Part shown: positions 1 through 64,000 of the stretch, in pieces
How the letters are laid out: the number at the start of each line of letters is the position of its first letter
How positions within the stretch are numbered: the stretch's first letter is position 1
NCBI RefSeq assembly: GCF_037042905.1
Contig: NC_087247.1
Coordinates: 37,076,001 to 37,140,000, forward strand
Source of the DNA: Lytechinus pictus
Taxonomy: Eukaryota
Length of the DNA stretch: 64,000 nt
Direction: 5' to 3'
Notes under the pieces: generated by a model
Database searches by the model: none
Told to the model about the DNA's origin: nothing
The model's input: only the letters and a program-made list of their open reading frames with translations
Translations under genes and position numbers: made by a program

Positions 1-38
1 GCCAAGAAAGAAAGATGTCTTGCCCTGAAGCAGATCAG

Positions 39-309
39 GGCCCCGTTGTACAAAGAGTTACGATTGATCCGATCAATCGTAACTCTATGGAAATCCATCA
101 GTGTCATAATTTTTTCTAGAGGAAATTTGCAAAATGTCCTTTGTAATCAAAGGAGAACACCCCAAATTGTCAAGAAATCAATGAATTTATGGATATGCAT
201 TCATATCTAGAATATTTTTTGAACAAACATGCATTTCATATGTTGACTTTGCTGGCTTTCCATAGTTGCGACTGATCGGATCAATCGTTACTCTTTGTAC
301 AACGGGGCC
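39..309. mobile_element. PIF/Harbinger-like MITE, 271 bp
   Basis: ~40-bp terminal inverted repeats GGCCCCGTTGTACAAAGAGT.ACGATTGATCCGATCA; 3-bp CAG target duplication at 36-38 and 310-312. Confidence 0.88.
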
Positions 310-429
310 CAGAAACCTTCAAATCAACATATATATTTCAATTTTAATAGTTTATTAAATCACACAGTAGGTGCAGTATGCACTATTTTTTAACCCTTAT
401 AAGTAATGACAATGATGAACATGACTTAC

Positions 430-594
430 AGCACTCCATTCTAGAGCTGACCATTCTGGGCATGCATTGAAGTTACAATCTTCTATAACATGAAGTAATG
501 ATGAATCACAATATCTATCATCAGCGATGTACCCTTCACCATAGCGACATGATGCACCCCTGGACCTTGTCCCTGTGTTACAAGATCTAGAACA
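430..594 (-). CDS. ADAMTS9: ADAMTS9/20-like exon, 165 nt: CSRSCNTGTRSRGASCRYGEGYIADDRYCDSSLLHVIEDCNFNACPEWSALEWSA, TSR4
   Basis: tgacag|TGT...GCT|gtaagt; phase 0-0; translated by hand. Confidence 0.93.
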
Positions 595-757
595 CTGTCA
601 AAGAAAAACAAATTTGATATTGAGAAACCAGTTGACAGGTATGCATCACATATATATCTGGAATCCTAGCTCCCACCTTAAAAGATAACTACAATTTTTT
701 TAATGTTCATTCTGTTAAAATGTTATCCAGCCATTCTTCATCATCATCATCGTTGTA

Positions 758-789
758 CGGAAGAAGTAGGTAGTCCTGTAGTGCTTCCG
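758..789 (-). other. LINE 3' UTR stem-loop, likely RT recognition signal
   Basis: CGGAAG (758-763) and CTTCCG (784-789) arms enclose an ACAGG-containing loop, 7 nt from the (ATG)n tail. Confidence 0.6.
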
Positions 790-854
790 ATCATTCCTTC
801 GAAGTTTCTTAAACTGGACTTTAAAACAACTAAACGTGTGTGGAGGGCGGATAT

Positions 855-2543
855 TTATGGGAGAATTTGGTGCATGGAGGACCAGTGTTTGTCCAGTCTA
901 GTTTTGAAAATGTTTAAAGTGGATGCCGAGATTACAGAAGAAGGAAGACTGTTCCAGGAGTCAATCACTCTCTGACTAAAGCTGTTTTTCCTTAGCGATG
1001 AGTTGCTTCTATATTTGTACAGCTTCATGTGATGACCTCGAGTGATACTTTGGCCTATGGGTGTGAAGAAGAGATCTGGATCAAAGTCTACCAGTCCATT
1101 CATAATTCTATAAACTTCAATCATATCACCTCTGATTCTTCTGTAATGTAGAGAGAACATGTTGAGTTCCTTCAGTCTTGTTTCATAAGTTAGATGCTTC
1201 AGTTCAGGCACTAGCTTGGTGGCTCTTCTCTGGATCTTCTCTATCTTGATGGCATCCAATTTGAATCTTGGATACCATATAACATTGCAGTATTCAAGTA
1301 GAGGACGAACTAGTGACTTAAACAGGACAGGTAACGTTTCTCTAGATAGGTATGTAAATGTTCTCTTTATGAGTCCCAGCATCTGGTTAGCTCGATTTAC
1401 TGCTTGAGCTACATGTGCATGATAGTTAAGTTCATTATCAACAAGTACTCCTAGGTCTCTCTCAGCCTTGGTCTCTTCAAGTATCTGGTCGTCGATGTAG
1501 TATGTAGAGTTATTGTTGTTGCGACCCATGTGCATAACTTTACATTTGGACAGATTGAAGTTAAGGAGCCAGGAGTTTGCCCATTTTGTGGCTTCATACA
1601 GATCTTTTTGTAGTGATAGATGTTGGCTATTTGAAAATACCTCTCCATAAATCTTGGTATCGTCAGCATAGATCTGAATATCATTGAAAACTCTGTACGG
1701 AAGATCATTGACATAGAGGATGAAAAGCTGGGGCCCGAGGATGCTACCTTGCGCTACTCCACTGACTACCTGAGACCAGTCAGAATACTCTCCTCTTAGG
1801 GCGACTCTCTGGATTCTTCCTACAAGAAAGGCCTCAATCCATTTCAAGACATGACCATCTATTCCGTATGCTTTCAATTTCATGAGTAAGCGTTGATGAG
1901 GGACTGTGTCAAAAGCTTTTCTAACATCAAGGTACAGTATATCAATCGGTCTTCCATGGTCAAGGAGATCAGTCCATTTTTCCATTTGAACCATTAGTTG
2001 AGTGCAACAGGATCTGCCTGGAGTAAAACCATGCTGAGCATTGTGAAGGAGACTGTTATCCTTGACATGATCCATTATCTCCTCTTTTACAAGAGATTCC
2101 ATTACCTTGCAGACCATAGAAGTTAGACTTATAGGTCTATAGTTTGTTGCTTTTTGTCTACTGCCCTTTTTGTGAATAGGCACGATGTTGGCTTTCTTCC
2201 AGTCTAATGGCAAATACCCTTCTCCCATGGACAAGTTGAATATGGATGTAAGAGGGTAACTGATCTCTCTAGCCAACTCTTTCAATACTCGAGGATGAAT
2301 ACCATCAGGTCCAGCCGACTTATTTGGATTGAGAGAAAGAAGTTGTTTTTCCACTTTCTCTTGTGTGAAGTTGATGGAACCCAAAGTAGATCCCTCATGA
2401 CTCCACTCTGGTGTCATAACATTCGAGTCATCTTCTTTCGTAAAGACCTTTGAAAAAGCTTCATTAAGTGCCGACACAATATCCTCACTTTTGTATAATT
2501 TCTCTCCATTATCTAACACAAGGGATCCAATTCCTTTGTTCAG
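855..2543 (-). CDS. LINE ORF2, C-terminal part: reverse transcriptase, in a shifted frame
   Basis: KSAGPDGI, NYRPISLTS, QHGF, KAFDTVPH, QGSILGP and YADD motifs; frame reads ...LNKGIGSLVLDNGE upstream of the ORF-track start. Confidence 0.94.
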   Translation of the reverse strand: MNKGIGSLVLDNGEKLYKSEDIVSALNEAFSKVFTKEDDSNVMTPEWSHEGSTLGSINFTQEKVEKQLLSLNPNKSAGPDGIHPRVLKELAREISYPLTSIFNLSMGEGYLPLDWKKANIVPIHKKGSRQKATNYRPISLTSMVCKVMESLVKEEIMDHVKDNSLLHNAQHGFTPGRSCCTQLMVQMEKWTDLLDHGRPIDILYLDVRKAFDTVPHQRLLMKLKAYGIDGHVLKWIEAFLVGRIQRVALRGEYSDWSQVVSGVAQGSILGPQLFILYVNDLPYRVFNDIQIYADDTKIYGEVFSNSQHLSLQKDLYEATKWANSWLLNFNLSKCKVMHMGRNNNNSTYYIDDQILEETKAERDLGVLVDNELNYHAHVAQAVNRANQMLGLIKRTFTYLSRETLPVLFKSLVRPLLEYCNVIWYPRFKLDAIKIEKIQRRATKLVPELKHLTYETRLKELNMFSLHYRRIRGDMIEVYRIMNGLVDFDPDLFFTPIGQSITRGHHMKLYKYRSNSSLRKNSFSQRVIDSWNSLPSSVISASTLNIFKTRLDKHWSSMHQILP

Positions 2544-3739
2544 TTGACTTTAGAGTTTACATATCGCCAGAAGTCTTTCGGATTACTTTTTGCGTTCTTT
2601 GCTAAGTCTTTTTCAAAGGTAATCCTGAGAGTACGTGTCAATTTCCGTAACGAGTTACTGATTTCTCTATAATATCTGAAATCCTCATGACTCAGCGTGC
2701 TTTTGTAACGTTTCCATGCTCTATTTTTCCTTTTGCTTAATGCATTTGATCTTTTAGTTGTATAAACTTTTCGCTTCCTTTTGTTGGTCATGCGGGATTT
2801 AGGTATACATTCCTCTATGTGTCTATGAATAGTATCTGAAAAGACATTCCATGAATCTTTGCAGTCCAAATCTACGAGGAGATCATCCCAGTCAATCTTG
2901 GACATATTAGCTCTCATTTGATCATAGTTCCCTTTGTTGAAAAGCAAAGACTTGGAGGATAGTAGCTTTCTATCACCAATGTCAATATCCACATTGAAGT
3001 GTAAGGTGCAATGATCACTTTTTCCGAGGGGAGGTCCGCACACAATATCAGATATTGTTTCAGCTTTGTTTGAAATAACCAGGTCCAGGGTGTTACTGTG
3101 TTGGGCAACCCTATATCTCGTTGGCGAGTCAACTAATTGTGTAAAAAACAAATCCTGCAAACATTCAGCAAATTTAGAGGCTGCTGGGTTACATTGGTTT
3201 CTAGTCGAACTCGTTTGCCAGTTAATTTCAGGATAGTTAAAATCTCCAGCTATAACTAGAATATTACATGAATTTAGCGCCGAGATCATAGATTCCAATT
3301 TTTCAAACACGCTGATTAGTTTATCATTGTTCTCTTGGAAACTGGACGGGCTCCTGTACACGCAAATGAAATATATACTGGATTGCTCACCAAAGTCGAT
3401 ACGGCATCCAACAATCTCTTTGAAGTTTGTATCAAAATCCATCTCTGTTACATTTAATGACTGTTTCGAATAGACTGCAATCCCTCTGATATTATCAATA
3501 TGAAGGTTTGTATACACATTGTAGTTTTTAATGGCTATTGAAGGTTCTAGTAATTCAAATCTGCTATACTTAGGTTTAATTTCAGTTAACATTATAATGT
3601 CAGGATCTGTTCGCTCAATTTCTAACTGGAGATCTTCTAGTTTATTGCTCAGTGAATCGCAGTTACTGTACAAAACTTTCAAGTAATTAGCTTTTAGGAC
3701 TTCTGGTTTTCCTGATAATACCATGTTTACATTTTGCAC
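2540..3739 (-). CDS. LINE ORF2, N-terminal part: apurinic-like (APE) endonuclease and linker; ends at a frameshift
   Basis: YSNCDSL, LTEI, VYRSP, GDFN, LDLV and SDH motifs; first ATG at 3724. Confidence 0.92.
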   Translation of the reverse strand: MQNVNMVLSGKPEVLKANYLKVLYSNCDSLSNKLEDLQLEIERTDPDIIMLTEIKPKYSRFELLEPSIAIKNYNVYTNLHIDNIRGIAVYSKQSLNVTEMDFDTNFKEIVGCRIDFGEQSSIYFICVYRSPSSFQENNDKLISVFEKLESMISALNSCNILVIAGDFNYPEINWQTSSTRNQCNPAASKFAECLQDLFFTQLVDSPTRYRVAQHSNTLDLVISNKAETISDIVCGPPLGKSDHCTLHFNVDIDIGDRKLLSSKSLLFNKGNYDQMRANMSKIDWDDLLVDLDCKDSWNVFSDTIHRHIEECIPKSRMTNKRKRKVYTTKRSNALSKRKNRAWKRYKSTLSHEDFRYYREISNSLRKLTRTLRITFEKDLAKNAKSNPKDFWRYVNSKVN

Positions 3740-3745
3740 TGGTAG

Positions 3746-5182
3746 TCACGCATGCAGCTGTTGTTGATCGTCAGGGATGTCCAAAGGGCTTCCTCCGACA
3801 GCACCAGCAGCAACACTGTCAGCATCTACATGTAGCGTCTTGTTGAGTTGCGGAGACTGACCTTGTTTATGGGATCTATCCCGGTAACTATCATCTCTAC
3901 TAGTGGAAGTTGTGGTGCTTGCCATCGTCTCTTCTGATTGGGTTTTCGCCTCATCAGGTCTAGAATTTTTACTTCCCTTGAGGAGGTCAGAGAGACTGAT
4001 TTCCATTACTGATTGTCTGCGAACTGCTCTGTCCCTAAGCTTAACAATCTCTCCATGACGTATACCTATGTTCTCTTCACCATTGGCTCTCCTCAGTCTG
4101 AGTTCGGTGTAGAGTTCTTTTCGTTGTTTGCGTTGATTCGGTGTCAGATCAGGAGCAATGTAGGTTGTGGCCCACATATCCTTATTTCTGAGATTTTTAG
4201 CAGATCTCAGCAGAGTATTTTTGGTTGAGGAGTCCTGTAGTTCAATCAAGGTTACTCTCGGCTTAGAGAACCTGTTTTGGCCAATACCACCAAGTCTTGT
4301 AACTTTGTTTACTTCTACTCCTTCGATACCCATCCCATCTAGGATCAGTTCATCAACAATCTTTTTGTCATAGTCCTGTCTGCCTTTTGGAGAACGTGCT
4401 GTTGATTCAGGAAGGTTAAATACCACTAGATTGTTCTTTCTTCTTTCTCTTTCTATCATCTCCTCTACTGCTGCTATTCCAGCATTAGTGTTGTTTAGGG
4501 ACATGCTTTGTTTCCCTTTGCTGGGAGCTTGAAGGGGACCAGTGTTGTCGGCATAGTCTTGCATATCACCAACAACAGAGCTCTTTGCTACATCAGCGTA
4601 GTTTCTGTAACCCTTCCCACTATCTACATGGGAATTTACCACAGCAGGTTTAGCAGATCCTCTTAGTTCTTGCAGTACTTCATTCATCTTTTCTGTGATT
4701 TTTGTTTCTAATTTGTTAGCCAGCATATTGAAATCATGTACCTGTTCTAGCTCTCTATCTTTTTTCATGGCTGCTGCAGTCTTAGTTACCGATTGTTTAG
4801 CAGCAGAAATAGCTGTTGACTCACAATTACGGCAAAACCAGTGCATCTTGTTTTCTTCCACTTCAAAGATTTTGTACACCTCAGTAGTAATGCTATGGCA
4901 TTCTAGACATGACCACTGTTCACATGCTTCACATTCAATCATGCAAGAAACATTTGACTTGTTGCAATAATGGCAGACAAATTTCTCAGAGTCAGACTTA
5001 CCGGCACCAGCACCACTACTAGTCTTGTTTTTCAGTTTCTTACTCGGTGCTTGTGTGTTCTTACCTGTGGTACCAGTACTACTAGTACTACTAGGCTTTC
5101 TCTTTTGTTGTTTCTTAGAATATGATTCCTGGATACTGACAACATGCTCTTCCTCTTGCAGAATTGTATATGTAGTTTTAAA
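3746..5182 (-). CDS. LINE ORF1 protein (PHD finger, coiled coil, RRM-like domain). The frame is open from 5182; the first in-frame ATG is at 4942.
   Basis: CHYC..CEAC..C..C..WFCRNC PHD-like pattern (the usual His ligand is not obvious); ERERRKNNLVVFNLPE, RLG and YIAPDLT motifs typical of CR1 ORF1. Confidence 0.88.
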   Translation of the reverse strand, partial: FKTTYTILQEEEHVVSIQESYSKKQQKRKPSSTSSTGTTGKNTQAPSKKLKNKTSSGAGAGKSDSEKFVCHYCNKSNVSCMIECEACEQWSCLECHSITTEVYKIFEVEENKMHWFCRNCESTAISAAKQSVTKTAAAMKKDRELEQVHDFNMLANKLETKITEKMNEVLQELRGSAKPAVVNSHVDSGKGYRNYADVAKSSVVGDMQDYADNTGPLQAPSKGKQSMSLNNTNAGIAAVEEMIERERRKNNLVVFNLPESTARSPKGRQDYDKKIVDELILDGMGIEGVEVNKVTRLGGIGQNRFSKPRVTLIELQDSSTKNTLLRSAKNLRNKDMWATTYIAPDLTPNQRKQRKELYTELRLRRANGEENIGIRHGEIVKLRDRAVRRQSVMEISLSDLLKGSKNSRPDEAKTQSEETMASTTTSTSRDDSYRDRSHKQGQSPQLNKTLHVDADSVAAGAVGGSPLDIPDDQQQLHA

Positions 5183-5335
5183 TCACTCAAAGGCTGAACT
5201 GCCTCAAATATTCTGGCCAAAGAATCCAAAAGTTAATATTCAGATAAAGTAAATTCTTATCCTAAATCTCTCAAAATAAAAAAGAACTATTACAAACACA
5301 GAATGAATACATGAAGTCCAAATTTCATAGTTTAC

Positions 5336-5543
5336 CTGAGACCAAAGTGAATATTCCCATCTATAATGACTGGTCCTGCATGAATCCTGGCAATCAATGG
5401 TCTCAGGAGGGCGCTCTTCAGCATTACAGTATTCATCAGATACCTGTGAATATTCCTCTCCTTTTCTCTTCCTTTTGAGGCATTTGATCAGTCTAGTTTT
5501 CTTACACTGTTCATTGCATTCAGATTCTCTCATCACGTGCCAT
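5336..5543 (-). CDS. ADAMTS9: ADAMTS9/20-like exon, 208 nt: WHVMRESECNEQCKKTRLIKCLKRKRKGEEYSQVSDEYCNAEERPPETIDCQDSCRTSHYRWEYSLWSQ, TSR3
   Basis: caatag|A...CAG|gtaaac; core of ORF-track entry 5240..5578. Confidence 0.92.
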
Positions 5544-6152
5544 CTATTGAGGGTTGAAAATGAAATATCCTCAATCATATTAACTACATATGTTATTAAT
5601 TAATTGTCGATGTTGATATACCTTTAGAATGAATTACTCCCAATATCCGAAAGGATACATAAATAAATGAAATAATAAAGTAAGATTTGAAGAAATACTG
5701 GACAAGCAACCATTGGAATTTAGGACATCTTGTCTGAATTTACATTTTGTTCACCTTAATTCTATGTTATTTTGATGGTAATTTTATCAAAAGCAGAATG
5801 TTTGAAAAAGAACACGCACAAAAATCAGCCTCTTCATTGTTCAAAGTCCATACCAGTGTTGTGACCAATAGTAGGCCTATTTATTCTTCTTCCCATTATT
5901 GTACTCTCAAATCCATTACTTGTGCATATACATTTGATCATTCAAGCTTTATAGATAGAACGCAGAACATAGAACACAGAACATACACATTCATACAGCA
6001 ATTAAAGTGCTCTGCATTTTATGACCCAATGGTCAAAGCCAACGGTCAATGGCAATACATTTTTCTTGACTGATGGGAGTGTATAAATGCTTGAATTGCT
6101 TGGTATTAATCATCCAGGTGGCTAATGCCATTCAATCATGATCAAGAGACTT

Positions 6153-6282
6153 GGGTCCTGTAACACAAAGGTTAGCAATTAATCATACACTCAATTTCAT
6201 GATCGATTGTACATTGTAGTAAATGGAAACAATCGTGGAAAAATGTTCTATGATCATTGCTAAGCTTTGTGTTACGGGCCCC
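6153..6282. mobile_element. Short Harbinger-like MITE
   Basis: Imperfect TIRs GGGTCCTGTAACACAAAGGTTAGCAAT / ATTGCTAAGCTTTGTGTTACGGGCCCC; a more decayed relative lies at ~27627-27785. Confidence 0.75.
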
Positions 6283-6420
6283 AGGAATCTGTTTTTAAAA
6301 TCTGTTATAATATTAGACAGCTTTGCAATAACTGAAATCATTTGATTTGATTGGCTGATAGTAATTTTGTTGAGAACTTGTGCATTTATTATTGAAGCAA
6401 TTTTCTGTGAAACTGGACCA

Positions 6421-6525
6421 AGGGGAGTGTTTCATTAATCAAACAGTCAGGTCTGAGCTAATCAGATGCAAGGATTTGTAGTACCTAATAAAAATAGTCG
6501 GTGATTTACATAAAACACTTTCCTG
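6421..6525. mobile_element. Decayed short MITE
   Basis: AGGGGAGTGTTTCAT / ATAAAACACTTTCCT ends; internal AATCAGATGCAAGGATTT shared with a decayed copy at ~56670-56791. Confidence 0.55.
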
Positions 6526-6661
6526 GAAATTACAATTGATGCCTTTCCAAACACCAAGCCCACAGCAATACAACTGAGGTATTGTGCTATTTGATTAAAG
6601 ATTTACATCGTGATTTATCTAACATCAGTAGACTCTGTATAATATTGGACACATTTCTTAC

Positions 6662-6788
6662 CTAACTATACATCTTGTATTGCATTCTTCTTCAATAGGG
6701 TTAGTTGGCCTTGGTCCGTCACACATAGAGTCGTCTACTAATCTGTTATCATTGGCATCCATGCAGCGTATAGCTCTACGCTTCATAC
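6662..6788 (-). CDS. ADAMTS9: ADAMTS9/20-like exon, 127 nt: MKRRAIRCMDANDNRLVDDSMCDGPRPTNPIEEECNTRCIVR, TSR2
   Basis: ttgcag|GT...GTTAG|gtaaga; translated by hand. Confidence 0.92.
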
Positions 6789-6934
6789 CTGCAAATGATT
6801 AAGATTAAAACAGTGGTGAGAAGATGAATATGAAGTGTCAATTCTTACCAGAACATATTAGAATTGAATCCTTGATCCAACCATATTTTATTCAGATGAT
6901 AATTTTTTTTCCACTGACATCTAGTCCCAGTGAA

Positions 6935-7140
6935 ATGATCATGGAGCAATGACTCTGGTTCTTGCTTTTCAATCAGTAGTTCAACTGTTCAAATGACACT
7001 GCAGCACTAGCATCATTTTCAACCTCCACCCAGGTGTGAAATGGGTACCTGCTAGGTCTGAGGTCATTGTATTTGCCCAGCACTGTCAGCATCTCACACA
7101 ACAACTGCATGGCTGTAATACTCCCAAGGAATGGAAGATA
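6935..7140 (+). mobile_element. Decayed tRNA-derived SINE
   Basis: CTCCACCCAGGTGTGAAATGGGTACCTG resembles a conserved central SINE domain as I recall it; the tRNA-like head is degenerate and boundaries are approximate. Confidence 0.5.
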
Positions 7141-7979
7141 TGTAGGGCAAAACTGATCAAATTTTCTCAATTATATTTTTCCATACTTCTGTATTCAAGA
7201 TAACATTTATTTTGTCATAATCTGTACAATACAATTCCCTAAAAAGATTCATCTTATTGGTCTGATGGTTTCAATCAGGGACTAGCACAGGTTTAGTAAA
7301 ATGTAATTTGCCTAAACCTAAGTTAGTACATGGTCAAAACCATGCTAAAAAGCAACAATCTATGGTCTTTTTTTACCAAACATAAACATTCTTGACCAGG
7401 GATCACTGGATCATTCAAAGTGCTTATGCTATAAAAATCTTACCTATGCCACAGAAATTTGATTGGTCACTGGTCTAAACTTAAACCACTATAAGCCAGT
7501 TCACGGTTAGCTCATGATCAACTTTTCTCTAATGACCTATGTGATTTTTCATTAGGATAAGCACTATCATTTTCAAATGTAGATGTTGCGTAAGCTTTAC
7601 CGGTAGAGTATTCAAATTCTAAGAACAAAAGGCATTGTATAGACCAGGTGACTAGAATAGTACATCAGGGATAAAGTTTGGAAATCTGTTTTATTGTCTG
7701 CCTTTGGCACATTTGACTATTGTTTAGGCTACTGTCAAATACCAGTGATTATGAAGGCTCCATTTATTACTCTTCAGCTTGGACGTGATAAAATGAATAT
7801 TTTGAAAGGAATACATGGATAATCATCAAATCACAAATGCCTATGTCAGTGAATTTGAAAGCCACCTTCATGGTTTATCTCAAATGACCTTTTTCTGCTC
7901 GTGCGCAGTTTACAACCGTGATCAGGCTTATTGTTAATGCCACTCTATGCCCCTAGATTCATCCTGTACACATACATAC

Positions 7980-8106
7980 CATAGCAATCTCGATCACATT
8001 CTGTCCATGGTCCTGATCGGTCCCATACATAGATCGGGAAGTTGACACGTGGTACATTGAAGGAGTATGACACGTTCGGTGGATGTAGATCACCAACAGA
8101 TAAAAT
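7980..8106 (-). CDS. ADAMTS9: ADAMTS9/20-like exon, 127 nt: ILSVGDLHPPNVSYSFNVPRVNFPIYVWDRSGPWTECDRDCYG
   Basis: acctag|ATT...TATG|gtatgt; end of spacer and start of TSR2; translated by hand. Confidence 0.93.
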
Positions 8107-8789
8107 CTAGGTGAAAAAGATATTAAAAATAAGTCAATTATTGATTCAGGCTTGACTTGAGTGCCTGTATGCAAAAGCAATTAACTGCAGTAGAAAATCT
8201 TTCAAAATAAAATCATAAAACCATTGTAATGCTAGGACTTTGTACAATAACTCGTGAAGTACCAACCAAATTCAATAATTCATCACCAAAACAGTATAAA
8301 TCTGATGTATATATGAATGTTGGATGTAAAGCTCCACATATTATTCATACAATTGTTAATATTATTCTGGGGGTATCACAATGACAACTGAATTGTTTCT
8401 TTCCTCACTTCAGTCTTGATACTGATTGTTATTATATACATTGCACCAAATACCAGTAGCTATTGTGCAGGATGAAAGAGGCCCTTCAAGGTTCAAAGGC
8501 AGTCTAACAGTGTGTGGACAAAATCAATCAAAATTATCCTTTCCTGATACCACAAACATGTTATATTAAATAAAAATTGTTCTTTATTACATCATGAGGC
8601 ATATTGAATTGCACTATGGGTTTGTCAGTGCAACTGATTTGCACTAAATTGTTTTAATTTGCACTAAAATTGATTAGTTCAGTTTTTGTCACTTGCTTCG
8701 GCAACATATCTTCAATGCTCATAGACCAGTTGCACTATGTCTAAACAAGCCTCAAGGGTTGAATTCAGACTGGTTACCAATATACTCAC

Positions 8790-8956
8790 ATATAAATTAA
8801 TGGCTCTCTGTAGTTTATCGTCGCTAATGATGGTTTCTACCGCGCTGTTTGAACCACTATATTGCAGTACAGTTTTGTTTATATGGATTTCTCTGGCATA
8901 CATGCTGACAATAAATTTACCATTGAGAATGAACTCATCCTGGTCATTAGATAAAG
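8790..8956 (-). CDS. ADAMTS9: ADAMTS9/20-like exon, 167 nt: ALSNDQDEFILNGKFIVSMYAREIHINKTVLQYSGSNSAVETIISDDKLQRAINLY, spacer domain
   Basis: ttacag|CT...TAT|gtgagt. Confidence 0.95.
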
Positions 8957-9954
8957 CTGTAAACAAAGAAAATAGAAAATGAATAATTTGTATGGTTATT
9001 CACGAGGTTGTTAAGCCTCACTTTGAGATAGAATGAATGCTTGGAAATATGTAAACGGAAGGCTAAAATTTGAAGTCATCTACAAGATCTATACAATGTA
9101 AATCAAAAGTTGACAATCAATCTTATGCTTGTTATCAATCACAGATTTTATAGCAAACATTGTACTTAGAGTTACAATTGATTGTAATTTTCTTTACTTG
9201 TATATATCTTATTGATTAAAGAGTAGGAATAATAAGGATTTGTGCCGTTACCACTAACGGCTCACTTTAAATCATGTTTAACTTCAGACCAATGTTTTAT
9301 CAAATTAGTATTTTGATCTATAGCTCAATTGGTACAATAATCACGAAAAAAAATTAAGAACTACATGTTAATATCATGTATTGTAGTACATCAAGTCAGA
9401 TCTACATTTGAATCATACTTATTTCAAAATACATCCATCCTTAACATCATCAAAAGAAAACAAGGAATAGAATGCTTGTTTGGTGTTTTTCCAATGATTT
9501 CTATTTCCCTGTGGACATAAACATTAACCCTAACAATAATGGCAGATTATTGTGTGTTTTCATGGGAATTCAACATTATTTGGATATAAAGTCACCCAGA
9601 GTATAACCACATTCATGACCAGCAGACGTTAGGTAATGCCACTGGATATTGCCTATGTATTGTTGAATTTGTTGTTTTTCCTGATCTGACAGTTGACCAA
9701 GGCTAAGCAAAATTTGTCAAAGAATTATCAATGGAATACAAAGTTTGCTTTCCTCCAAAGATGTATCCGATACAGGCATTCCCAGTGCTTTTCACAAAGT
9801 CAGGGATCAGCAAATAATTATCCATTCCCAATCAAAGCTGATGCCCATCTGACTTTAAAATACTAGAGCTTTTCCCTTGATAAAAAATTGTAGATACAAG
9901 TATAAAACAGGATGTTGAGTTCTGAAAATAATGCTCATTATAACATTTACTTAC

Positions 9955-10050
9955 CAAGATAATTATCATCCTCAGCTCTTCCATTAAAAGAATACTGTTT
10001 AATTTCAATTTTTGTTGATCCTGATGGTATAGTAATTATTTTTGTATATC
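9955..10050 (-). CDS. ADAMTS9: ADAMTS9/20-like exon, 96 nt: YTKIITIPSGSTKIEIKQYSFNGRAEDDNYL, spacer domain
   Basis: tttcag|GA...CTTG|gtaagt; translated by hand. Confidence 0.94.
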
Positions 10051-10724
10051 CTGAAAGAGAAAAAAAATAAAAAGTTGGATTCATTCATATCTGAGCAATA
10101 TCGTGCTATGCAACAAAAGACAAAAGTCCAAGCTCATTCAGTTAGTTTGGAATAGCTTTTCATCATCATCATCTCAACTTTTTTTTTTCAATCTCAACTT
10201 AATATATGATTTTCCTTTCCAATCCAGACAGGGCTAGACTGTGTCTCCTTATTAATAAGATACAAAATATATTTATAAATCTATGTGATGAGTATGAGTG
10301 ATGAAAAACCATATTCAAACGTGATCAATCCATTATCTCCTTTGTCGCAGAGAGAAAAGGCCTAAAATCTATAGAAAGTGTACACTGCTTGAATTCTGGG
10401 CAATGTTATGTAAATATTGCATTCAACGTTGACGTTGACAGGGAAACTTCCATGAGAGAAGATGTATGTTATTGTGGTAATTGATGGAAGAGTTGGGACT
10501 AGTTTTCTGAATAGAGGCCCTGTCATACTTTAAATACAAACAAGAAGGCACTACTGTATCACGTAATAATTTCAAGTTAGTTCAATCACATTTTATATGT
10601 TACGAAAATTAAATGACTAGCATTAATAGAGATTACCAGTCACTGCTTATAGGCATAGTCCATGTCCATGTCCTTAGCTAACACAAAATAGTTGAGTGTA
10701 ACAATATGTCTTCTGATGACTTAC

Positions 10725-10842
10725 CATGTCTAACATGATTATAAGTTCTTTTTTCCCTCCTACATGCTGAGTTATCTCCCCCACACACTCCGCATTCATC
10801 TCGCTTGGTGTTGGAGCTCAGTATATGATCACATCCAGCTTG
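10725..10842 (-). CDS. ADAMTS9: ADAMTS9/20-like exon, 118 nt: QAGCDHILSSNTKRDECGVCGGDNSACRREKRTYNHVRHG
   Basis: tttcag|CAA...CATG|gtaagt; CGVCGGDNS motif. Confidence 0.95.
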
Positions 10843-10893
10843 CTGAAAGTATTGGAACACATCAGATTTTGGAGTCATTAAAATGTTGATATA

Positions 10894-11193
10894 GGCCCAT
10901 ATTCTGAAGTCAGGTTTAACTTAGACCATGGTCTAACTCTGTGCTAAAATTAAGGGGAGCCAAAAACTCAAAAATTCTGCTTATATTGTATATTCCTTAT
11001 ATTTACAATTTTTTTCCCTTTGTTTTTTATGATGAAAAAAATATTTCAGTTATCATTATGAGACAGTTACAAATAATCTTAGTTACAAATGATTTGAGTG
11101 TAATAAATTGAACATGTACTAACAGAGATTTGTGCCCCAATTGGCTCTCCATAGTTAAACTACAACTTTAAACCAGAGTTCGGAATATGGGCC
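10894..11193. mobile_element. PIF/Harbinger-like MITE, 300 bp
   Basis: TIRs GGCCCATATTCTGAAGTCAGGTTTAA / TTAAACCAGAGTTCGGAATATGGGCC; 3-bp ATA duplication at 10891-10893 and 11194-11196. Confidence 0.85.
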
Positions 11194-11603
11194 ATAGAGT
11201 TTATATACGAATTATAATAATTATCTTATTATCCTTAATATTCAAATAGAACATCAAAGCATATAACTTATGTTCATGAAATAAAACACTGTTCTGTACT
11301 GTTCTGTAATGTTCATTAGTTTTATCTTTCTTCGTTTTTCTTCATATAAAGACATACATGTACTTTATGAGATCTCATGATACCATTATTATTGTAATTA
11401 CTCATCAACATTTATTATTGAAATACATTTAAGAAATTTAAGGTTAGCTAGTGCCTCAGGTAAAACCAGAGGAACATCTGGAAGACAACCAGAGTTGGTG
11501 GAAATTGAGATCCTTCATTGATACCTTGTATGTCCGGTAAGTAGGAAAGTAAATAATAAAGAAAGAAAGCAAGTAAGAGTAAACAAACATAAATAAAACT
11601 TAC

Positions 11604-11740
11604 CCTACATTGTCCTTGCACACATATATCATCTGTATCAGGATCACATTTAGTCCCATCTATAACCTTTTTCTTTAGTTCATAGTATGCACTGGATTGG
11701 CTCACTCGACAATAAAGTTTACACCTGTCATGGAGTTGAA
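11604..11740 (-). CDS. ADAMTS9: ADAMTS9/20-like exon, 137 nt: [46 protein letters not shown]
   Basis: ttgtag|TT...AGG|gtaagt; Cys-rich domain. Confidence 0.95.
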
Positions 11741-14700
11741 CTACAAATAAAAGAAGAAAAAAAAGAATACATGATTAGATAAATTTGATGACATGTTATT
11801 CTTAATCAATATAATATGATGGTGTAAGAATAACAACTCTGGATACAAAAGAGACATATCAAATAGGGAAAAAATAGGGAACAAGACGTATAAAAAATCT
11901 TGCATTTTGATTCTGTGGAATTATTTCTATTAAACCTTAAGTGTTATGGACAGAAAAAGGGTAAAAGACAACCACAAGAACAATATGTTTCCTATAGTAC
12001 CCAGTTATGGTATCAAATTTTTATATCTCGCAGCAAAGGGGCATAAAATTTTAACCATAAAAAAACGAAATATCCTACTGGAACAAAAAAATCAGAAAAC
12101 TAGAAAAACATTTTGCAGCATATGAAACTTGTCTTTGACACTCTATTCAATTCATGTCTACATCACTTTTACGATGACCTTCGTGACCTTAACCAAAAGG
12201 TCACAAACAATCTAAGTTGTTCTCTTGAACAGCAGCGTTGGATGTTTCTGTCAACAAGGAAACTAAACAATTCTTGCAAAATGACTAGCTTCCCCCTTTT
12301 TTTCTATATTTGGTATGCCCACACATATTAAATAGTAAACAAATGCAGCAAACTATGAAAATCAGTGACTTTTACTAAGGACCCTTGGTACAAATAACCC
12401 ATTACAAAAGACACCTGTTCAGTTTAAGTTCATATTGCATTACGGGTGCATTCAGACAGCTTTATACAGAGAGTGTACAGTCTGACAAATCAATGCTGCT
12501 TTCTCTTGTGGTTTCTGATTTATAGAAATTCTGCTGGGCTTCAGTTCTATTTTTTTATTTAAAAATCCATACTCCCTTTCAAGTTCTCTGATTTATCACT
12601 TTCATTACTCAGTTTGCTCATTTATTTGGTTTGTTCATTTAATATATGATTCATATCAGAGGAATTATGAACAGGTTAATAATTTTTCTTAATTTTCTTG
12701 CAATTACTATTATTTCATTGACATCCCATCCATGTTCAATACAACTTAGGGTTCGAGTCAAAAAGTAAAGTTATCTTCTTTTAAATCACTTTATATTCTG
12801 CATCAACCAAGGATATACTTATACAATTTTTAGAATAGATCTCTGGAGCCCTAAATACTTTGTTTAAAATCAACTGGCAGTGCAAAAATCAATTAATTGA
12901 CCATTCTTTGATTTAATCTAAAGAGATATGCTTATCCACATAAATGTATTCCTGATCACTTTATATACTCCACTTTCCATCCGACTGATCAACAAGTGTG
13001 AAAAGCCTCATCAGACATGCCACACAAGACCTGCTCCTGATTCTACAGTTCAACAGCCCCCACAGGATGGAAGAAAACAAGTCTACTTGAAGTAAAAACT
13101 ATTCTTGAGAAGGTGAAGATGTTGATGCCAAGGTTTAATGACATGTAACACATGTTTTCCTCTACTGTTTCATCGACTGGGGCCTCCCTCATTGTATATG
13201 TACTCAATGATTCCTATTCCCATAATGCTCTTTGACTTTCCAATTCCATTTTCGGTTTCTTGTCTTCAATGATTTGAAGGCCTTTTCTTTGGTGTGTAGG
13301 TAGCTGACTGTCTTGGGGGAAATAATGTGGAAGCTCCGCAATGTGACAATACCATGTTAAGGTGGAAAACATTAAATTTCTGTATAATGACGTGGGCGAA
13401 ATGTGATGATGAAGGACTAACAGTCCTACATGAATTTTATCAATTCATTTTTCTTGACGAATAACAGGTGTTCCTTTCTTGATTAGCTATTCAATTCAGT
13501 TAAGTGTCACAAAGGCATTAATGCTATGTTCACTAAACCTTTTGGGGGTTATGAGTCATGTAGGTTTCAAAATAGCTGTATTTAAGGAAAACATTTGTTG
13601 CTCAGATGGGGCAGGAATCATGAATCATCTCATTTCTAGTGCCCTGTGATTATTTAAAATCAATTGTAACTATAAAGTCTCTATCAACTCCTGTTAGATT
13701 ACATCTTTCTTATCAATATCGAAGTTGTTTTCAATCATTTACCACCCTTGCGAGGCCCAAGACTCTAGATATTCATGAGACTGTCTATACAGTCATTTTC
13801 AAACCATTTTTCACAAATTGTCTTCTCAACAAGGAAGGACTATACCCCTCGCCTTGATACTCTATACCATCACTGTATTCACACCCAAGCCTGACTAATC
13901 CCTGAAACAGTAAGCGATTAAGTGCCAAGGATAATATGACAGGAAAAATTGATCACCAAAACCATTTTAGGCAACTTAATCTTTGTTCTTAGTCGACAGT
14001 GTCAAGACCAATCTCCTTTGATACTGTAAGTACTGAAGAACCGATAACAATAATCTGTCCTTTTTGAAGTGCTATCATGACAAGGCTGTCTAGATCCATT
14101 AATCCTGAACGATGCTTCACTCTCCTCATTAAAGCAAAAGAAGAGAAGTTCCACTGAGCTTTAATTTTGAAAGATTCTTTTTCATATAATTGTAGATCTA
14201 GATCTTGTAAGTTATGATTATGCAAGCCAAAACCTTGTAAACTAATACTAATTAAAGCTAACTGCAAAGACGTCTGAAAATCACAAAAACAGTAAAATGC
14301 GCTTCGGTAAGTGTATTTTGGTGTGAAAGAAAAATCCTGTCTAGTCAGAGAATATGATTTTTAACCAGTTAATGAGCAATTAACCTTTTTCTTTATGAAT
14401 CATCTAGCACATAATTTCTCCTCCTACATCATATGGCATATAAAGTACTCCTTTAGAAATCTGATTAATTGATAGAATTAAAAAAAATATGAATCATTAT
14501 CATTCTTCTTTTCCTTCAAAATGATTATTTTTTCAAAAGAAATCTATAATGCTGTTACTGAAGCATTTCCAGGGGTGATATGAAGTAGTTGAAGAGAGTA
14601 AAAAAAGAAACTTGACATCATTGAACTCAGTAACATTACAGTGTAATGTCATTTCACTAAACCCTGTTTTTTGTTAAATTTATCATAACATATCCTGTAT

Positions 14701-15594
14701 GTGAATAAACTTCCTCCACTTCAGAAAGACTAAAAACAGCATTTTCTCAGTCCAAACAGGCAGTGGAGCATTTCAATAGTGGGGCATGTTGTCCTGCCGA
14801 TGGCAAAGGAAGGGGATAAAGATAATATGTCCACAGCAGAACATTCACAGCACATAACTTGTCAATCAATCATACCCAATTATGAGTGATCTCCGAAAAT
14901 CATAAACGTTTCCTGAGAAAAAGAGCCAATCACACCCTGACAAAATGTGTCATTGTCCTTGAGATTGTTGTGCTGAGGATCATCTCCTAACGAAATATGA
15001 AAACATTGCCCTGTCATACAAGGAAGAGGCCTAGCTCTCCTTTAAAAGGTTTGGTGAGTTAGCAGAAACTGTTCTCTGATCTACATCATTCATATCGCTT
15101 TAGTAATGAAATAGTCACCAAATTAAACATTTGTCTAAACCAACACAAATCGGACACAATGTTGAATGAAAGGTAAAAACATATCTCTGAATGACTTTCA
15201 CAAAACGTGAAGATCTTCTTAATTTTATTCTTAAAGATGCCCTTAATCCCATTGACTATGAATACATTTCAAATTCCCTCATGGTTTTCAATCCATGTAA
15301 AAAATGAACATCATTGTTCTAACATCTACAAAATATCATACTGAAGAAAAGGAAAAATGCTCTGTAATTCCACTTTAAGTATTATACATTATATTATTCC
15401 AACAGTTTTGTCAAAGCTCCACTGTGAACATGAGTCACTGAGGCATAATGAATTACTGGAAGTTAATCAAACCCCTCGGCAAATAACAGAATGAGAGCAT
15501 ACCAAATAGCCCATTTGACATCACTTTCAGTGACTACATTTATTTCATGATTGTTAAGGTTTTAATTGAAGAAATGGTTGATTCAAGCATTTAC

Positions 15595-15712
15595 CTCCTT
15601 CATATTTAGGTACCCATCTGACATTGGGAGGAACACCACTGATAGGAGGATTACGACCATTGAACTCTGAACATTGCTTCTCTCGGAAATCTTGAGAACC
15701 TTCTGGACAATC
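15595..15712 (-). CDS. ADAMTS9: ADAMTS9/20-like exon, 118 nt: DCPEGSQDFREKQCSEFNGRNPPISGVPPNVRWVPKYEG
   Basis: ttttag|GAT...GGAG|gtaaat; start of the Cys-rich domain (DFRxxQC, VRWVPKY); translated by hand. Confidence 0.94.
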
Positions 15713-16056
15713 CTAAAAAGGGGGAAAATGGAATGAAAGTAAACATATATTATCACTAAAATATATACAGAAAAAATACTAAATACATAAAAGCAATAGC
15801 TTAATCAGTTTTAATATTCAAAAGATTTAAACAGTTGCCCCTTCATTCTTTGTCACTGTTGAATAGTCACTGAGTAATGCTAATATTATCCTAAAAAGCA
15901 ATTCCATAGCAAATGAAATAGTGACAAAGTATGGATCTCCTATTCTTAGATCTGTCACTCAACATATGAGAGACAATTAAAATGAAACTTTTGGTGATCA
16001 TTTCTCTCGTCACAGTCTGTCTTCCATATTCTGTATCAATTCCTTGAACCATATAC

Positions 16057-16266
16057 CTGTGTGTTACAAGACCTGAATCGTAGCCTTCGTCCAATGCAGT
16101 ATTTCCCTCCATTAGCTGGGGCAGGGTTATCACAATTCCTCATGGCCTCTTTGACCCCGCCTTCACAAGTCCTGGAACACTCGCTATACTCGCCCCACTT
16201 GCCCCACTGGCCATCCACTATCTCTGTGTATTGATCCCTCTCTCGACACTCACCATGGGTGCACCA
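16057..16266 (-). CDS. ADAMTS9: ADAMTS9/20-like exon, 210 nt: WCTHGECRERDQYTEIVDGQWGKWGEYSECSRTCEGGVKEAMRNCDNPAPANGGKYCIGRRLRFRSCNTQ, central TSR
   Basis: ttacag|TGG...CAG|gtatat; WxxW and CSRTC thrombospondin type-1 motifs. Confidence 0.95.
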
Positions 16267-17510
16267 CTGTAAGATTTTTAAAAAGAAAGGTTACAAAGAT
16301 GACTTTTATTCAGTTTCTAATTCTAGTTCTCAATGGTTATGAAATAAATCATTTAAATATAGAATGCACCTTATAAACTACTCATTTATATACCTGACAC
16401 ATAAGATATCAGATCATTAAGTTCTCGACATGAAATATCTTTGCCATGGAAGAAGAAGAAGCAAAGTAAAAGGTGGATGAGAGTATGAGTGTGGGATTAA
16501 AGAAGGGGGGTACAATGAATAGAAACAAATGAAAATACAGGGGTACAAGTAATTCCTGTGGAGGAGAGGGGGGGGGGGGTAAGTCAGGTAACCCCAAACA
16601 TTTTGTACTAAACAAGATTAAAACCTGGTTAACATTACTTTTAATTCTTTTTAATGATATTATTCTAACTGAACTGTTGGTACAGCTTCAATTCTTCTTG
16701 TATACATTTGATAGATTGTGATGACATGAGGTGTCATCACAGCTCAGATAAAGGCAATGTAATTTGGTCCCTATACTATAGAATCATCATCTGACCCCTC
16801 AACAACACCAGTCTATGTGCTAAACATTACTAAAAATTGTTACACAAGTATAAATAATGTTTGACATGTCTAGACCGACAGTTCTCATACTGTTTCACAT
16901 TGCTACTTTTGAACCCTGCACAAGGTCAAAGGTTAAATCAAGAGTCAATATCCCCATGAGCCTGAGATGGTCACAGCTGATTTGAGGTAGACAATTCCTC
17001 CTCTATCTTCTGAAAACATTGATCCAGGAGTGGAGAAGTCCCCTTAGGAGCATGCTTTCGACTATTAAGTGATGGGCCTATTTGATGGCAAATTAACATT
17101 CTCACTGTTTTAATGGTATCTTCATCATCCATTTAAAATGGTAATGGAATACCGGAGGGCACTTATTATGAGTGACTGATTTGGTGGGTTACCATGGATA
17201 CATGGATATACAGTAAAGCATTCCATATTCCTGTGTTTCCTAGTGATGTGGAAACTTTTTATCTAAATTCGATCTTAATTGATTTAACTGATAGTACCAA
17301 TGATACAAACCATTTTTTTGTATTTTAAAATAAAATTAGTACCATTAAATTAATATCAAACCAACATTTCTGAAACAATCTCCTACCTACATTCTGTTAC
17401 CAAAAAGTAACAAATTAATTTCTAATCATTATTTCTATCCATCAAGTTTAGTTTTTAATGTCATATCTGAGGTTGATCCATTTGAATTCTATTAGTACGT
17501 TCACACTTAC

Positions 17511-17618
17511 ATGATGGCTGCCACAAGGTGTACCATCTGCCCATGGCATGTGCTGTGTTCGGCACCCAGTCTGAACACCTCTTGAGTATCCAGTACACCA
17601 CAGCCTCTTACATGTTCT
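17511..17618 (-). CDS. ADAMTS9: ADAMTS9/20-like exon, 108 nt: [36 protein letters not shown]
   Basis: ttccag|AGA...CAT|gtaagt; disintegrin-like domain. Confidence 0.94.
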
Positions 17619-20600
17619 CTGGAATTTAAATAAAGAAAGTGCATAGAGTAAGAATAATATCATAGTTGATATCTTGCTTCAACTATTACCATAAGGAAAC
17701 ATACTTACCAGTATGATTGAATGATAATTAGTCATTATGTTAGTCTTTTCATGTGCATGATCTGTGCAGCTAAAAGCATTTATAAGGAAATTGTTCAATG
17801 AAAAGAAAAAAATTGAATCCATTTGGCATTGACTGCTATATAAAATGAAAAGTATGATCACATGTCTGAAGATTGTGTGAATGATGAGTTCTATCTGGTT
17901 TTAAATGAATGTACGTGTAGTTTACAATGAAAATGTCTCTCAGTAGAAAATTAAGATCTTTTTCTTCCTTTCCCTTAATACTTTCCATTATCTTTATTTT
18001 GTAGTCCAGAATGCGAAAGTGAATTACTGTGTAGAGTTCCAACCATCTTTTGCTTTCAACACAAGTCATTACAAACATTGCTTTCTCAAATTTGACTGTC
18101 AGCTCACAAAATTGGGTGAATTACAGTCCTGCCAAAGATAAATACCAAGAAATTGGGTCTGATATAGACCAGCATTGTCTTGGGGTAAATAGGACCTAAA
18201 GTGCTTCTATCATTACTGTCAATTCAAGTTTCAGGATTCTTCTTTTGAAAAACTCCACATTGCATCAGCAGGGATAGGGACATCCTTCTAAAAAATTGAT
18301 GCCAAACTTGGCCAGATGTCATCTCTGATGCCTCAGGCTGAGTGAGATTGATTAATGTGCCATTTACTCTGCTATAATTTGGAAATTTTAGCTATCGTTT
18401 CTTAAAGTTTTCCCATTTTCCAGGAGAGTGACAGTGAATTGGAGAAAGCAACCAAGATCATGGAGATTACAAGAGTGCCAAAAGGTCAATGACCTCAAGC
18501 CAATCAGGTCCCTCCTGAATTGTGGGTAAGGTCAACCTAAGGTCATCTAATCACTTGTTACCCACAATTCCTGTGTGTATTGGAAAATTGTTGCAGCAAT
18601 TTGCACATTTCCTGAGCTAGAGTCGTATTTTTGGAGGAAAGGGGAAAAGAATGGTATTTAGGTAGGCTTGTACATCAATTGCTTTTTGTTCTAGTTGCTC
18701 AAACAAGTTTTATAAATGGAATGCAGGTAATAGTATACAGCAACAATTGAACATTTAAACCTAAAACTCAATCAATTTCATTAATATTTCATCAAACCAT
18801 GCTACTTTTCTGGCTATATTTGATCTGTATTATAGATCTTGATTTTTAAAAGTTGTAGTCCTTCTTCAGAAATGTCAACCTAGTTCTAGGACAATGGACA
18901 ATAACCCTGAATTCGTGTAGTTTTAAAAAACACAGATGTCTCACAAAGATCTTAAACCATGAGATGAAAGCCATTTTAAACTACAAGAAAACAGTGGAAC
19001 AGAGTTTCATCATGCACCAGCATTCTTCATTTCTTGACGTTTGTCTTCATCTTAGGTCTCCAGAACATGTTAAGTATGTGAAATATAAACTTGAATGTGA
19101 AAATCTGAAAACAGATTAGTCTCCAAAACAAGCAGACAAGCACTTTAGATCTCTGGATCAGCATCTATTCCTCACCCACCATTGGAGAATAGAAAGTAGA
19201 TTAGGTGTAAACAATGTCTTCCCATCTCACATTACTAAAGAGGAAAATGTTGTAGTGACTCACTCATAGATAGTGAAACATAAGATCAAGTGATGATTAC
19301 TTTCCTATCACATTCAAGAGATTGACTGTCTTGGTTTCCATGGCAACAATGTTATGAACACCCTCACTTCCCTTACTCCTTGAAGGTAGGATACCAAATG
19401 ACAACAATCTTGAAAGAGAATTTAGAGGCATTTTGATGGATGTATGGACATTTCCTGCCCTTTTGTTATTTGACCACAAAGTGACATGGAACAGAATCTC
19501 ACTTTGGGGACAAGACAGATGAGTAATCTTCCAGTGTAATCATCCATTATCAGTAAGAAGCAAATTTAAAATATTAAAAAGTAACTTAAACGTTTTTCTC
19601 ATATAAGAATAAAACACTTGAAAATAAAACCTTCCTGTTTATTCTTGATACTACATGTATTTCATCATTCTTGGGTGGGACAATTTCACAATGATGAAAA
19701 TGATTAATGTGCTAGAAAAAAAGAAAGACGAAACCTGTAGCTTGAAGAACGATACATAAAAAAAATAGAATAAGAGCAAGTTGGACACAGCAAAAGGAGA
19801 GTATAGAGCGGTGGGAAGGAAGATATGTGAAAAAGAAAGATCCATCAAAATTAAATAACATCTATCATAATTCCACTACAAATAGAAGGGAGGGTAATTA
19901 TTATCAATTGCTACATGAACAAAATGTGTCATTTTAGGTACAGGGGAAGAAAAATTGGGCACTTAGAAAGCTAATCATTACCAATCAAGCAAAACCACAT
20001 AACAATCAGCATTCATCATTCAAAAGAAATGCACAAATTCTCCATGACACAAACAGTACTTTTACCATCAATTACCAATGAAAGGAGACACCTCATTGAG
20101 TGCTGTATTCTATAACTGTCACATGGAACATGGTTTCTGAGGGATCATTAGTACCTTGACAGGACACTCCATCAAAGTTTGGGGTTTTTAAGAAGATTGG
20201 GGAAACTCCTCTCACTTGTACAGCATCTTAGTATGTGTTCCCATAATTTTTTAATGATAGAATCATATTCATGAATCACAAATTAAAGCACAGATACAAA
20301 CATGGCTACTACCCAGTTAGCATTCAAGTGAATTTTCATCAAAGCTTATTCTTCCTCATGCATTTCAACTCCAGCTGCTGCTCAATATGAAGCACAAAGC
20401 ATTTGTCAACTTGGAGTGAACGCCATGCATTTACGAACTGAAAGAAGGCCATTAGAGTAATAACATTACTAATATCATATCATAACTGAGATCTCTGTTG
20501 TGTTCAAACTTTTAACAACTGCATTTCCACAAAATCCTGCAACAAATGGCATATCTTTGATTTTAAATGATATAAAATTGCTTGAACATAGACAATTTTT

Positions 20601-22917
20601 TCTGAACATCTTTAAAAACCTAGGTTTCGGTGTAAAATGGTGTAAATTGAATGCAACTATATACATTCAACTCCCAAGATTCCAAGAACATAAAAATCCT
20701 ATTCTACTTCATTTAATTGTGATGCCTACCTACCCGTCAAACCAAAACTATTGTTTGATATGGAAAAGTTATCAATCAAAAAGGTTTTTTATGGAGCATT
20801 GTTTCATCCTTATTTGATTCTTCCAGAGAACTTTGGGTGAGGGAGGGGTTTACTGGAGGTCAAGTAATCCTAATAGAGATTGATTTATGTCATGAATGTA
20901 CTTTTATGATGTAAATCACAGTGACTAAATATGTGAAATATAGAATCAAAGGGGAGCTGTTGGTTGCAGAACAAACATCTAATATATAGATTAAACCATG
21001 GAGGTAACTTCTTTACCTCCATGATAAAAGCTATTCTTTCTTTTCTTACAGTTTATGAATGAGTTGTGGTAGCTAAAGGATAAAATTTGTTTATCAATAT
21101 TTTATAAATTGTCTCACATTATCTAGATTCAATGAATACATTAATCTGAGCCATCATTTGACAACACATCCATTTGTTTTTCTTCTCATCTCTTTGTAAA
21201 ATCAGTATTGTTTAGATTCCAATTTGTTGTTTTATCTAGCACATTTTGATTTTGTATATATTGTACAATGTATTCTCCAATAATTTCTGCAAGCAGTTCC
21301 CCCACATACAATGTGCTCATGGATCTCCTACATTTGCAAGAAAAACAGTTTCATTTGTTATACAGCATCAGCGTCTCTGGTACGATACCCACATAGGCCT
21401 ACACTTCATGTAGTTAAATTATTTTCAAACCAGATTCCTTCAACTAAATGTCACTTGTATTTGATATGAGGATCTAATATTATATATGTAGTCATTTTCA
21501 TTCTTGCTGACAAAGCAGTTAAATATCAAAGCACCCATTATCCCACTTCAGGGTACATATACACGGTCTGTAACATTTTCTTCTTTTTTTTCATTTTGTC
21601 TTGCACACAAAACTGCTTAATCCAATTTCATTTGATCCACTTTCTTCTTTCTCCAATAGCAGAAAGAAAAAAGAGAACTGTGTTGAGCAATTACTAGAAA
21701 GTGGAATATTGCGACTGATTGAATCAGGTATGAATGTATAATGACATAACCTACATCGACAATGAAGAGAATTGGGTCTGACTCAAAAGGTACAACATTC
21801 AAGACCCTGAAGCAGTTTCAAGGGTTTACATTCTTCTACTTCACTCTGATTCTTTACCCCTCTCATTTCTCCATCTTTTCTCTGGCTTCCGCCTGGTCTG
21901 TTTCTTTCTATGGACCTACCAGATCTTAACCCCTCTTCTTACCGCCATGTCAATATTTGGACAATCATGATAAAAGTCTCTCTGCATTTCATCAAACTGG
22001 ATTTCATATCATGTCCAGTATTCATGTTTGTTTGAGGGAGATACATGTGAGTATCCTGAGGTCATAAGAGCAAGCTGGAATGTGTGCATCAAATAATATT
22101 AGATATACAAGTAAGGTATGTACAAGATCATGGCCTTGAGGGATGTAGCAAGAAAAATATTTGCTATCTTTTACAATTTCATAATTGATAGTTCACTTGT
22201 AACAATAAATTCATCTTTTCTGTTGCAAAATGCAGAAATCAATATCATGATTTGATTATAAGGAATAAATTGACTTGAATATGATTGTAACTTTCATGAA
22301 AATTCCCCCCTCAGACAGACTAATACTTCTCCTGCATCTACGGTGACTAGTACAAGATGGAGGAATCCCCTGTCTTGGTTAATGCTTTGAAAGCAGACTT
22401 TGGGGGTCGTCGCTGTTATTTCATCTGCAAATCTTCATTTGATAAATTGTGAAACTGATAGGAAATTGTGAAAAGTTTGAAATGGGGATCAAAGGATGAT
22501 CGCTGCAAGTTCACAGACTAAACTGTGACAGCAATAAGGTGGTCTATGAATACTAGTGCACTTTACTTGCATGCTTATTGCTTCCACTATGTAACCTATG
22601 TTCATTGCTGATGTACCTGATGTACAATGAGTTATCGCCTTGGCTGGGTGCTAGATAAATGATCTGAACCACATGGGGTTTGTTTAGGTAGTACCATACA
22701 AAGAGTCACCCATACTCCATAAAAGTCACATTAAATAACAACAGAGATGAATAAATGAAAATATTAGCATAAATATGAGAAGGGGTATCAATCATAGGAG
22801 TTTCCCCCCAACTTAGAGATACATTCATTCCTGCCACAAGCTCTACTTGAACTTTCTATCCCTTGATAATACAAACTTTCTTGCCTCATCTGCCTCAAAA
22901 TTTGTATTATATCACCA

Positions 22918-22965
22918 TCATCATCATCATCATCATCACCACCACCACCATCAATGTCATCATCA
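22918..22965. repeat. (CAT)n/(CAC)n microsatellite
   Basis: Seen directly; source of the poly-Asp/Gly in spurious ORF 22788..22994. Confidence 0.9.
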
Positions 22966-24074
22966 CCTGTTTCATCTTGAGTGACCCAACTCATCTTACA
23001 CCCTCCCTGTCACATACTGGCATCTAATGATACCCTCCGAGAAATGAGTGTGTAAATTAATTCTCTAGCTGGTATATACAGTAAGAAGGCTCTAGCCTTT
23101 TTAAGTTTTTTGACATGTTAAAACTGATTTTATAGCATCTTACACTTAACCATATGGCAATAACTTGAAGATGAAGGCAACTCCAGTATCTGACAGGATC
23201 TTAAGATAAAAACTTAACTGATAAGAATCCTTCACCCATAATGTGTGACATGATGTGTAAGCATCCCAATTCTCCATTATCAACCCTTCTCGACTCCAGT
23301 TCTGTCACTCTATCCCCTTCCTTGTTACCCAATCTTCACTTTCCTTCCTTTCCCCCTCATCCTTCCTCATCTTGTCTCTCTTCATCCCAATTCCATTGCA
23401 CACAGTCCTACATTTACCATCCCTTTCCTTCAGATCAAGGCCCTTTTTTTAAAAAGTCCCAGGATAGTTGAAGGCACACTTGACTGATGAACTATCCCAT
23501 TATTACATTTGAGAAATGACGTCCATTAATCATCCACTCCCTGGCGAGACAATGTTTCCAACAAATCAAGGGCAACTTTTGCTAACCTTTGCCTCAACCC
23601 CCTCAGTATTATGTAAACTTTCAGTCATCGGATTGCACTTGGGTGCAAATTGATAGTTTTGACATTCAGTAATTGGGCAAACACTGCTGGGGTGATGCAC
23701 ATGACTTTTTAATGCATATGTTTTACGACATGCAGGCTGTATGACATGCATAGTTCAACAATTTAAAGAGAGAGCTTCTGAAAGAAAAGAAAGAATTTTC
23801 AGCATTCTGTCATGGAGTCACAAGAAAAATCTTCAGTCCCCTTTTGCTTACAATAGTCATGTACCATGTACTTAAAATATTAATCATGCCCATGGACACT
23901 TCATTAACAGTTACCAACTTCTTTGAATTGCTACATTAACTCATTATTATTCCAAGAAAATAAGCCTTCACCAGCATAACTCTATTCCTCAACACCCCAA
24001 ACAAATATGTTTCAATGATAAAACAATTTAAGTTGCCAACCATTATGATAATCATGATTTTCACTATCAAATTT

Positions 24075-24612
24075 ATGTTCTTAGTTTTTGAAAGCGAAAT
24101 AGGCTACGAGCACTAATTAAAGGCTGATGGATATAAAATGCATTCATAATGGACACATGGATGTTTATCTGAAACCTAACGGATAAAAACTGATGGAAGT
24201 GGATGACAGCTCCGAAGGGGTTACTGAGGGTTTTGAATACTTTTTTTACGAGATGCATATGCTTACATCCTTTCTATTTTCGTTGGTCAGCTGTAGTGGA
24301 TGTGAGTTGCGAGGATGCCAAGAGTATGCAGAGAGGATACAGCGGACGTTTAACAGATGATAATGGACATGGAACATTTGTTGCTAGTATATGTTGCGGA
24401 TTAACATTGTGCACGGCGGAAAGTTCATCTGTTCATTGTGCAGCTCAAAACTTTTTGCACAGATGAAATCATAGTGGACGGATGCTCGATGGATAGAACA
24501 TATGAAGCACGTATGCAATGAGTACGCAACGGATGCATAGTGTTTTCCAACAGATTTTTTTCCCGTTTTACATCCTCTTCGCATCCATAAGTGCCGTGGG
24601 ACCGGGCCTTAA
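24075..24612. mobile_element. One-ended non-autonomous DNA transposon fragment; left boundary approximate
   Basis: CpG-rich relative to flanks, repeated GGATG/CATCC motifs, ends ...GTGGGACCGGGCC|TTAA like a TIR; no matching left TIR seen. Confidence 0.55.
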
Positions 24613-25176
24613 AGAAGGTCAAAATGTTTTCCATTTCTTGTCAAATTGTTTCATAACCAAAGGCAAACTTTCCCTTTAACCATTTAACTACCTGCACATC
24701 TACCACTCACTGTGACTATTTGTTTTGGTTATGCCCAACATATTAATGTCTTTCTTTGCATATTGAGATCAAGACGGAATTGACTATGTCATAAATCTCT
24801 TGGATACTAGGCTTCATGCCTGGGAGCTCAGCTCACACTGCACAGTTCATCAGGGAGAACTAAAACAGCCGCTGTGCCATGTTGCATACAGCTTGTTAGT
24901 AAGAGCAAGTTTCAAGGCATCTGTTAAAAGATACTGAAATTATGCACTATGATTGGCTCAAAGGAAATTTATTATAGATTTAAATCCATAAACAATTTGT
25001 ACAAAACAAAGCCATCCAAAATTCCTAAGAATTACATATGAAAAATGTAAACTGTTGTTTATCCTGGTACGTATTTGAGTAATCATATATCTTATTGTTA
25101 ATGCTATTAAAACGTTTTTGTTGAAGACGTCTTGGTACAATTGAGGTATCTCGCATCCTGTGCTTTCAATACTCAC

Positions 25177-25315
25177 CATATAGGTGCACAGAGTTGATCC
25201 TGAGCCAAAGACCAGTTCACATTGCAGGGTTATATTGAACGCCTCTCCAGGTAATCTAACAGGCAGTGGGCGGGGTCCTGTTGGTTTGTCCAATAAGCAT
25301 TCACCATAGCCAAGA
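25177..25315 (-). CDS. ADAMTS9: ADAMTS9/20-like exon, 139 nt: LGYGECLLDKPTGPRPLPVRLPGEAFNITLQCELVFGSGSTLCTYM
   Basis: ctgcag|T...ATG|gtgagt; catalytic/disintegrin-like boundary. Confidence 0.95.
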
Positions 25316-28300
25316 CTGCAGATTTGAAAAGAAATGGATTGATAAAGAAATAGTGGTGAAAAACATTCAGATGACATGTAGCCTTCCCTACATTAACTTG
25401 AGCCCCACAATACATTCTTTCCATACCTCACTAACCCATTGTATTCTGAATCCGTGGTCCATATTTTAAGCCAAGGGGAATTAGAGAATTTGTGGTCCAT
25501 AGTTTCATGTTATAAATAAAAATCCTAAATTTGGATCTTAACTATTCAAATCGTAATAAAATGAAACATTTACATCTACTGATTCAATTTAACAGTCACA
25601 TTTGATGCTTCTTTTTTTTTCTTGGAACTTAGCCAGAATAATAATATTTAATACAATTAATAATTCACAAAACATGAGTATATTCTCTGATAATAGCAGA
25701 AATTTCATACTAGACTGATGCATATAAGCCCAAATGTATCATATTCCCTGCCTGCAAATACAGGACTTTCAACCATATAACCTAGATGATGTGAAACTAG
25801 AGCAGTCAGCAAAATCTAATTTCAGCTCTGAAACAATCTTCAAATTATGTACTCTCAACTCCAGCCCACCTATACTGTAACCTATCACTTGTAATCACCA
25901 TCAATCCATCACGCATTCAAGAATCCACTAACTCATCCCAATCATATTTTATCCATCACAATAGAAACAAAATTATTCTCCAAATGAGTTGCGTCAAGCA
26001 CTAACTCCTTCCGTCATTGTCTGCCGACACTGGCCATCAAAACACTTCAAAACTAATCAGACCTGGAAAGACAGAGGTCTTTATTCCTCTATTGGAATGT
26101 CCTCAGGAGAAATCAATTCTAATGCACAGACGACAATTGCTCAAAAAACAATCCAAGTTTAATACATGTCAGATGTAAGCGCACAATAATACATCCCTGA
26201 GCAGTCATAATATTCTCCCACACAACTGTCATGAAAAAGATTTCCTTTAATCTCTCCGAGACGACTTAATCAGGTTGAATAAAAGTATGTAACATTTCAA
26301 TGCACATGAACTGTAAACTGCAAAGCAAAGTATAGTAGGCTTATTCTAGCTGCTTACATGTCTGGGTCTTAAATATACTTTTAAATTTGATTAAGTATTA
26401 TCAAACTGTATCCAGCAAATGATTGGCAATATGATAAAATGTATGTATTCTCCATGTTCGGAATAAAAGCTTTTCTTTGTGCAGATTAAGACACCAATGT
26501 GGTATTCAGTTTCTCCTCTACCATACATTTCTGAATCATTGTCTCAAATGCCATCTTTTGACAAAATGTGCTGAAAAGTTTAGTTGACAGCACAGTTTAT
26601 AAACTTCACATGTAGGTTTCACATAAATCCAATGAAATTACATCTTTCACACCATGGCATGGTTTATCTCATTATTTCAATTGACCTACCACCCAGAAAC
26701 TTGCTTGTTTTGAATTTCTTAGTTTTATATAGAAAAATGCAAAAATGAGGTGTAAATGGCAGAGAAACCGAAAGTTCTCTAATCATTAGCATCTATTCAG
26801 GAAAACACTTTTTTCAAATCGATTTAATACATTAAAACAATCTACACACAAATATCTTAAAAATTGTGAAAATTAAGTGGGGAATAAATACCAAAATGAA
26901 TTTTACAACTTATTTATTCATTACTTAATTATTCAGTCATTTATCGATTCATGTCAAATATGCATGTTTGATCACTTGCTTGCTGGTAAATTTGCTGATA
27001 CTTATTAATAGGGGTTATTTTCAAGCAAGTCCTGTTGGTGCTTAATAAAACTGATCTTAAAGGATAATGCCTTACGATGGAATGGAATGCGAAAAAGCCT
27101 CGTAACTTCCCTCAATTATACTTATCATTAGTTAAACTTATCAATAGCAATGGCATGGATTAACATTCTTATTGCTAACATATTTTTTATGCAAAATGTT
27201 TTTTTTTACATTGGAAAGACGTTACTTGTACACTTTTACTTCTAGATTCTGAGTTCTGAGTTGCAGGATTCTGGCACTCCATGATCCAGTCCCATAACTT
27301 TACTGTCTCATTTATGACACATCCTTCCTTTAAAATCTATTTTCATTCATTAAAAATGTTCATTTCCATTTATGACAAGAGAATCACCACAGTATCAAAT
27401 CATGGAAAGATATTCAACCTCTTAATACACGTCACTCATTCTCATTGTAGATTCAAAATTGGAACCCTTTTTTCATGGATAGATCTTCCGGAGATAACAA
27501 GTTACAGGACAAAACAGACCAATTGGTTCAAAAGAGTACCAAACAAATTGCAATATATTCTAGGATTTCAGAACAAGATTTTGATCTCCAGTTGCAAGAG
27601 TTTAATCATACAGCCAAAATAGAATAGGGCCCGGTAAAACAAAGATTTGAAATCAATTGGAAGTTTTAAATAGTGATCCTGATTGGGTGATAGTGGGTGT
27701 GTTGAACAATTTGAGAATTCTACTATGACCTTCATTGGCCATTGCCAGTTTGTGATTGATTACAAAGCTTTGTGTTATGTAGACCTAGCTCAATTTTCTG
27801 AAGTTCAACAAGAGATGTCATATGAATATGATGAATGGAGGGAGGGGTTGAGTGTGAAGCAATGCTTTGAAAAGTTCATATTGTAAGACATCAGTGAACA
27901 GCCCGTCAAACAAGATCCGTGCAGAAATTTCGGGATGTCTTTGATAGATTCTAGAGAGCAAAGAGTCATGGTCATATAAAAATTCCACTGTGGAAATTGG
28001 GTCATTGATAAAGATAGCGCTTTGTAGATGGCTTACAACTCCAAGCACTGTGTTTATGACAACATAAATTGCCCTTATAATGGTAGATATTGTGTAACAT
28101 GATCCCACATCAAATTTCTCATATTTCAAAAAGAGTGACAAAAATAAATATGAAAATGCCTTGAATAACGTGGAGAAATTCCTCTTCAAGATTTGTCAAA
28201 TACGGAGTACTTTGGAATCAATTTACGGGACAAAGGCTGATGAGTGAATCCCTAAGCCGCAATTGTATCTGTGAGTGATATGAGCTTGTAGCGTCTTTCG

Positions 28301-29530
28301 TTGGGCAGTGTATTATCATTTTCCTGCTTGATCCCCCAATTGAAAACCCCTACGGGAGGCAGGCCCCAGGGATATAGCCCATCAACAGTATCACCCAATA
28401 TCAACACGCAATTGTCACCGAGCCACACAAAAACTTGATTGAAAATCAGAGATGAATAAAATAAGGAATTATTACATTTCATATCCCTCCTCCAGGGGCC
28501 CAGTGACAATGGATTTCATATCCTACTCATTTCCTTAAAAGTTACATCCATACTGGGTCATCCATGACCAAGTGCTTGTGACAAGCCAATCATTTGGATG
28601 AGAATTGTTCAAACTTTTTAGGGATCTATGAAATGAAAAATTTGAAAAGTACAGGAAAGGTTATTCAAAGTGCATTTATGTGATAAAATGCAATGAATAC
28701 AAACATACAGGATTTCGGTCAGCCAGTCATCATTTTTATGTCTATTCATTCATTCCATCGTTTTCCTTTTGCGGCAAAACAAATGACTCAACGAGCAGGT
28801 GAAAACTGAATTCTTCATCAGGTTATTTAGCAAATCAGCCATAAAGTGGCTGCTGTTGAAAACCCAGGACAACAAATGTTGATATTGGCTTTGAGCCCAA
28901 AGAAAAGAATCAAAAGGAAGCCTGAAGAATAGGGAACATAATATCCTCCTCCTAATCATCTTTAACCTCATTACATCTTTTGTAGCATGCAACAAAAACC
29001 AAACACATTTTCCATGCTTTAGTAGGTAGTATGAATTGCTTCAAAGACTGTTCATTCACCCATTTTTACATTGTCAGAATTCGGTATAAAAGGGCAACAG
29101 AGGGTCTTATCTTGTCCAAGGAAAGAAATATCTCCCAAATGTGAACTAGAGTTCAAACTTCATCAGGCTGCCGACACAGCATTATCCATTTACAGCTCTT
29201 GGCACATTGAGCAATGTCTCAATAAAATTCTGAATTATGATATTTCTAAATAAATTCAATATCCCCATGTCAAAAGGAAAAGGCCAATATATTTGTATAT
29301 ATTTAGGGCCGAAAGCTATCCCCATACACATGGTCAGACTGGAGAAATCATACAAGTTTTGGTAGAACAATTTTTCAAAAATGTATAGTCTAATATTTCA
29401 AAGCAGTAGTCATTAAGAAAAACACATTCCACTGGTAATGAGATGAGAGAAAAGGACAGTCGTTTTCAATTAGTCATGAAGATCTAAAGTAGACGTAAAG
29501 TCATTAAGATGTAGAATAGGACAAGTATGC

Positions 29531-29945
29531 GGAAGGGGAAACAAAGAAATGAAGAGGGAAGTGAGGGATAGGATGATAAAGGAAGTATAGGAAGTAAAGA
29601 TTAATAAGATAGGTTGAAGACCAGCAAAATGGGATAATCAAGAGGAGGTAAACATGGGTGGAGCATGAGAGCAGGGAAAAAGGAAATGGAAGAGAGTGAA
29701 AAGAGTGGAGAAGGGAAGAAAAATGAAGAGAGAAAATAGAGGGAGAAGCAGAAAACAGAGGTAGAAGGTAAGTAGATCAAAATATGGATGGGAAAAGAGG
29801 GACATTAAACATGAGGAGAAGGGGAGAGGAGGATGAAAGGAGGGGGAAATGATGAGGAGGGTAAATGGGAGGATGGGGAAAGGGGAGGAGGAGGTGGAAA
29901 GGGAAAAAAAGTAAAGATGAGGAGAGTGAGAAGATAAGAGAAGAT
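29531..29945. repeat. Polypurine (GA-rich) low-complexity tract
   Basis: About 410 nt strongly dominated by A and G on the + strand. Confidence 0.85.
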
Positions 29946-30008
29946 ATTTTAAATATGTGTCTAATGAGTTCTGAGTTGTATAGAATATTCATTTCCGTAA
30001 ATACTTAC

Positions 30009-30155
30009 TCTAAGAATTCTGTAAGTTGGTTTCTGCTGCACTTGGACCATTTCCATGGGCTAGAGTCGTAGTTTAGTGTTGGAGCCATTACAGCATATTT
30101 ACCTGCAACAATGTCATTCTGACATTTGTAGTTACTGTCATGAAGCATATTGAAT
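30009..30155 (-). CDS. ADAMTS9: ADAMTS9/20-like exon, 147 nt: FNMLHDSNYKCQNDIVAGKYAVMAPTLNYDSSPWKWSKCSRNQLTEFLD
   Basis: ttctag|A...TTAGA|gtaagt; third zinc His and Met-turn (VMAP); translated by hand, absent from the ORF track. Confidence 0.95.
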
Positions 30156-30598
30156 CTAGAATGCAAAGTTAGATGAAAAAAGGAAGAAAAAAAATAGTTT
30201 ATTATTTAATTTGAATATTAATGTATCGAAATGGCATACCATGCTCGTAATTGTTCCTTTCACTGTGCTAGAAATTCTCTTTTTTTCAAATTGTAGAATT
30301 CAAAATACATATCGAATTGCACCATTTAACCTTTATGTAATAAATATTGTCTCTATGGTTATCCATAGGTACATTTTAATCATTTTACTTCATGACTCAA
30401 TGTAGATGCTGTTCCAAGAACTTTTTTCAACAAATCAGAAAATTGACAAACATCTTTGCAGGAACAACCTCCAAAGAAAATATCCTGGGATTGATAGAGT
30501 AACTCCTCTTCCATCCTCAGTATGAAATCCTTTCCATCAACATAACTTGTTTCTATTTGTATTATCGGTAGAGATCTCCCACTTGGACTGAGTCAGAG

Positions 30599-31009
30599 TT
30601 AAAGGAGAGTGCAAGAAATACTATAAATTTTCAATCAGTGCATTGAAAAGAGTAATGTTAATGATCATGTCCATTTTCCAAAATAAACATAAAATGTGAT
30701 CATTCACCTTTCATATTAAACATATTGCCTTCTGTACAAATAACATTGACTGAAAAATGAATTTCTTGATATTTTCTGTGATGTAGGTCATCTCTTTGGA
30801 CAAAGAAAAGGTGAACCCACTATCATTTTGAATAATTCAGTATCAAAACAATAAATCAAATTGCCTGGTTGAAAACAGAGAAGAATTCAAATTGGTGTAA
30901 AACGATAAAATTAGTTTTCTTCTAAAAATCTGAAAAGTGTCATAACAAATTTATAAACCCAAAGTACAAAGTTTATGTTAGTATATTTTCAGTGATAAAC
31001 TCCCTTTAA
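30599..31009. mobile_element. Decayed Kolobok-like MITE
   Basis: TTAA|AGGAGAGT...AAACTCCCT|TTAA ends. Confidence 0.55.
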
Positions 31010-31054
31010 AAGTAAACAAATTTGAAAATATGAAGATTTTAATTAATATTTTAA

Positions 31055-31622
31055 AGGACAAGTCCACCCCAACAGCAAGTTGATTTGAATAAAAAGAGAA
31101 AAATCCAACAAAAATAACAATGAAAGTTTCATCAGAATTGGATGTAAAATAATGACATTTTTAAATTTTGCTTAATTAACAAAAAACAGTTATATGCACA
31201 TGCAAATGAGAGAACTGATGACATCACTATTTCTTTTGTATTTTATCATATGAAATATTCTAATTTTCTCCCCATTGTCCTGTGAAACAAAGTTTCATTT
31301 CTCCCTGAACATGTAGAATTACCATTGTTTAACATTTTATGGTTCAGTCAAGTTGGTCCTATATTGTCAAATATGTAAAAATTGAAATATTGTATAACTC
31401 AAACAACAAAAAACAAAAGAAATAGTGAGTGAGGGACATCATCGATTCTCTCATTTGCATGTGACTAAATTGTGCATACAACTATTTTGTGAAAAATAAG
31501 CGAAATTTTAAAATGTCAGTTTTCTTATTTTATATCCAATTTTGATGAAATTTTTAGCATTATGCTTGTCTGATTTTCCTCTATTGACTCAAATCAACAT
31601 TTTTCTGAGATGGACTTGACCT
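31055..31622. mobile_element. Kolobok-like fold-back MITE, 568 bp
   Basis: TTAA duplication at 31051-31054 and 31623-31626; TIRs AGGACAAGTCCA / TGGACTTGACCT; long imperfect internal arms (TGCAAATGAGAGAA / TTCTCTCATTTGCA; TCACTATTTCTTTTG / CAAAAGAAATAGTGA). Confidence 0.88.
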
Positions 31623-33814
31623 TTAAGTAAAGTTTCAATGAAAATACTAATGTCATTTTTAAAGATAATACACATAATTCATGAGTTCTAATACTATCAA
31701 TTTGTAACACAACTCTCACTTTCAAGTAACAATCGTTAAAAAAATGAGCCTAGCTCAGCAGTGCTAACCCGTCAAACAAGAGGATGAAATCAAAACTGCC
31801 AACCAAGTTGAAAGTCAATTTGTCACATCGTAAAACTTAGGGGGGCTTGCTAAACCAAAACGGTGTTACATCTCAATGTCAACTAGGAAACCAAACTGAC
31901 GCAAACAAGTTCAAAAGAGCATGAAATTTATGAGGCCATGGTCCATTAATGGACCACTGTGAACATGGTTGAAATCAGGCATAGTATGTACTTGACCTAC
32001 AGTGATAGAAACCAAATTGCTTTCTATTTAACCAATTCACCACATGCTCTGGAGAGGATGGACTTTGTTAAAGATATCACTTGCATTATACCTTCTCTAC
32101 ACTTTTGAACTCCCTAAATGAATATTCATTCTATAATTTGCTATAATATCAATTAACTGTGGTTTTATTTTATTCACTGATCACTTGTTTATTCTAGCAG
32201 TATTATTTGGTGCCTTTGTTGTAGGGAGGATGCCAGGTTGGTACATTCAATGGCCAAGGTTGTCCTTTGGATCATTTGTGTATTAATTTTAATAATCCAA
32301 CATTTTGGCTCAAATCGGTGACAAACATTGAATTCCTTAAGAAACTACCAACAGTAAATATGGTAGAACAATAGAACATGTTCTAAAGCCAGACCATATT
32401 TTGTTTTAATCACATTGGACTATCTTTCCCAAGATTTCAATGTCACAAATGTAAAGTCACCATTGATTTTCTTCATTAATTAATTTCATTCTTTATGAGA
32501 AATACCATATGTTGACTACCATTTCTGGTTCATTGTCTTTCACTAAGGCCATGTTTCATTTATTCTTTCAAATTTTCCCCCTCTCAGGAATGCTTTGTTT
32601 CATGTGGAGTTTTCAATGAAAAACCAACCCTATTCAGTATGTTAGATCTTTAGTCAATGGTCATCAGAAACCTATAATAAAACAGGTGGACAATAGAAAA
32701 TCTTTGCCTGATTGTCAGACTTATCTTGACCCAATTCATGAGGTTAATACAACATTGAGCAAGAGGGTGATACTCCCTATTTCAAAACAAAAATGCCTAT
32801 TTTGACAACAAATATTTAACAAAAACAAAGAGACTCAACTGTTGCCATGGTAACCATACCATCCCAAAAATGGAGTCTCCAGACCTACCCTTCTTGACCC
32901 TAAAATATGGCCATGGAAAAAATTGTCAATTTAAATGAAATATGGATGAAAGCTCCAGTCTTGTGTCATCATATTAGGATGAAAATCGGGCCATCTTTAA
33001 AGAGGAAATTCAGTGTTTTTCTGTAAATTCCTCCACAAAGCCTTCTCGTTCATCACATCATAGGCTACTCATCTTACTCAAAGAAAAAAAGCTTCAAGGT
33101 TTATTGCAACTTCCCTCCCTCACAAATTCCTTTTTATGATCATATAATAACCAATATATCAATATTACATCAAGAGGGGCTCATCTTTAAAACTGATTCA
33201 AGGTTTTTTGGTAAAAGTTTTCCATATGTGAAAACTTCATGCTCTAAATAAGAAAGCACCTTCATACATTGAGCAAAAGAAATCAGAGCAAAAGCAAAAT
33301 ATTGGTGGAAAATCCCTTAGTGAGCAACTTCTTTTAAAGAAACAAATATAAATCCCCATGAAATGTTTTCGACTATCACATTCAAACAAAATAATGACAT
33401 TTAAAATGCTTTCATTTCTTTAGGAAACTGAGAGGAAAATTCTTAAAACTTTGAAGAAAACAAAAAGTTTTTTTTTAAAGCCTTCTGTACTATATCCTCC
33501 AACAGAAGTCCTATAGGGCCTACAATTGTATTTCATTGAAACAAATTGACACATGAAAGTTTATCCAGTTGATAAATACCAGGATATTTGTAATTTACAC
33601 TGTAAATGGTGAAGATGCTTTTTGTATGTTTTTCTATCTAGCTTGAGCCAAATGTCAGGGGAATGAAACAACAAAGAGTAATTTCATAAATTTTGGTTCT
33701 ATTTTAAGTATCAGATTTATAATATTACAGGATATTTTCATTATGGAACGTTTTATTAAGTTTCTCATTCTTTCCCAATTCATACCTTCCCAACACAGTT
33801 TACAAACTACCATA

Positions 33815-34024
33815 GGGTTTTTCACAAGGAGTAAAGTATCACTTTATAGATTGCATAAACGCCAATGCACGTGTGAGATACTTATTACTTATAATAAAGT
33901 TATACATACATGCTAGCATGCATTCCTCAAGCATGATCTGCAAATGTGGTATTGTGTTCACTGCACGCAACTTGGAATTTAAATGTGATTTTCAGATTGC
34001 GCTTAACTCTTTGTTAAACACCCT
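33815..34024. mobile_element. Decayed Harbinger-like MITE
   Basis: GGGTTTTTCACAAGGAGTAAAG / CTTAACTCTTTGTTAAACACCC imperfect TIRs. Confidence 0.55.
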
Positions 34025-35218
34025 CCATGACTAATTCATACAATCTCCATAAACTAGTCATCAACAATTACCTTAGGTACAATAAGATATCAATGTATTT
34101 ATGATGAATACCTTTACTTTAAAATTGTCTTCTCATAACTCCTATCACATACACACAAGGACATATTATATGATGAAGATATTGTATTAGATAATACCAT
34201 GCCGAAGGGTTCTGAAACTAGGATGGCGAAGTGATAATTGAAATCACTTACACTCTCAAAATTGGAGCCACATTTTCAGGATTTTATCATTACAGAGTTA
34301 GTTTCAGGACAACAAACTTGAGATATCCTCCTATCATAGTCATACTAGATTCTATTAGCATGCATGTTTTTTTTGTAATCACTTCTTGGACTCAATAAGT
34401 ATACAATATTTTCAAAGGATGTAAAATTGTCATTTTTAATAGATTTGTCAAGTACATGTGGAAATATGAAGAAAAAAAAACTTATGGAAAGGAGGACACA
34501 TTTTAACCTGTAACATAAGAGAAAATTGTTATTACATTTTATATTGCAGGAAACGGAATTGAATAGAACTGATAAAATCTTTCATCAGGAAATAAAAATA
34601 AAAATGGCACAATAGTTCTAGGGACATCAGGGTAAATACAAAAAATCTCATCTTTAAATTAACCTTTCCTCATCTTATGAAGACAACTTCATCCCAGCTG
34701 AGTTGATAACTGCTGATAAATATCAGAAAAACCTTCACAAGTCTTATCAAAACGAAAGAGAGAAAAAAGGAAATGCACAACAGAATTCATTCAAGTAAAA
34801 TGACTGATGACATCTTTGAGTCCAAAATTTGTTTGAAGCCTGATTAACACCAGATTACACACTTGATAATGGATTGGTAAAAAACCTCAAACAACCAAAG
34901 GCAACCATATTATAACAGTTGGTTGGCAAATACTCAACAGCTATACAATGATGTCATATTGTCCATTGATGAGAAGTGACCGCAGCATGTCCAGTGATTC
35001 TGCAGAGTGACCAAATTCTCGGGTTCAGACTCTTTTCTAAATAATCTCAAAAGACCCTGAAAATGGAGGATCCTTGGTTAAAGCCTGTCAAAACCTCAGG
35101 TTAAGGGTCAATGATGTGAATAATACTCTAGTATTATTTCATAATTCTATCTTACATGTAGTAATTTTAATTGATTTTTTGATTCATGGATTTTTTATGG
35201 TAGTAGTGTGAATGTCAT

Positions 35219-35244
35219 TATATATATATATATATATATATATA
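35219..35244. repeat. (TA)n microsatellite
   Basis: About 13 TA units seen directly. Confidence 0.95.
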
Positions 35245-35529
35245 TTGAGCAGTAATGTTTTTATTTTTCTTGTCTTTCCAACAGCAAAGATTCAAGTTGA
35301 CCAAAATCTTCTCAGTCATGAAATTTGGGCTGCCTAATAGCTTTGAAATAGTTTTGAAATCTCATGAGACCATGAATTTAAGAATATTATTATTATTATT
35401 ATGTCTTGGCTGTTTAATGCAGCTCCTGCTGCTAAAAGGCATGAAAGTTTGTAATTAACAATGCAAGTTCATCTTAGAGGGACCTGGTAATGAGGATGAA
35501 TACCCTCTCAAAGTGAGTTAGCACACAGA

Positions 35530-35606
35530 CTAGGCATTGAACCTAGAAACTGGATTTTGAGACCATGGACCTAGTAGGGCCATGGTGAGACCAAGTGAGC
35601 TATCAC
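35530..35606 (-). mobile_element. Possible tRNA-derived SINE head
   Basis: Minus-strand A-box-like TAGCTCACTTGG and B-box-like GGTTCAATGCC about 50 nt apart; no cloverleaf. Confidence 0.35.
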
Positions 35607-38600
35607 ATACCCTTATCCACCTTTTTGCCTGGCTTAAATATTTTGGCAATCAAAACAGCTTTCACAATCACATGCAGATTTTGGCTGGCAAAACAGATTG
35701 GAAAGGACTATCATCTGACCAGATAAAAAGTCTGTGATGCAAAGACTAATCAATGCCATTGACAGTGACCCTGACCAACAAGTGGCCACTGTCCAGTCAC
35801 TATTGTTTGTATATCCTCCCAAGAGGAAGGTCATCTGCTCACAGACACACAGGAGATAGCTCAGGTCAAATGGGGTCACAGTGAACCAAAAGGCTGGGAG
35901 GAGAAAGATGTGTCCCATCATGCCCTGGGGAGAGTGATGTGTCTCCAAGGGGACTATGGCTGCCTTGTCCTCCATGTTCAGGTTCAATGTTTGAGAGGTC
36001 AAAGGTCTTTGTCCTGGATCTTCAGCAATAAAACACGACCAGACAGACTTGTGTTTATCACGTACACACGATTAGCCTTCATAAGGGTCATTTCTTCTAT
36101 TGCTGATTCACCCAATATTACTATCTTCCCTAAAGAACTGAATGATGTATGAATTGTTATTCTTTTCATATCATAATGTAAATATAGCTTCTTATCAAAT
36201 TATTAGGCGAAATAAGATGTAAATCTTGACTGCAGTCATTTCAATCACCTCAATTCAGAATATTTTCAGGATTTTTCTGAATCTTTATATAAAACTATTA
36301 ACGAAAATAATATTTTTTCATTTTAATTGTAATTTGTGAAGCATGTAATAAAATATAGCAACATTTTGGAATTTTAAAATGAATATAGGTTGTTATCATT
36401 GATCAGATTGGAAAAAATAACACTAATTTAAAACAGACAGCTAGATATGGAGAGCTAGCTGAAGACAGCTCAAAAATATGAATGAGCACACATGCCAGGT
36501 CAATGCTCTCAATTTTAGGCTAGGCTATACCTACAAGCAGACGAGAAATACAGATTTTAATCAAGATAAAAGCTATGAATTGCTAACATTCTCTGTAAAC
36601 AAAAATACCCCCTCTCAATCCGAGGAGTAGCTATTCTTTGATCCCAGGGAGAATACCGGTAGTTTAAAATCAGATTAGATGTCAGCTTGATGTTTAACGG
36701 GGGTCATACAGGTGAAATGGGTGATGCGGTCCCCTTGCTTCCATCTGAATGGCGTTCTTATGAGGACATCTCTTTTTGGAATTCCTTCCTGTTATTGCTG
36801 ACAATAGTGGAATGAAGCCCCCACGGTAACCTACAATTTCCTGCATGGTTTGAGGGCAGACTATCGAGGGACGAGCGAGCTCCCATCTTCCTCAAGTTAT
36901 TTTGGCAAGATGGACAATTTGACACCCTCTACACCCTAACACACAGCAAGGTCTTAGTTGGAGCATGGACTTACACTAGTAGATATTCACTTTCTACCTC
37001 TGATGTCCAATTCATACTAAATGCCCCTTTAAAACTTAACTTGAAACCAAGAATAAAATGTGAAGATTTTGAACTTAACTGTATTACATCATCATGAGTA
37101 GCCTTCAAGACCTGATTTTGTAGAGAGAAAAATAATGATATTAAGAGCAAAATATAGGCTCTATGTTCTTACTTTCCTGATATCAATCAAGTTAGGATTG
37201 TAGGTTCGGACTTAAATTGGCCTCCCAGACTTGTACTGCATTACAAAGGAGACCAAATTTATAATTTCAACTAAAATTATCCTAATCCTATGAGATCCTG
37301 AAAAGGCTGGAATCTCACTGCCAGGGTATATAAATAGCAAGAATGAATTCACAAACCAGCCCCTTCTATATTGGCTACAAATCAAATTTTCATAAAACTG
37401 TAACATTAGCTCAAAATACACAGTCTCTGGGGTTTTACATCTAGGTTATTCATTTACACACATTAAACATGATAAAAATATTCAATGTGCTGATTAACAT
37501 GTCTCGTTCCTGTCTGGCCAAAAATTGACCTTCAAACATTCATTAAAAATGTCAGTCAGCGAGCGAATAACTGACATTACCTTTGTCTGGGCAGTCCGAG
37601 CTAAAATGTCTGGGGTATTCCCAAAGAAGTTTTTTTACTATGAAATAATCTCCTTGTGATTCATCAGTGACCATCTAAGTAATGATGTAAGTCAACAGTT
37701 GTAATGGAAACATGAATGATAGAACTGCGATCGAATAACCAACTTTCCCTTTCCGGACATAGCCTCTTGGCATCTATTCCAAATCTAATTTGTTTATCTG
37801 TTTTTTCTTCTTTATAAATAGAATATCACCATAAAGTAATCCACATTGTTTACTGTAACACTCCTAATTATACAAAATATTCTCACTTCTGTTAGAGTGA
37901 TGGATATCCCTCAAATCTTTGCTATTACTGTGTTTTCATCCTATTCTCACTGATCATAGATTGAACATTGTGATATTTTCTTATATATAATGACATGCCA
38001 CAAAGAACCTTTTTAGTAGAAAACCTTAACCTAAATACATATTGCTATCAGTATCAGTAAAGCGACTAAGTCAGAACTTAGGAAATCCTAGGTCAATTCA
38101 TTTGACTTTGGAACAATAATTTCGAATTTTAATAGGATGATCAATCTTTAATACTTATCCCCTACTCTTTCGTTCATTATTTTGTTTCCTATTTTCTTTG
38201 TTTTTTATATTTTCATTTTATGTTCCTTTATTAAATGACTCAGAATGTTCTCCTGCCTGCAAAATTGTCATGCTTCATAGATTTAAAATCATTGTTACAT
38301 AATTTAAATTCCAGTAGCACTTATCTAGCAACTCTTTTAAGCGTACAAGGGGAAATTCGGAATGCATCAATTTCAATAGACCATTAGACAGGAGGTCTTC
38401 CATGTGTAGTATTCTCCCCGATTCCTACTTCAAAATGGCTGCCCAGCCTTCCTTTCTCTCTACTGGACAATCTTGAGCATTTAAAAGCGTCCTTATCCAT
38501 CTCGGCTACTCTTAACGGAAAGAAAACTTTGGATCAGGGTAGGATTGTAAACCTAAACCCCATCTTACTCTCTCCTTCATGTTCATCCAGATCCTTGCAA

Positions 38601-38974
38601 CCCATTGCCATGTTGACTCACATTATGAGCAAAAATATCCTGGGGTACTGAACTACTTGGAGGTCTGGGCCAGATAAAAGAGGACTCTGTTATCACCTGA
38701 GCAGAGGTTGGGTTGGGATGCAAGGCAAGATAGATGTTCCATCAGAAATAATGGGCACTGATGTAATGTAATGCTCTCAGTATGTTTGGACTGCGGGTAA
38801 TAGCATCCGACAAATTACTATCTAAATTCCCCTAATTGCGCTTCGATACACCCTCCTGGATGCATCTACAATGCCCATATAAGAGTTCGGTCATGATTAG
38901 GGATTCATTGAAATGTAATGTGTGTCATTGGCTACTCATAATCCTGCCCTACGGTGTATTTGAAATGTATTTGA

Positions 38975-39016
38975 AAATCAGTATATCTCAAATCAGTATT
39001 TGAGATATACTGATTT
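38975..39016. repeat. Perfect 19-bp inverted repeat with 4-nt spacer
   Basis: AAATCAGTATATCTCAAAT-CAGT-ATTTGAGATATACTGATTT. Confidence 0.95.
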
Positions 39017-42000
39017 AGCCCTCCCTAATTGCCAAAGACTGCCAGAATCGTAGCAGTAACTACTTCCAATGAAAATGTTTGTCTCCTTCAAATATTTAAA
39101 AACATTTCTTCAAATTCTAATAAATAGGCCCTACAGAAATAGAAAACCAAACAAATTTTATTTGTATTGTCACAAGTTCACAACAGAAGTCAACCAAGGG
39201 TATATAATGTCCTTCTGCATTACCACAACATATGTGTATGTGCTTATATTTTATTCATTTCCTGATTCAAAGAAGTACATTACCACTATAATGATTCTAT
39301 CCCAGACAGGGGAAAGTGCAATTGAGCTGCAAGGCACAAGTCCATGGACTGTGCAACTGTTCACTTGATCAACAGAGTGACGATACATTTCAGAAACTGT
39401 GCCCCCTGAAACATCACATACAGCTAGGACATGAGATCAAGCTTCTTCTATCTTCTAATGCTGGTGCCCTCTTTGGTTGAGCAAAAAATAAGCTATCAAT
39501 GGCTTTTTTATTAATATTTTCCCCTAAGTGTAATCTTACTTCACATATTTTGCCCCAACATTACCTGCACCATATGACCACCCTCCCCATAAAAGATAAA
39601 ATGTTAAGTTATATAAATCCTAGAAACTTTTATAGACACACCTCTGTTGTCATTTGAATATAAAGAAACTACCCATAAAGAAGGTCTAGACTCTAAACTA
39701 GCAGACTACAGTCGACAAATAAGAATTCTGCGATGGTCACTCAGAGGTTGCATACAGACTGGATTCAAGATGGCTGCCTCCTCAAACTTGACCACTTGTG
39801 TACATGGTAACTATGGACTTGGTTTATCAGAATGACATAACTTCCTGTCTGTGGTTTTCTATTATTAGTACACTACCTGTTGTAGACCTTCATAACCAAC
39901 AATTGAGTAACTGACATTTGTTTGGCTGGAACTTTGTCCTTTTAATTGCGTGATAAACAACTAGTTTCAGGGTAATAATATAGCTGGCTCTCAAGTAAGC
40001 TTATCCTGCACTTTATTTCACAATAGTAGTAGGAATGGGCAGAAAATCATATTTAATCTCTTCATTCTTACATCTTTTCTGTACCTCCCAATCCAGCATT
40101 ACAAATGAGAATTGCACGAAGTTTGCTCTATCGAAACTGCTCTGATGGAGTAACTCTCCATTTGCTCATTAAACTAAATTTTAATCTTAACCCCCAAATT
40201 AGCCCTTAACGTTAATCTTAATCCTCACATTAACCTTAACCACAACTCTGGGATGAATTAATAAATATAAATAGCAAAAGCTTGCAAGTTCCTGCTTCAA
40301 GAATAGGTTTAATCAAAAGCTTATACCGTACAACTGCACATAATTAGAAGTACTTGCTTATATCATTTGTCATCAAATCATCACCAATTATAACTATAAA
40401 CAGAAGAGGGCTTCTAGCATGTGCAAATCAAAAGCTGCGACATGCCTTCTTTTTTTTCACACCAACCTGACTAGTACCCTTTTAAGGCAAGCAACATATT
40501 TTCCTACAAGCAATAGCTTATTTTCATACTGTTTCAAACAAAAGATTAGCATTAAGCTGAGAGGCAATGGATATTTCTGACACTTTCTGCTATCTTAAAC
40601 AACCCTTTAACTCTAACTTACCCTAATAATTAAGACTGGACTCATTCTTGCAGGAGCAGTGTTGTGTCATCCAATTATTGCAATACTTTCAGCAGATGGG
40701 ACAGATAGTGAAATATCATGAGCAATATCCTTCTATTTTTTAAAACTGATTTCAATGCAATATCACAACCCACAGTTATAGGACAAGAATACAGACTAAT
40801 TGCTTACCTCTCACTGAAAATCAAGTGATTAGTTTTATCACCAAATTTAAAAAGTGTGAGGATTTCAACATTAAGTATGACCTTCATAAGCAAGTATATT
40901 TAAAAGGATATTTGCTGCTAAAATTGATATTTGAAAGCTTAAATTTTTAAGAGAAAATAACAGAAAGCTATTGGTAATTAATCACTATAAAGCATGTTGG
41001 AGCAGAAGAATGAGATTTATTTAAAATATCTGCTGCTGATGTTGTTATTACTACTCCTACTACTACTACGCTGATTATCAAACCAATGGGAATGACCATC
41101 CTTTCTGTGAGATGGCTCATCTAACACTCACCAACAATGGTCTAGTTCTCAGAGACGATGATTGAATCACATTTATCTTAATGCCATTTTACCCTTTTGT
41201 TTCTGTCATCAAAGAATTGTCTATATTCTTCACCAGCTAGATACTGTCAGCCCTGATAAATTCATCTTTTGTAGGTCACCCACCCCAACTCCTCTCCTCT
41301 AGGAACTAAGAAATCTCCTCTCAATAGCCAGCATGAATAGAATACAGATGGGACTGGGAGAATACAAAAACACTGAACTATACTTCATGTGCCAGTCACC
41401 AAAAGCACAGGGAATTGTTGGCCTAAATATTGGAGCTTCCCTTCATGTCCACTCAATGGTCAGAGGTGGTCCGAGACGGTCACAGCAGCCGGCAAAACCG
41501 AAACTTCTCCCCGAGCAGATTTGGAAGCGAGACAGGCAACGAAAGGGTCCATATGGGTCAGTTCAATGATGGAAAGGGATTGCGGAGAACTAAACTTGAT
41601 GATCCCCCTGCAAATCCATGATCAATAGGTCATTGGAACCTAGCTACAGCAATGAAGGCACAGACAAAAGTCTTTTAAAAAGTACATGAAAGCAGTTACC
41701 TTCCTCCTTGCTGACTTAAAAGATACATACTTTCTTTCTAAAAAGAAATTTGTCTTGATTTGCACAAGCCAACTCACTGCCACCAAAGTGATTATGATAA
41801 ATAGGTTGGTATTAATATTGGGTCAGGGGAATAAGACTGCCAGATTTGTCAAGTATGGGACTTTTAACAAAAGGTCAATATTTCAAACATCAAACACAAA
41901 GGCAGGTTATGAGATCAAACTTGAAATATGAGCAAATATCACAGTTGGGATTTTAAAGAGTTGTAAAAAAATGCATCAAGATCCATCATGGTCAAAAAGA

Positions 42001-42419
42001 GTTATTTTGACAGTTTGACTTTCTGAATTCCTCCACAAAGATGAAAACAATCATTGATTTGATTTGTGGTATGCAAATCCAAATCTAATGTCCTCTCAAG
42101 TCAACTAAAACCAAACTTTCACAAATGCATTCATTTTAAGCATAATTATCAAAATATTCCTCTGAAAATTGCAACCTAATCAATTCTCTATTAATGTACA
42201 TGCTAACATATTGCATGTGAATGATATCTAATAAACTTCCTGAAAATCTGCCAATATAATGGAATATCAAGGATTTCTAAAACATGTTTTTTTCCTCAAA
42301 GGATGGGGGCGGGATGCATCAAGCAAAGTATTTACATGCGAACCTATATTGGTAGCATGCCTAATAAGTATATCAAAAGAGAACTGATTAAATAAGGGGG
42401 GTATGGGGTGAGTACTTAC

Positions 42420-42525
42420 ACATGCCCAAGTTCATGAGCCATAGTGAAAGCAGCACTTAAACCATTGTCTTCTACAATTGAGCAGCTCCTAAGAGGGTCA
42501 CACACAGTCCCAAGTTCAGCAAGAC
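42420..42525 (-). CDS. ADAMTS9: ADAMTS9/20-like exon, 106 nt: [35 protein letters not shown], first half of the zinc-binding motif
   Basis: gacag|GT...CATGT|gtaagt; HExxH motif; overlaps ORF-track entry 42416..42613. Confidence 0.96.
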
Positions 42526-45500
42526 CTGTCAAAAAAATGAACAAACAAACAATGTCAATAATTCCAAATAATTCATTTTTCATATAGTTGTGTATCCTGA
42601 TTTCCAACCTCAATCTTTACTGATGGATTGAAATTTTTAATTATCAAAAATGCAATAGTATTTTGCTTGTGAGAACATCATTATTATGAATTTACATTAT
42701 CAAGCTTTAAAAAAAAACACAACTCATACATTTCAATCATCAACCTTACAAATTAAAATGTCATCTTTCTCAATTTTTTTTCTGTTACAAGGTTTATATT
42801 ACCAAAAGAAAATCAGATTTTCAATATCACAGAGTGTCATCCATTGAAATGTAAGGATATGACAATGATGCATGACTGGTACATTGATTTATGGAGGTAA
42901 CATCAAGGGCATCAAAATTACCCCAGGATGATTTTCTTTCAGAATTCTAACCAACAAATTATGAAATGATCAGTTTCTCAGTCAAGATTGAGATCTTGTC
43001 ATTTCACATTCTCATTTATATTTGAAGGAAAACAAATCTCAAAATTCTATGGGTTATTGGGTTCAACCACTCCCTTGTATTTAAAGCACCTAGTAAAAAA
43101 GTTGTCTTCTTCATTATATTCTACCACTATTCATGCAGGCATTAAATATTTCACATCCATGTTAAAAAAAAAGAAATTAAAGTCACCATCAATCAATGTC
43201 AAATAAAGCAAAATAGATCATCCAATGGGGTAGATTGTTGGGTTTCCCATAATAAAAAGTTTTTTTTATCACACAATCATACAATATACAACTACCAAGG
43301 ATTCAAAAGATGACATCATAATTCATAGACCATCAATAACAGCTTTTATCAAGATTTTATGATATCTCCATTTTTCCAATATCATACTATAATTGAAATT
43401 TGTTTTCAACTCAGATCTACTCTATCCTTTGCTGGTGACTAGCCAAAATATTCGCCTTTTAAAGGATTAATGCCTTAATCTTGCATCCCCATAGCGATTT
43501 AGCATTCAGAACAATACATTTATAGTTCCTGATAAATGCATCCCCTATTCTTTCCGTTTCAGCGGTAGTCCAAGAATGTGGATGAAAACATGAATCAGGA
43601 AGCCCCTCTAAACCACCATGCATCAAAGTCATATGAATCAAGTACACTCTAGAGTCAAGGAATATGAGAAGAACATATCCTCAGGGTGGAAATCAGTATT
43701 CTGTCATGGATAAGTCATGTCTAACAACAAGTCCAATAAACAAGGTTGTCTTTTTACATATTCAAGCCCCCCTCCCCCTCCCACTCCCCCATCCAATTTC
43801 TTCCATCACTTCCTCCAATAAGTCAAACCCCATTACCAATAGTAACTTCTATTCATCCACTTTGATGGTTCTCTAGCAATCCTCAGAAGATCATGCTAAG
43901 TTAATCATCATCATGTCTTCATCATGTCGGCTAATTGTTGATGAGACTAGAATGCCCTGTATAGCCCCCTCTAGGGAGGGTGTACTAATCCTGATGAAGC
44001 AATCAAAGGGTAATACACTGCAAGGTATCTGATCTATCAATGGGAAGGAAGGAAGCAACAAGAGAGGAAAATACTCCTTGTTCAGACTATTGTTCAAGCG
44101 AACAGCAACTAGTCTTGTCTTTTTAACCCCCTAGTTCATGCCAATTTTTGCTAGCAAATTTGCTAATTGCATAGAAAGGATTCATACAGCACTGTAGCAG
44201 ATGGCAATGGCAACCCCCCCCCCCATCCCACCCCAAGAATTTCATTCACTTTACATTAAATAAAAACAGCTGTGTCCCATTAATTTGCACTCCATGTTGC
44301 ACTCTCTCCTCCAAATTTTGTGAGCAAATCCATGAATTGTGAAGAGTGTTGGGAGGGGAAAGAGTTTTCTATTAAGAGTATTTTCTAAGGCACAGGGAAT
44401 TCCTCCCCTCGGGTAACAGTCTGAATGTAGGCCTTGTTGCCAGACAGGGATGGACAGAGGATCATGTTGTTACAACCAACATAAAAGAAAAATAGAACAT
44501 AGTGTCATGAAGGGGGGAACCAACCAACAACAAAAAACTAGGTTAGTGGAGCACAAAGGTAGGCATTTCTTTCTAATAAAAAAAGCTGGAAAAAAGAAGC
44601 TAAATAAATTTTACAAGATTGCTCTTGGGGGAGCCTTTGCAGGAATAAGTCATAAAGACAGAGATGAGATAAGGAGAATCAGTCACCAAAAAACATTTCC
44701 TCTTGGTAAATTGATTTCTAAGCATCCATCTTGATGATGTGAATGATAGCTTTCCTGTCTTTACCAATCATCACTGACAGCATCACACTGTGATCGATCA
44801 GTCATAGACAAAACTTTTTCATTTCCAGATGCTATTAATATGATATTTTCAGGGGAAACGTTTTACATGATTGCTGCCAGCTGGAGATTAGAAAGAGAGC
44901 AAGTTGAAGGATATAAAAAAGGATATTGTAAGAATGAGAAGGATGAATGAATACTTCTTGATCTTGATTGTGTGTCTGATAAATAATTGGAAGTATCTAA
45001 ACATTCTGAGCCATAATCATGAAAAAAATAGAATCACTTGCTGATCTTTTTTTAAACTTCAAGCATTTATGTTACACTGTAAAAGTGTTCAATTATTAGT
45101 GGCCTTTAAAAGAAAACATAATCCTTGGGTTATTTTGACAATTTTAAAATTCATCAGATTCAACAATAGTTGCTTTTTAACTTTCCATGTAAACAGGATG
45201 ATATGGGTGAAAATTAGCATAAAATTTATATGGCAGCATGGAAGATTGAAACTTGTGAAACAAAGTTAACTCTCAAGAAGTTTGTAAAAGCTTCTGCTAA
45301 GGGACAGGACTGTAGTTTTCATGTCCCTAAAGATTTCAAATTCACAGGGTGAAATTACAATGTATCGAGTTGCAAGTGAATTCATATGAAATAATTCTAC
45401 TTTGTTACAATTTTTCATTGCTGTCTTGCATACAATGCAAGTATATCAGGTTCCCCCTGTCTCTATTCCAATTTCTTAATTTATTCTGTCATTATAGAGA

Positions 45501-45845
45501 GTAAAACCTATCTTTTCTTTCTGCTGTCAGGTTTAGATCTGAGTCATCAGCAAATCGGATCTCCTGAAACATTTGAGATGAACTTCATATGATTTGAATT
45601 CACCCATCCCATGGGATATGTATTTGGAGTACAAGTGCTGACATGAGAGACAAGATAATTCTCCTAGGAATTGTTAAAGACCAACCCTGGTAATCTAAAA
45701 TAAACCTTTTAGGACAAAAGTAACACATTTATGAGGGTATTAACATGCTTTAAGATGTTTTGAGGCTTTGCCAGTAAGGGTTGGTATATTAAAAGGCTCT
45801 GTTATAATCCATTTTCTGGAATATCATGAACTTTCAATTATCTTA

Positions 45846-46245
45846 TACCCCTTTCATAAACCCAATAAAACCTATCCTCCAATTAGCCGCCTAAGAGTAA
45901 TGCGGATAATTCAATAAAAATTGCGTTCACAAACTCCGAAAATTATCCGCATTATTTTTACGAGCGCCCGTCCTGAAATAGACGGATAATCATCATGACA
46001 ACTGGACACGCCCCCTCCGATGCGGTTGTGTTGGAAAAGGGTGACCTTGTGACCGCACCATGGCAATTATCCGCATTATTTGGAAATACGTTCATAAACT
46101 CAAAATCTTGTCCCGATGCCGCTATTATGCAGATAATAGCAGCATCAGAATAATGCGGATAACTCTTGTCCTCCTCTAATTTTACGACCAAATTATGCTG
46201 CTATTAGCCGCATAATTGGGTTTTATTGGGTTTATGAACAGGGTA
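45846..46245 (-). mobile_element. 400-bp MITE, copy A (inverted relative to copy B)
   Basis: 27-bp TIRs TACCCCTTTCATAAACCCAATAAAACC; TWA flanks; internal TAATGCGGATAAT motifs in both orientations; about 8 differences from copy B counted by eye. Confidence 0.92.
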
Positions 46246-47125
46246 TAAAACTCTATATCCATGATATCATCCTGCTCATATATGTTCCTGGATTCTACTT
46301 TGCTGTATGGATTAAACTTATGACTTTGTGAACATGTTTGAAAATGACCATATGTACATGCCTATATAATCATTGAGTTTACATTCATATTTCTTTGATT
46401 GCAATTTTTAGGAATGCTTAACTATATTCAGAAATGCAAACAAATTCTTTATAAAGGAGATGAAACTTAATTCTTTACATTCAGGAAGAAGTTTATTCTT
46501 TGGCTATTAGGCTCCACAGAATATCAGAGCAATTGATTTTAAAAGTTGTAAAAGTTTTTATGTCAAATAAGACTTGTTTTCCCTATAATAAATGCAATAA
46601 ATTTCATTTTAAGGGTTTATGACTTAATAATATTTCTCATCGAAGCACTATGAAATAAGGTGTCTGATGATAGAATACAAAATAATTCACAATTATCTGG
46701 GAATATGACGCTTTTATGTTACATAAGTTGAGCTGTTCTGATGTGATTTCACAAATCTAAAATATACAAAATTATTCTTTAATGAATTTTAACAACTTCA
46801 TGGACTAATTTGTAATTTTCTGCTTTTATCAAAACCAACTCTATATCAGGGGCAACTTCCCCTTTAAAAGAATAAAAAAATGTGAGAAGCATGAGTTTAA
46901 GCGAAGATGATTATCGATTAAGGATGTCTCCATAATGACTACTGAAAGCTGACATGAGGCACATACAGGTCAAATGCTTGATCGTTCATGGGTCAAAGGT
47001 TAAAGATGTGTCTGAACAACTAGTTGTTACAATGTTCATCATCAAGGGAAGACAAATTATGTTGTACTTCCAACGTGGTCCTTGCAAAGGAGGATAAGAC
47101 CATGTTCACAGTCATAATCTCAATA

Positions 47126-47525
47126 GGGCCGTCTGCACCATCCCGAGTTTTCAAATTAGCGCGCTATTTCTGATCCTACAAATTATCCCGATCTGAACAA
47201 TCTTGAGATTATTTGCAATGGAGACGCAATTATCGCGCTAGTTCGTAGGATTAATCTCGAGATTGCAAAACCCAAGTCAACTTGGGGTTATTTGCAAAAT
47301 AGCGCGCTATTTTACGAATTATCGCGCTAATTCGTAGGTGCAGACGCACTCTGGATTATTTATTCAGGGCGTCAGACCATAATGCATCGATGCCTCGCTC
47401 AAGCAGGAATCGCTCTTCTTGCGATGGTGGAGACGGGGTTTCTTGAATCTCGAGATTAATCGCGAAGAGGGCCGATCGGGCTAAAATCTCGAGATTGAGC
47501 AAACTCGGGATGGTGCAGCACCGCC
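47126..47525. mobile_element. 400-bp TA-flanked MITE
   Basis: TIR core CTGCACCATCCCGAGTTT / AAACTCGGGATGGTGCAG; internal TAGCGCGCTA, ATTATCGCGCTA and AATCTCGAGATT motifs. Confidence 0.88.
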
Positions 47526-50455
47526 TAAAGACCACATCTTGAGGTGATATTCTGGACTGGTCCAGAGTACTGCTTACGATTGATTTATGCGCTCAGTCCA
47601 ACTAGACCAGTCCTCATCTGATCAGTCCAGAGTGGATCAGTAAAATAAAATGTCAGTTAAATGGGGTTAGGTTTGGATAAAAACTTGGATAATAGAGTTT
47701 TAGATTTTCTATCAAGATCAAGATTTTATTATCCAACACATCATTTAGGCCAGTCAATATCTACCAGATGCAATTCTTTCACATTGTAAAGATTTCAGCC
47801 AGCCAAACATTTTGCATTGCATCATCAGCCTTAACATCCATCTAAAGCCCTCATACATGCACGCATGACATTTGATTATGGCTGGACAAAACTCTACGGT
47901 ACCCTTTTCTTACTAAATCTAAGTTGACCCTGATCAGACATGAGACAGGTCTTTGCTATTTAGCCCAAATGATCATCAGGCCAGATCCAGATTAGGGAGG
48001 AGCATTAATGCTATAAAAAGGTGTAACAATCAGGTGAGATCAATGGAAAAATACACACATGGATAAGGATTAAAAGAAGAATGATGTGGAAAGAATAGCC
48101 TGTCTGTGTTCCATACCTTATGAATGCATGCATCTCCTTGATGAGCAATGGTATGAATTCATACAAAGGTGATAATATTGATAGATGACCTGAATCCATA
48201 GATTCTTTATTTGATTATCATTTCAACGTAAACTCCAATAAAATACCAAGATATGAAGGACATTGGTTTCACTTTTTCCGGGGGACTGTAATGTTTTCTT
48301 GTGAAGCAGGATCAATATATTTTTATTAGTTATTAAATATGTGTGTGAAGACAAAACATTTGTGAGAGCTTTGCATTCTGACAGTAATTGTTCCATCCCG
48401 GGGTGAATACTGATATGCATTATTGAGTTGTTAACACCACAGGAATGGAGGTGTGATTATCATAACTTTGTAACCTCTGAGTTGACAAGAGTTTAGTCTT
48501 TCCAAAAAGTTTTGATTAGGTTGATTTTTCCAGCTATTCCCAAACCACATAGCTGATAATACAAGTAGCTTCTTGGTGGGTAGGCAATGAATCAATTTGA
48601 TTTGATACTTTAGTTAATGGTTCTAAATACACACAGAAAAGCCAACCTCTACCCACGATAAGAAACCATGGTTTTCTCGAAACTAAACGTGCCTTTTTAT
48701 CCTCCCCTTTTTTCCCTTTTCTTCTCTACATGATAGGATTTATAGAGGTTATTACTTGACCACTATCCTAGTAAAGGTTTGATTGAACAAAACAGGTTGG
48801 AATCAAACCACAGGCACAAACATTGACTTCAGGGCAAAAACAGTCCATTTTATTCTTATATTACATATTATTGTATTTACTTTGGCTTGTTTCCACACAA
48901 ACAAACAGTGATATATCTTACAAACTTTGTGAAATCCACTGCTGACTCACCGGGTATACCTTTGTTTGAAGGAGTTGGAATCCGCTTCCATACTTTGGCA
49001 TTAAAAACTGAATATAACTTCAAACGTAAATTAAAATGATTCAACTGACTGAAGCCTACAATACTATGATTTTTTTCATGAAGAACCTTGGCCCCAGAAG
49101 CTTTTAGACTCATTTCTGCTATTTTATTGTCATATTTTGTACAGACAACTATGGAAATATAAATGTCCTTATGGTTTACTCTTAAAACTTTAAATTTTGT
49201 TAAATATTTTGTTTAAATCTTTCATCCATTTTTTTTTTCAAAGACATTTGAACAATGGTGTGATGGAGGTGACTGTAGTAGCATTTGGCGCAAAGCCTTT
49301 TTCCTGTAAAAATCTTAATACCTAGGACCACTACTTTAAGAAATTCAAACATTCCTTGACTTGATATATCTGTCAAATTCAATTCAATTCAAGATGGGCA
49401 AGTTTTGCTACTTTCTAATAAAGATATGCTTGATTCCCAGAAAGGCAACCTCAGGCATAAAACTTTCAAAGTTCTCCAGAAGCTCCAATTTTCTACTGAA
49501 ACCACTCCAGGTGGTCATATTTCACTCACAATGGGGACAATTTGCAGCAACTCAACAAACAAAATCACAATTTTTGTATCAATGAATTTCTGACCACTTG
49601 AAGGTGTAAAATGGTAGGTGATTCACACTTATGGAATGTTAAGTGTATAAGAAATAGCCCCAGCCCCCCCCCCCCCCCCTTACTCCCCTGCCAGAGCACA
49701 AATAAGGATAACCAATTGACATTAGGATGATAAATGCCTCGGTCTGTGTTTGATACAGTTCTTATTGTCTGGTTTACCCCAGTTAACTTGGACTAGTCTC
49801 ACTAACCTTATCATTTTGAAAAGGAAAAACACACTGAATTCATATGAATTCCAGAAAACACACCTTTTTTTTCTCTTCGATTTAACTTTTTACTTAAAAA
49901 ACACAAAATTTTCAAATGAATAGCATATTTCACCTTGTAAATGTATCATGGGCTGAACTAGCAAAAACTGTCTTTTTACCTTTTTCTCTTGTCACAGATG
50001 TAATGGCAATATAGTTGAGTTACACCCCCCCCCCATATTTTATACATATGAGACAACACATCTTTTATGACTGTAACTTCAGTACACTGAAGGGGTTAAT
50101 ACAAACCTTTCTGAACGATAAAGCCAACAATCTTGATGAGTTAACTAAACAAGAAAGTAGCCAACAACAGGTTAATTAAATCAAGAGGACATCAAATAAT
50201 CTTCAAACCTGTACAAGAATGTTTCCAGCACTAATTTAACAATCGATGAATCAAAAAGAACAGTCCTTTCCTTAATGCCCATGTAGTTAATCGATTAATA
50301 AATGATATTTCCCTACAGGTGTTTTGTAACAAAAGAAATGTAGATCAATGTACCATCCTACAAGGCAAAACAAGGGGGTAATGACAAGGAAAGGCCCAGC
50401 TTTGTAGTCAGAACTTTATTATTTTCCTCAATCTATTGCTAACAAATCATGTGGC

Positions 50456-50562
50456 CCATCCTCGGAAAATTAAAAGTTACAAATTTATTTCAAACATGTT
50501 AAAGGTTACCATCCTCGGAAAATTAAAAGTTACAAATTTATTTCAAACATGTTAAAGGTTAC
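50456..50562. repeat. Perfect tandem duplication, 2 x 53 bp
   Basis: CCATCCTCGGAAAATTAAAAGTTACAAATTTATTTCAAACATGTTAAAGGTTA at 50456 and 50509. Confidence 0.97.
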
Positions 50563-51623
50563 TGTGTCATATTCCTCTGACATACATTAAAAAATCACTG
50601 TTTGCATTATTCTTTTCTCATAATCTTGAGGATGAAACAAGGCAATATTTCTTAAAGAGATATAAGAGATTATGATTAAATAGAAAGAACTTTGAGGGGG
50701 TTTTGTTTAATGAAGAGTCTGCCTACGGACCTCCCAGGGTCTTCATATATTCTCATTATATTACCAGAATTCACAATGATCATAACTCTCTTTCTAAATT
50801 CAAATACCCCCCTCCCCCCGGATCTGATGACTTTTGGGGGGTTTGCCTTTTTTGTATTTATTTTTGTTTGTTTTTGGTCAGAAAGTTTCAACAGGAAAGT
50901 GTTCCTAGATTGGCATTTTCAAGTATTCCAATGCCCCTATCTTCATTGCTAGATTAAATAGGAAATTTATTCAGGACTATGGGTGAGGTTAACTGGATTT
51001 TATACAATGGGAGTATATGATTTTCATAACCCATGCCTACCAACTAATATCGTATCATAGCAATTAGTCACATTGCTATCAAATCTAATTCCAAAACTTC
51101 AATAATGTAGCTGATACAAGATTTGGTTCTTGCAAGGCCTGATTTAAAGGCATAAGCTAGTATAAAATGATAAACTTACCTTCTGGTTCTGAAAATACTA
51201 TAATTAACCATTTACCATACACCAGTTAGGTCACATGATAACCTTGTGCACTCCCCCTAACCCTATTTTAGTCATTTCTGGTTTTCAATGCCTCTTTGAC
51301 ATCTGTTCTGATAGACAAATGTCACAGTTGCATACACTATCCTTTGTCCATAACCACATTAATCAAAGTGTGATGAATATATGAAAGCATGAGTCATGAT
51401 TCAGCAATAAATCACAGAATTAGGGGAGGATCCTCCTAACTAGATGAATAAGTTTGAAGCAAGTAAAGAGGAACTTTGACAAACAGTTAAAGTAATATTA
51501 CGCCAACTTTAAAGGGATACCCTTGTCAAACGTGCATAATTTAATGATGGTTCTTGTCGATCTGACCTGAAAACTTGATCTTCATTTCACTGTTTTATAG
51601 GCATGACATAGAGCATGACATTC

Positions 51624-51714
51624 TGGAGAACGTGAACATGGCTCCACTGTTTCTAGGCATGAATTGAAGCAAAATTATCTGTAGAATGTGGACCTAGCTC
51701 CACTGTTTCTAGGC
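51624..51714. repeat. Diverged tandem duplication, period 56 bp
   Basis: GCTCCACTGTTTCTAGGC at 51641-51658 and 51697-51714 with similar upstream sequence. Confidence 0.8.
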
Positions 51715-52932
51715 CTTTACCCCAGTAGGGATTATATGACTTGCAATGTGCGACAGGCAGATCTCTTGCAATCTCCATACTCCATCCCTCCTAACATCAT
51801 TATAACCCACAAAGAGCTACTAACAGTACACTAATGAGCTCCCTGTTGGATATCCTATTAAAGGTAATGCTCGATATGAACAGACCATTGCATATAAGTG
51901 ACAGATTCAGAACACAGGATGAATGAGGAACGTGTCCACATCCCCCATGAATTACAATGAGACAGTGACATTGTCTCACCTCCAATAAAATTGTGTCCTT
52001 ACAATTGACCCAACACTTGAAAAACATAAGAAACATTTCGAACTGGCCAGAGGAATTAGAAAAAGAAAACAACATCCCCCTGACTCCCATTTGGTACAAT
52101 GGTAACTTCACATCAGATGAAGATAACCTTTGTTTAACCCATTGCCACCTGGAACCGGTGATTTCTCTGCATCACCTATGGGAATTCCAGGATTCAGTGA
52201 TCAACAGATTAATACCGCTCAAAATAAAATCCACTTATTTCAAGAAGCTCAAAATAATGATACTATAAATATTTCAAAAGGAATATACATGGAGGTTGTG
52301 AATTAAATTTACACTTTGATCATCAAGGACACTATCATGATTGGTGTCATCATCTCTGTATTCTTTAATCATATGCTATTGCCACAGTTTTATCATGGCC
52401 AGGAGAGGACTTTCATGGTCATTATTCAAATAATTCAACACTGATCCTACTTATATTATAAGGCTTTTGCAAAATCAATTTAATTTGTCCCCCATTGCTT
52501 TTAGTACCAAGAGTACAGTTAAATTGCTTATCAAAATTCATAAACTGCCAACAAAGGAAGACTGATAATCAAGGTGTTACAGTTTCATTATCAATCTTGA
52601 CTGAATAACCAATCCTCAAATGTCACAATTGATTTAACAAGGGTAATTACCTTGTTAATCTATTATCACCTTTGGAGAGGGCATGATATATCACATGACT
52701 CATATGATACAACTGACTGGAAAGAGAGTCCATTCGAACAGCATTTATTTGTAGCCAACTGGTCAAAAAGGGCATGAATATACTTCATTCCCATCTTGAA
52801 TTCAGAATCTTAGTATGGATAATATCTGAAGTCAAAATACCAAGACTTGAATCATAGTGAATGTAGCCCTTCCTTTACTATGCCACTGCTATGCCTCTGA
52901 AGAGACAATAAAGAGGGGTATTGACAACTTAC

Positions 52933-52973
52933 CTAACGTGTCACAATCAGGCCCTGAGCGACATATATCTTCC
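52933..52973 (-). CDS. ADAMTS9: ADAMTS9/20-like exon, 41 nt: (R)EDICRSGPDCDTLG, metalloprotease domain
   Basis: tttgcag|G...TTAG|gtaagt; phase 2 in, phase 1 out; matches the conserved DIC...CDTLG segment. Confidence 0.9.
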
Positions 52974-55900
52974 CTGCAAATAGACAGAAATATGATAGTA
53001 ATATCATTACATGAAACAATAAAATGTAGGTCATAATATACTGCAGTCATATCTTCATTATTCTTAGATTAACAAAGCTCATTTCATTCAAAAATATATT
53101 GAAAATTAAAATTATTTATCTTGGCACAAAAATGCCAATAGATGGTATTTTACATAATGAAATGAAAACGATATTTGATATTGAACACCTGGATTACTTT
53201 AACAAAAAAAATCACAATTATGAGCACTAGGACACTCTGAGCAGTACCAACTTCACCTCTATTTATAGAAATCAAAGCTCATACATGATTTTACAACACA
53301 AACGTACATATCAGCTTCCTGGAGACATTGCCTCTGACATTATGGGGAGACTAATTCAGGTTATACTATTCTTTTCCTTAATCTGGAGCTGTCTTCTGGA
53401 ATCTTGTAAACATGGCTACGTGACACAAAGCATGGTCATTTAATTCTTCATACGCACACACACATACACACCCACAAAAACCCACACAACATGAACACAT
53501 TCTTCAAACTGAAAGAAAATAGGGAATAGGGGATGAGAGGGATGTGTATGATGTGTAGGGGAGCCTGTAACTGTGACACTTTTCAACCGCTTGATCTGGG
53601 TCAGGCTGAAATCCAGAGACATTCTTGTTGGGGGTTGTTAGCATGCCACGGCCAGGTTGACTGGCTCAAACTAGCAAGGCAAAGTTTATTTGGGTTGCTC
53701 CTAAAATCATATATCATGGCGACAAACCAACCAGTGGCAGACCACAGTTTGCTTGGGAAGATTCCTCAGGAATTTAAAGGGACTGCCATAATCAAGGAAG
53801 GTACACAGCCAGTAATGCGGACATCATACGAAAGCATGCGATTCTTCAACATCTAATGAAGATCTTGTATTAGGCAATGTATATGAACACTTTAAACCAG
53901 GCTTTGAAACAGAGCCCCACTTTTGATTGCAAGACTGGATTTCATGACTGATTGCAGTAATTTATAAAATCTGTATTCAATTTTTGAGTTACCAAGGCCA
54001 AGAAACAAGTAAATGGGGTTTGAAACTTGAAAGCATATCTGTTCAATGAGTAACATTCTCATTCAAAATTCCAAACTGCCTCATTCATTAATGTTTAAGT
54101 GTCAACCAATTAAACATGTTGATATGTAATTCATTTATATCCATATCACAATCTCTGAATGGTTACGCAAAATAATTTTCATCTAAAAATTTTTCGGCTT
54201 GTCCTCTTGTTTAGGCATTCTCAAAATTGCTTGAATATCATCAAACAAAACCACATGTTTCAACCATAAGGTATGGATTCTTGTTAAGAAAAGGAATAGG
54301 GATCAACCACTGGTGCTAATTTGGTAACCACAAGTTTCCCAGCACCCACTGGGAGTTCAATTACTTCATTCTCATGGGTCAAGTTTGAAGGTCAATAAGC
54401 AGGGCGGGGGCCTTAAGTGAGCAGGCCCCCTCATTTCCTCGTTTACCCTTCTGTCTTAATCACTTACACAGAAAAGTAAACTTAGAGGAGTGTCAGAATT
54501 GTAAGACAGAGTAAGAGTGCTTCATTGATATCAAGGAGAAATCAGTTTGTTATTTATTTGACTTCAAGCATTTGGTACGTACTGTAGCTATAATGTGAGG
54601 GAAGGAAACACATGGGTGATAAACACTTAATTTATTGTTATGCAAATTGATGCTCCCTCCATATGCAACTACCATGGGTCAGTAAGAATATTTATATATC
54701 TGTGTAAATTCTTGACAAAGTTCACGAGAGGCCAGTTTTTAAATGTCTTTAGTTTCAAGGATTCAAGAGAGAATAGGGCAAGTATATTCTAAACTTTTTA
54801 AAGAAAGGAAAATAAACTCTTCTCAAGGATACCATCAATATTTCCTCAGGACCTCTCAGATCCAAGGTTAAATGGACGGGAGGGTTAATAGCATGTTAAA
54901 CAACAACATTGCATGTTGTGGGCGCTATTGGTAATGTAGATAGAGCTCAATGGATAGAAAATATAAGATTAGGAGACAAGACCCATGGCTTTGATGTGAA
55001 GTGACTGTGAGGTTGAGCTCTTCAGCGATAGACTAGATCCCGCTGAGAGCATTACAGCAGCTGTATTCTGCACCTAATCACAGGAATGTGGGGTGAGGTA
55101 TAGTCCCACACATAGCTTTACATGTCGGTAGTAATGTAACATAGGTATGACCTCACAAGGTGCCAATTACATGCTGAGAATGTTGCGCATTCTGAGGGAA
55201 GTAATCTGCTCCCACCATTTCCGACAGTACCAAGAGAAAGAGAGGCTTCTTTTCAAAGACCAATGCAAAGTACTTCTTCTCTTTGAGAGATAACATTACT
55301 TGAATACTGGTGTAGATACTGATTTGAAATGTAAATATGCCTTTCTCTCAACAACTATTTATTTAGGAAATCAACACCCTATATCAATTTCGTTGGTAAA
55401 CATAAATTGCTCATAATGTTCATACAGAGCAAACAAAAATGTTCTGAGTAACACTGTCTTTGGTCTTTTGCATTCAGGCACTTACATTGCACATGAATGC
55501 ATTGATTTTTTTTATGCAGCTTATCGGTATATAGGCACGTGTGTATATTTTTCTAAATCAAATGAAAATAAATGAATCCTCCATCTCCCAACATTTCCCT
55601 TCTAAATGTTAAATAAAGAAAAGCCATCCGTTAATGCATCCAACTTCTCATTTTTCCCTCACTAGGCACTAACAAGAAGGATGATCAGTTTATCTTAGAG
55701 TTCACAAAGTTCATACCCCTAATTACGTCAATATATCAACCATGTTGTCTCCTTGTAGTTGATACATAAACCTCAGACTTTATTCCACCTGACACAACAT
55801 CTGGATTATCCTTGTCATGTACTTTGTGGGATAATGCTAACTCATTTTCCTGTTGACATCGGTCGAAGAGGAGTTTGCCGCTATCCGTCTGCCTCATGTA

Positions 55901-57381
55901 TGTACTCACTTTGCACTGTGGCAAAGTAGATATTGTTGCTTTTTGAAAAGCAAAATTCAAGGTTTTTATAGTATGTTTTAAGCACTAGAGTTACCATTTC
56001 TTTGGAAACAAAAGGAACACACGGAATGGTCATACAATGAACATGTTTTTTTTTCTTTAAATCATAAAAGAGAAAGGAGATGATAAACGATGAAGGATAT
56101 TTAAAGGACCCTTTTTAAAAAGACAAATGTGTTTGTGATTACTATAACCAATGAATGATATTGGAAAGACACTTTTAAGAGGACACATTCTTTGAGATGA
56201 TAATAACCATTGGAGGATATGAAAAAAAGAGACATCACATTTAACCTGCTCTGTTCTAAAAACTTTACAATTTCATTTCCTACCATTGAAAAAAGAGTAA
56301 TCTTTCAAACAACAAAGACATAACAAGGAGCGATTATTCTCTGTATTACTACATTAGGTTATATGGGTTGCCATGCACAATGATCGCTACAACAGCAGAT
56401 TTTCCTCAATTTAGAGAGCTTCAGGTATCAGCTGGAGAGATGCAGTCCACAAAGATTTCCTTCTTTAGATCTCTTCCTGTCTCCAGACCCTAAATCTCTT
56501 GCTAAATGAAGATAAACATCTTACCAACAAAGGTCCTGGTTAAAGCCAAAGTCTGGTTTTGGTCGAGTCTCAAAAATGATTTGTAAGAGATTCTTAGTTG
56601 CAGCAAATAAAATAAAGATTTAGTTACCATTATAATATTCATCCAGATGATCAATCAACAAACAAGAGGTGAGGAGTGTCTTATGATGAAGCATATCAGT
56701 GATTTTTACTGATGAATTCACTCTGAGTCAATCTGATAAAAAGATTTTCAATAGCTAATATCAAATATCAGTAAAAATCATTGCTCTCCAGATATAGAGT
56801 CTACAATAAATGTATCCATTACCATTAAACTCCAGATCTTATGCATACACATCGGCACAGAAAGAAACAAATGAGAGACACCTCTGCTCAAAGCTTCAAG
56901 CGAAGCACTGAGAATCAAATGATCCAAATGGTCAACTTCAAAAACCCTTGCAGAAGTTAAAATTGACCGTTGGGCTGCAAATTACATTTCAGACATGTAC
57001 ACTGTACTTCACCAGAAATCTAGAATAAAATCTTGCACAAGTATCTTCAACTCTATCTAGTCCGCTTCAGATCAATATTCTTTCTGTTGCCATGGTTGGA
57101 CGTTATCTTTAAGGAACGAGGGTTCAGGATGCTTGGTATCATAATGAGTATCTTTCATCTGGAGGATCTTAAGAGGTCATACCCTTGTCTTCAGACTGCT
57201 AACAATCTTTAACATATGCGACTGGGATGGAGAAGATCATCAATGAATCATGGCAAATCTTCACGTTTGTGACCTGCCGTCCTACAAATCACTGGTTGAA
57301 GGTGGACATACACTGCCAGATCACTTTCCTTCATCACCTGAATCTTATACAGTGGTCAGTTTTTAGAAACAGTTTTATGGT

Positions 57382-57831
57382 TAATGATGTTCAACCCCAA
57401 CAAAACGATTTAGTGGAAAATAGCAGAACAAATAATTTAAAAATATTGCCGAAGGTTTGAAAAAATACATCAAAGAATTATTTCATTTGTTACATCATAT
57501 GCAAGCAGCATTCCTACATAGCGAATGGTAAAAAAAATCAATAAATTGTACTGTACCTTTTTGTATATCAATAAAAAAAATCATTTCACACCCGATAATG
57601 AAAAGAAACAGATAAGTCATAAGGAACCATTTAAAAAATGAAATTCATGCATTTTATATTACATAACCATATGAGGCAGCTGCTCGTTTATGATGTAACA
57701 GATTTGAAACTTTAAATTCTAATAACTTTTTTAATCATTAACAAATTTTCCTCAAACCTTCCCAAGATTTTTAATCATTTTTTCTGCTATTTTTACAAAG
57801 TACTTTTCTTCAGGGTGAACTTCCCCTTTAA
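57382..57831. mobile_element. Kolobok-like MITE, left end decayed
   Basis: Right end CAGGGTGAACTTCCCCT|TTAA; inverted internal arms (GAAGGTTTGA / TCAAACCTTC; ACATCATATGCAAGCAGC / GCTGCTCGTTTATGATGT); a similar right end lies at ~46847-46867. Confidence 0.7.
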
Positions 57832-59283
57832 AGTTGAATATCTCTCATTTCACAATGTGATCCAGGTAGTACAGGTCATCTTGGAGTGTAGCTATGAATG
57901 TCAAGACCAAAAGCAGACAAATGCAGTGATTTTCTAGAATAATGAGATCTCTGTTGTGTTCAAAGGATTTTTAACATCCATGACCATGGTTCTACAGTTA
58001 TGATCAGATTTCTAAGGTCTTTAACACAAATCTTATCTATTATAAATTTTGCTAAAATACATTTTACAACACTGGAAAAAAATTATAAATCAAATCAAAT
58101 CATCTACATATGTAAATGAATGTTTGTATCATTTCCAAAGGCCTGTATAAAAAAATGAATGTATAATTTGTAGATTGCCAGACTGACCAAATGAGGAGAC
58201 TCATGACCTTTTTTATTGACCAAGAGTAACTGCGAAAGTTTATTATAACCGTAAGAATACAGACTTTTCGTAACTATTTTTAGAGCTGTTAAAAATTGAC
58301 AGAACATGCATGAACCTTCATGTAGGTCTGCTCTCCTATATTTTGTAGGCCCATTCTCTGGTGAAGAAAATACTGTTTGAGTTACATCTCTAGAAACTGA
58401 ACATCAATTTTCACCTGAAAAGTAACTAGATACTAGAAGGTATTAATGTCCATGGAAGTAATGCGATAATAGAGTCAAGCTATCATCAGATTATCTTGAG
58501 ATTCAGAGAAGTAATCACAAAGACATTTACGCCATGTAAAGGTATAGACCCTATTGAAGACCACCTCTACCATCACACATGTAGATCTATATTAACCTAG
58601 TGAGAAAAGAAAACCATTCATTTGACTTTTTAAGTATAATTACACCATTCCAGTTCAAATCAACAAGCTCAGTTACATGCAATCACAGCCAGGAGAATGA
58701 CTTCATCAATATAAATCAAATTTAATTTCATTCAACCCAACCTACATCGTTGTTGGCTGGTAATGTTACAATAATCTCTTCTTACTTTCTTACAATGGAC
58801 CATAGGTCTTTAACGTGGATAAGTAGAAAATTATCTCTACAGGTAGAAATGGAGAAGTTCTGAAACCTTACAATATTACAACTGGATTACCAAGCTTATT
58901 TCTTAAACAGAGTTAATCTTATGACTCCCAGGGCAATCAAAATTAGGGTATATGACAAATATTGTAATTGCTTCTTTTTTTTCAAAAATGTGCTCAAATT
59001 TCTATGGCTTCTTTTTCAACTTTCATACAATCACCATGATCACCCAAGAAACTTTAAACCTTTTACCCTCTCTTTTTCTGTATTTCTTTATTTCACACAC
59101 ATTTGAGTTGGATGACCTAGTATTCAAACTTGCCTCCTGTAAACTAATCTCACAGCTCCCAATATTTTTCCTTTTCTTCCTCTCTGCAAGTGACCCTTCC
59201 CAAGTTTCATCTCCAATTTTCCGCTCTTCACAAACCCCTTCCTCCACCCTTTCAGCCTTTCTCCTTCCGAGTGACTGACAGTA

Positions 59284-59771
59284 GGTGGTTTCAAACCGCC
59301 TCGATCACAATAATCCCCGTTAAATTACGAGAACTTTTTTAGGCTGAAAAATACCCATTAATTATTCCTGCATTCACACCGCCCTGAAACATACCCTTCG
59401 GGATAAGTTCCTGAAGTAGTTCCTGAAGTTACGAGCATGCGCAGTATGGTCTGATAAGCAGCAAGGCGCGAAATTCAAAATCACTAGCCCAGCAGCAACC
59501 CATGCACGGCGCCGCACCCAACGACACGCTGGGCTAAAAGTTCCCGTAATTTGCTTTCAGACCGCCAAAATACCCACGACCTTGGAAAAATCCCCGCGAA
59601 AGTTCTCGTAATTTCGCCAAGTACCTACTATTTATCGGGTATTATCTTTCGGGGATATTACGCGTAGTTTGCTTTCACACCGCCAAAATACCTGGTATTT
59701 TCTGATCGGGGTAAATTTCCCGATCAGAGAATACCTGGAACTGGCGAACTTCGAGGCGGTCTGAAACCACC
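59284..59771. mobile_element. 488-bp TA-flanked MITE
   Basis: TIRs GGTGGTTTCAAACCGCCTCGA / TCGAGGCGGTCTGAAACCACC; internal repeats of TTTCA(G/C)ACCGCCAAAATACC. Confidence 0.9.
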
Positions 59772-60187
59772 TAATTTGCAAAGTGCCATGGTAATTTTCC
59801 AGCAAGAATTTTTTTTTTTTTACTGCTCTGCCACAATTTATGTTTCTGCCATTGCCAGATAAATGGGGCTATTACCCATCTCCTAACTTTAAAAAAAAAA
59901 TGTCTAGATCACCTTTGACCATTGACATTCTGACCCAAGTCAAGTTTAAAGCTGATCCTTCAACAGGTTATTTTCTTATTTCGTTATCACAAAAACAAGA
60001 CATTTTCATGTATGTCACGACCTCTGTGACCTTTGAACTCATGACTAGGCCTTATCCGTGACACCAAACATCTCATCAGATCATTCCCAGTCACACATAA
60101 ATGTCTGTAATAATCACCTTTACTAGGCTCTAGTAAAGAAAATTATGCAAAACAAATCATATTCACTTCGGCCTAGCAAGCATTTAA

Positions 60188-60587
60188 TACCCCTTTCATA
60201 AACCCAATAAAACCCAATTATGCGGCTAATAGCAGCATAATTTGGTCGTAAAATCAGAGGAGGACAAGAGTTATCCGCATTATTCTGATGCTGCTATTAT
60301 CCGCATAATAGCGGCATCGGGACAAGATTTTGAGTTTATGAACGTATTTCCAAATAATGCGGATAATTGCCATGGTGCGGTCACAAGGTCACCCTTTTCC
60401 AACACAACCGCATCGGAGGGGGCGTGTCCAGTTGTCATGACGATTATCCGCCTTTTTCAGGACGGGCGCTCGTAAAAATAATGCGGATAATTTTCGGAGT
60501 TTGTGAACGCAATTTTTATTGAATTATCCGCATTACTCTTAGGCGGCTAATTGGAGCATAGGTTTTATTGGGTTTATGAAAGGGGTA
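60188..60587 (+). mobile_element. 400-bp MITE, copy B
   Basis: Perfect 27-bp TIRs; TAA duplication at 60185-60187 and 60588-60590 (PIF/Harbinger-type); reverse complement of 45846-46245. Confidence 0.93.
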
Positions 60588-61962
60588 TAAGTGAATTTTC
60601 AATCAACTCCAATATTCAGGTCTGGCTACTTAACCCACAAAGTTCATTTAACTTGATACATAGAAGTGTGTGTTCAAATGAATTCTAACAATCTTGCTGC
60701 TGTAGAATCATCTTTTCAAAACCATATTATTTCAGAGATTCCTGCTTGTGTTTTGAAAGATCCTTTTCACCACTGAGAATTTGATCACACAAAACTGTGG
60801 TTTGAACTACTGTTAAACGTCTTTGAAAACCATGTTTCTAGGGTTAAAAACCATTGACTGAATGCAGCCCTATAAATGGTAGTAATCTCCATTCCTAATC
60901 AGTCCCAAAGGCAGGTTAAATCGTTTTATTGTAACTTATTAGTATTTCTACATAATCATTATTCAAGAGAGAGAGTAATACGTTACAAGTCTGCGAATAG
61001 AAAGGTTGAATTACAAATAAGGGTGAAATTTACAAAGGTTGACATTGAGTATATGAAAAAGAGGTCAGAATCTCTCCAAAATTGTTATCAATTAGCCTTC
61101 AATGAAGGCAACATTTAGCAATTAACCTTTACAAATTACAACACAAAGATATTAATGAATATCATCACCTAAACACACAAACACACAAATTTTGAATTTA
61201 ATCTGATTTAGATTCTAAGTAAACAAGGCCTTTGAGATCACAAAAATATGTACACATGGATAAAAAGGATTGTTGATTTAAAAGAATTTACCCCAGGAGA
61301 TTTTCTTTGTTATTGAACTCTCCTGTAATGAATACCCCCAATTACACATAGAAGACCTTCCTAAGTCAATTACAGAACAATGAAAGTATCACAATATCAG
61401 GGTAAACACTGAAAGTTCTAATTATCTTTCATATGAAACAAATTCTGGCAAATGAAGGCCAGACCTGTTTTCTGCACGGAATGATATTCACAACCTAAAA
61501 AAAAAACATGGTCACACTCATGTTCCCTGTGCTCACAGAGCATGGATCATCGACAAAATAATCAGATGTGCGTGATGTCGGACAATAGAACATAAACCAC
61601 AATGTGAGTTGATATTAACCATGATTCAGTCATACCCTCTATGAATCAGACACATTGCAGACATGGATTTAGGATAGATCTCAATTGTGGGATTAGAAAA
61701 TGAATATAGACAGTTGTAGGATGATCGGTAATTCTATTACTAAAGAAAGGCTCCTCAGATATCCACACTTAGTTCTTTCTAACGCTACATTTTAATTAGT
61801 GAATAAAAAAACAAAGTTCCTGAATAACATCCACCTCTTCAATGAGATCACTTTGAGTACCCTTACAATGGAAGATGAAATTTGAGAATGCTCTGTGAAG
61901 TAATAGAATATCTATTTCTCACTAAAATCATATAAGATTTTTTAATGGTTTGTAAACCTTAA

Positions 61963-62545
61963 AGGAGAATGAAACTCTTGGAGCAAGTTAGCTTTTGTGA
62001 AAGCAGAAAAATCAAAGAATAAGATCAACAAAACTTTGAGTAAAATAGGACTAGCAATAAAAGAGTTATGAGCATTTAAATGTCGAGATCACTAATGCTA
62101 TGGAGATCCTCCCATTGGCAATGCGACCAAGATCTGTGATGTCACACACGTACAACTCTCCCATTTGGACACTGAAAATATACCCCAAAACATCTCTTTT
62201 TGCTCATTCTAATCATATGACAAACGATTCATCAATGATATAATGTTGTGAAACCTCTGTACTTGTCATCTCATACAGAGAACACCTCACCTTGTGATAG
62301 ACTCTATAAAAGTGAGAATATAAGTGAAATAAGTACTAAAGTAATGAGGGAGTTGTACGTGTGTGATATCACGGATCTTGGTCGCATTGCCGATGGGAGG
62401 ATCTACATGGCACTAGTGATCTCAATATTCAAATGCTCATAACTTTCTTATTATTCATTTAATCTTCCTCAAACTTTCAACAAAATGTTTCTTTGATTTT
62501 TCTCTTTGATATGGATTCAGCTGGTTTCAAGGGTTTCATTCTCCT
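61963..62545. mobile_element. Kolobok-like fold-back MITE, 583 bp
   Basis: TTAA duplication at 61959-61962 and 62546-62549; TIRs AGGAGAATGAAAC / GTTTCATTCTCCT; ~200-bp imperfect arms (GCAATGCGACCAAGATC / GATCTTGGTCGCATTGC). Confidence 0.92.
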
Positions 62546-64000
62546 TTAATTAATTAACATTATTGTTATATTGGCATTGCTACATGTAGTATTATACTGA
62601 ATTTGACATGGCGATACAGTGACATCTTCCAGGGGGGCTCTCTTTAATAAACATAGATACACATGTATATCCCCAGCCAGAGATGATGATGATGTACATT
62701 TGTTAATTGACTGGTCTTGTTTGATGGCTCTACCAGACTCGTCAGGTCCATTAATGCCTGGATGAAGTGATGTCGGGACATGAAGAAGGGGGGTGTGACG
62801 CAGGAATCAAGCCGATGTTGAGAATGATAGTGACATGTAGGAGCGGTCTGAGTACATAGATGACATAGCCAAGATTCCAGCCATTGTCGAGGCGTCACTA
62901 CCTTACTCCGTCAGCACAGACGTGGATGGCGGCTACCCTTCTTCATTTGTAATTCTAACTTATCCTATTTGAATGAGAAATGGGTCAGCTTTCCTTCTCA
63001 AATTTTCATCTTATGAGTAAAAAAAGTAAAAGAAAGTAGGTCATGACTTTTGCTCTACTTATTTATTTTCCTCATAATCCTCTTTACAAAGATCTTTTTA
63101 ATCAAGCTCATGCTCTGACATCTACCATGGGCAGAGCATTTTGATTCTCATTTTCATTTACATTTAAACAAACATTCTATCTAAAACTAAATACTGTCTA
63201 TGAATAAGTGTGATGACAATTGACAGAGTGCAGTTTGAGAAGAGATCAATAGTGTCATTATATTAGAAGCAAAGAAAGTTAGTCAATATCTCCAAGAATT
63301 TCCATACAAGTAATGAAAATCCCACAAAAAATGGAACATACATTACTTCTCTTATTCCAAAAGGGCATGATATCATTCAAACAGGGGGCACTACTCAAAT
63401 GATAAAAGGGTACTGTCAATGTACATTAATGATTGAAGGAGGGGCACATGCCCCCTGTGTCTTACTCCGCTACCCCCCCCCCCCCTATCCATGCATGGTT
63501 GAAAGCAATTGGAATCAGAATTTCATCTTTACTATCACTACATGGGCTGCATAGACCACTGAATACCTTTTATAATCCTCATTTTTCTATAACTATGATC
63601 ACACAAGAGCAACCCCATGCTCTGGTTTGGCATTCCATCACATGGTGGCTAAAGTTCTATCAACTTCCTCAGGATGGATAAAGATTTCAATTTAGAAGGA
63701 CTAGTAAGATGCAACCAGAGGGCATACTTGTCTACCAACTTGGAATAAGCTGGATCTTCAAGTCTAGGAACCTCTTCACATTCACTTTCCTAAACCCATT
63801 CCCACCAAACCAAATCAATGAATTAGTTTTACTCTTCACAATCAAATTGTCAGTAAGATCGATCTTAATGCTATATGAACATTTGCAGTGCCTGGCAGTG
63901 GGGTCAAAGGTTCAGGCTTAATTTTAAGCCATAAAGGTTCGACTTGCCTTTCAATCTACACATATTTCCAGCACAACATGCTTGAAATACTTCTGGGTGA

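What the first reader, a model, noticed from the sequence alone, without database searches (positions are those of the whole stretch)
3668..3760. CR1 LINE ORF1 and ORF2 are in frame, separated by one UGA-CUA: candidate stop-codon readthrough
Seen: the minus strand reads CTG CAT GCG TGA CTA CCA GTG CAA AAT GTA AAC ATG GTA. The TGA at 3748-3746 is the only stop between ORF1 and the endonuclease frame. GUGCAAAAU (starting +7 from the stop, 3739-3731) can pair with GUUUUGUAC (3676-3668), 9 bp with two G-U pairs. ORF1 ends in a ~100-aa low-complexity linker. Established: UGA-CUA is the leaky context of Sindbis-type alphaviruses, mammalian readthrough genes use UGA-CUAG, and such signals are often boosted by a stem starting about 8 nt downstream. 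Characterised LINEs use reinitiation (L1) or overlapping stop/start coupling (SART1) for ORF2. Inference: this family may make a gag-pol-like ORF1-ORF2 fusion, with readthrough setting the ORF1p:ORF2p ratio. Caveats: a good-context ATG (AAC ATG G, 3724) precedes the APE domain, so reinitiation is equally possible, and I cannot check whether this is already reported for CR1.
Basis: partly seen in the sequence, partly recalled or inferred. Interest (0 to 1): 0.8.

Follow-up and report, generated by a model that had tools for sequence, protein, structure and literature searches.

The report
Leaky UGA joins LINE ORF1 and ORF2
In a large group of CR1-like jumping genes, the two genes are kept in one reading frame and separated only by a "weak" stop (UGA followed by C, usually CUA). 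The element therefore probably makes its enzyme as a rare ORF1-ORF2 fusion by reading through the stop, as some retroviruses make Gag-Pol.

Summary
On the minus strand, ORF1 ends at TGA (3748-3746), followed by CTA, and the endonuclease frame continues in phase.

The window copy is dead: it is 5'-truncated near 5167 and ORF2 is broken near 2543. Three 99.4-99.7% identical copies elsewhere keep TGA-CTA, and two of them have an intact ORF1 and ORF2.

The decisive evidence is comparative.
- **Conserved junction.** Eighteen deeply diverged families (14 in this genome, 4 from other sources) have ORF1 and ORF2 in frame, split by a single stop. The stop is always UGA, +4 is always C, and +5 is U in 15 of 18. 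The flanks and spacer length (9-267 codons) vary freely.
- **No start codon.** Six families have no in-frame AUG between the UGA and the catalytic Asn of the endonuclease. In one, that Asn lies only 9 codons after the stop.
- **Relatives.** Out-of-frame relatives mostly end ORF1 in TAA or TAG. Eight of nine -1-overlap relatives carry a classical slippery heptamer in the overlap.

Programmed UGA readthrough giving an ORF1p-ORF2p fusion is the best explanation (about 0.78).

The proposed downstream stem exists but has no counterpart in other families.

Translation itself is untested.

The parts
738..5167 (-). 5'-truncated, frameshifted copy of a young CR1-like LINE (about 4.4 kb of a longer element).
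   Evidence: Homology to the other copies begins near 5167. Loose ends of reads and contigs fall at 5167 and at 737-740. Identity to the C12 and C5 copies is 99.4%.
3749..5182 (-). ORF1 remnant. The frame is open for 478 codons, and element homology starts near 5167. The true start codon is missing; intact copies encode 562 aa.
4815..4990 (-). Cys/His (PHD-like) zinc finger of ORF1p.
   Evidence: The motif CHYC...CEACEQWSCLEC...HWFCRNC is present. AF2 pLDDT is about 85. PHD Pfam hits are seen only on ORF1s of relatives.
4634..4831 (-). Long helix (coiled coil) of ORF1p.
   Evidence: The AF2 model has a helix at residues 202-267 of the 562-aa protein.
4025..4489 (-). RRM plus C-terminal domain of ORF1p, with an L1-ORF1p-like fold.
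   Evidence: AF2 pLDDT is about 92. Foldseek matches the human LINE-1 ORF1p trimer 2yko at E = 2e-6, probability 1.0.
3749..3979 (-). Disordered, low-complexity C-terminal tail of ORF1p that leads into the stop.
   Evidence: pLDDT is below 50 for residues 486-562.
3743..3748 (-). UGA-CUA: the single in-frame stop and its 3' context. This is the proposed readthrough signal.
   Evidence: Sequence. Identical in 4 copies. UGA-C is present in 18 of 18 families.
3722..3724 (-). In-frame AUG (AAC AUG G), 8 codons after the stop. It is a possible but non-conserved alternative start.
   Evidence: It is absent at the equivalent place in the closest family (L010) and in six families altogether.
3668..3739 (-). 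The 3' arm overlaps the codons for the conserved V-L-Y of the first endonuclease strand.
   Evidence: No equivalent helix exists in the other families.
3662..3664 (-). Codon of the conserved catalytic Asn of the APE-type endonuclease (Y-S/T-N-x-D-S-L), 28 codons after the stop.
   Evidence: Invariant N28 in alignment A1.
3011..3664 (-). Apurinic-type endonuclease domain of ORF2.
   Evidence: Pfam Exo_endo_phos at E = 6e-12 and Exo_endo_phos_2 at E = 2.5e-14.
2520..2545 (-). The place where ORF2 of this copy is broken: a 1-nt indel relative to the other copies, which creates an in-frame TGA at 2542-2540.
   Evidence: Contigs of the other copies differ by one letter at 2543. The other copies have an open frame of 963 aa.
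1503..2177 (-). Reverse transcriptase domain of ORF2.
   Evidence: Pfam RVT_1 at E = 5.7e-34.
738..857 (-). ORF2 stop (TAA, 857-855), a short 3' UTR and a (GAT)n microsatellite tail. There is no poly(A).
   Evidence: Loose ends at 737-740.

Best explanation
The junction is a programmed stop-codon readthrough site of a CR1-like LINE.

Proposed mechanism:
- Most ribosomes translating the element's RNA terminate at UGA and release ORF1p. ORF1p consists of a zinc finger, a coiled coil, an RRM-CTD module and a disordered tail.
- UGA followed by C, and especially by CUA, is the weakest termination context in eukaryotes. A small fraction of ribosomes therefore insert an amino acid there.
- Those ribosomes continue in frame through a short flexible spacer into the endonuclease-reverse transcriptase, producing an ORF1p-ORF2p fusion.
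- This fixes a high ORF1p:ORF2p ratio, as Gag:Gag-Pol is fixed in murine leukaemia virus. It would also tether the enzyme, through the ORF1p coiled coil and RRM, to the RNA that encoded it.

Shown here:
- the anatomy of the junction;
- conservation of frame, of UGA and of the C(U) context across 18 deeply diverged families;
- absence of any AUG before the catalytic Asn in several families;
- frame-specific openness of the spacer from the first codon after the stop.

Inferred, not shown: that ribosomes actually read through, at what rate, and that the fusion is the active form.

The signal appears to be the stop context alone. No conserved downstream RNA structure was found.
For: 1. **Not a copy-specific mutation.** All four 99.4-99.7% identical copies have TGA-CTA. 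The C12 and C5 copies have an ORF1 of 562 aa from its first ATG, open to the TGA, and an ORF2 open frame of 963 aa. Thirty copies across 10 family groups all keep TGAC.

2. **Conserved across families.** Fourteen families in this genome have ORF1 and ORF2 in frame with exactly one stop. Their endonuclease is 33-54% identical to the window family at the amino-acid level. Four families from other sources show the same arrangement (L085, L148, L149, L151).
   - UGA 18/18, +4 C 18/18, +5 U 15/18, +6 A 10/18.
   - All other flanking positions vary.
   - All four Leu codons CUA/CUG/CUC/CUU occur after the stop.

3. **Phylogeny.** In the careful IQ-TREE run, 11 readthrough-type families form a 99/95-supported clade with terminal branches of 0.35-0.97 substitutions per amino-acid site. 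The L019/L058 family sits with +1-overlap families (100/99). L085 sits elsewhere. At least 4 state changes are needed, and no bootstrap tree gives a single origin. Every in-frame UGA lineage has UGA-C.

4. **Specificity.** UGA-C occurs in 18 of 20 in-frame families but only 2 of 15 overlapping, out-of-frame families (Fisher p = 1.1e-5). ORF2's own stops are a mix; TGAC is 1 of 15.

5. **No start codon.** There is no in-frame Met between the UGA and the catalytic Asn in L013, L014, L019, L023, L149 and L151. In L019 the Asn is the 9th codon after the stop. In L010 and L027 the only Met lies 3-6 residues before the Asn.

6. **Spacer is coding.** The spacer from UGA to the Asn varies from 9 to 267 codons yet is always in phase. 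It has 0 stops in frame 0 over 1,642 codons, against 114 and 227 in the other two frames.

7. **Sister lineages point to fusion too.** Eight of nine -1-overlap families have a canonical slippery heptamer (A_AAA_AAC, C_CCU_UUA or U_UUU_UUA) in the ORF1 frame inside the overlap. About 2.1 are expected (P about 2e-5).

8. **The context works elsewhere.** UGA-CUA(G) alone gives efficient readthrough in animal cells, and 12 nt 3' of the stop suffice (Loughran et al. 2014, PMC4132726, read).

9. **Architecture suits a tethered fusion.** ORF1p has an L1-ORF1p-like coiled coil-RRM-CTD fold and a disordered tail.
Against: - There is no direct evidence of translation. RNA-seq of the species covers the junction with only 0-3 reads. 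No ribosome profiling or proteomics was available.
- Human L1 ORF2 is translated by an unconventional, AUG-independent mechanism. That statement is made in the reviews read. Absence of AUG is therefore not decisive on its own.
- The window family itself has an AUG in good context 8 codons after the stop.
- The hosts of the external contigs are unknown.
- Families within one genome are not fully independent, although they are very divergent.
- The RT-based assignment to CR1 proper could not be tested.
Confidence: 0.78

Rival explanations
1. Termination-reinitiation or another internal initiation. Ribosomes terminate at UGA, and some resume at the nearby AUG (3724-3722) or, as reported for human L1, at a non-AUG codon. 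ORF2p is then made as a separate protein.
For: - There is precedent in L1 and SART1, as described in the reviews read.
- The window family has AAC AUG G eight codons after the stop.
- Several families have a Met within 30 codons of the stop.
Against: - Reinitiation does not require ORF1 and ORF2 to share a frame. Yet the frame is kept in 18 families despite spacers of 9-267 codons.
- It predicts no preference for UGA-C over UAA or UAG (18/18 here).
- The AUG is not conserved and is absent before the catalytic Asn in six families. In L019 only 4 non-AUG codons precede the first endonuclease strand.
- No stop/start overlap of the SART1 kind is present.
- The stretch between the stop and the first AUG is never interrupted by a stop, for example 97 codons in L027.
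Confidence: 0.13
2. The UGA is removed or recoded by another route: A-to-I editing to UGG, selenocysteine insertion, or a small intron spanning the stop.
For: None positive. RNA coverage at the junction is too low to exclude editing or splicing.
Against: - No SECIS or any other Rfam family is found in the element.
- No joint across the stop appears in reads or contigs.
- No splice-like motifs are conserved around the stop.
- The edited A would have a 5' G neighbour, which ADARs disfavour (established knowledge).
- No conserved duplex includes the stop.
Confidence: 0.04
3. The in-frame TGA is an inherited accident with no role, such as a nonsense mutation in a single-ORF ancestor carried along by hitch-hiking.
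For: Copies within one family are near-identical, so within-family sharing alone proves nothing.
Against: - The feature persists across families separated by about 1 or more substitutions per amino-acid site, and it arose or switched at least 3-4 times.
- Young families with multiple near-identical, full-ORF copies carry it, so elements with it transpose.
- The neighbouring C and U are conserved as well.
Confidence: 0.03

Closest known systems
Gag-Pol readthrough of gammaretroviruses (MuLV) and of some LTR retrotransposons
   Same: A retroelement keeps its structural, RNA-binding gene and its polymerase gene in one frame, separated by a single leaky stop. A fixed minority of ribosomes therefore make a fusion.
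   Different: MuLV uses UAG plus an obligatory pseudoknot about 8 nt downstream. Here the stop is UGA, the signal seems to be the C(UA) context alone, and no conserved structure was found. The element is a non-LTR retrotransposon with no protease to separate the fusion and no 2A motif in the spacer.
UGA-CUA(G) context-driven readthrough: alphavirus nsP3/nsP4 junction; vertebrate OPRL1, OPRK1, AQP4, MAPK10 (Loughran et al. 2014, PMC4132726)
   Same: The stop is UGA, C is invariant at +4, CUA predominates and CUAG is present in some families (L033, L063, L151). Short linear context suffices in the known cases.
   Different: Those are viral replicase or cellular genes with short extensions. Here the extension is an entire enzyme of about 960 aa in a LINE. 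CUG, CUC, CUU, CGU, CAU and CAC variants also occur.
Known LINE ORF2 translation mechanisms: human L1 unconventional termination/reinitiation and SART1 UAAUG coupling
   Same: A bicistronic-looking LINE RNA must produce much less ORF2p than ORF1p.
   Different: L1 has an in-frame spacer with additional stops (own knowledge). SART1 has an overlapping stop/start with a downstream structure. Neither yields a fusion, and neither conserves the frame with a single UGA-C.
-1 programmed ribosomal frameshifting at X_XXY_YYZ heptamers (retroviral gag-pro-pol)
   Same: Sister lineages of these LINEs have ORF2 overlapping ORF1 in the -1 frame, with A_AAA_AAC, C_CCU_UUA or U_UUU_UUA in the overlap. This is the alternative route to the same fusion.
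   Different: It does not apply to the window family, which is in frame. It is inferred from sequence only.

Membership tests
Programmed stop-codon readthrough site (context type UGA-C / UGA-CUA) | The leaky stop is UGA. | tested here: met
   TGA at 3748-3746. UGA in 18 of 18 in-frame families.
Programmed stop-codon readthrough site (context type UGA-C / UGA-CUA) | C at +4, typically CUA(G) immediately 3' of the stop. | tested here: met
   The window has CTA. Across families, +4 C is 18/18, +5 U is 15/18 and +6 A is 10/18. The motif definition comes from PMC4132726.
Programmed stop-codon readthrough site (context type UGA-C / UGA-CUA) | The downstream frame is open and coding from the first codon after the stop, and the stop plus its context are conserved across deep divergence. 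| tested here: met
   Frame 0 has 0 stops in 1,642 spacer codons, against 114 and 227 in the other frames. Conservation is shown on the tree.
Programmed stop-codon readthrough site (context type UGA-C / UGA-CUA) | Measured readthrough above background, or a detected fusion protein. | not testable with these tools
   Only 0-3 RNA-seq reads cover the junction. No translation data were available.
MuLV-type readthrough (stop plus downstream pseudoknot or stem about 8 nt 3') | A conserved stimulatory RNA structure starts about 8 nt after the stop. | tested here: not met
   The window family has a 9-bp helix starting 7 nt after the stop. Thirteen other families have none of 9 bp or more. Fold z-scores range from -1.7 to +1.7. 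Covariation cannot be tested within the family because its copies are 99% identical.
Termination-reinitiation (SART1 UAAUG type) | An overlapping or closely adjacent stop/start with a conserved AUG. | tested here: not met
   There is no overlap. The AUG is 8 codons away in the window family and absent before the catalytic Asn in six families.
Selenocysteine recoding of UGA | A SECIS element in the transcript. | tested here: not met
   No Rfam match at E of 1 or below in window 600-5400.
CR1-group LINE (Jockey superfamily) | ORF2 has an N-terminal APE-type endonuclease and a reverse transcriptase. | tested here: met
   Pfam Exo_endo_phos_2, Exo_endo_phos and RVT_1.
CR1-group LINE (Jockey superfamily) | ORF1p has a zinc finger (PHD-like), a coiled coil and an RRM-type RNA-binding module. 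| tested here: met
   A Cys/His finger, a long helix and an RRM-CTD fold matching L1 ORF1p. The PHD Pfam hit is significant only on ORF1s of relatives. The window family scores nothing at E below 0.05.
CR1-group LINE (Jockey superfamily) | The 3' end is a short tandem repeat rather than poly(A). | tested here: met
   A (GAT)n tail at about 738-752, with loose ends at 737-740.
CR1-group LINE (Jockey superfamily) | The RT groups with reference CR1 sequences rather than L2, Rex1 or other clades. | not testable with these tools
   No reference TE library (Repbase or Dfam) was available. The nearest named database hits are unannotated Branchiostoma proteins. 'CR1-like' is therefore provisional.

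The most novel reading that the evidence does not exclude
A whole clade of CR1-like LINEs in marine invertebrates expresses ORF2 only as an ORF1p-ORF2p fusion, through ribosomal recoding. The recoding mode switches between lineages: UGA-CUN readthrough in some, -1 frameshifting at A_AAA_AAC-type heptamers in sister lineages, and +1 overlaps in others. This is the same pattern seen for gag-pol in retroviruses and LTR elements. The gag-pol translational logic would then also operate in non-LTR retrotransposons, whether by shared ancestry or convergence. LINE cis-preference in these families would be achieved by physical fusion.
Probability: 0.6. Interest if true: 0.85.

Novelty: new variant of a known kind. 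Interest (0 to 1): 0.8.

Why it matters
How LINEs make a little ORF2p from a bicistronic RNA is a long-standing problem, solved only partly and only for L1 and SART1.

A conserved single UGA-C(UA) between in-frame ORFs gives a simple answer for a large and currently active group of LINEs, and that answer can be tested directly. It predicts a fusion protein that nobody has looked for. It would extend programmed readthrough from retroviruses and LTR elements to non-LTR elements; the sister lineages suggest the same for -1 frameshifting.

There are practical consequences too.
- Annotation pipelines that start ORF2 at the first Met will truncate the endonuclease in these families.
- These junctions offer a natural series of UGA-CUN contexts for studying termination efficiency in invertebrate deuterostomes.

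Tried and rejected
- **More genome loci.** Analysis was therefore limited to the 64 loci of about 3.5 kb, and families L043, L044, L049 and L063 could not be placed on the ORF2 tree.
- **RNA evidence.** Three rRNA-depleted RNA-seq runs of the species give only 0-3 reads over the junction. They say nothing about editing, splicing or expression level. Two reads over the junction carry the letter that the other three copies have at 3730 and the window copy lacks.
- **Within-family dN/dS of the post-stop spacer.** Copies are too similar to be informative.
- **Domains in the long post-stop spacers (L027, L033, L043, L044, L063).** There are no Pfam domains. The spacers are acidic and low-complexity, and only the start of the endonuclease is recognised.
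- **2A (NPGP) motif that could split the fusion.** It is absent from all UGA-C families and present only in three distant external contigs.
- **Rfam scan of the element.** No matches.
- **Conserved downstream structure.** None found.
- **Literature.** Ten full-text searches and targeted reading found no report of readthrough or slippery-site frameshifting between LINE ORF1 and ORF2. The papers read were recoding and reinitiation reviews, the Jockey-superfamily ORF1 paper, a 2026 CR1 survey, the esterase paper, the gastropod non-LTR paper and the non-LTR 2A paper. Kojima 2005 and Kapitonov & Jurka 2003 were not held. Repbase notes could not be checked.
- **Other.** The external Branchiostoma copy L152 is 5'-truncated and uninformative. 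P0011 returned no DNA.
Full report
**What is in the window**

On the minus strand the sequence reads CTG CAT GCG TGA CTA CCA GTG CAA AAT GTA AAC ATG GTA, as reported.
- Upstream of the TGA (3748-3746) the frame is open for 478 codons.
- Downstream, the same frame runs into an APE-type endonuclease (Pfam Exo_endo_phos_2, E = 2.5e-14). After a break near 2543 it continues into a reverse transcriptase (RVT_1, E = 5.7e-34).
- The element ends in a TAA at 857-855, a 3' UTR of about 100 nt and a (GAT)n tail at about 738-752.

The window copy is a dead insertion. Homology to the other copies starts only near 5167, so about 115 N-terminal codons of the 562-aa ORF1 are missing. ORF2 is broken by a 1-nt indel relative to the other copies.

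ORF1p of an intact copy was modelled with 13 aligned relatives. It has a disordered N-terminus, a Cys/His finger, a 65-residue helix, a well-predicted alpha/beta module and a 77-residue disordered tail. The alpha/beta module matches the human LINE-1 ORF1p trimer (Foldseek E = 2e-6).

**The stop is not a private mutation**

The genome is 811 Mb; an earlier scan note calls it an invertebrate deuterostome. It holds three more copies of the family, on C12, C5 and C11, that are 99.4-99.7% identical over the shared element and have unrelated flanks. All have TGA-CTA. The C12 and C5 copies have the full 562-aa ORF1 and an ORF2 open frame of 963 aa. DNA contigs of the species show no alternative letter at the stop.

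**The junction is conserved across very divergent families**

Protein searches of the genome with the endonuclease and with ORF1 returned many other LINE families. In the 64 loci that could be fetched, 14 distinct families have ORF1 and ORF2 in the same frame with exactly one stop between them. Their endonuclease is 33-54% identical to the window family. The stop is always TGA followed by C:

| Context after TGA | Families |
|---|---|
| CTA | window family, L019, L023, L033, L043, L044, L049, L063 |
| CTG | L013 |
| CTC or CTT | L014/L017, L021/L059 |
| CTT | L042 |
| CGT | L010/L039 |
| CAT | L027 |

Relatives from other sources add four more families:
- L148, from a Tara Oceans marine metagenome: TGA CTT.
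- L149, from a eukaryotic contig that also carries an actin-capping-protein gene: TGA CTA.
- L151: TGA CTA G.
- L085, more distant: TGA CAC.

Over the 18 families, UGA is 18/18, +4 C is 18/18, +5 U is 15/18 and +6 A is 10/18. Every other position from -12 to +15 varies. The spacer peptides are unalignable and differ in length.

**Phylogeny**

A careful maximum-likelihood tree was built from about 700 ORF2 residues.
- Eleven UGA-C families (8 own, 3 external) fall in one clade with 99/95 support. Terminal branches are 0.35-0.97 substitutions per site, so synonymous sites are saturated between families.
- The L019/L058 family groups instead with +1-overlap families (100/99).
- L085 lies elsewhere.
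- The label needs at least four changes, and no bootstrap tree gives a single origin.

The in-frame arrangement has therefore been kept for a very long time and has arisen or been exchanged repeatedly, each time as UGA-C. By contrast, only 2 of 15 out-of-frame families end ORF1 in TGA-C; the rest use TAA or TAG (Fisher p = 1.1e-5). ORF2's own stops are a mixture.

**Evidence against a separate ORF2 start**

The catalytic Asn of the endonuclease (Y-T/S-N-x-D-S-L, invariant in alignment A1) lies 9 to 267 codons after the UGA.
- Six families (L013, L014, L019, L023, L149, L151) have no in-frame Met in between.
- In L019 the first endonuclease strand starts four codons after the stop, and the first Met follows the Asn.
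- In L010 and L027 the only Met is 3-6 residues before the Asn.
- The Met of the window family is absent from its closest relative, L010.
- The spacers are always in phase despite their length differences. They contain no stop in frame 0 over 1,642 codons, against 114 and 227 in the other frames.
- The stretch between the UGA and the first AUG is never interrupted, for example 97 codons in L027.

Reinitiation or internal initiation predicts none of this. Human L1, however, is reported to translate ORF2 without needing its AUG (reviews read). For that reason the missing AUG alone would not be conclusive; the conserved frame and the conserved UGA-C carry the argument.

**Sister lineages**

Most external relatives have ORF2 overlapping ORF1 by 46-319 nt in the -1 frame, with ORF1 ending in TAA or TAG. 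Eight of nine carry a classical slippery heptamer in the ORF1 frame inside the overlap: A_AAA_AAC in five, C_CCU_UUA in two and U_UUU_UUA in one. About 2.1 would be expected from the rate elsewhere in the same ORFs (P about 2e-5). This points to -1 frameshifting, which also yields an ORF1-ORF2 fusion. It supports fusion by recoding as the general strategy of the group. A third set, including the own-genome families L011/L012 and L025/L026, overlaps in +1.

**The proposed stem**

The 9-bp helix exists and is in the MFE fold (pair probability 0.65, -4.5 kcal/mol with its 54-nt loop). A comparable helix appears in 2.8% of shuffles. Several points count against it as part of the signal.
- The downstream 123 nt are not unusually stable (z = +1.06).
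- None of 13 other families has a helix of 9 bp or more at that place.
- Fold z-scores scatter around zero.
- Its 3' arm lies on the codons of the conserved V-L-Y strand, so part of it is there for coding reasons.

The family's copies are too similar for covariation analysis. I treat the stem as unsupported, though not excluded as a family-specific enhancer. UGA-CUA(G) needs only about 12 nt of 3' context in animal cells (PMC4132726).

**Other routes**

- No SECIS or any other Rfam family was found in the element.
- No splice joint across the stop was seen.
- No 2A motif occurs in the spacers.
- RNA-seq coverage is too low to test editing. The A of UGA has a 5' G, a poor ADAR context (own knowledge).

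**Comparison with known systems, and novelty**

Functionally this is the MuLV Gag-Pol strategy executed with the alphavirus/OPRL1-type UGA-CUA context, in a non-LTR retrotransposon.

Ten full-text searches and reading of the relevant reviews and LINE papers found no report of readthrough, or of slippery-site frameshifting, between LINE ORF1 and ORF2. Two key older papers and Repbase notes could not be consulted, so prior mention cannot be excluded. The scan's own notes on this genome contain nothing on readthrough.

Assignment to CR1 proper, as opposed to a neighbouring clade of the Jockey superfamily, rests on architecture and the microsatellite tail. It could not be tested phylogenetically.

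**Verdict**

Selection on an in-frame UGA-C(UA) junction is very well supported. Translational readthrough giving an ORF1p-ORF2p fusion is the best mechanism (about 0.78), and reinitiation is the main rival (about 0.13). The stem is not supported.

Noticed in passing
L065, L068, L069, L070, L071, L072, L150, L153 (external relatives): ORF1/ORF2 overlaps: ORF2 overlaps ORF1 in the -1 frame. A canonical slippery heptamer (A_AAA_AAC, C_CCU_UUA or U_UUU_UUA) sits in the ORF1 frame inside the overlap in 8 of 9 families, against about 2.1 expected (P about 2e-5). This suggests -1 programmed frameshifting in LINEs.
   Followed up: partly
L011/L012 (C20:9.21M, C7:18.76M) and L025/L026 (C17:7.18M, C4:4.99M): Own-genome LINE families in which ORF1 ends in TAA and ORF2 overlaps it by 68-92 nt in the +1 frame. 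The L019 readthrough-type family is their close relative. No +1 shift site was identified.
   Followed up: no
L076 and L078 (metagenome contigs): ORF2 overlaps ORF1 in +1, yet ORF1 ends in UGA-C (GGT TGA C, CAG TGA C). This may be +1 shifting at a weak stop, as in antizyme.
   Followed up: no
L074 (metagenome contig), junction near position 965: ORF1 and ORF2 are in frame and separated by a single TAG followed by CAA TAT. There is no Met in the 94 codons before the endonuclease. This may be a UAG-type readthrough variant.
   Followed up: no
L044:2413-3432 (C9:25.18M): After its UGA-CUA this family has at least 340 codons of a highly repetitive acidic sequence (EIEESxAEMEKEI-like units), open only in the ORF1 frame. 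The endonuclease lies beyond the fetched locus.
   Followed up: partly
window 5240-5578 (minus strand), just upstream of the truncated LINE: A 112-aa ORF with Cys-rich and W-x-x-W-like motifs (…CQDSCRTSHYRWEYSLWSQ…) may be an exon of a host gene into which the LINE inserted.
   Followed up: no
window 836-910: RNA-seq reads pile up here, at the LINE's 3' end, to depth 11-29. They carry fixed differences (852 T>C, 861 G>A, a 1-nt deletion at 866) and loose ends that lead into other sequence. A related element, or a SINE-like derivative sharing this 3' end, is expressed far more than the LINE body.
   Followed up: no
L092, L096, L115 (distant external contigs): 2A-like D(V/I)ExNPGP motifs occur in the LINE reading frames; L092 has two in tandem. 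None occurs in the UGA-C families.
   Followed up: no
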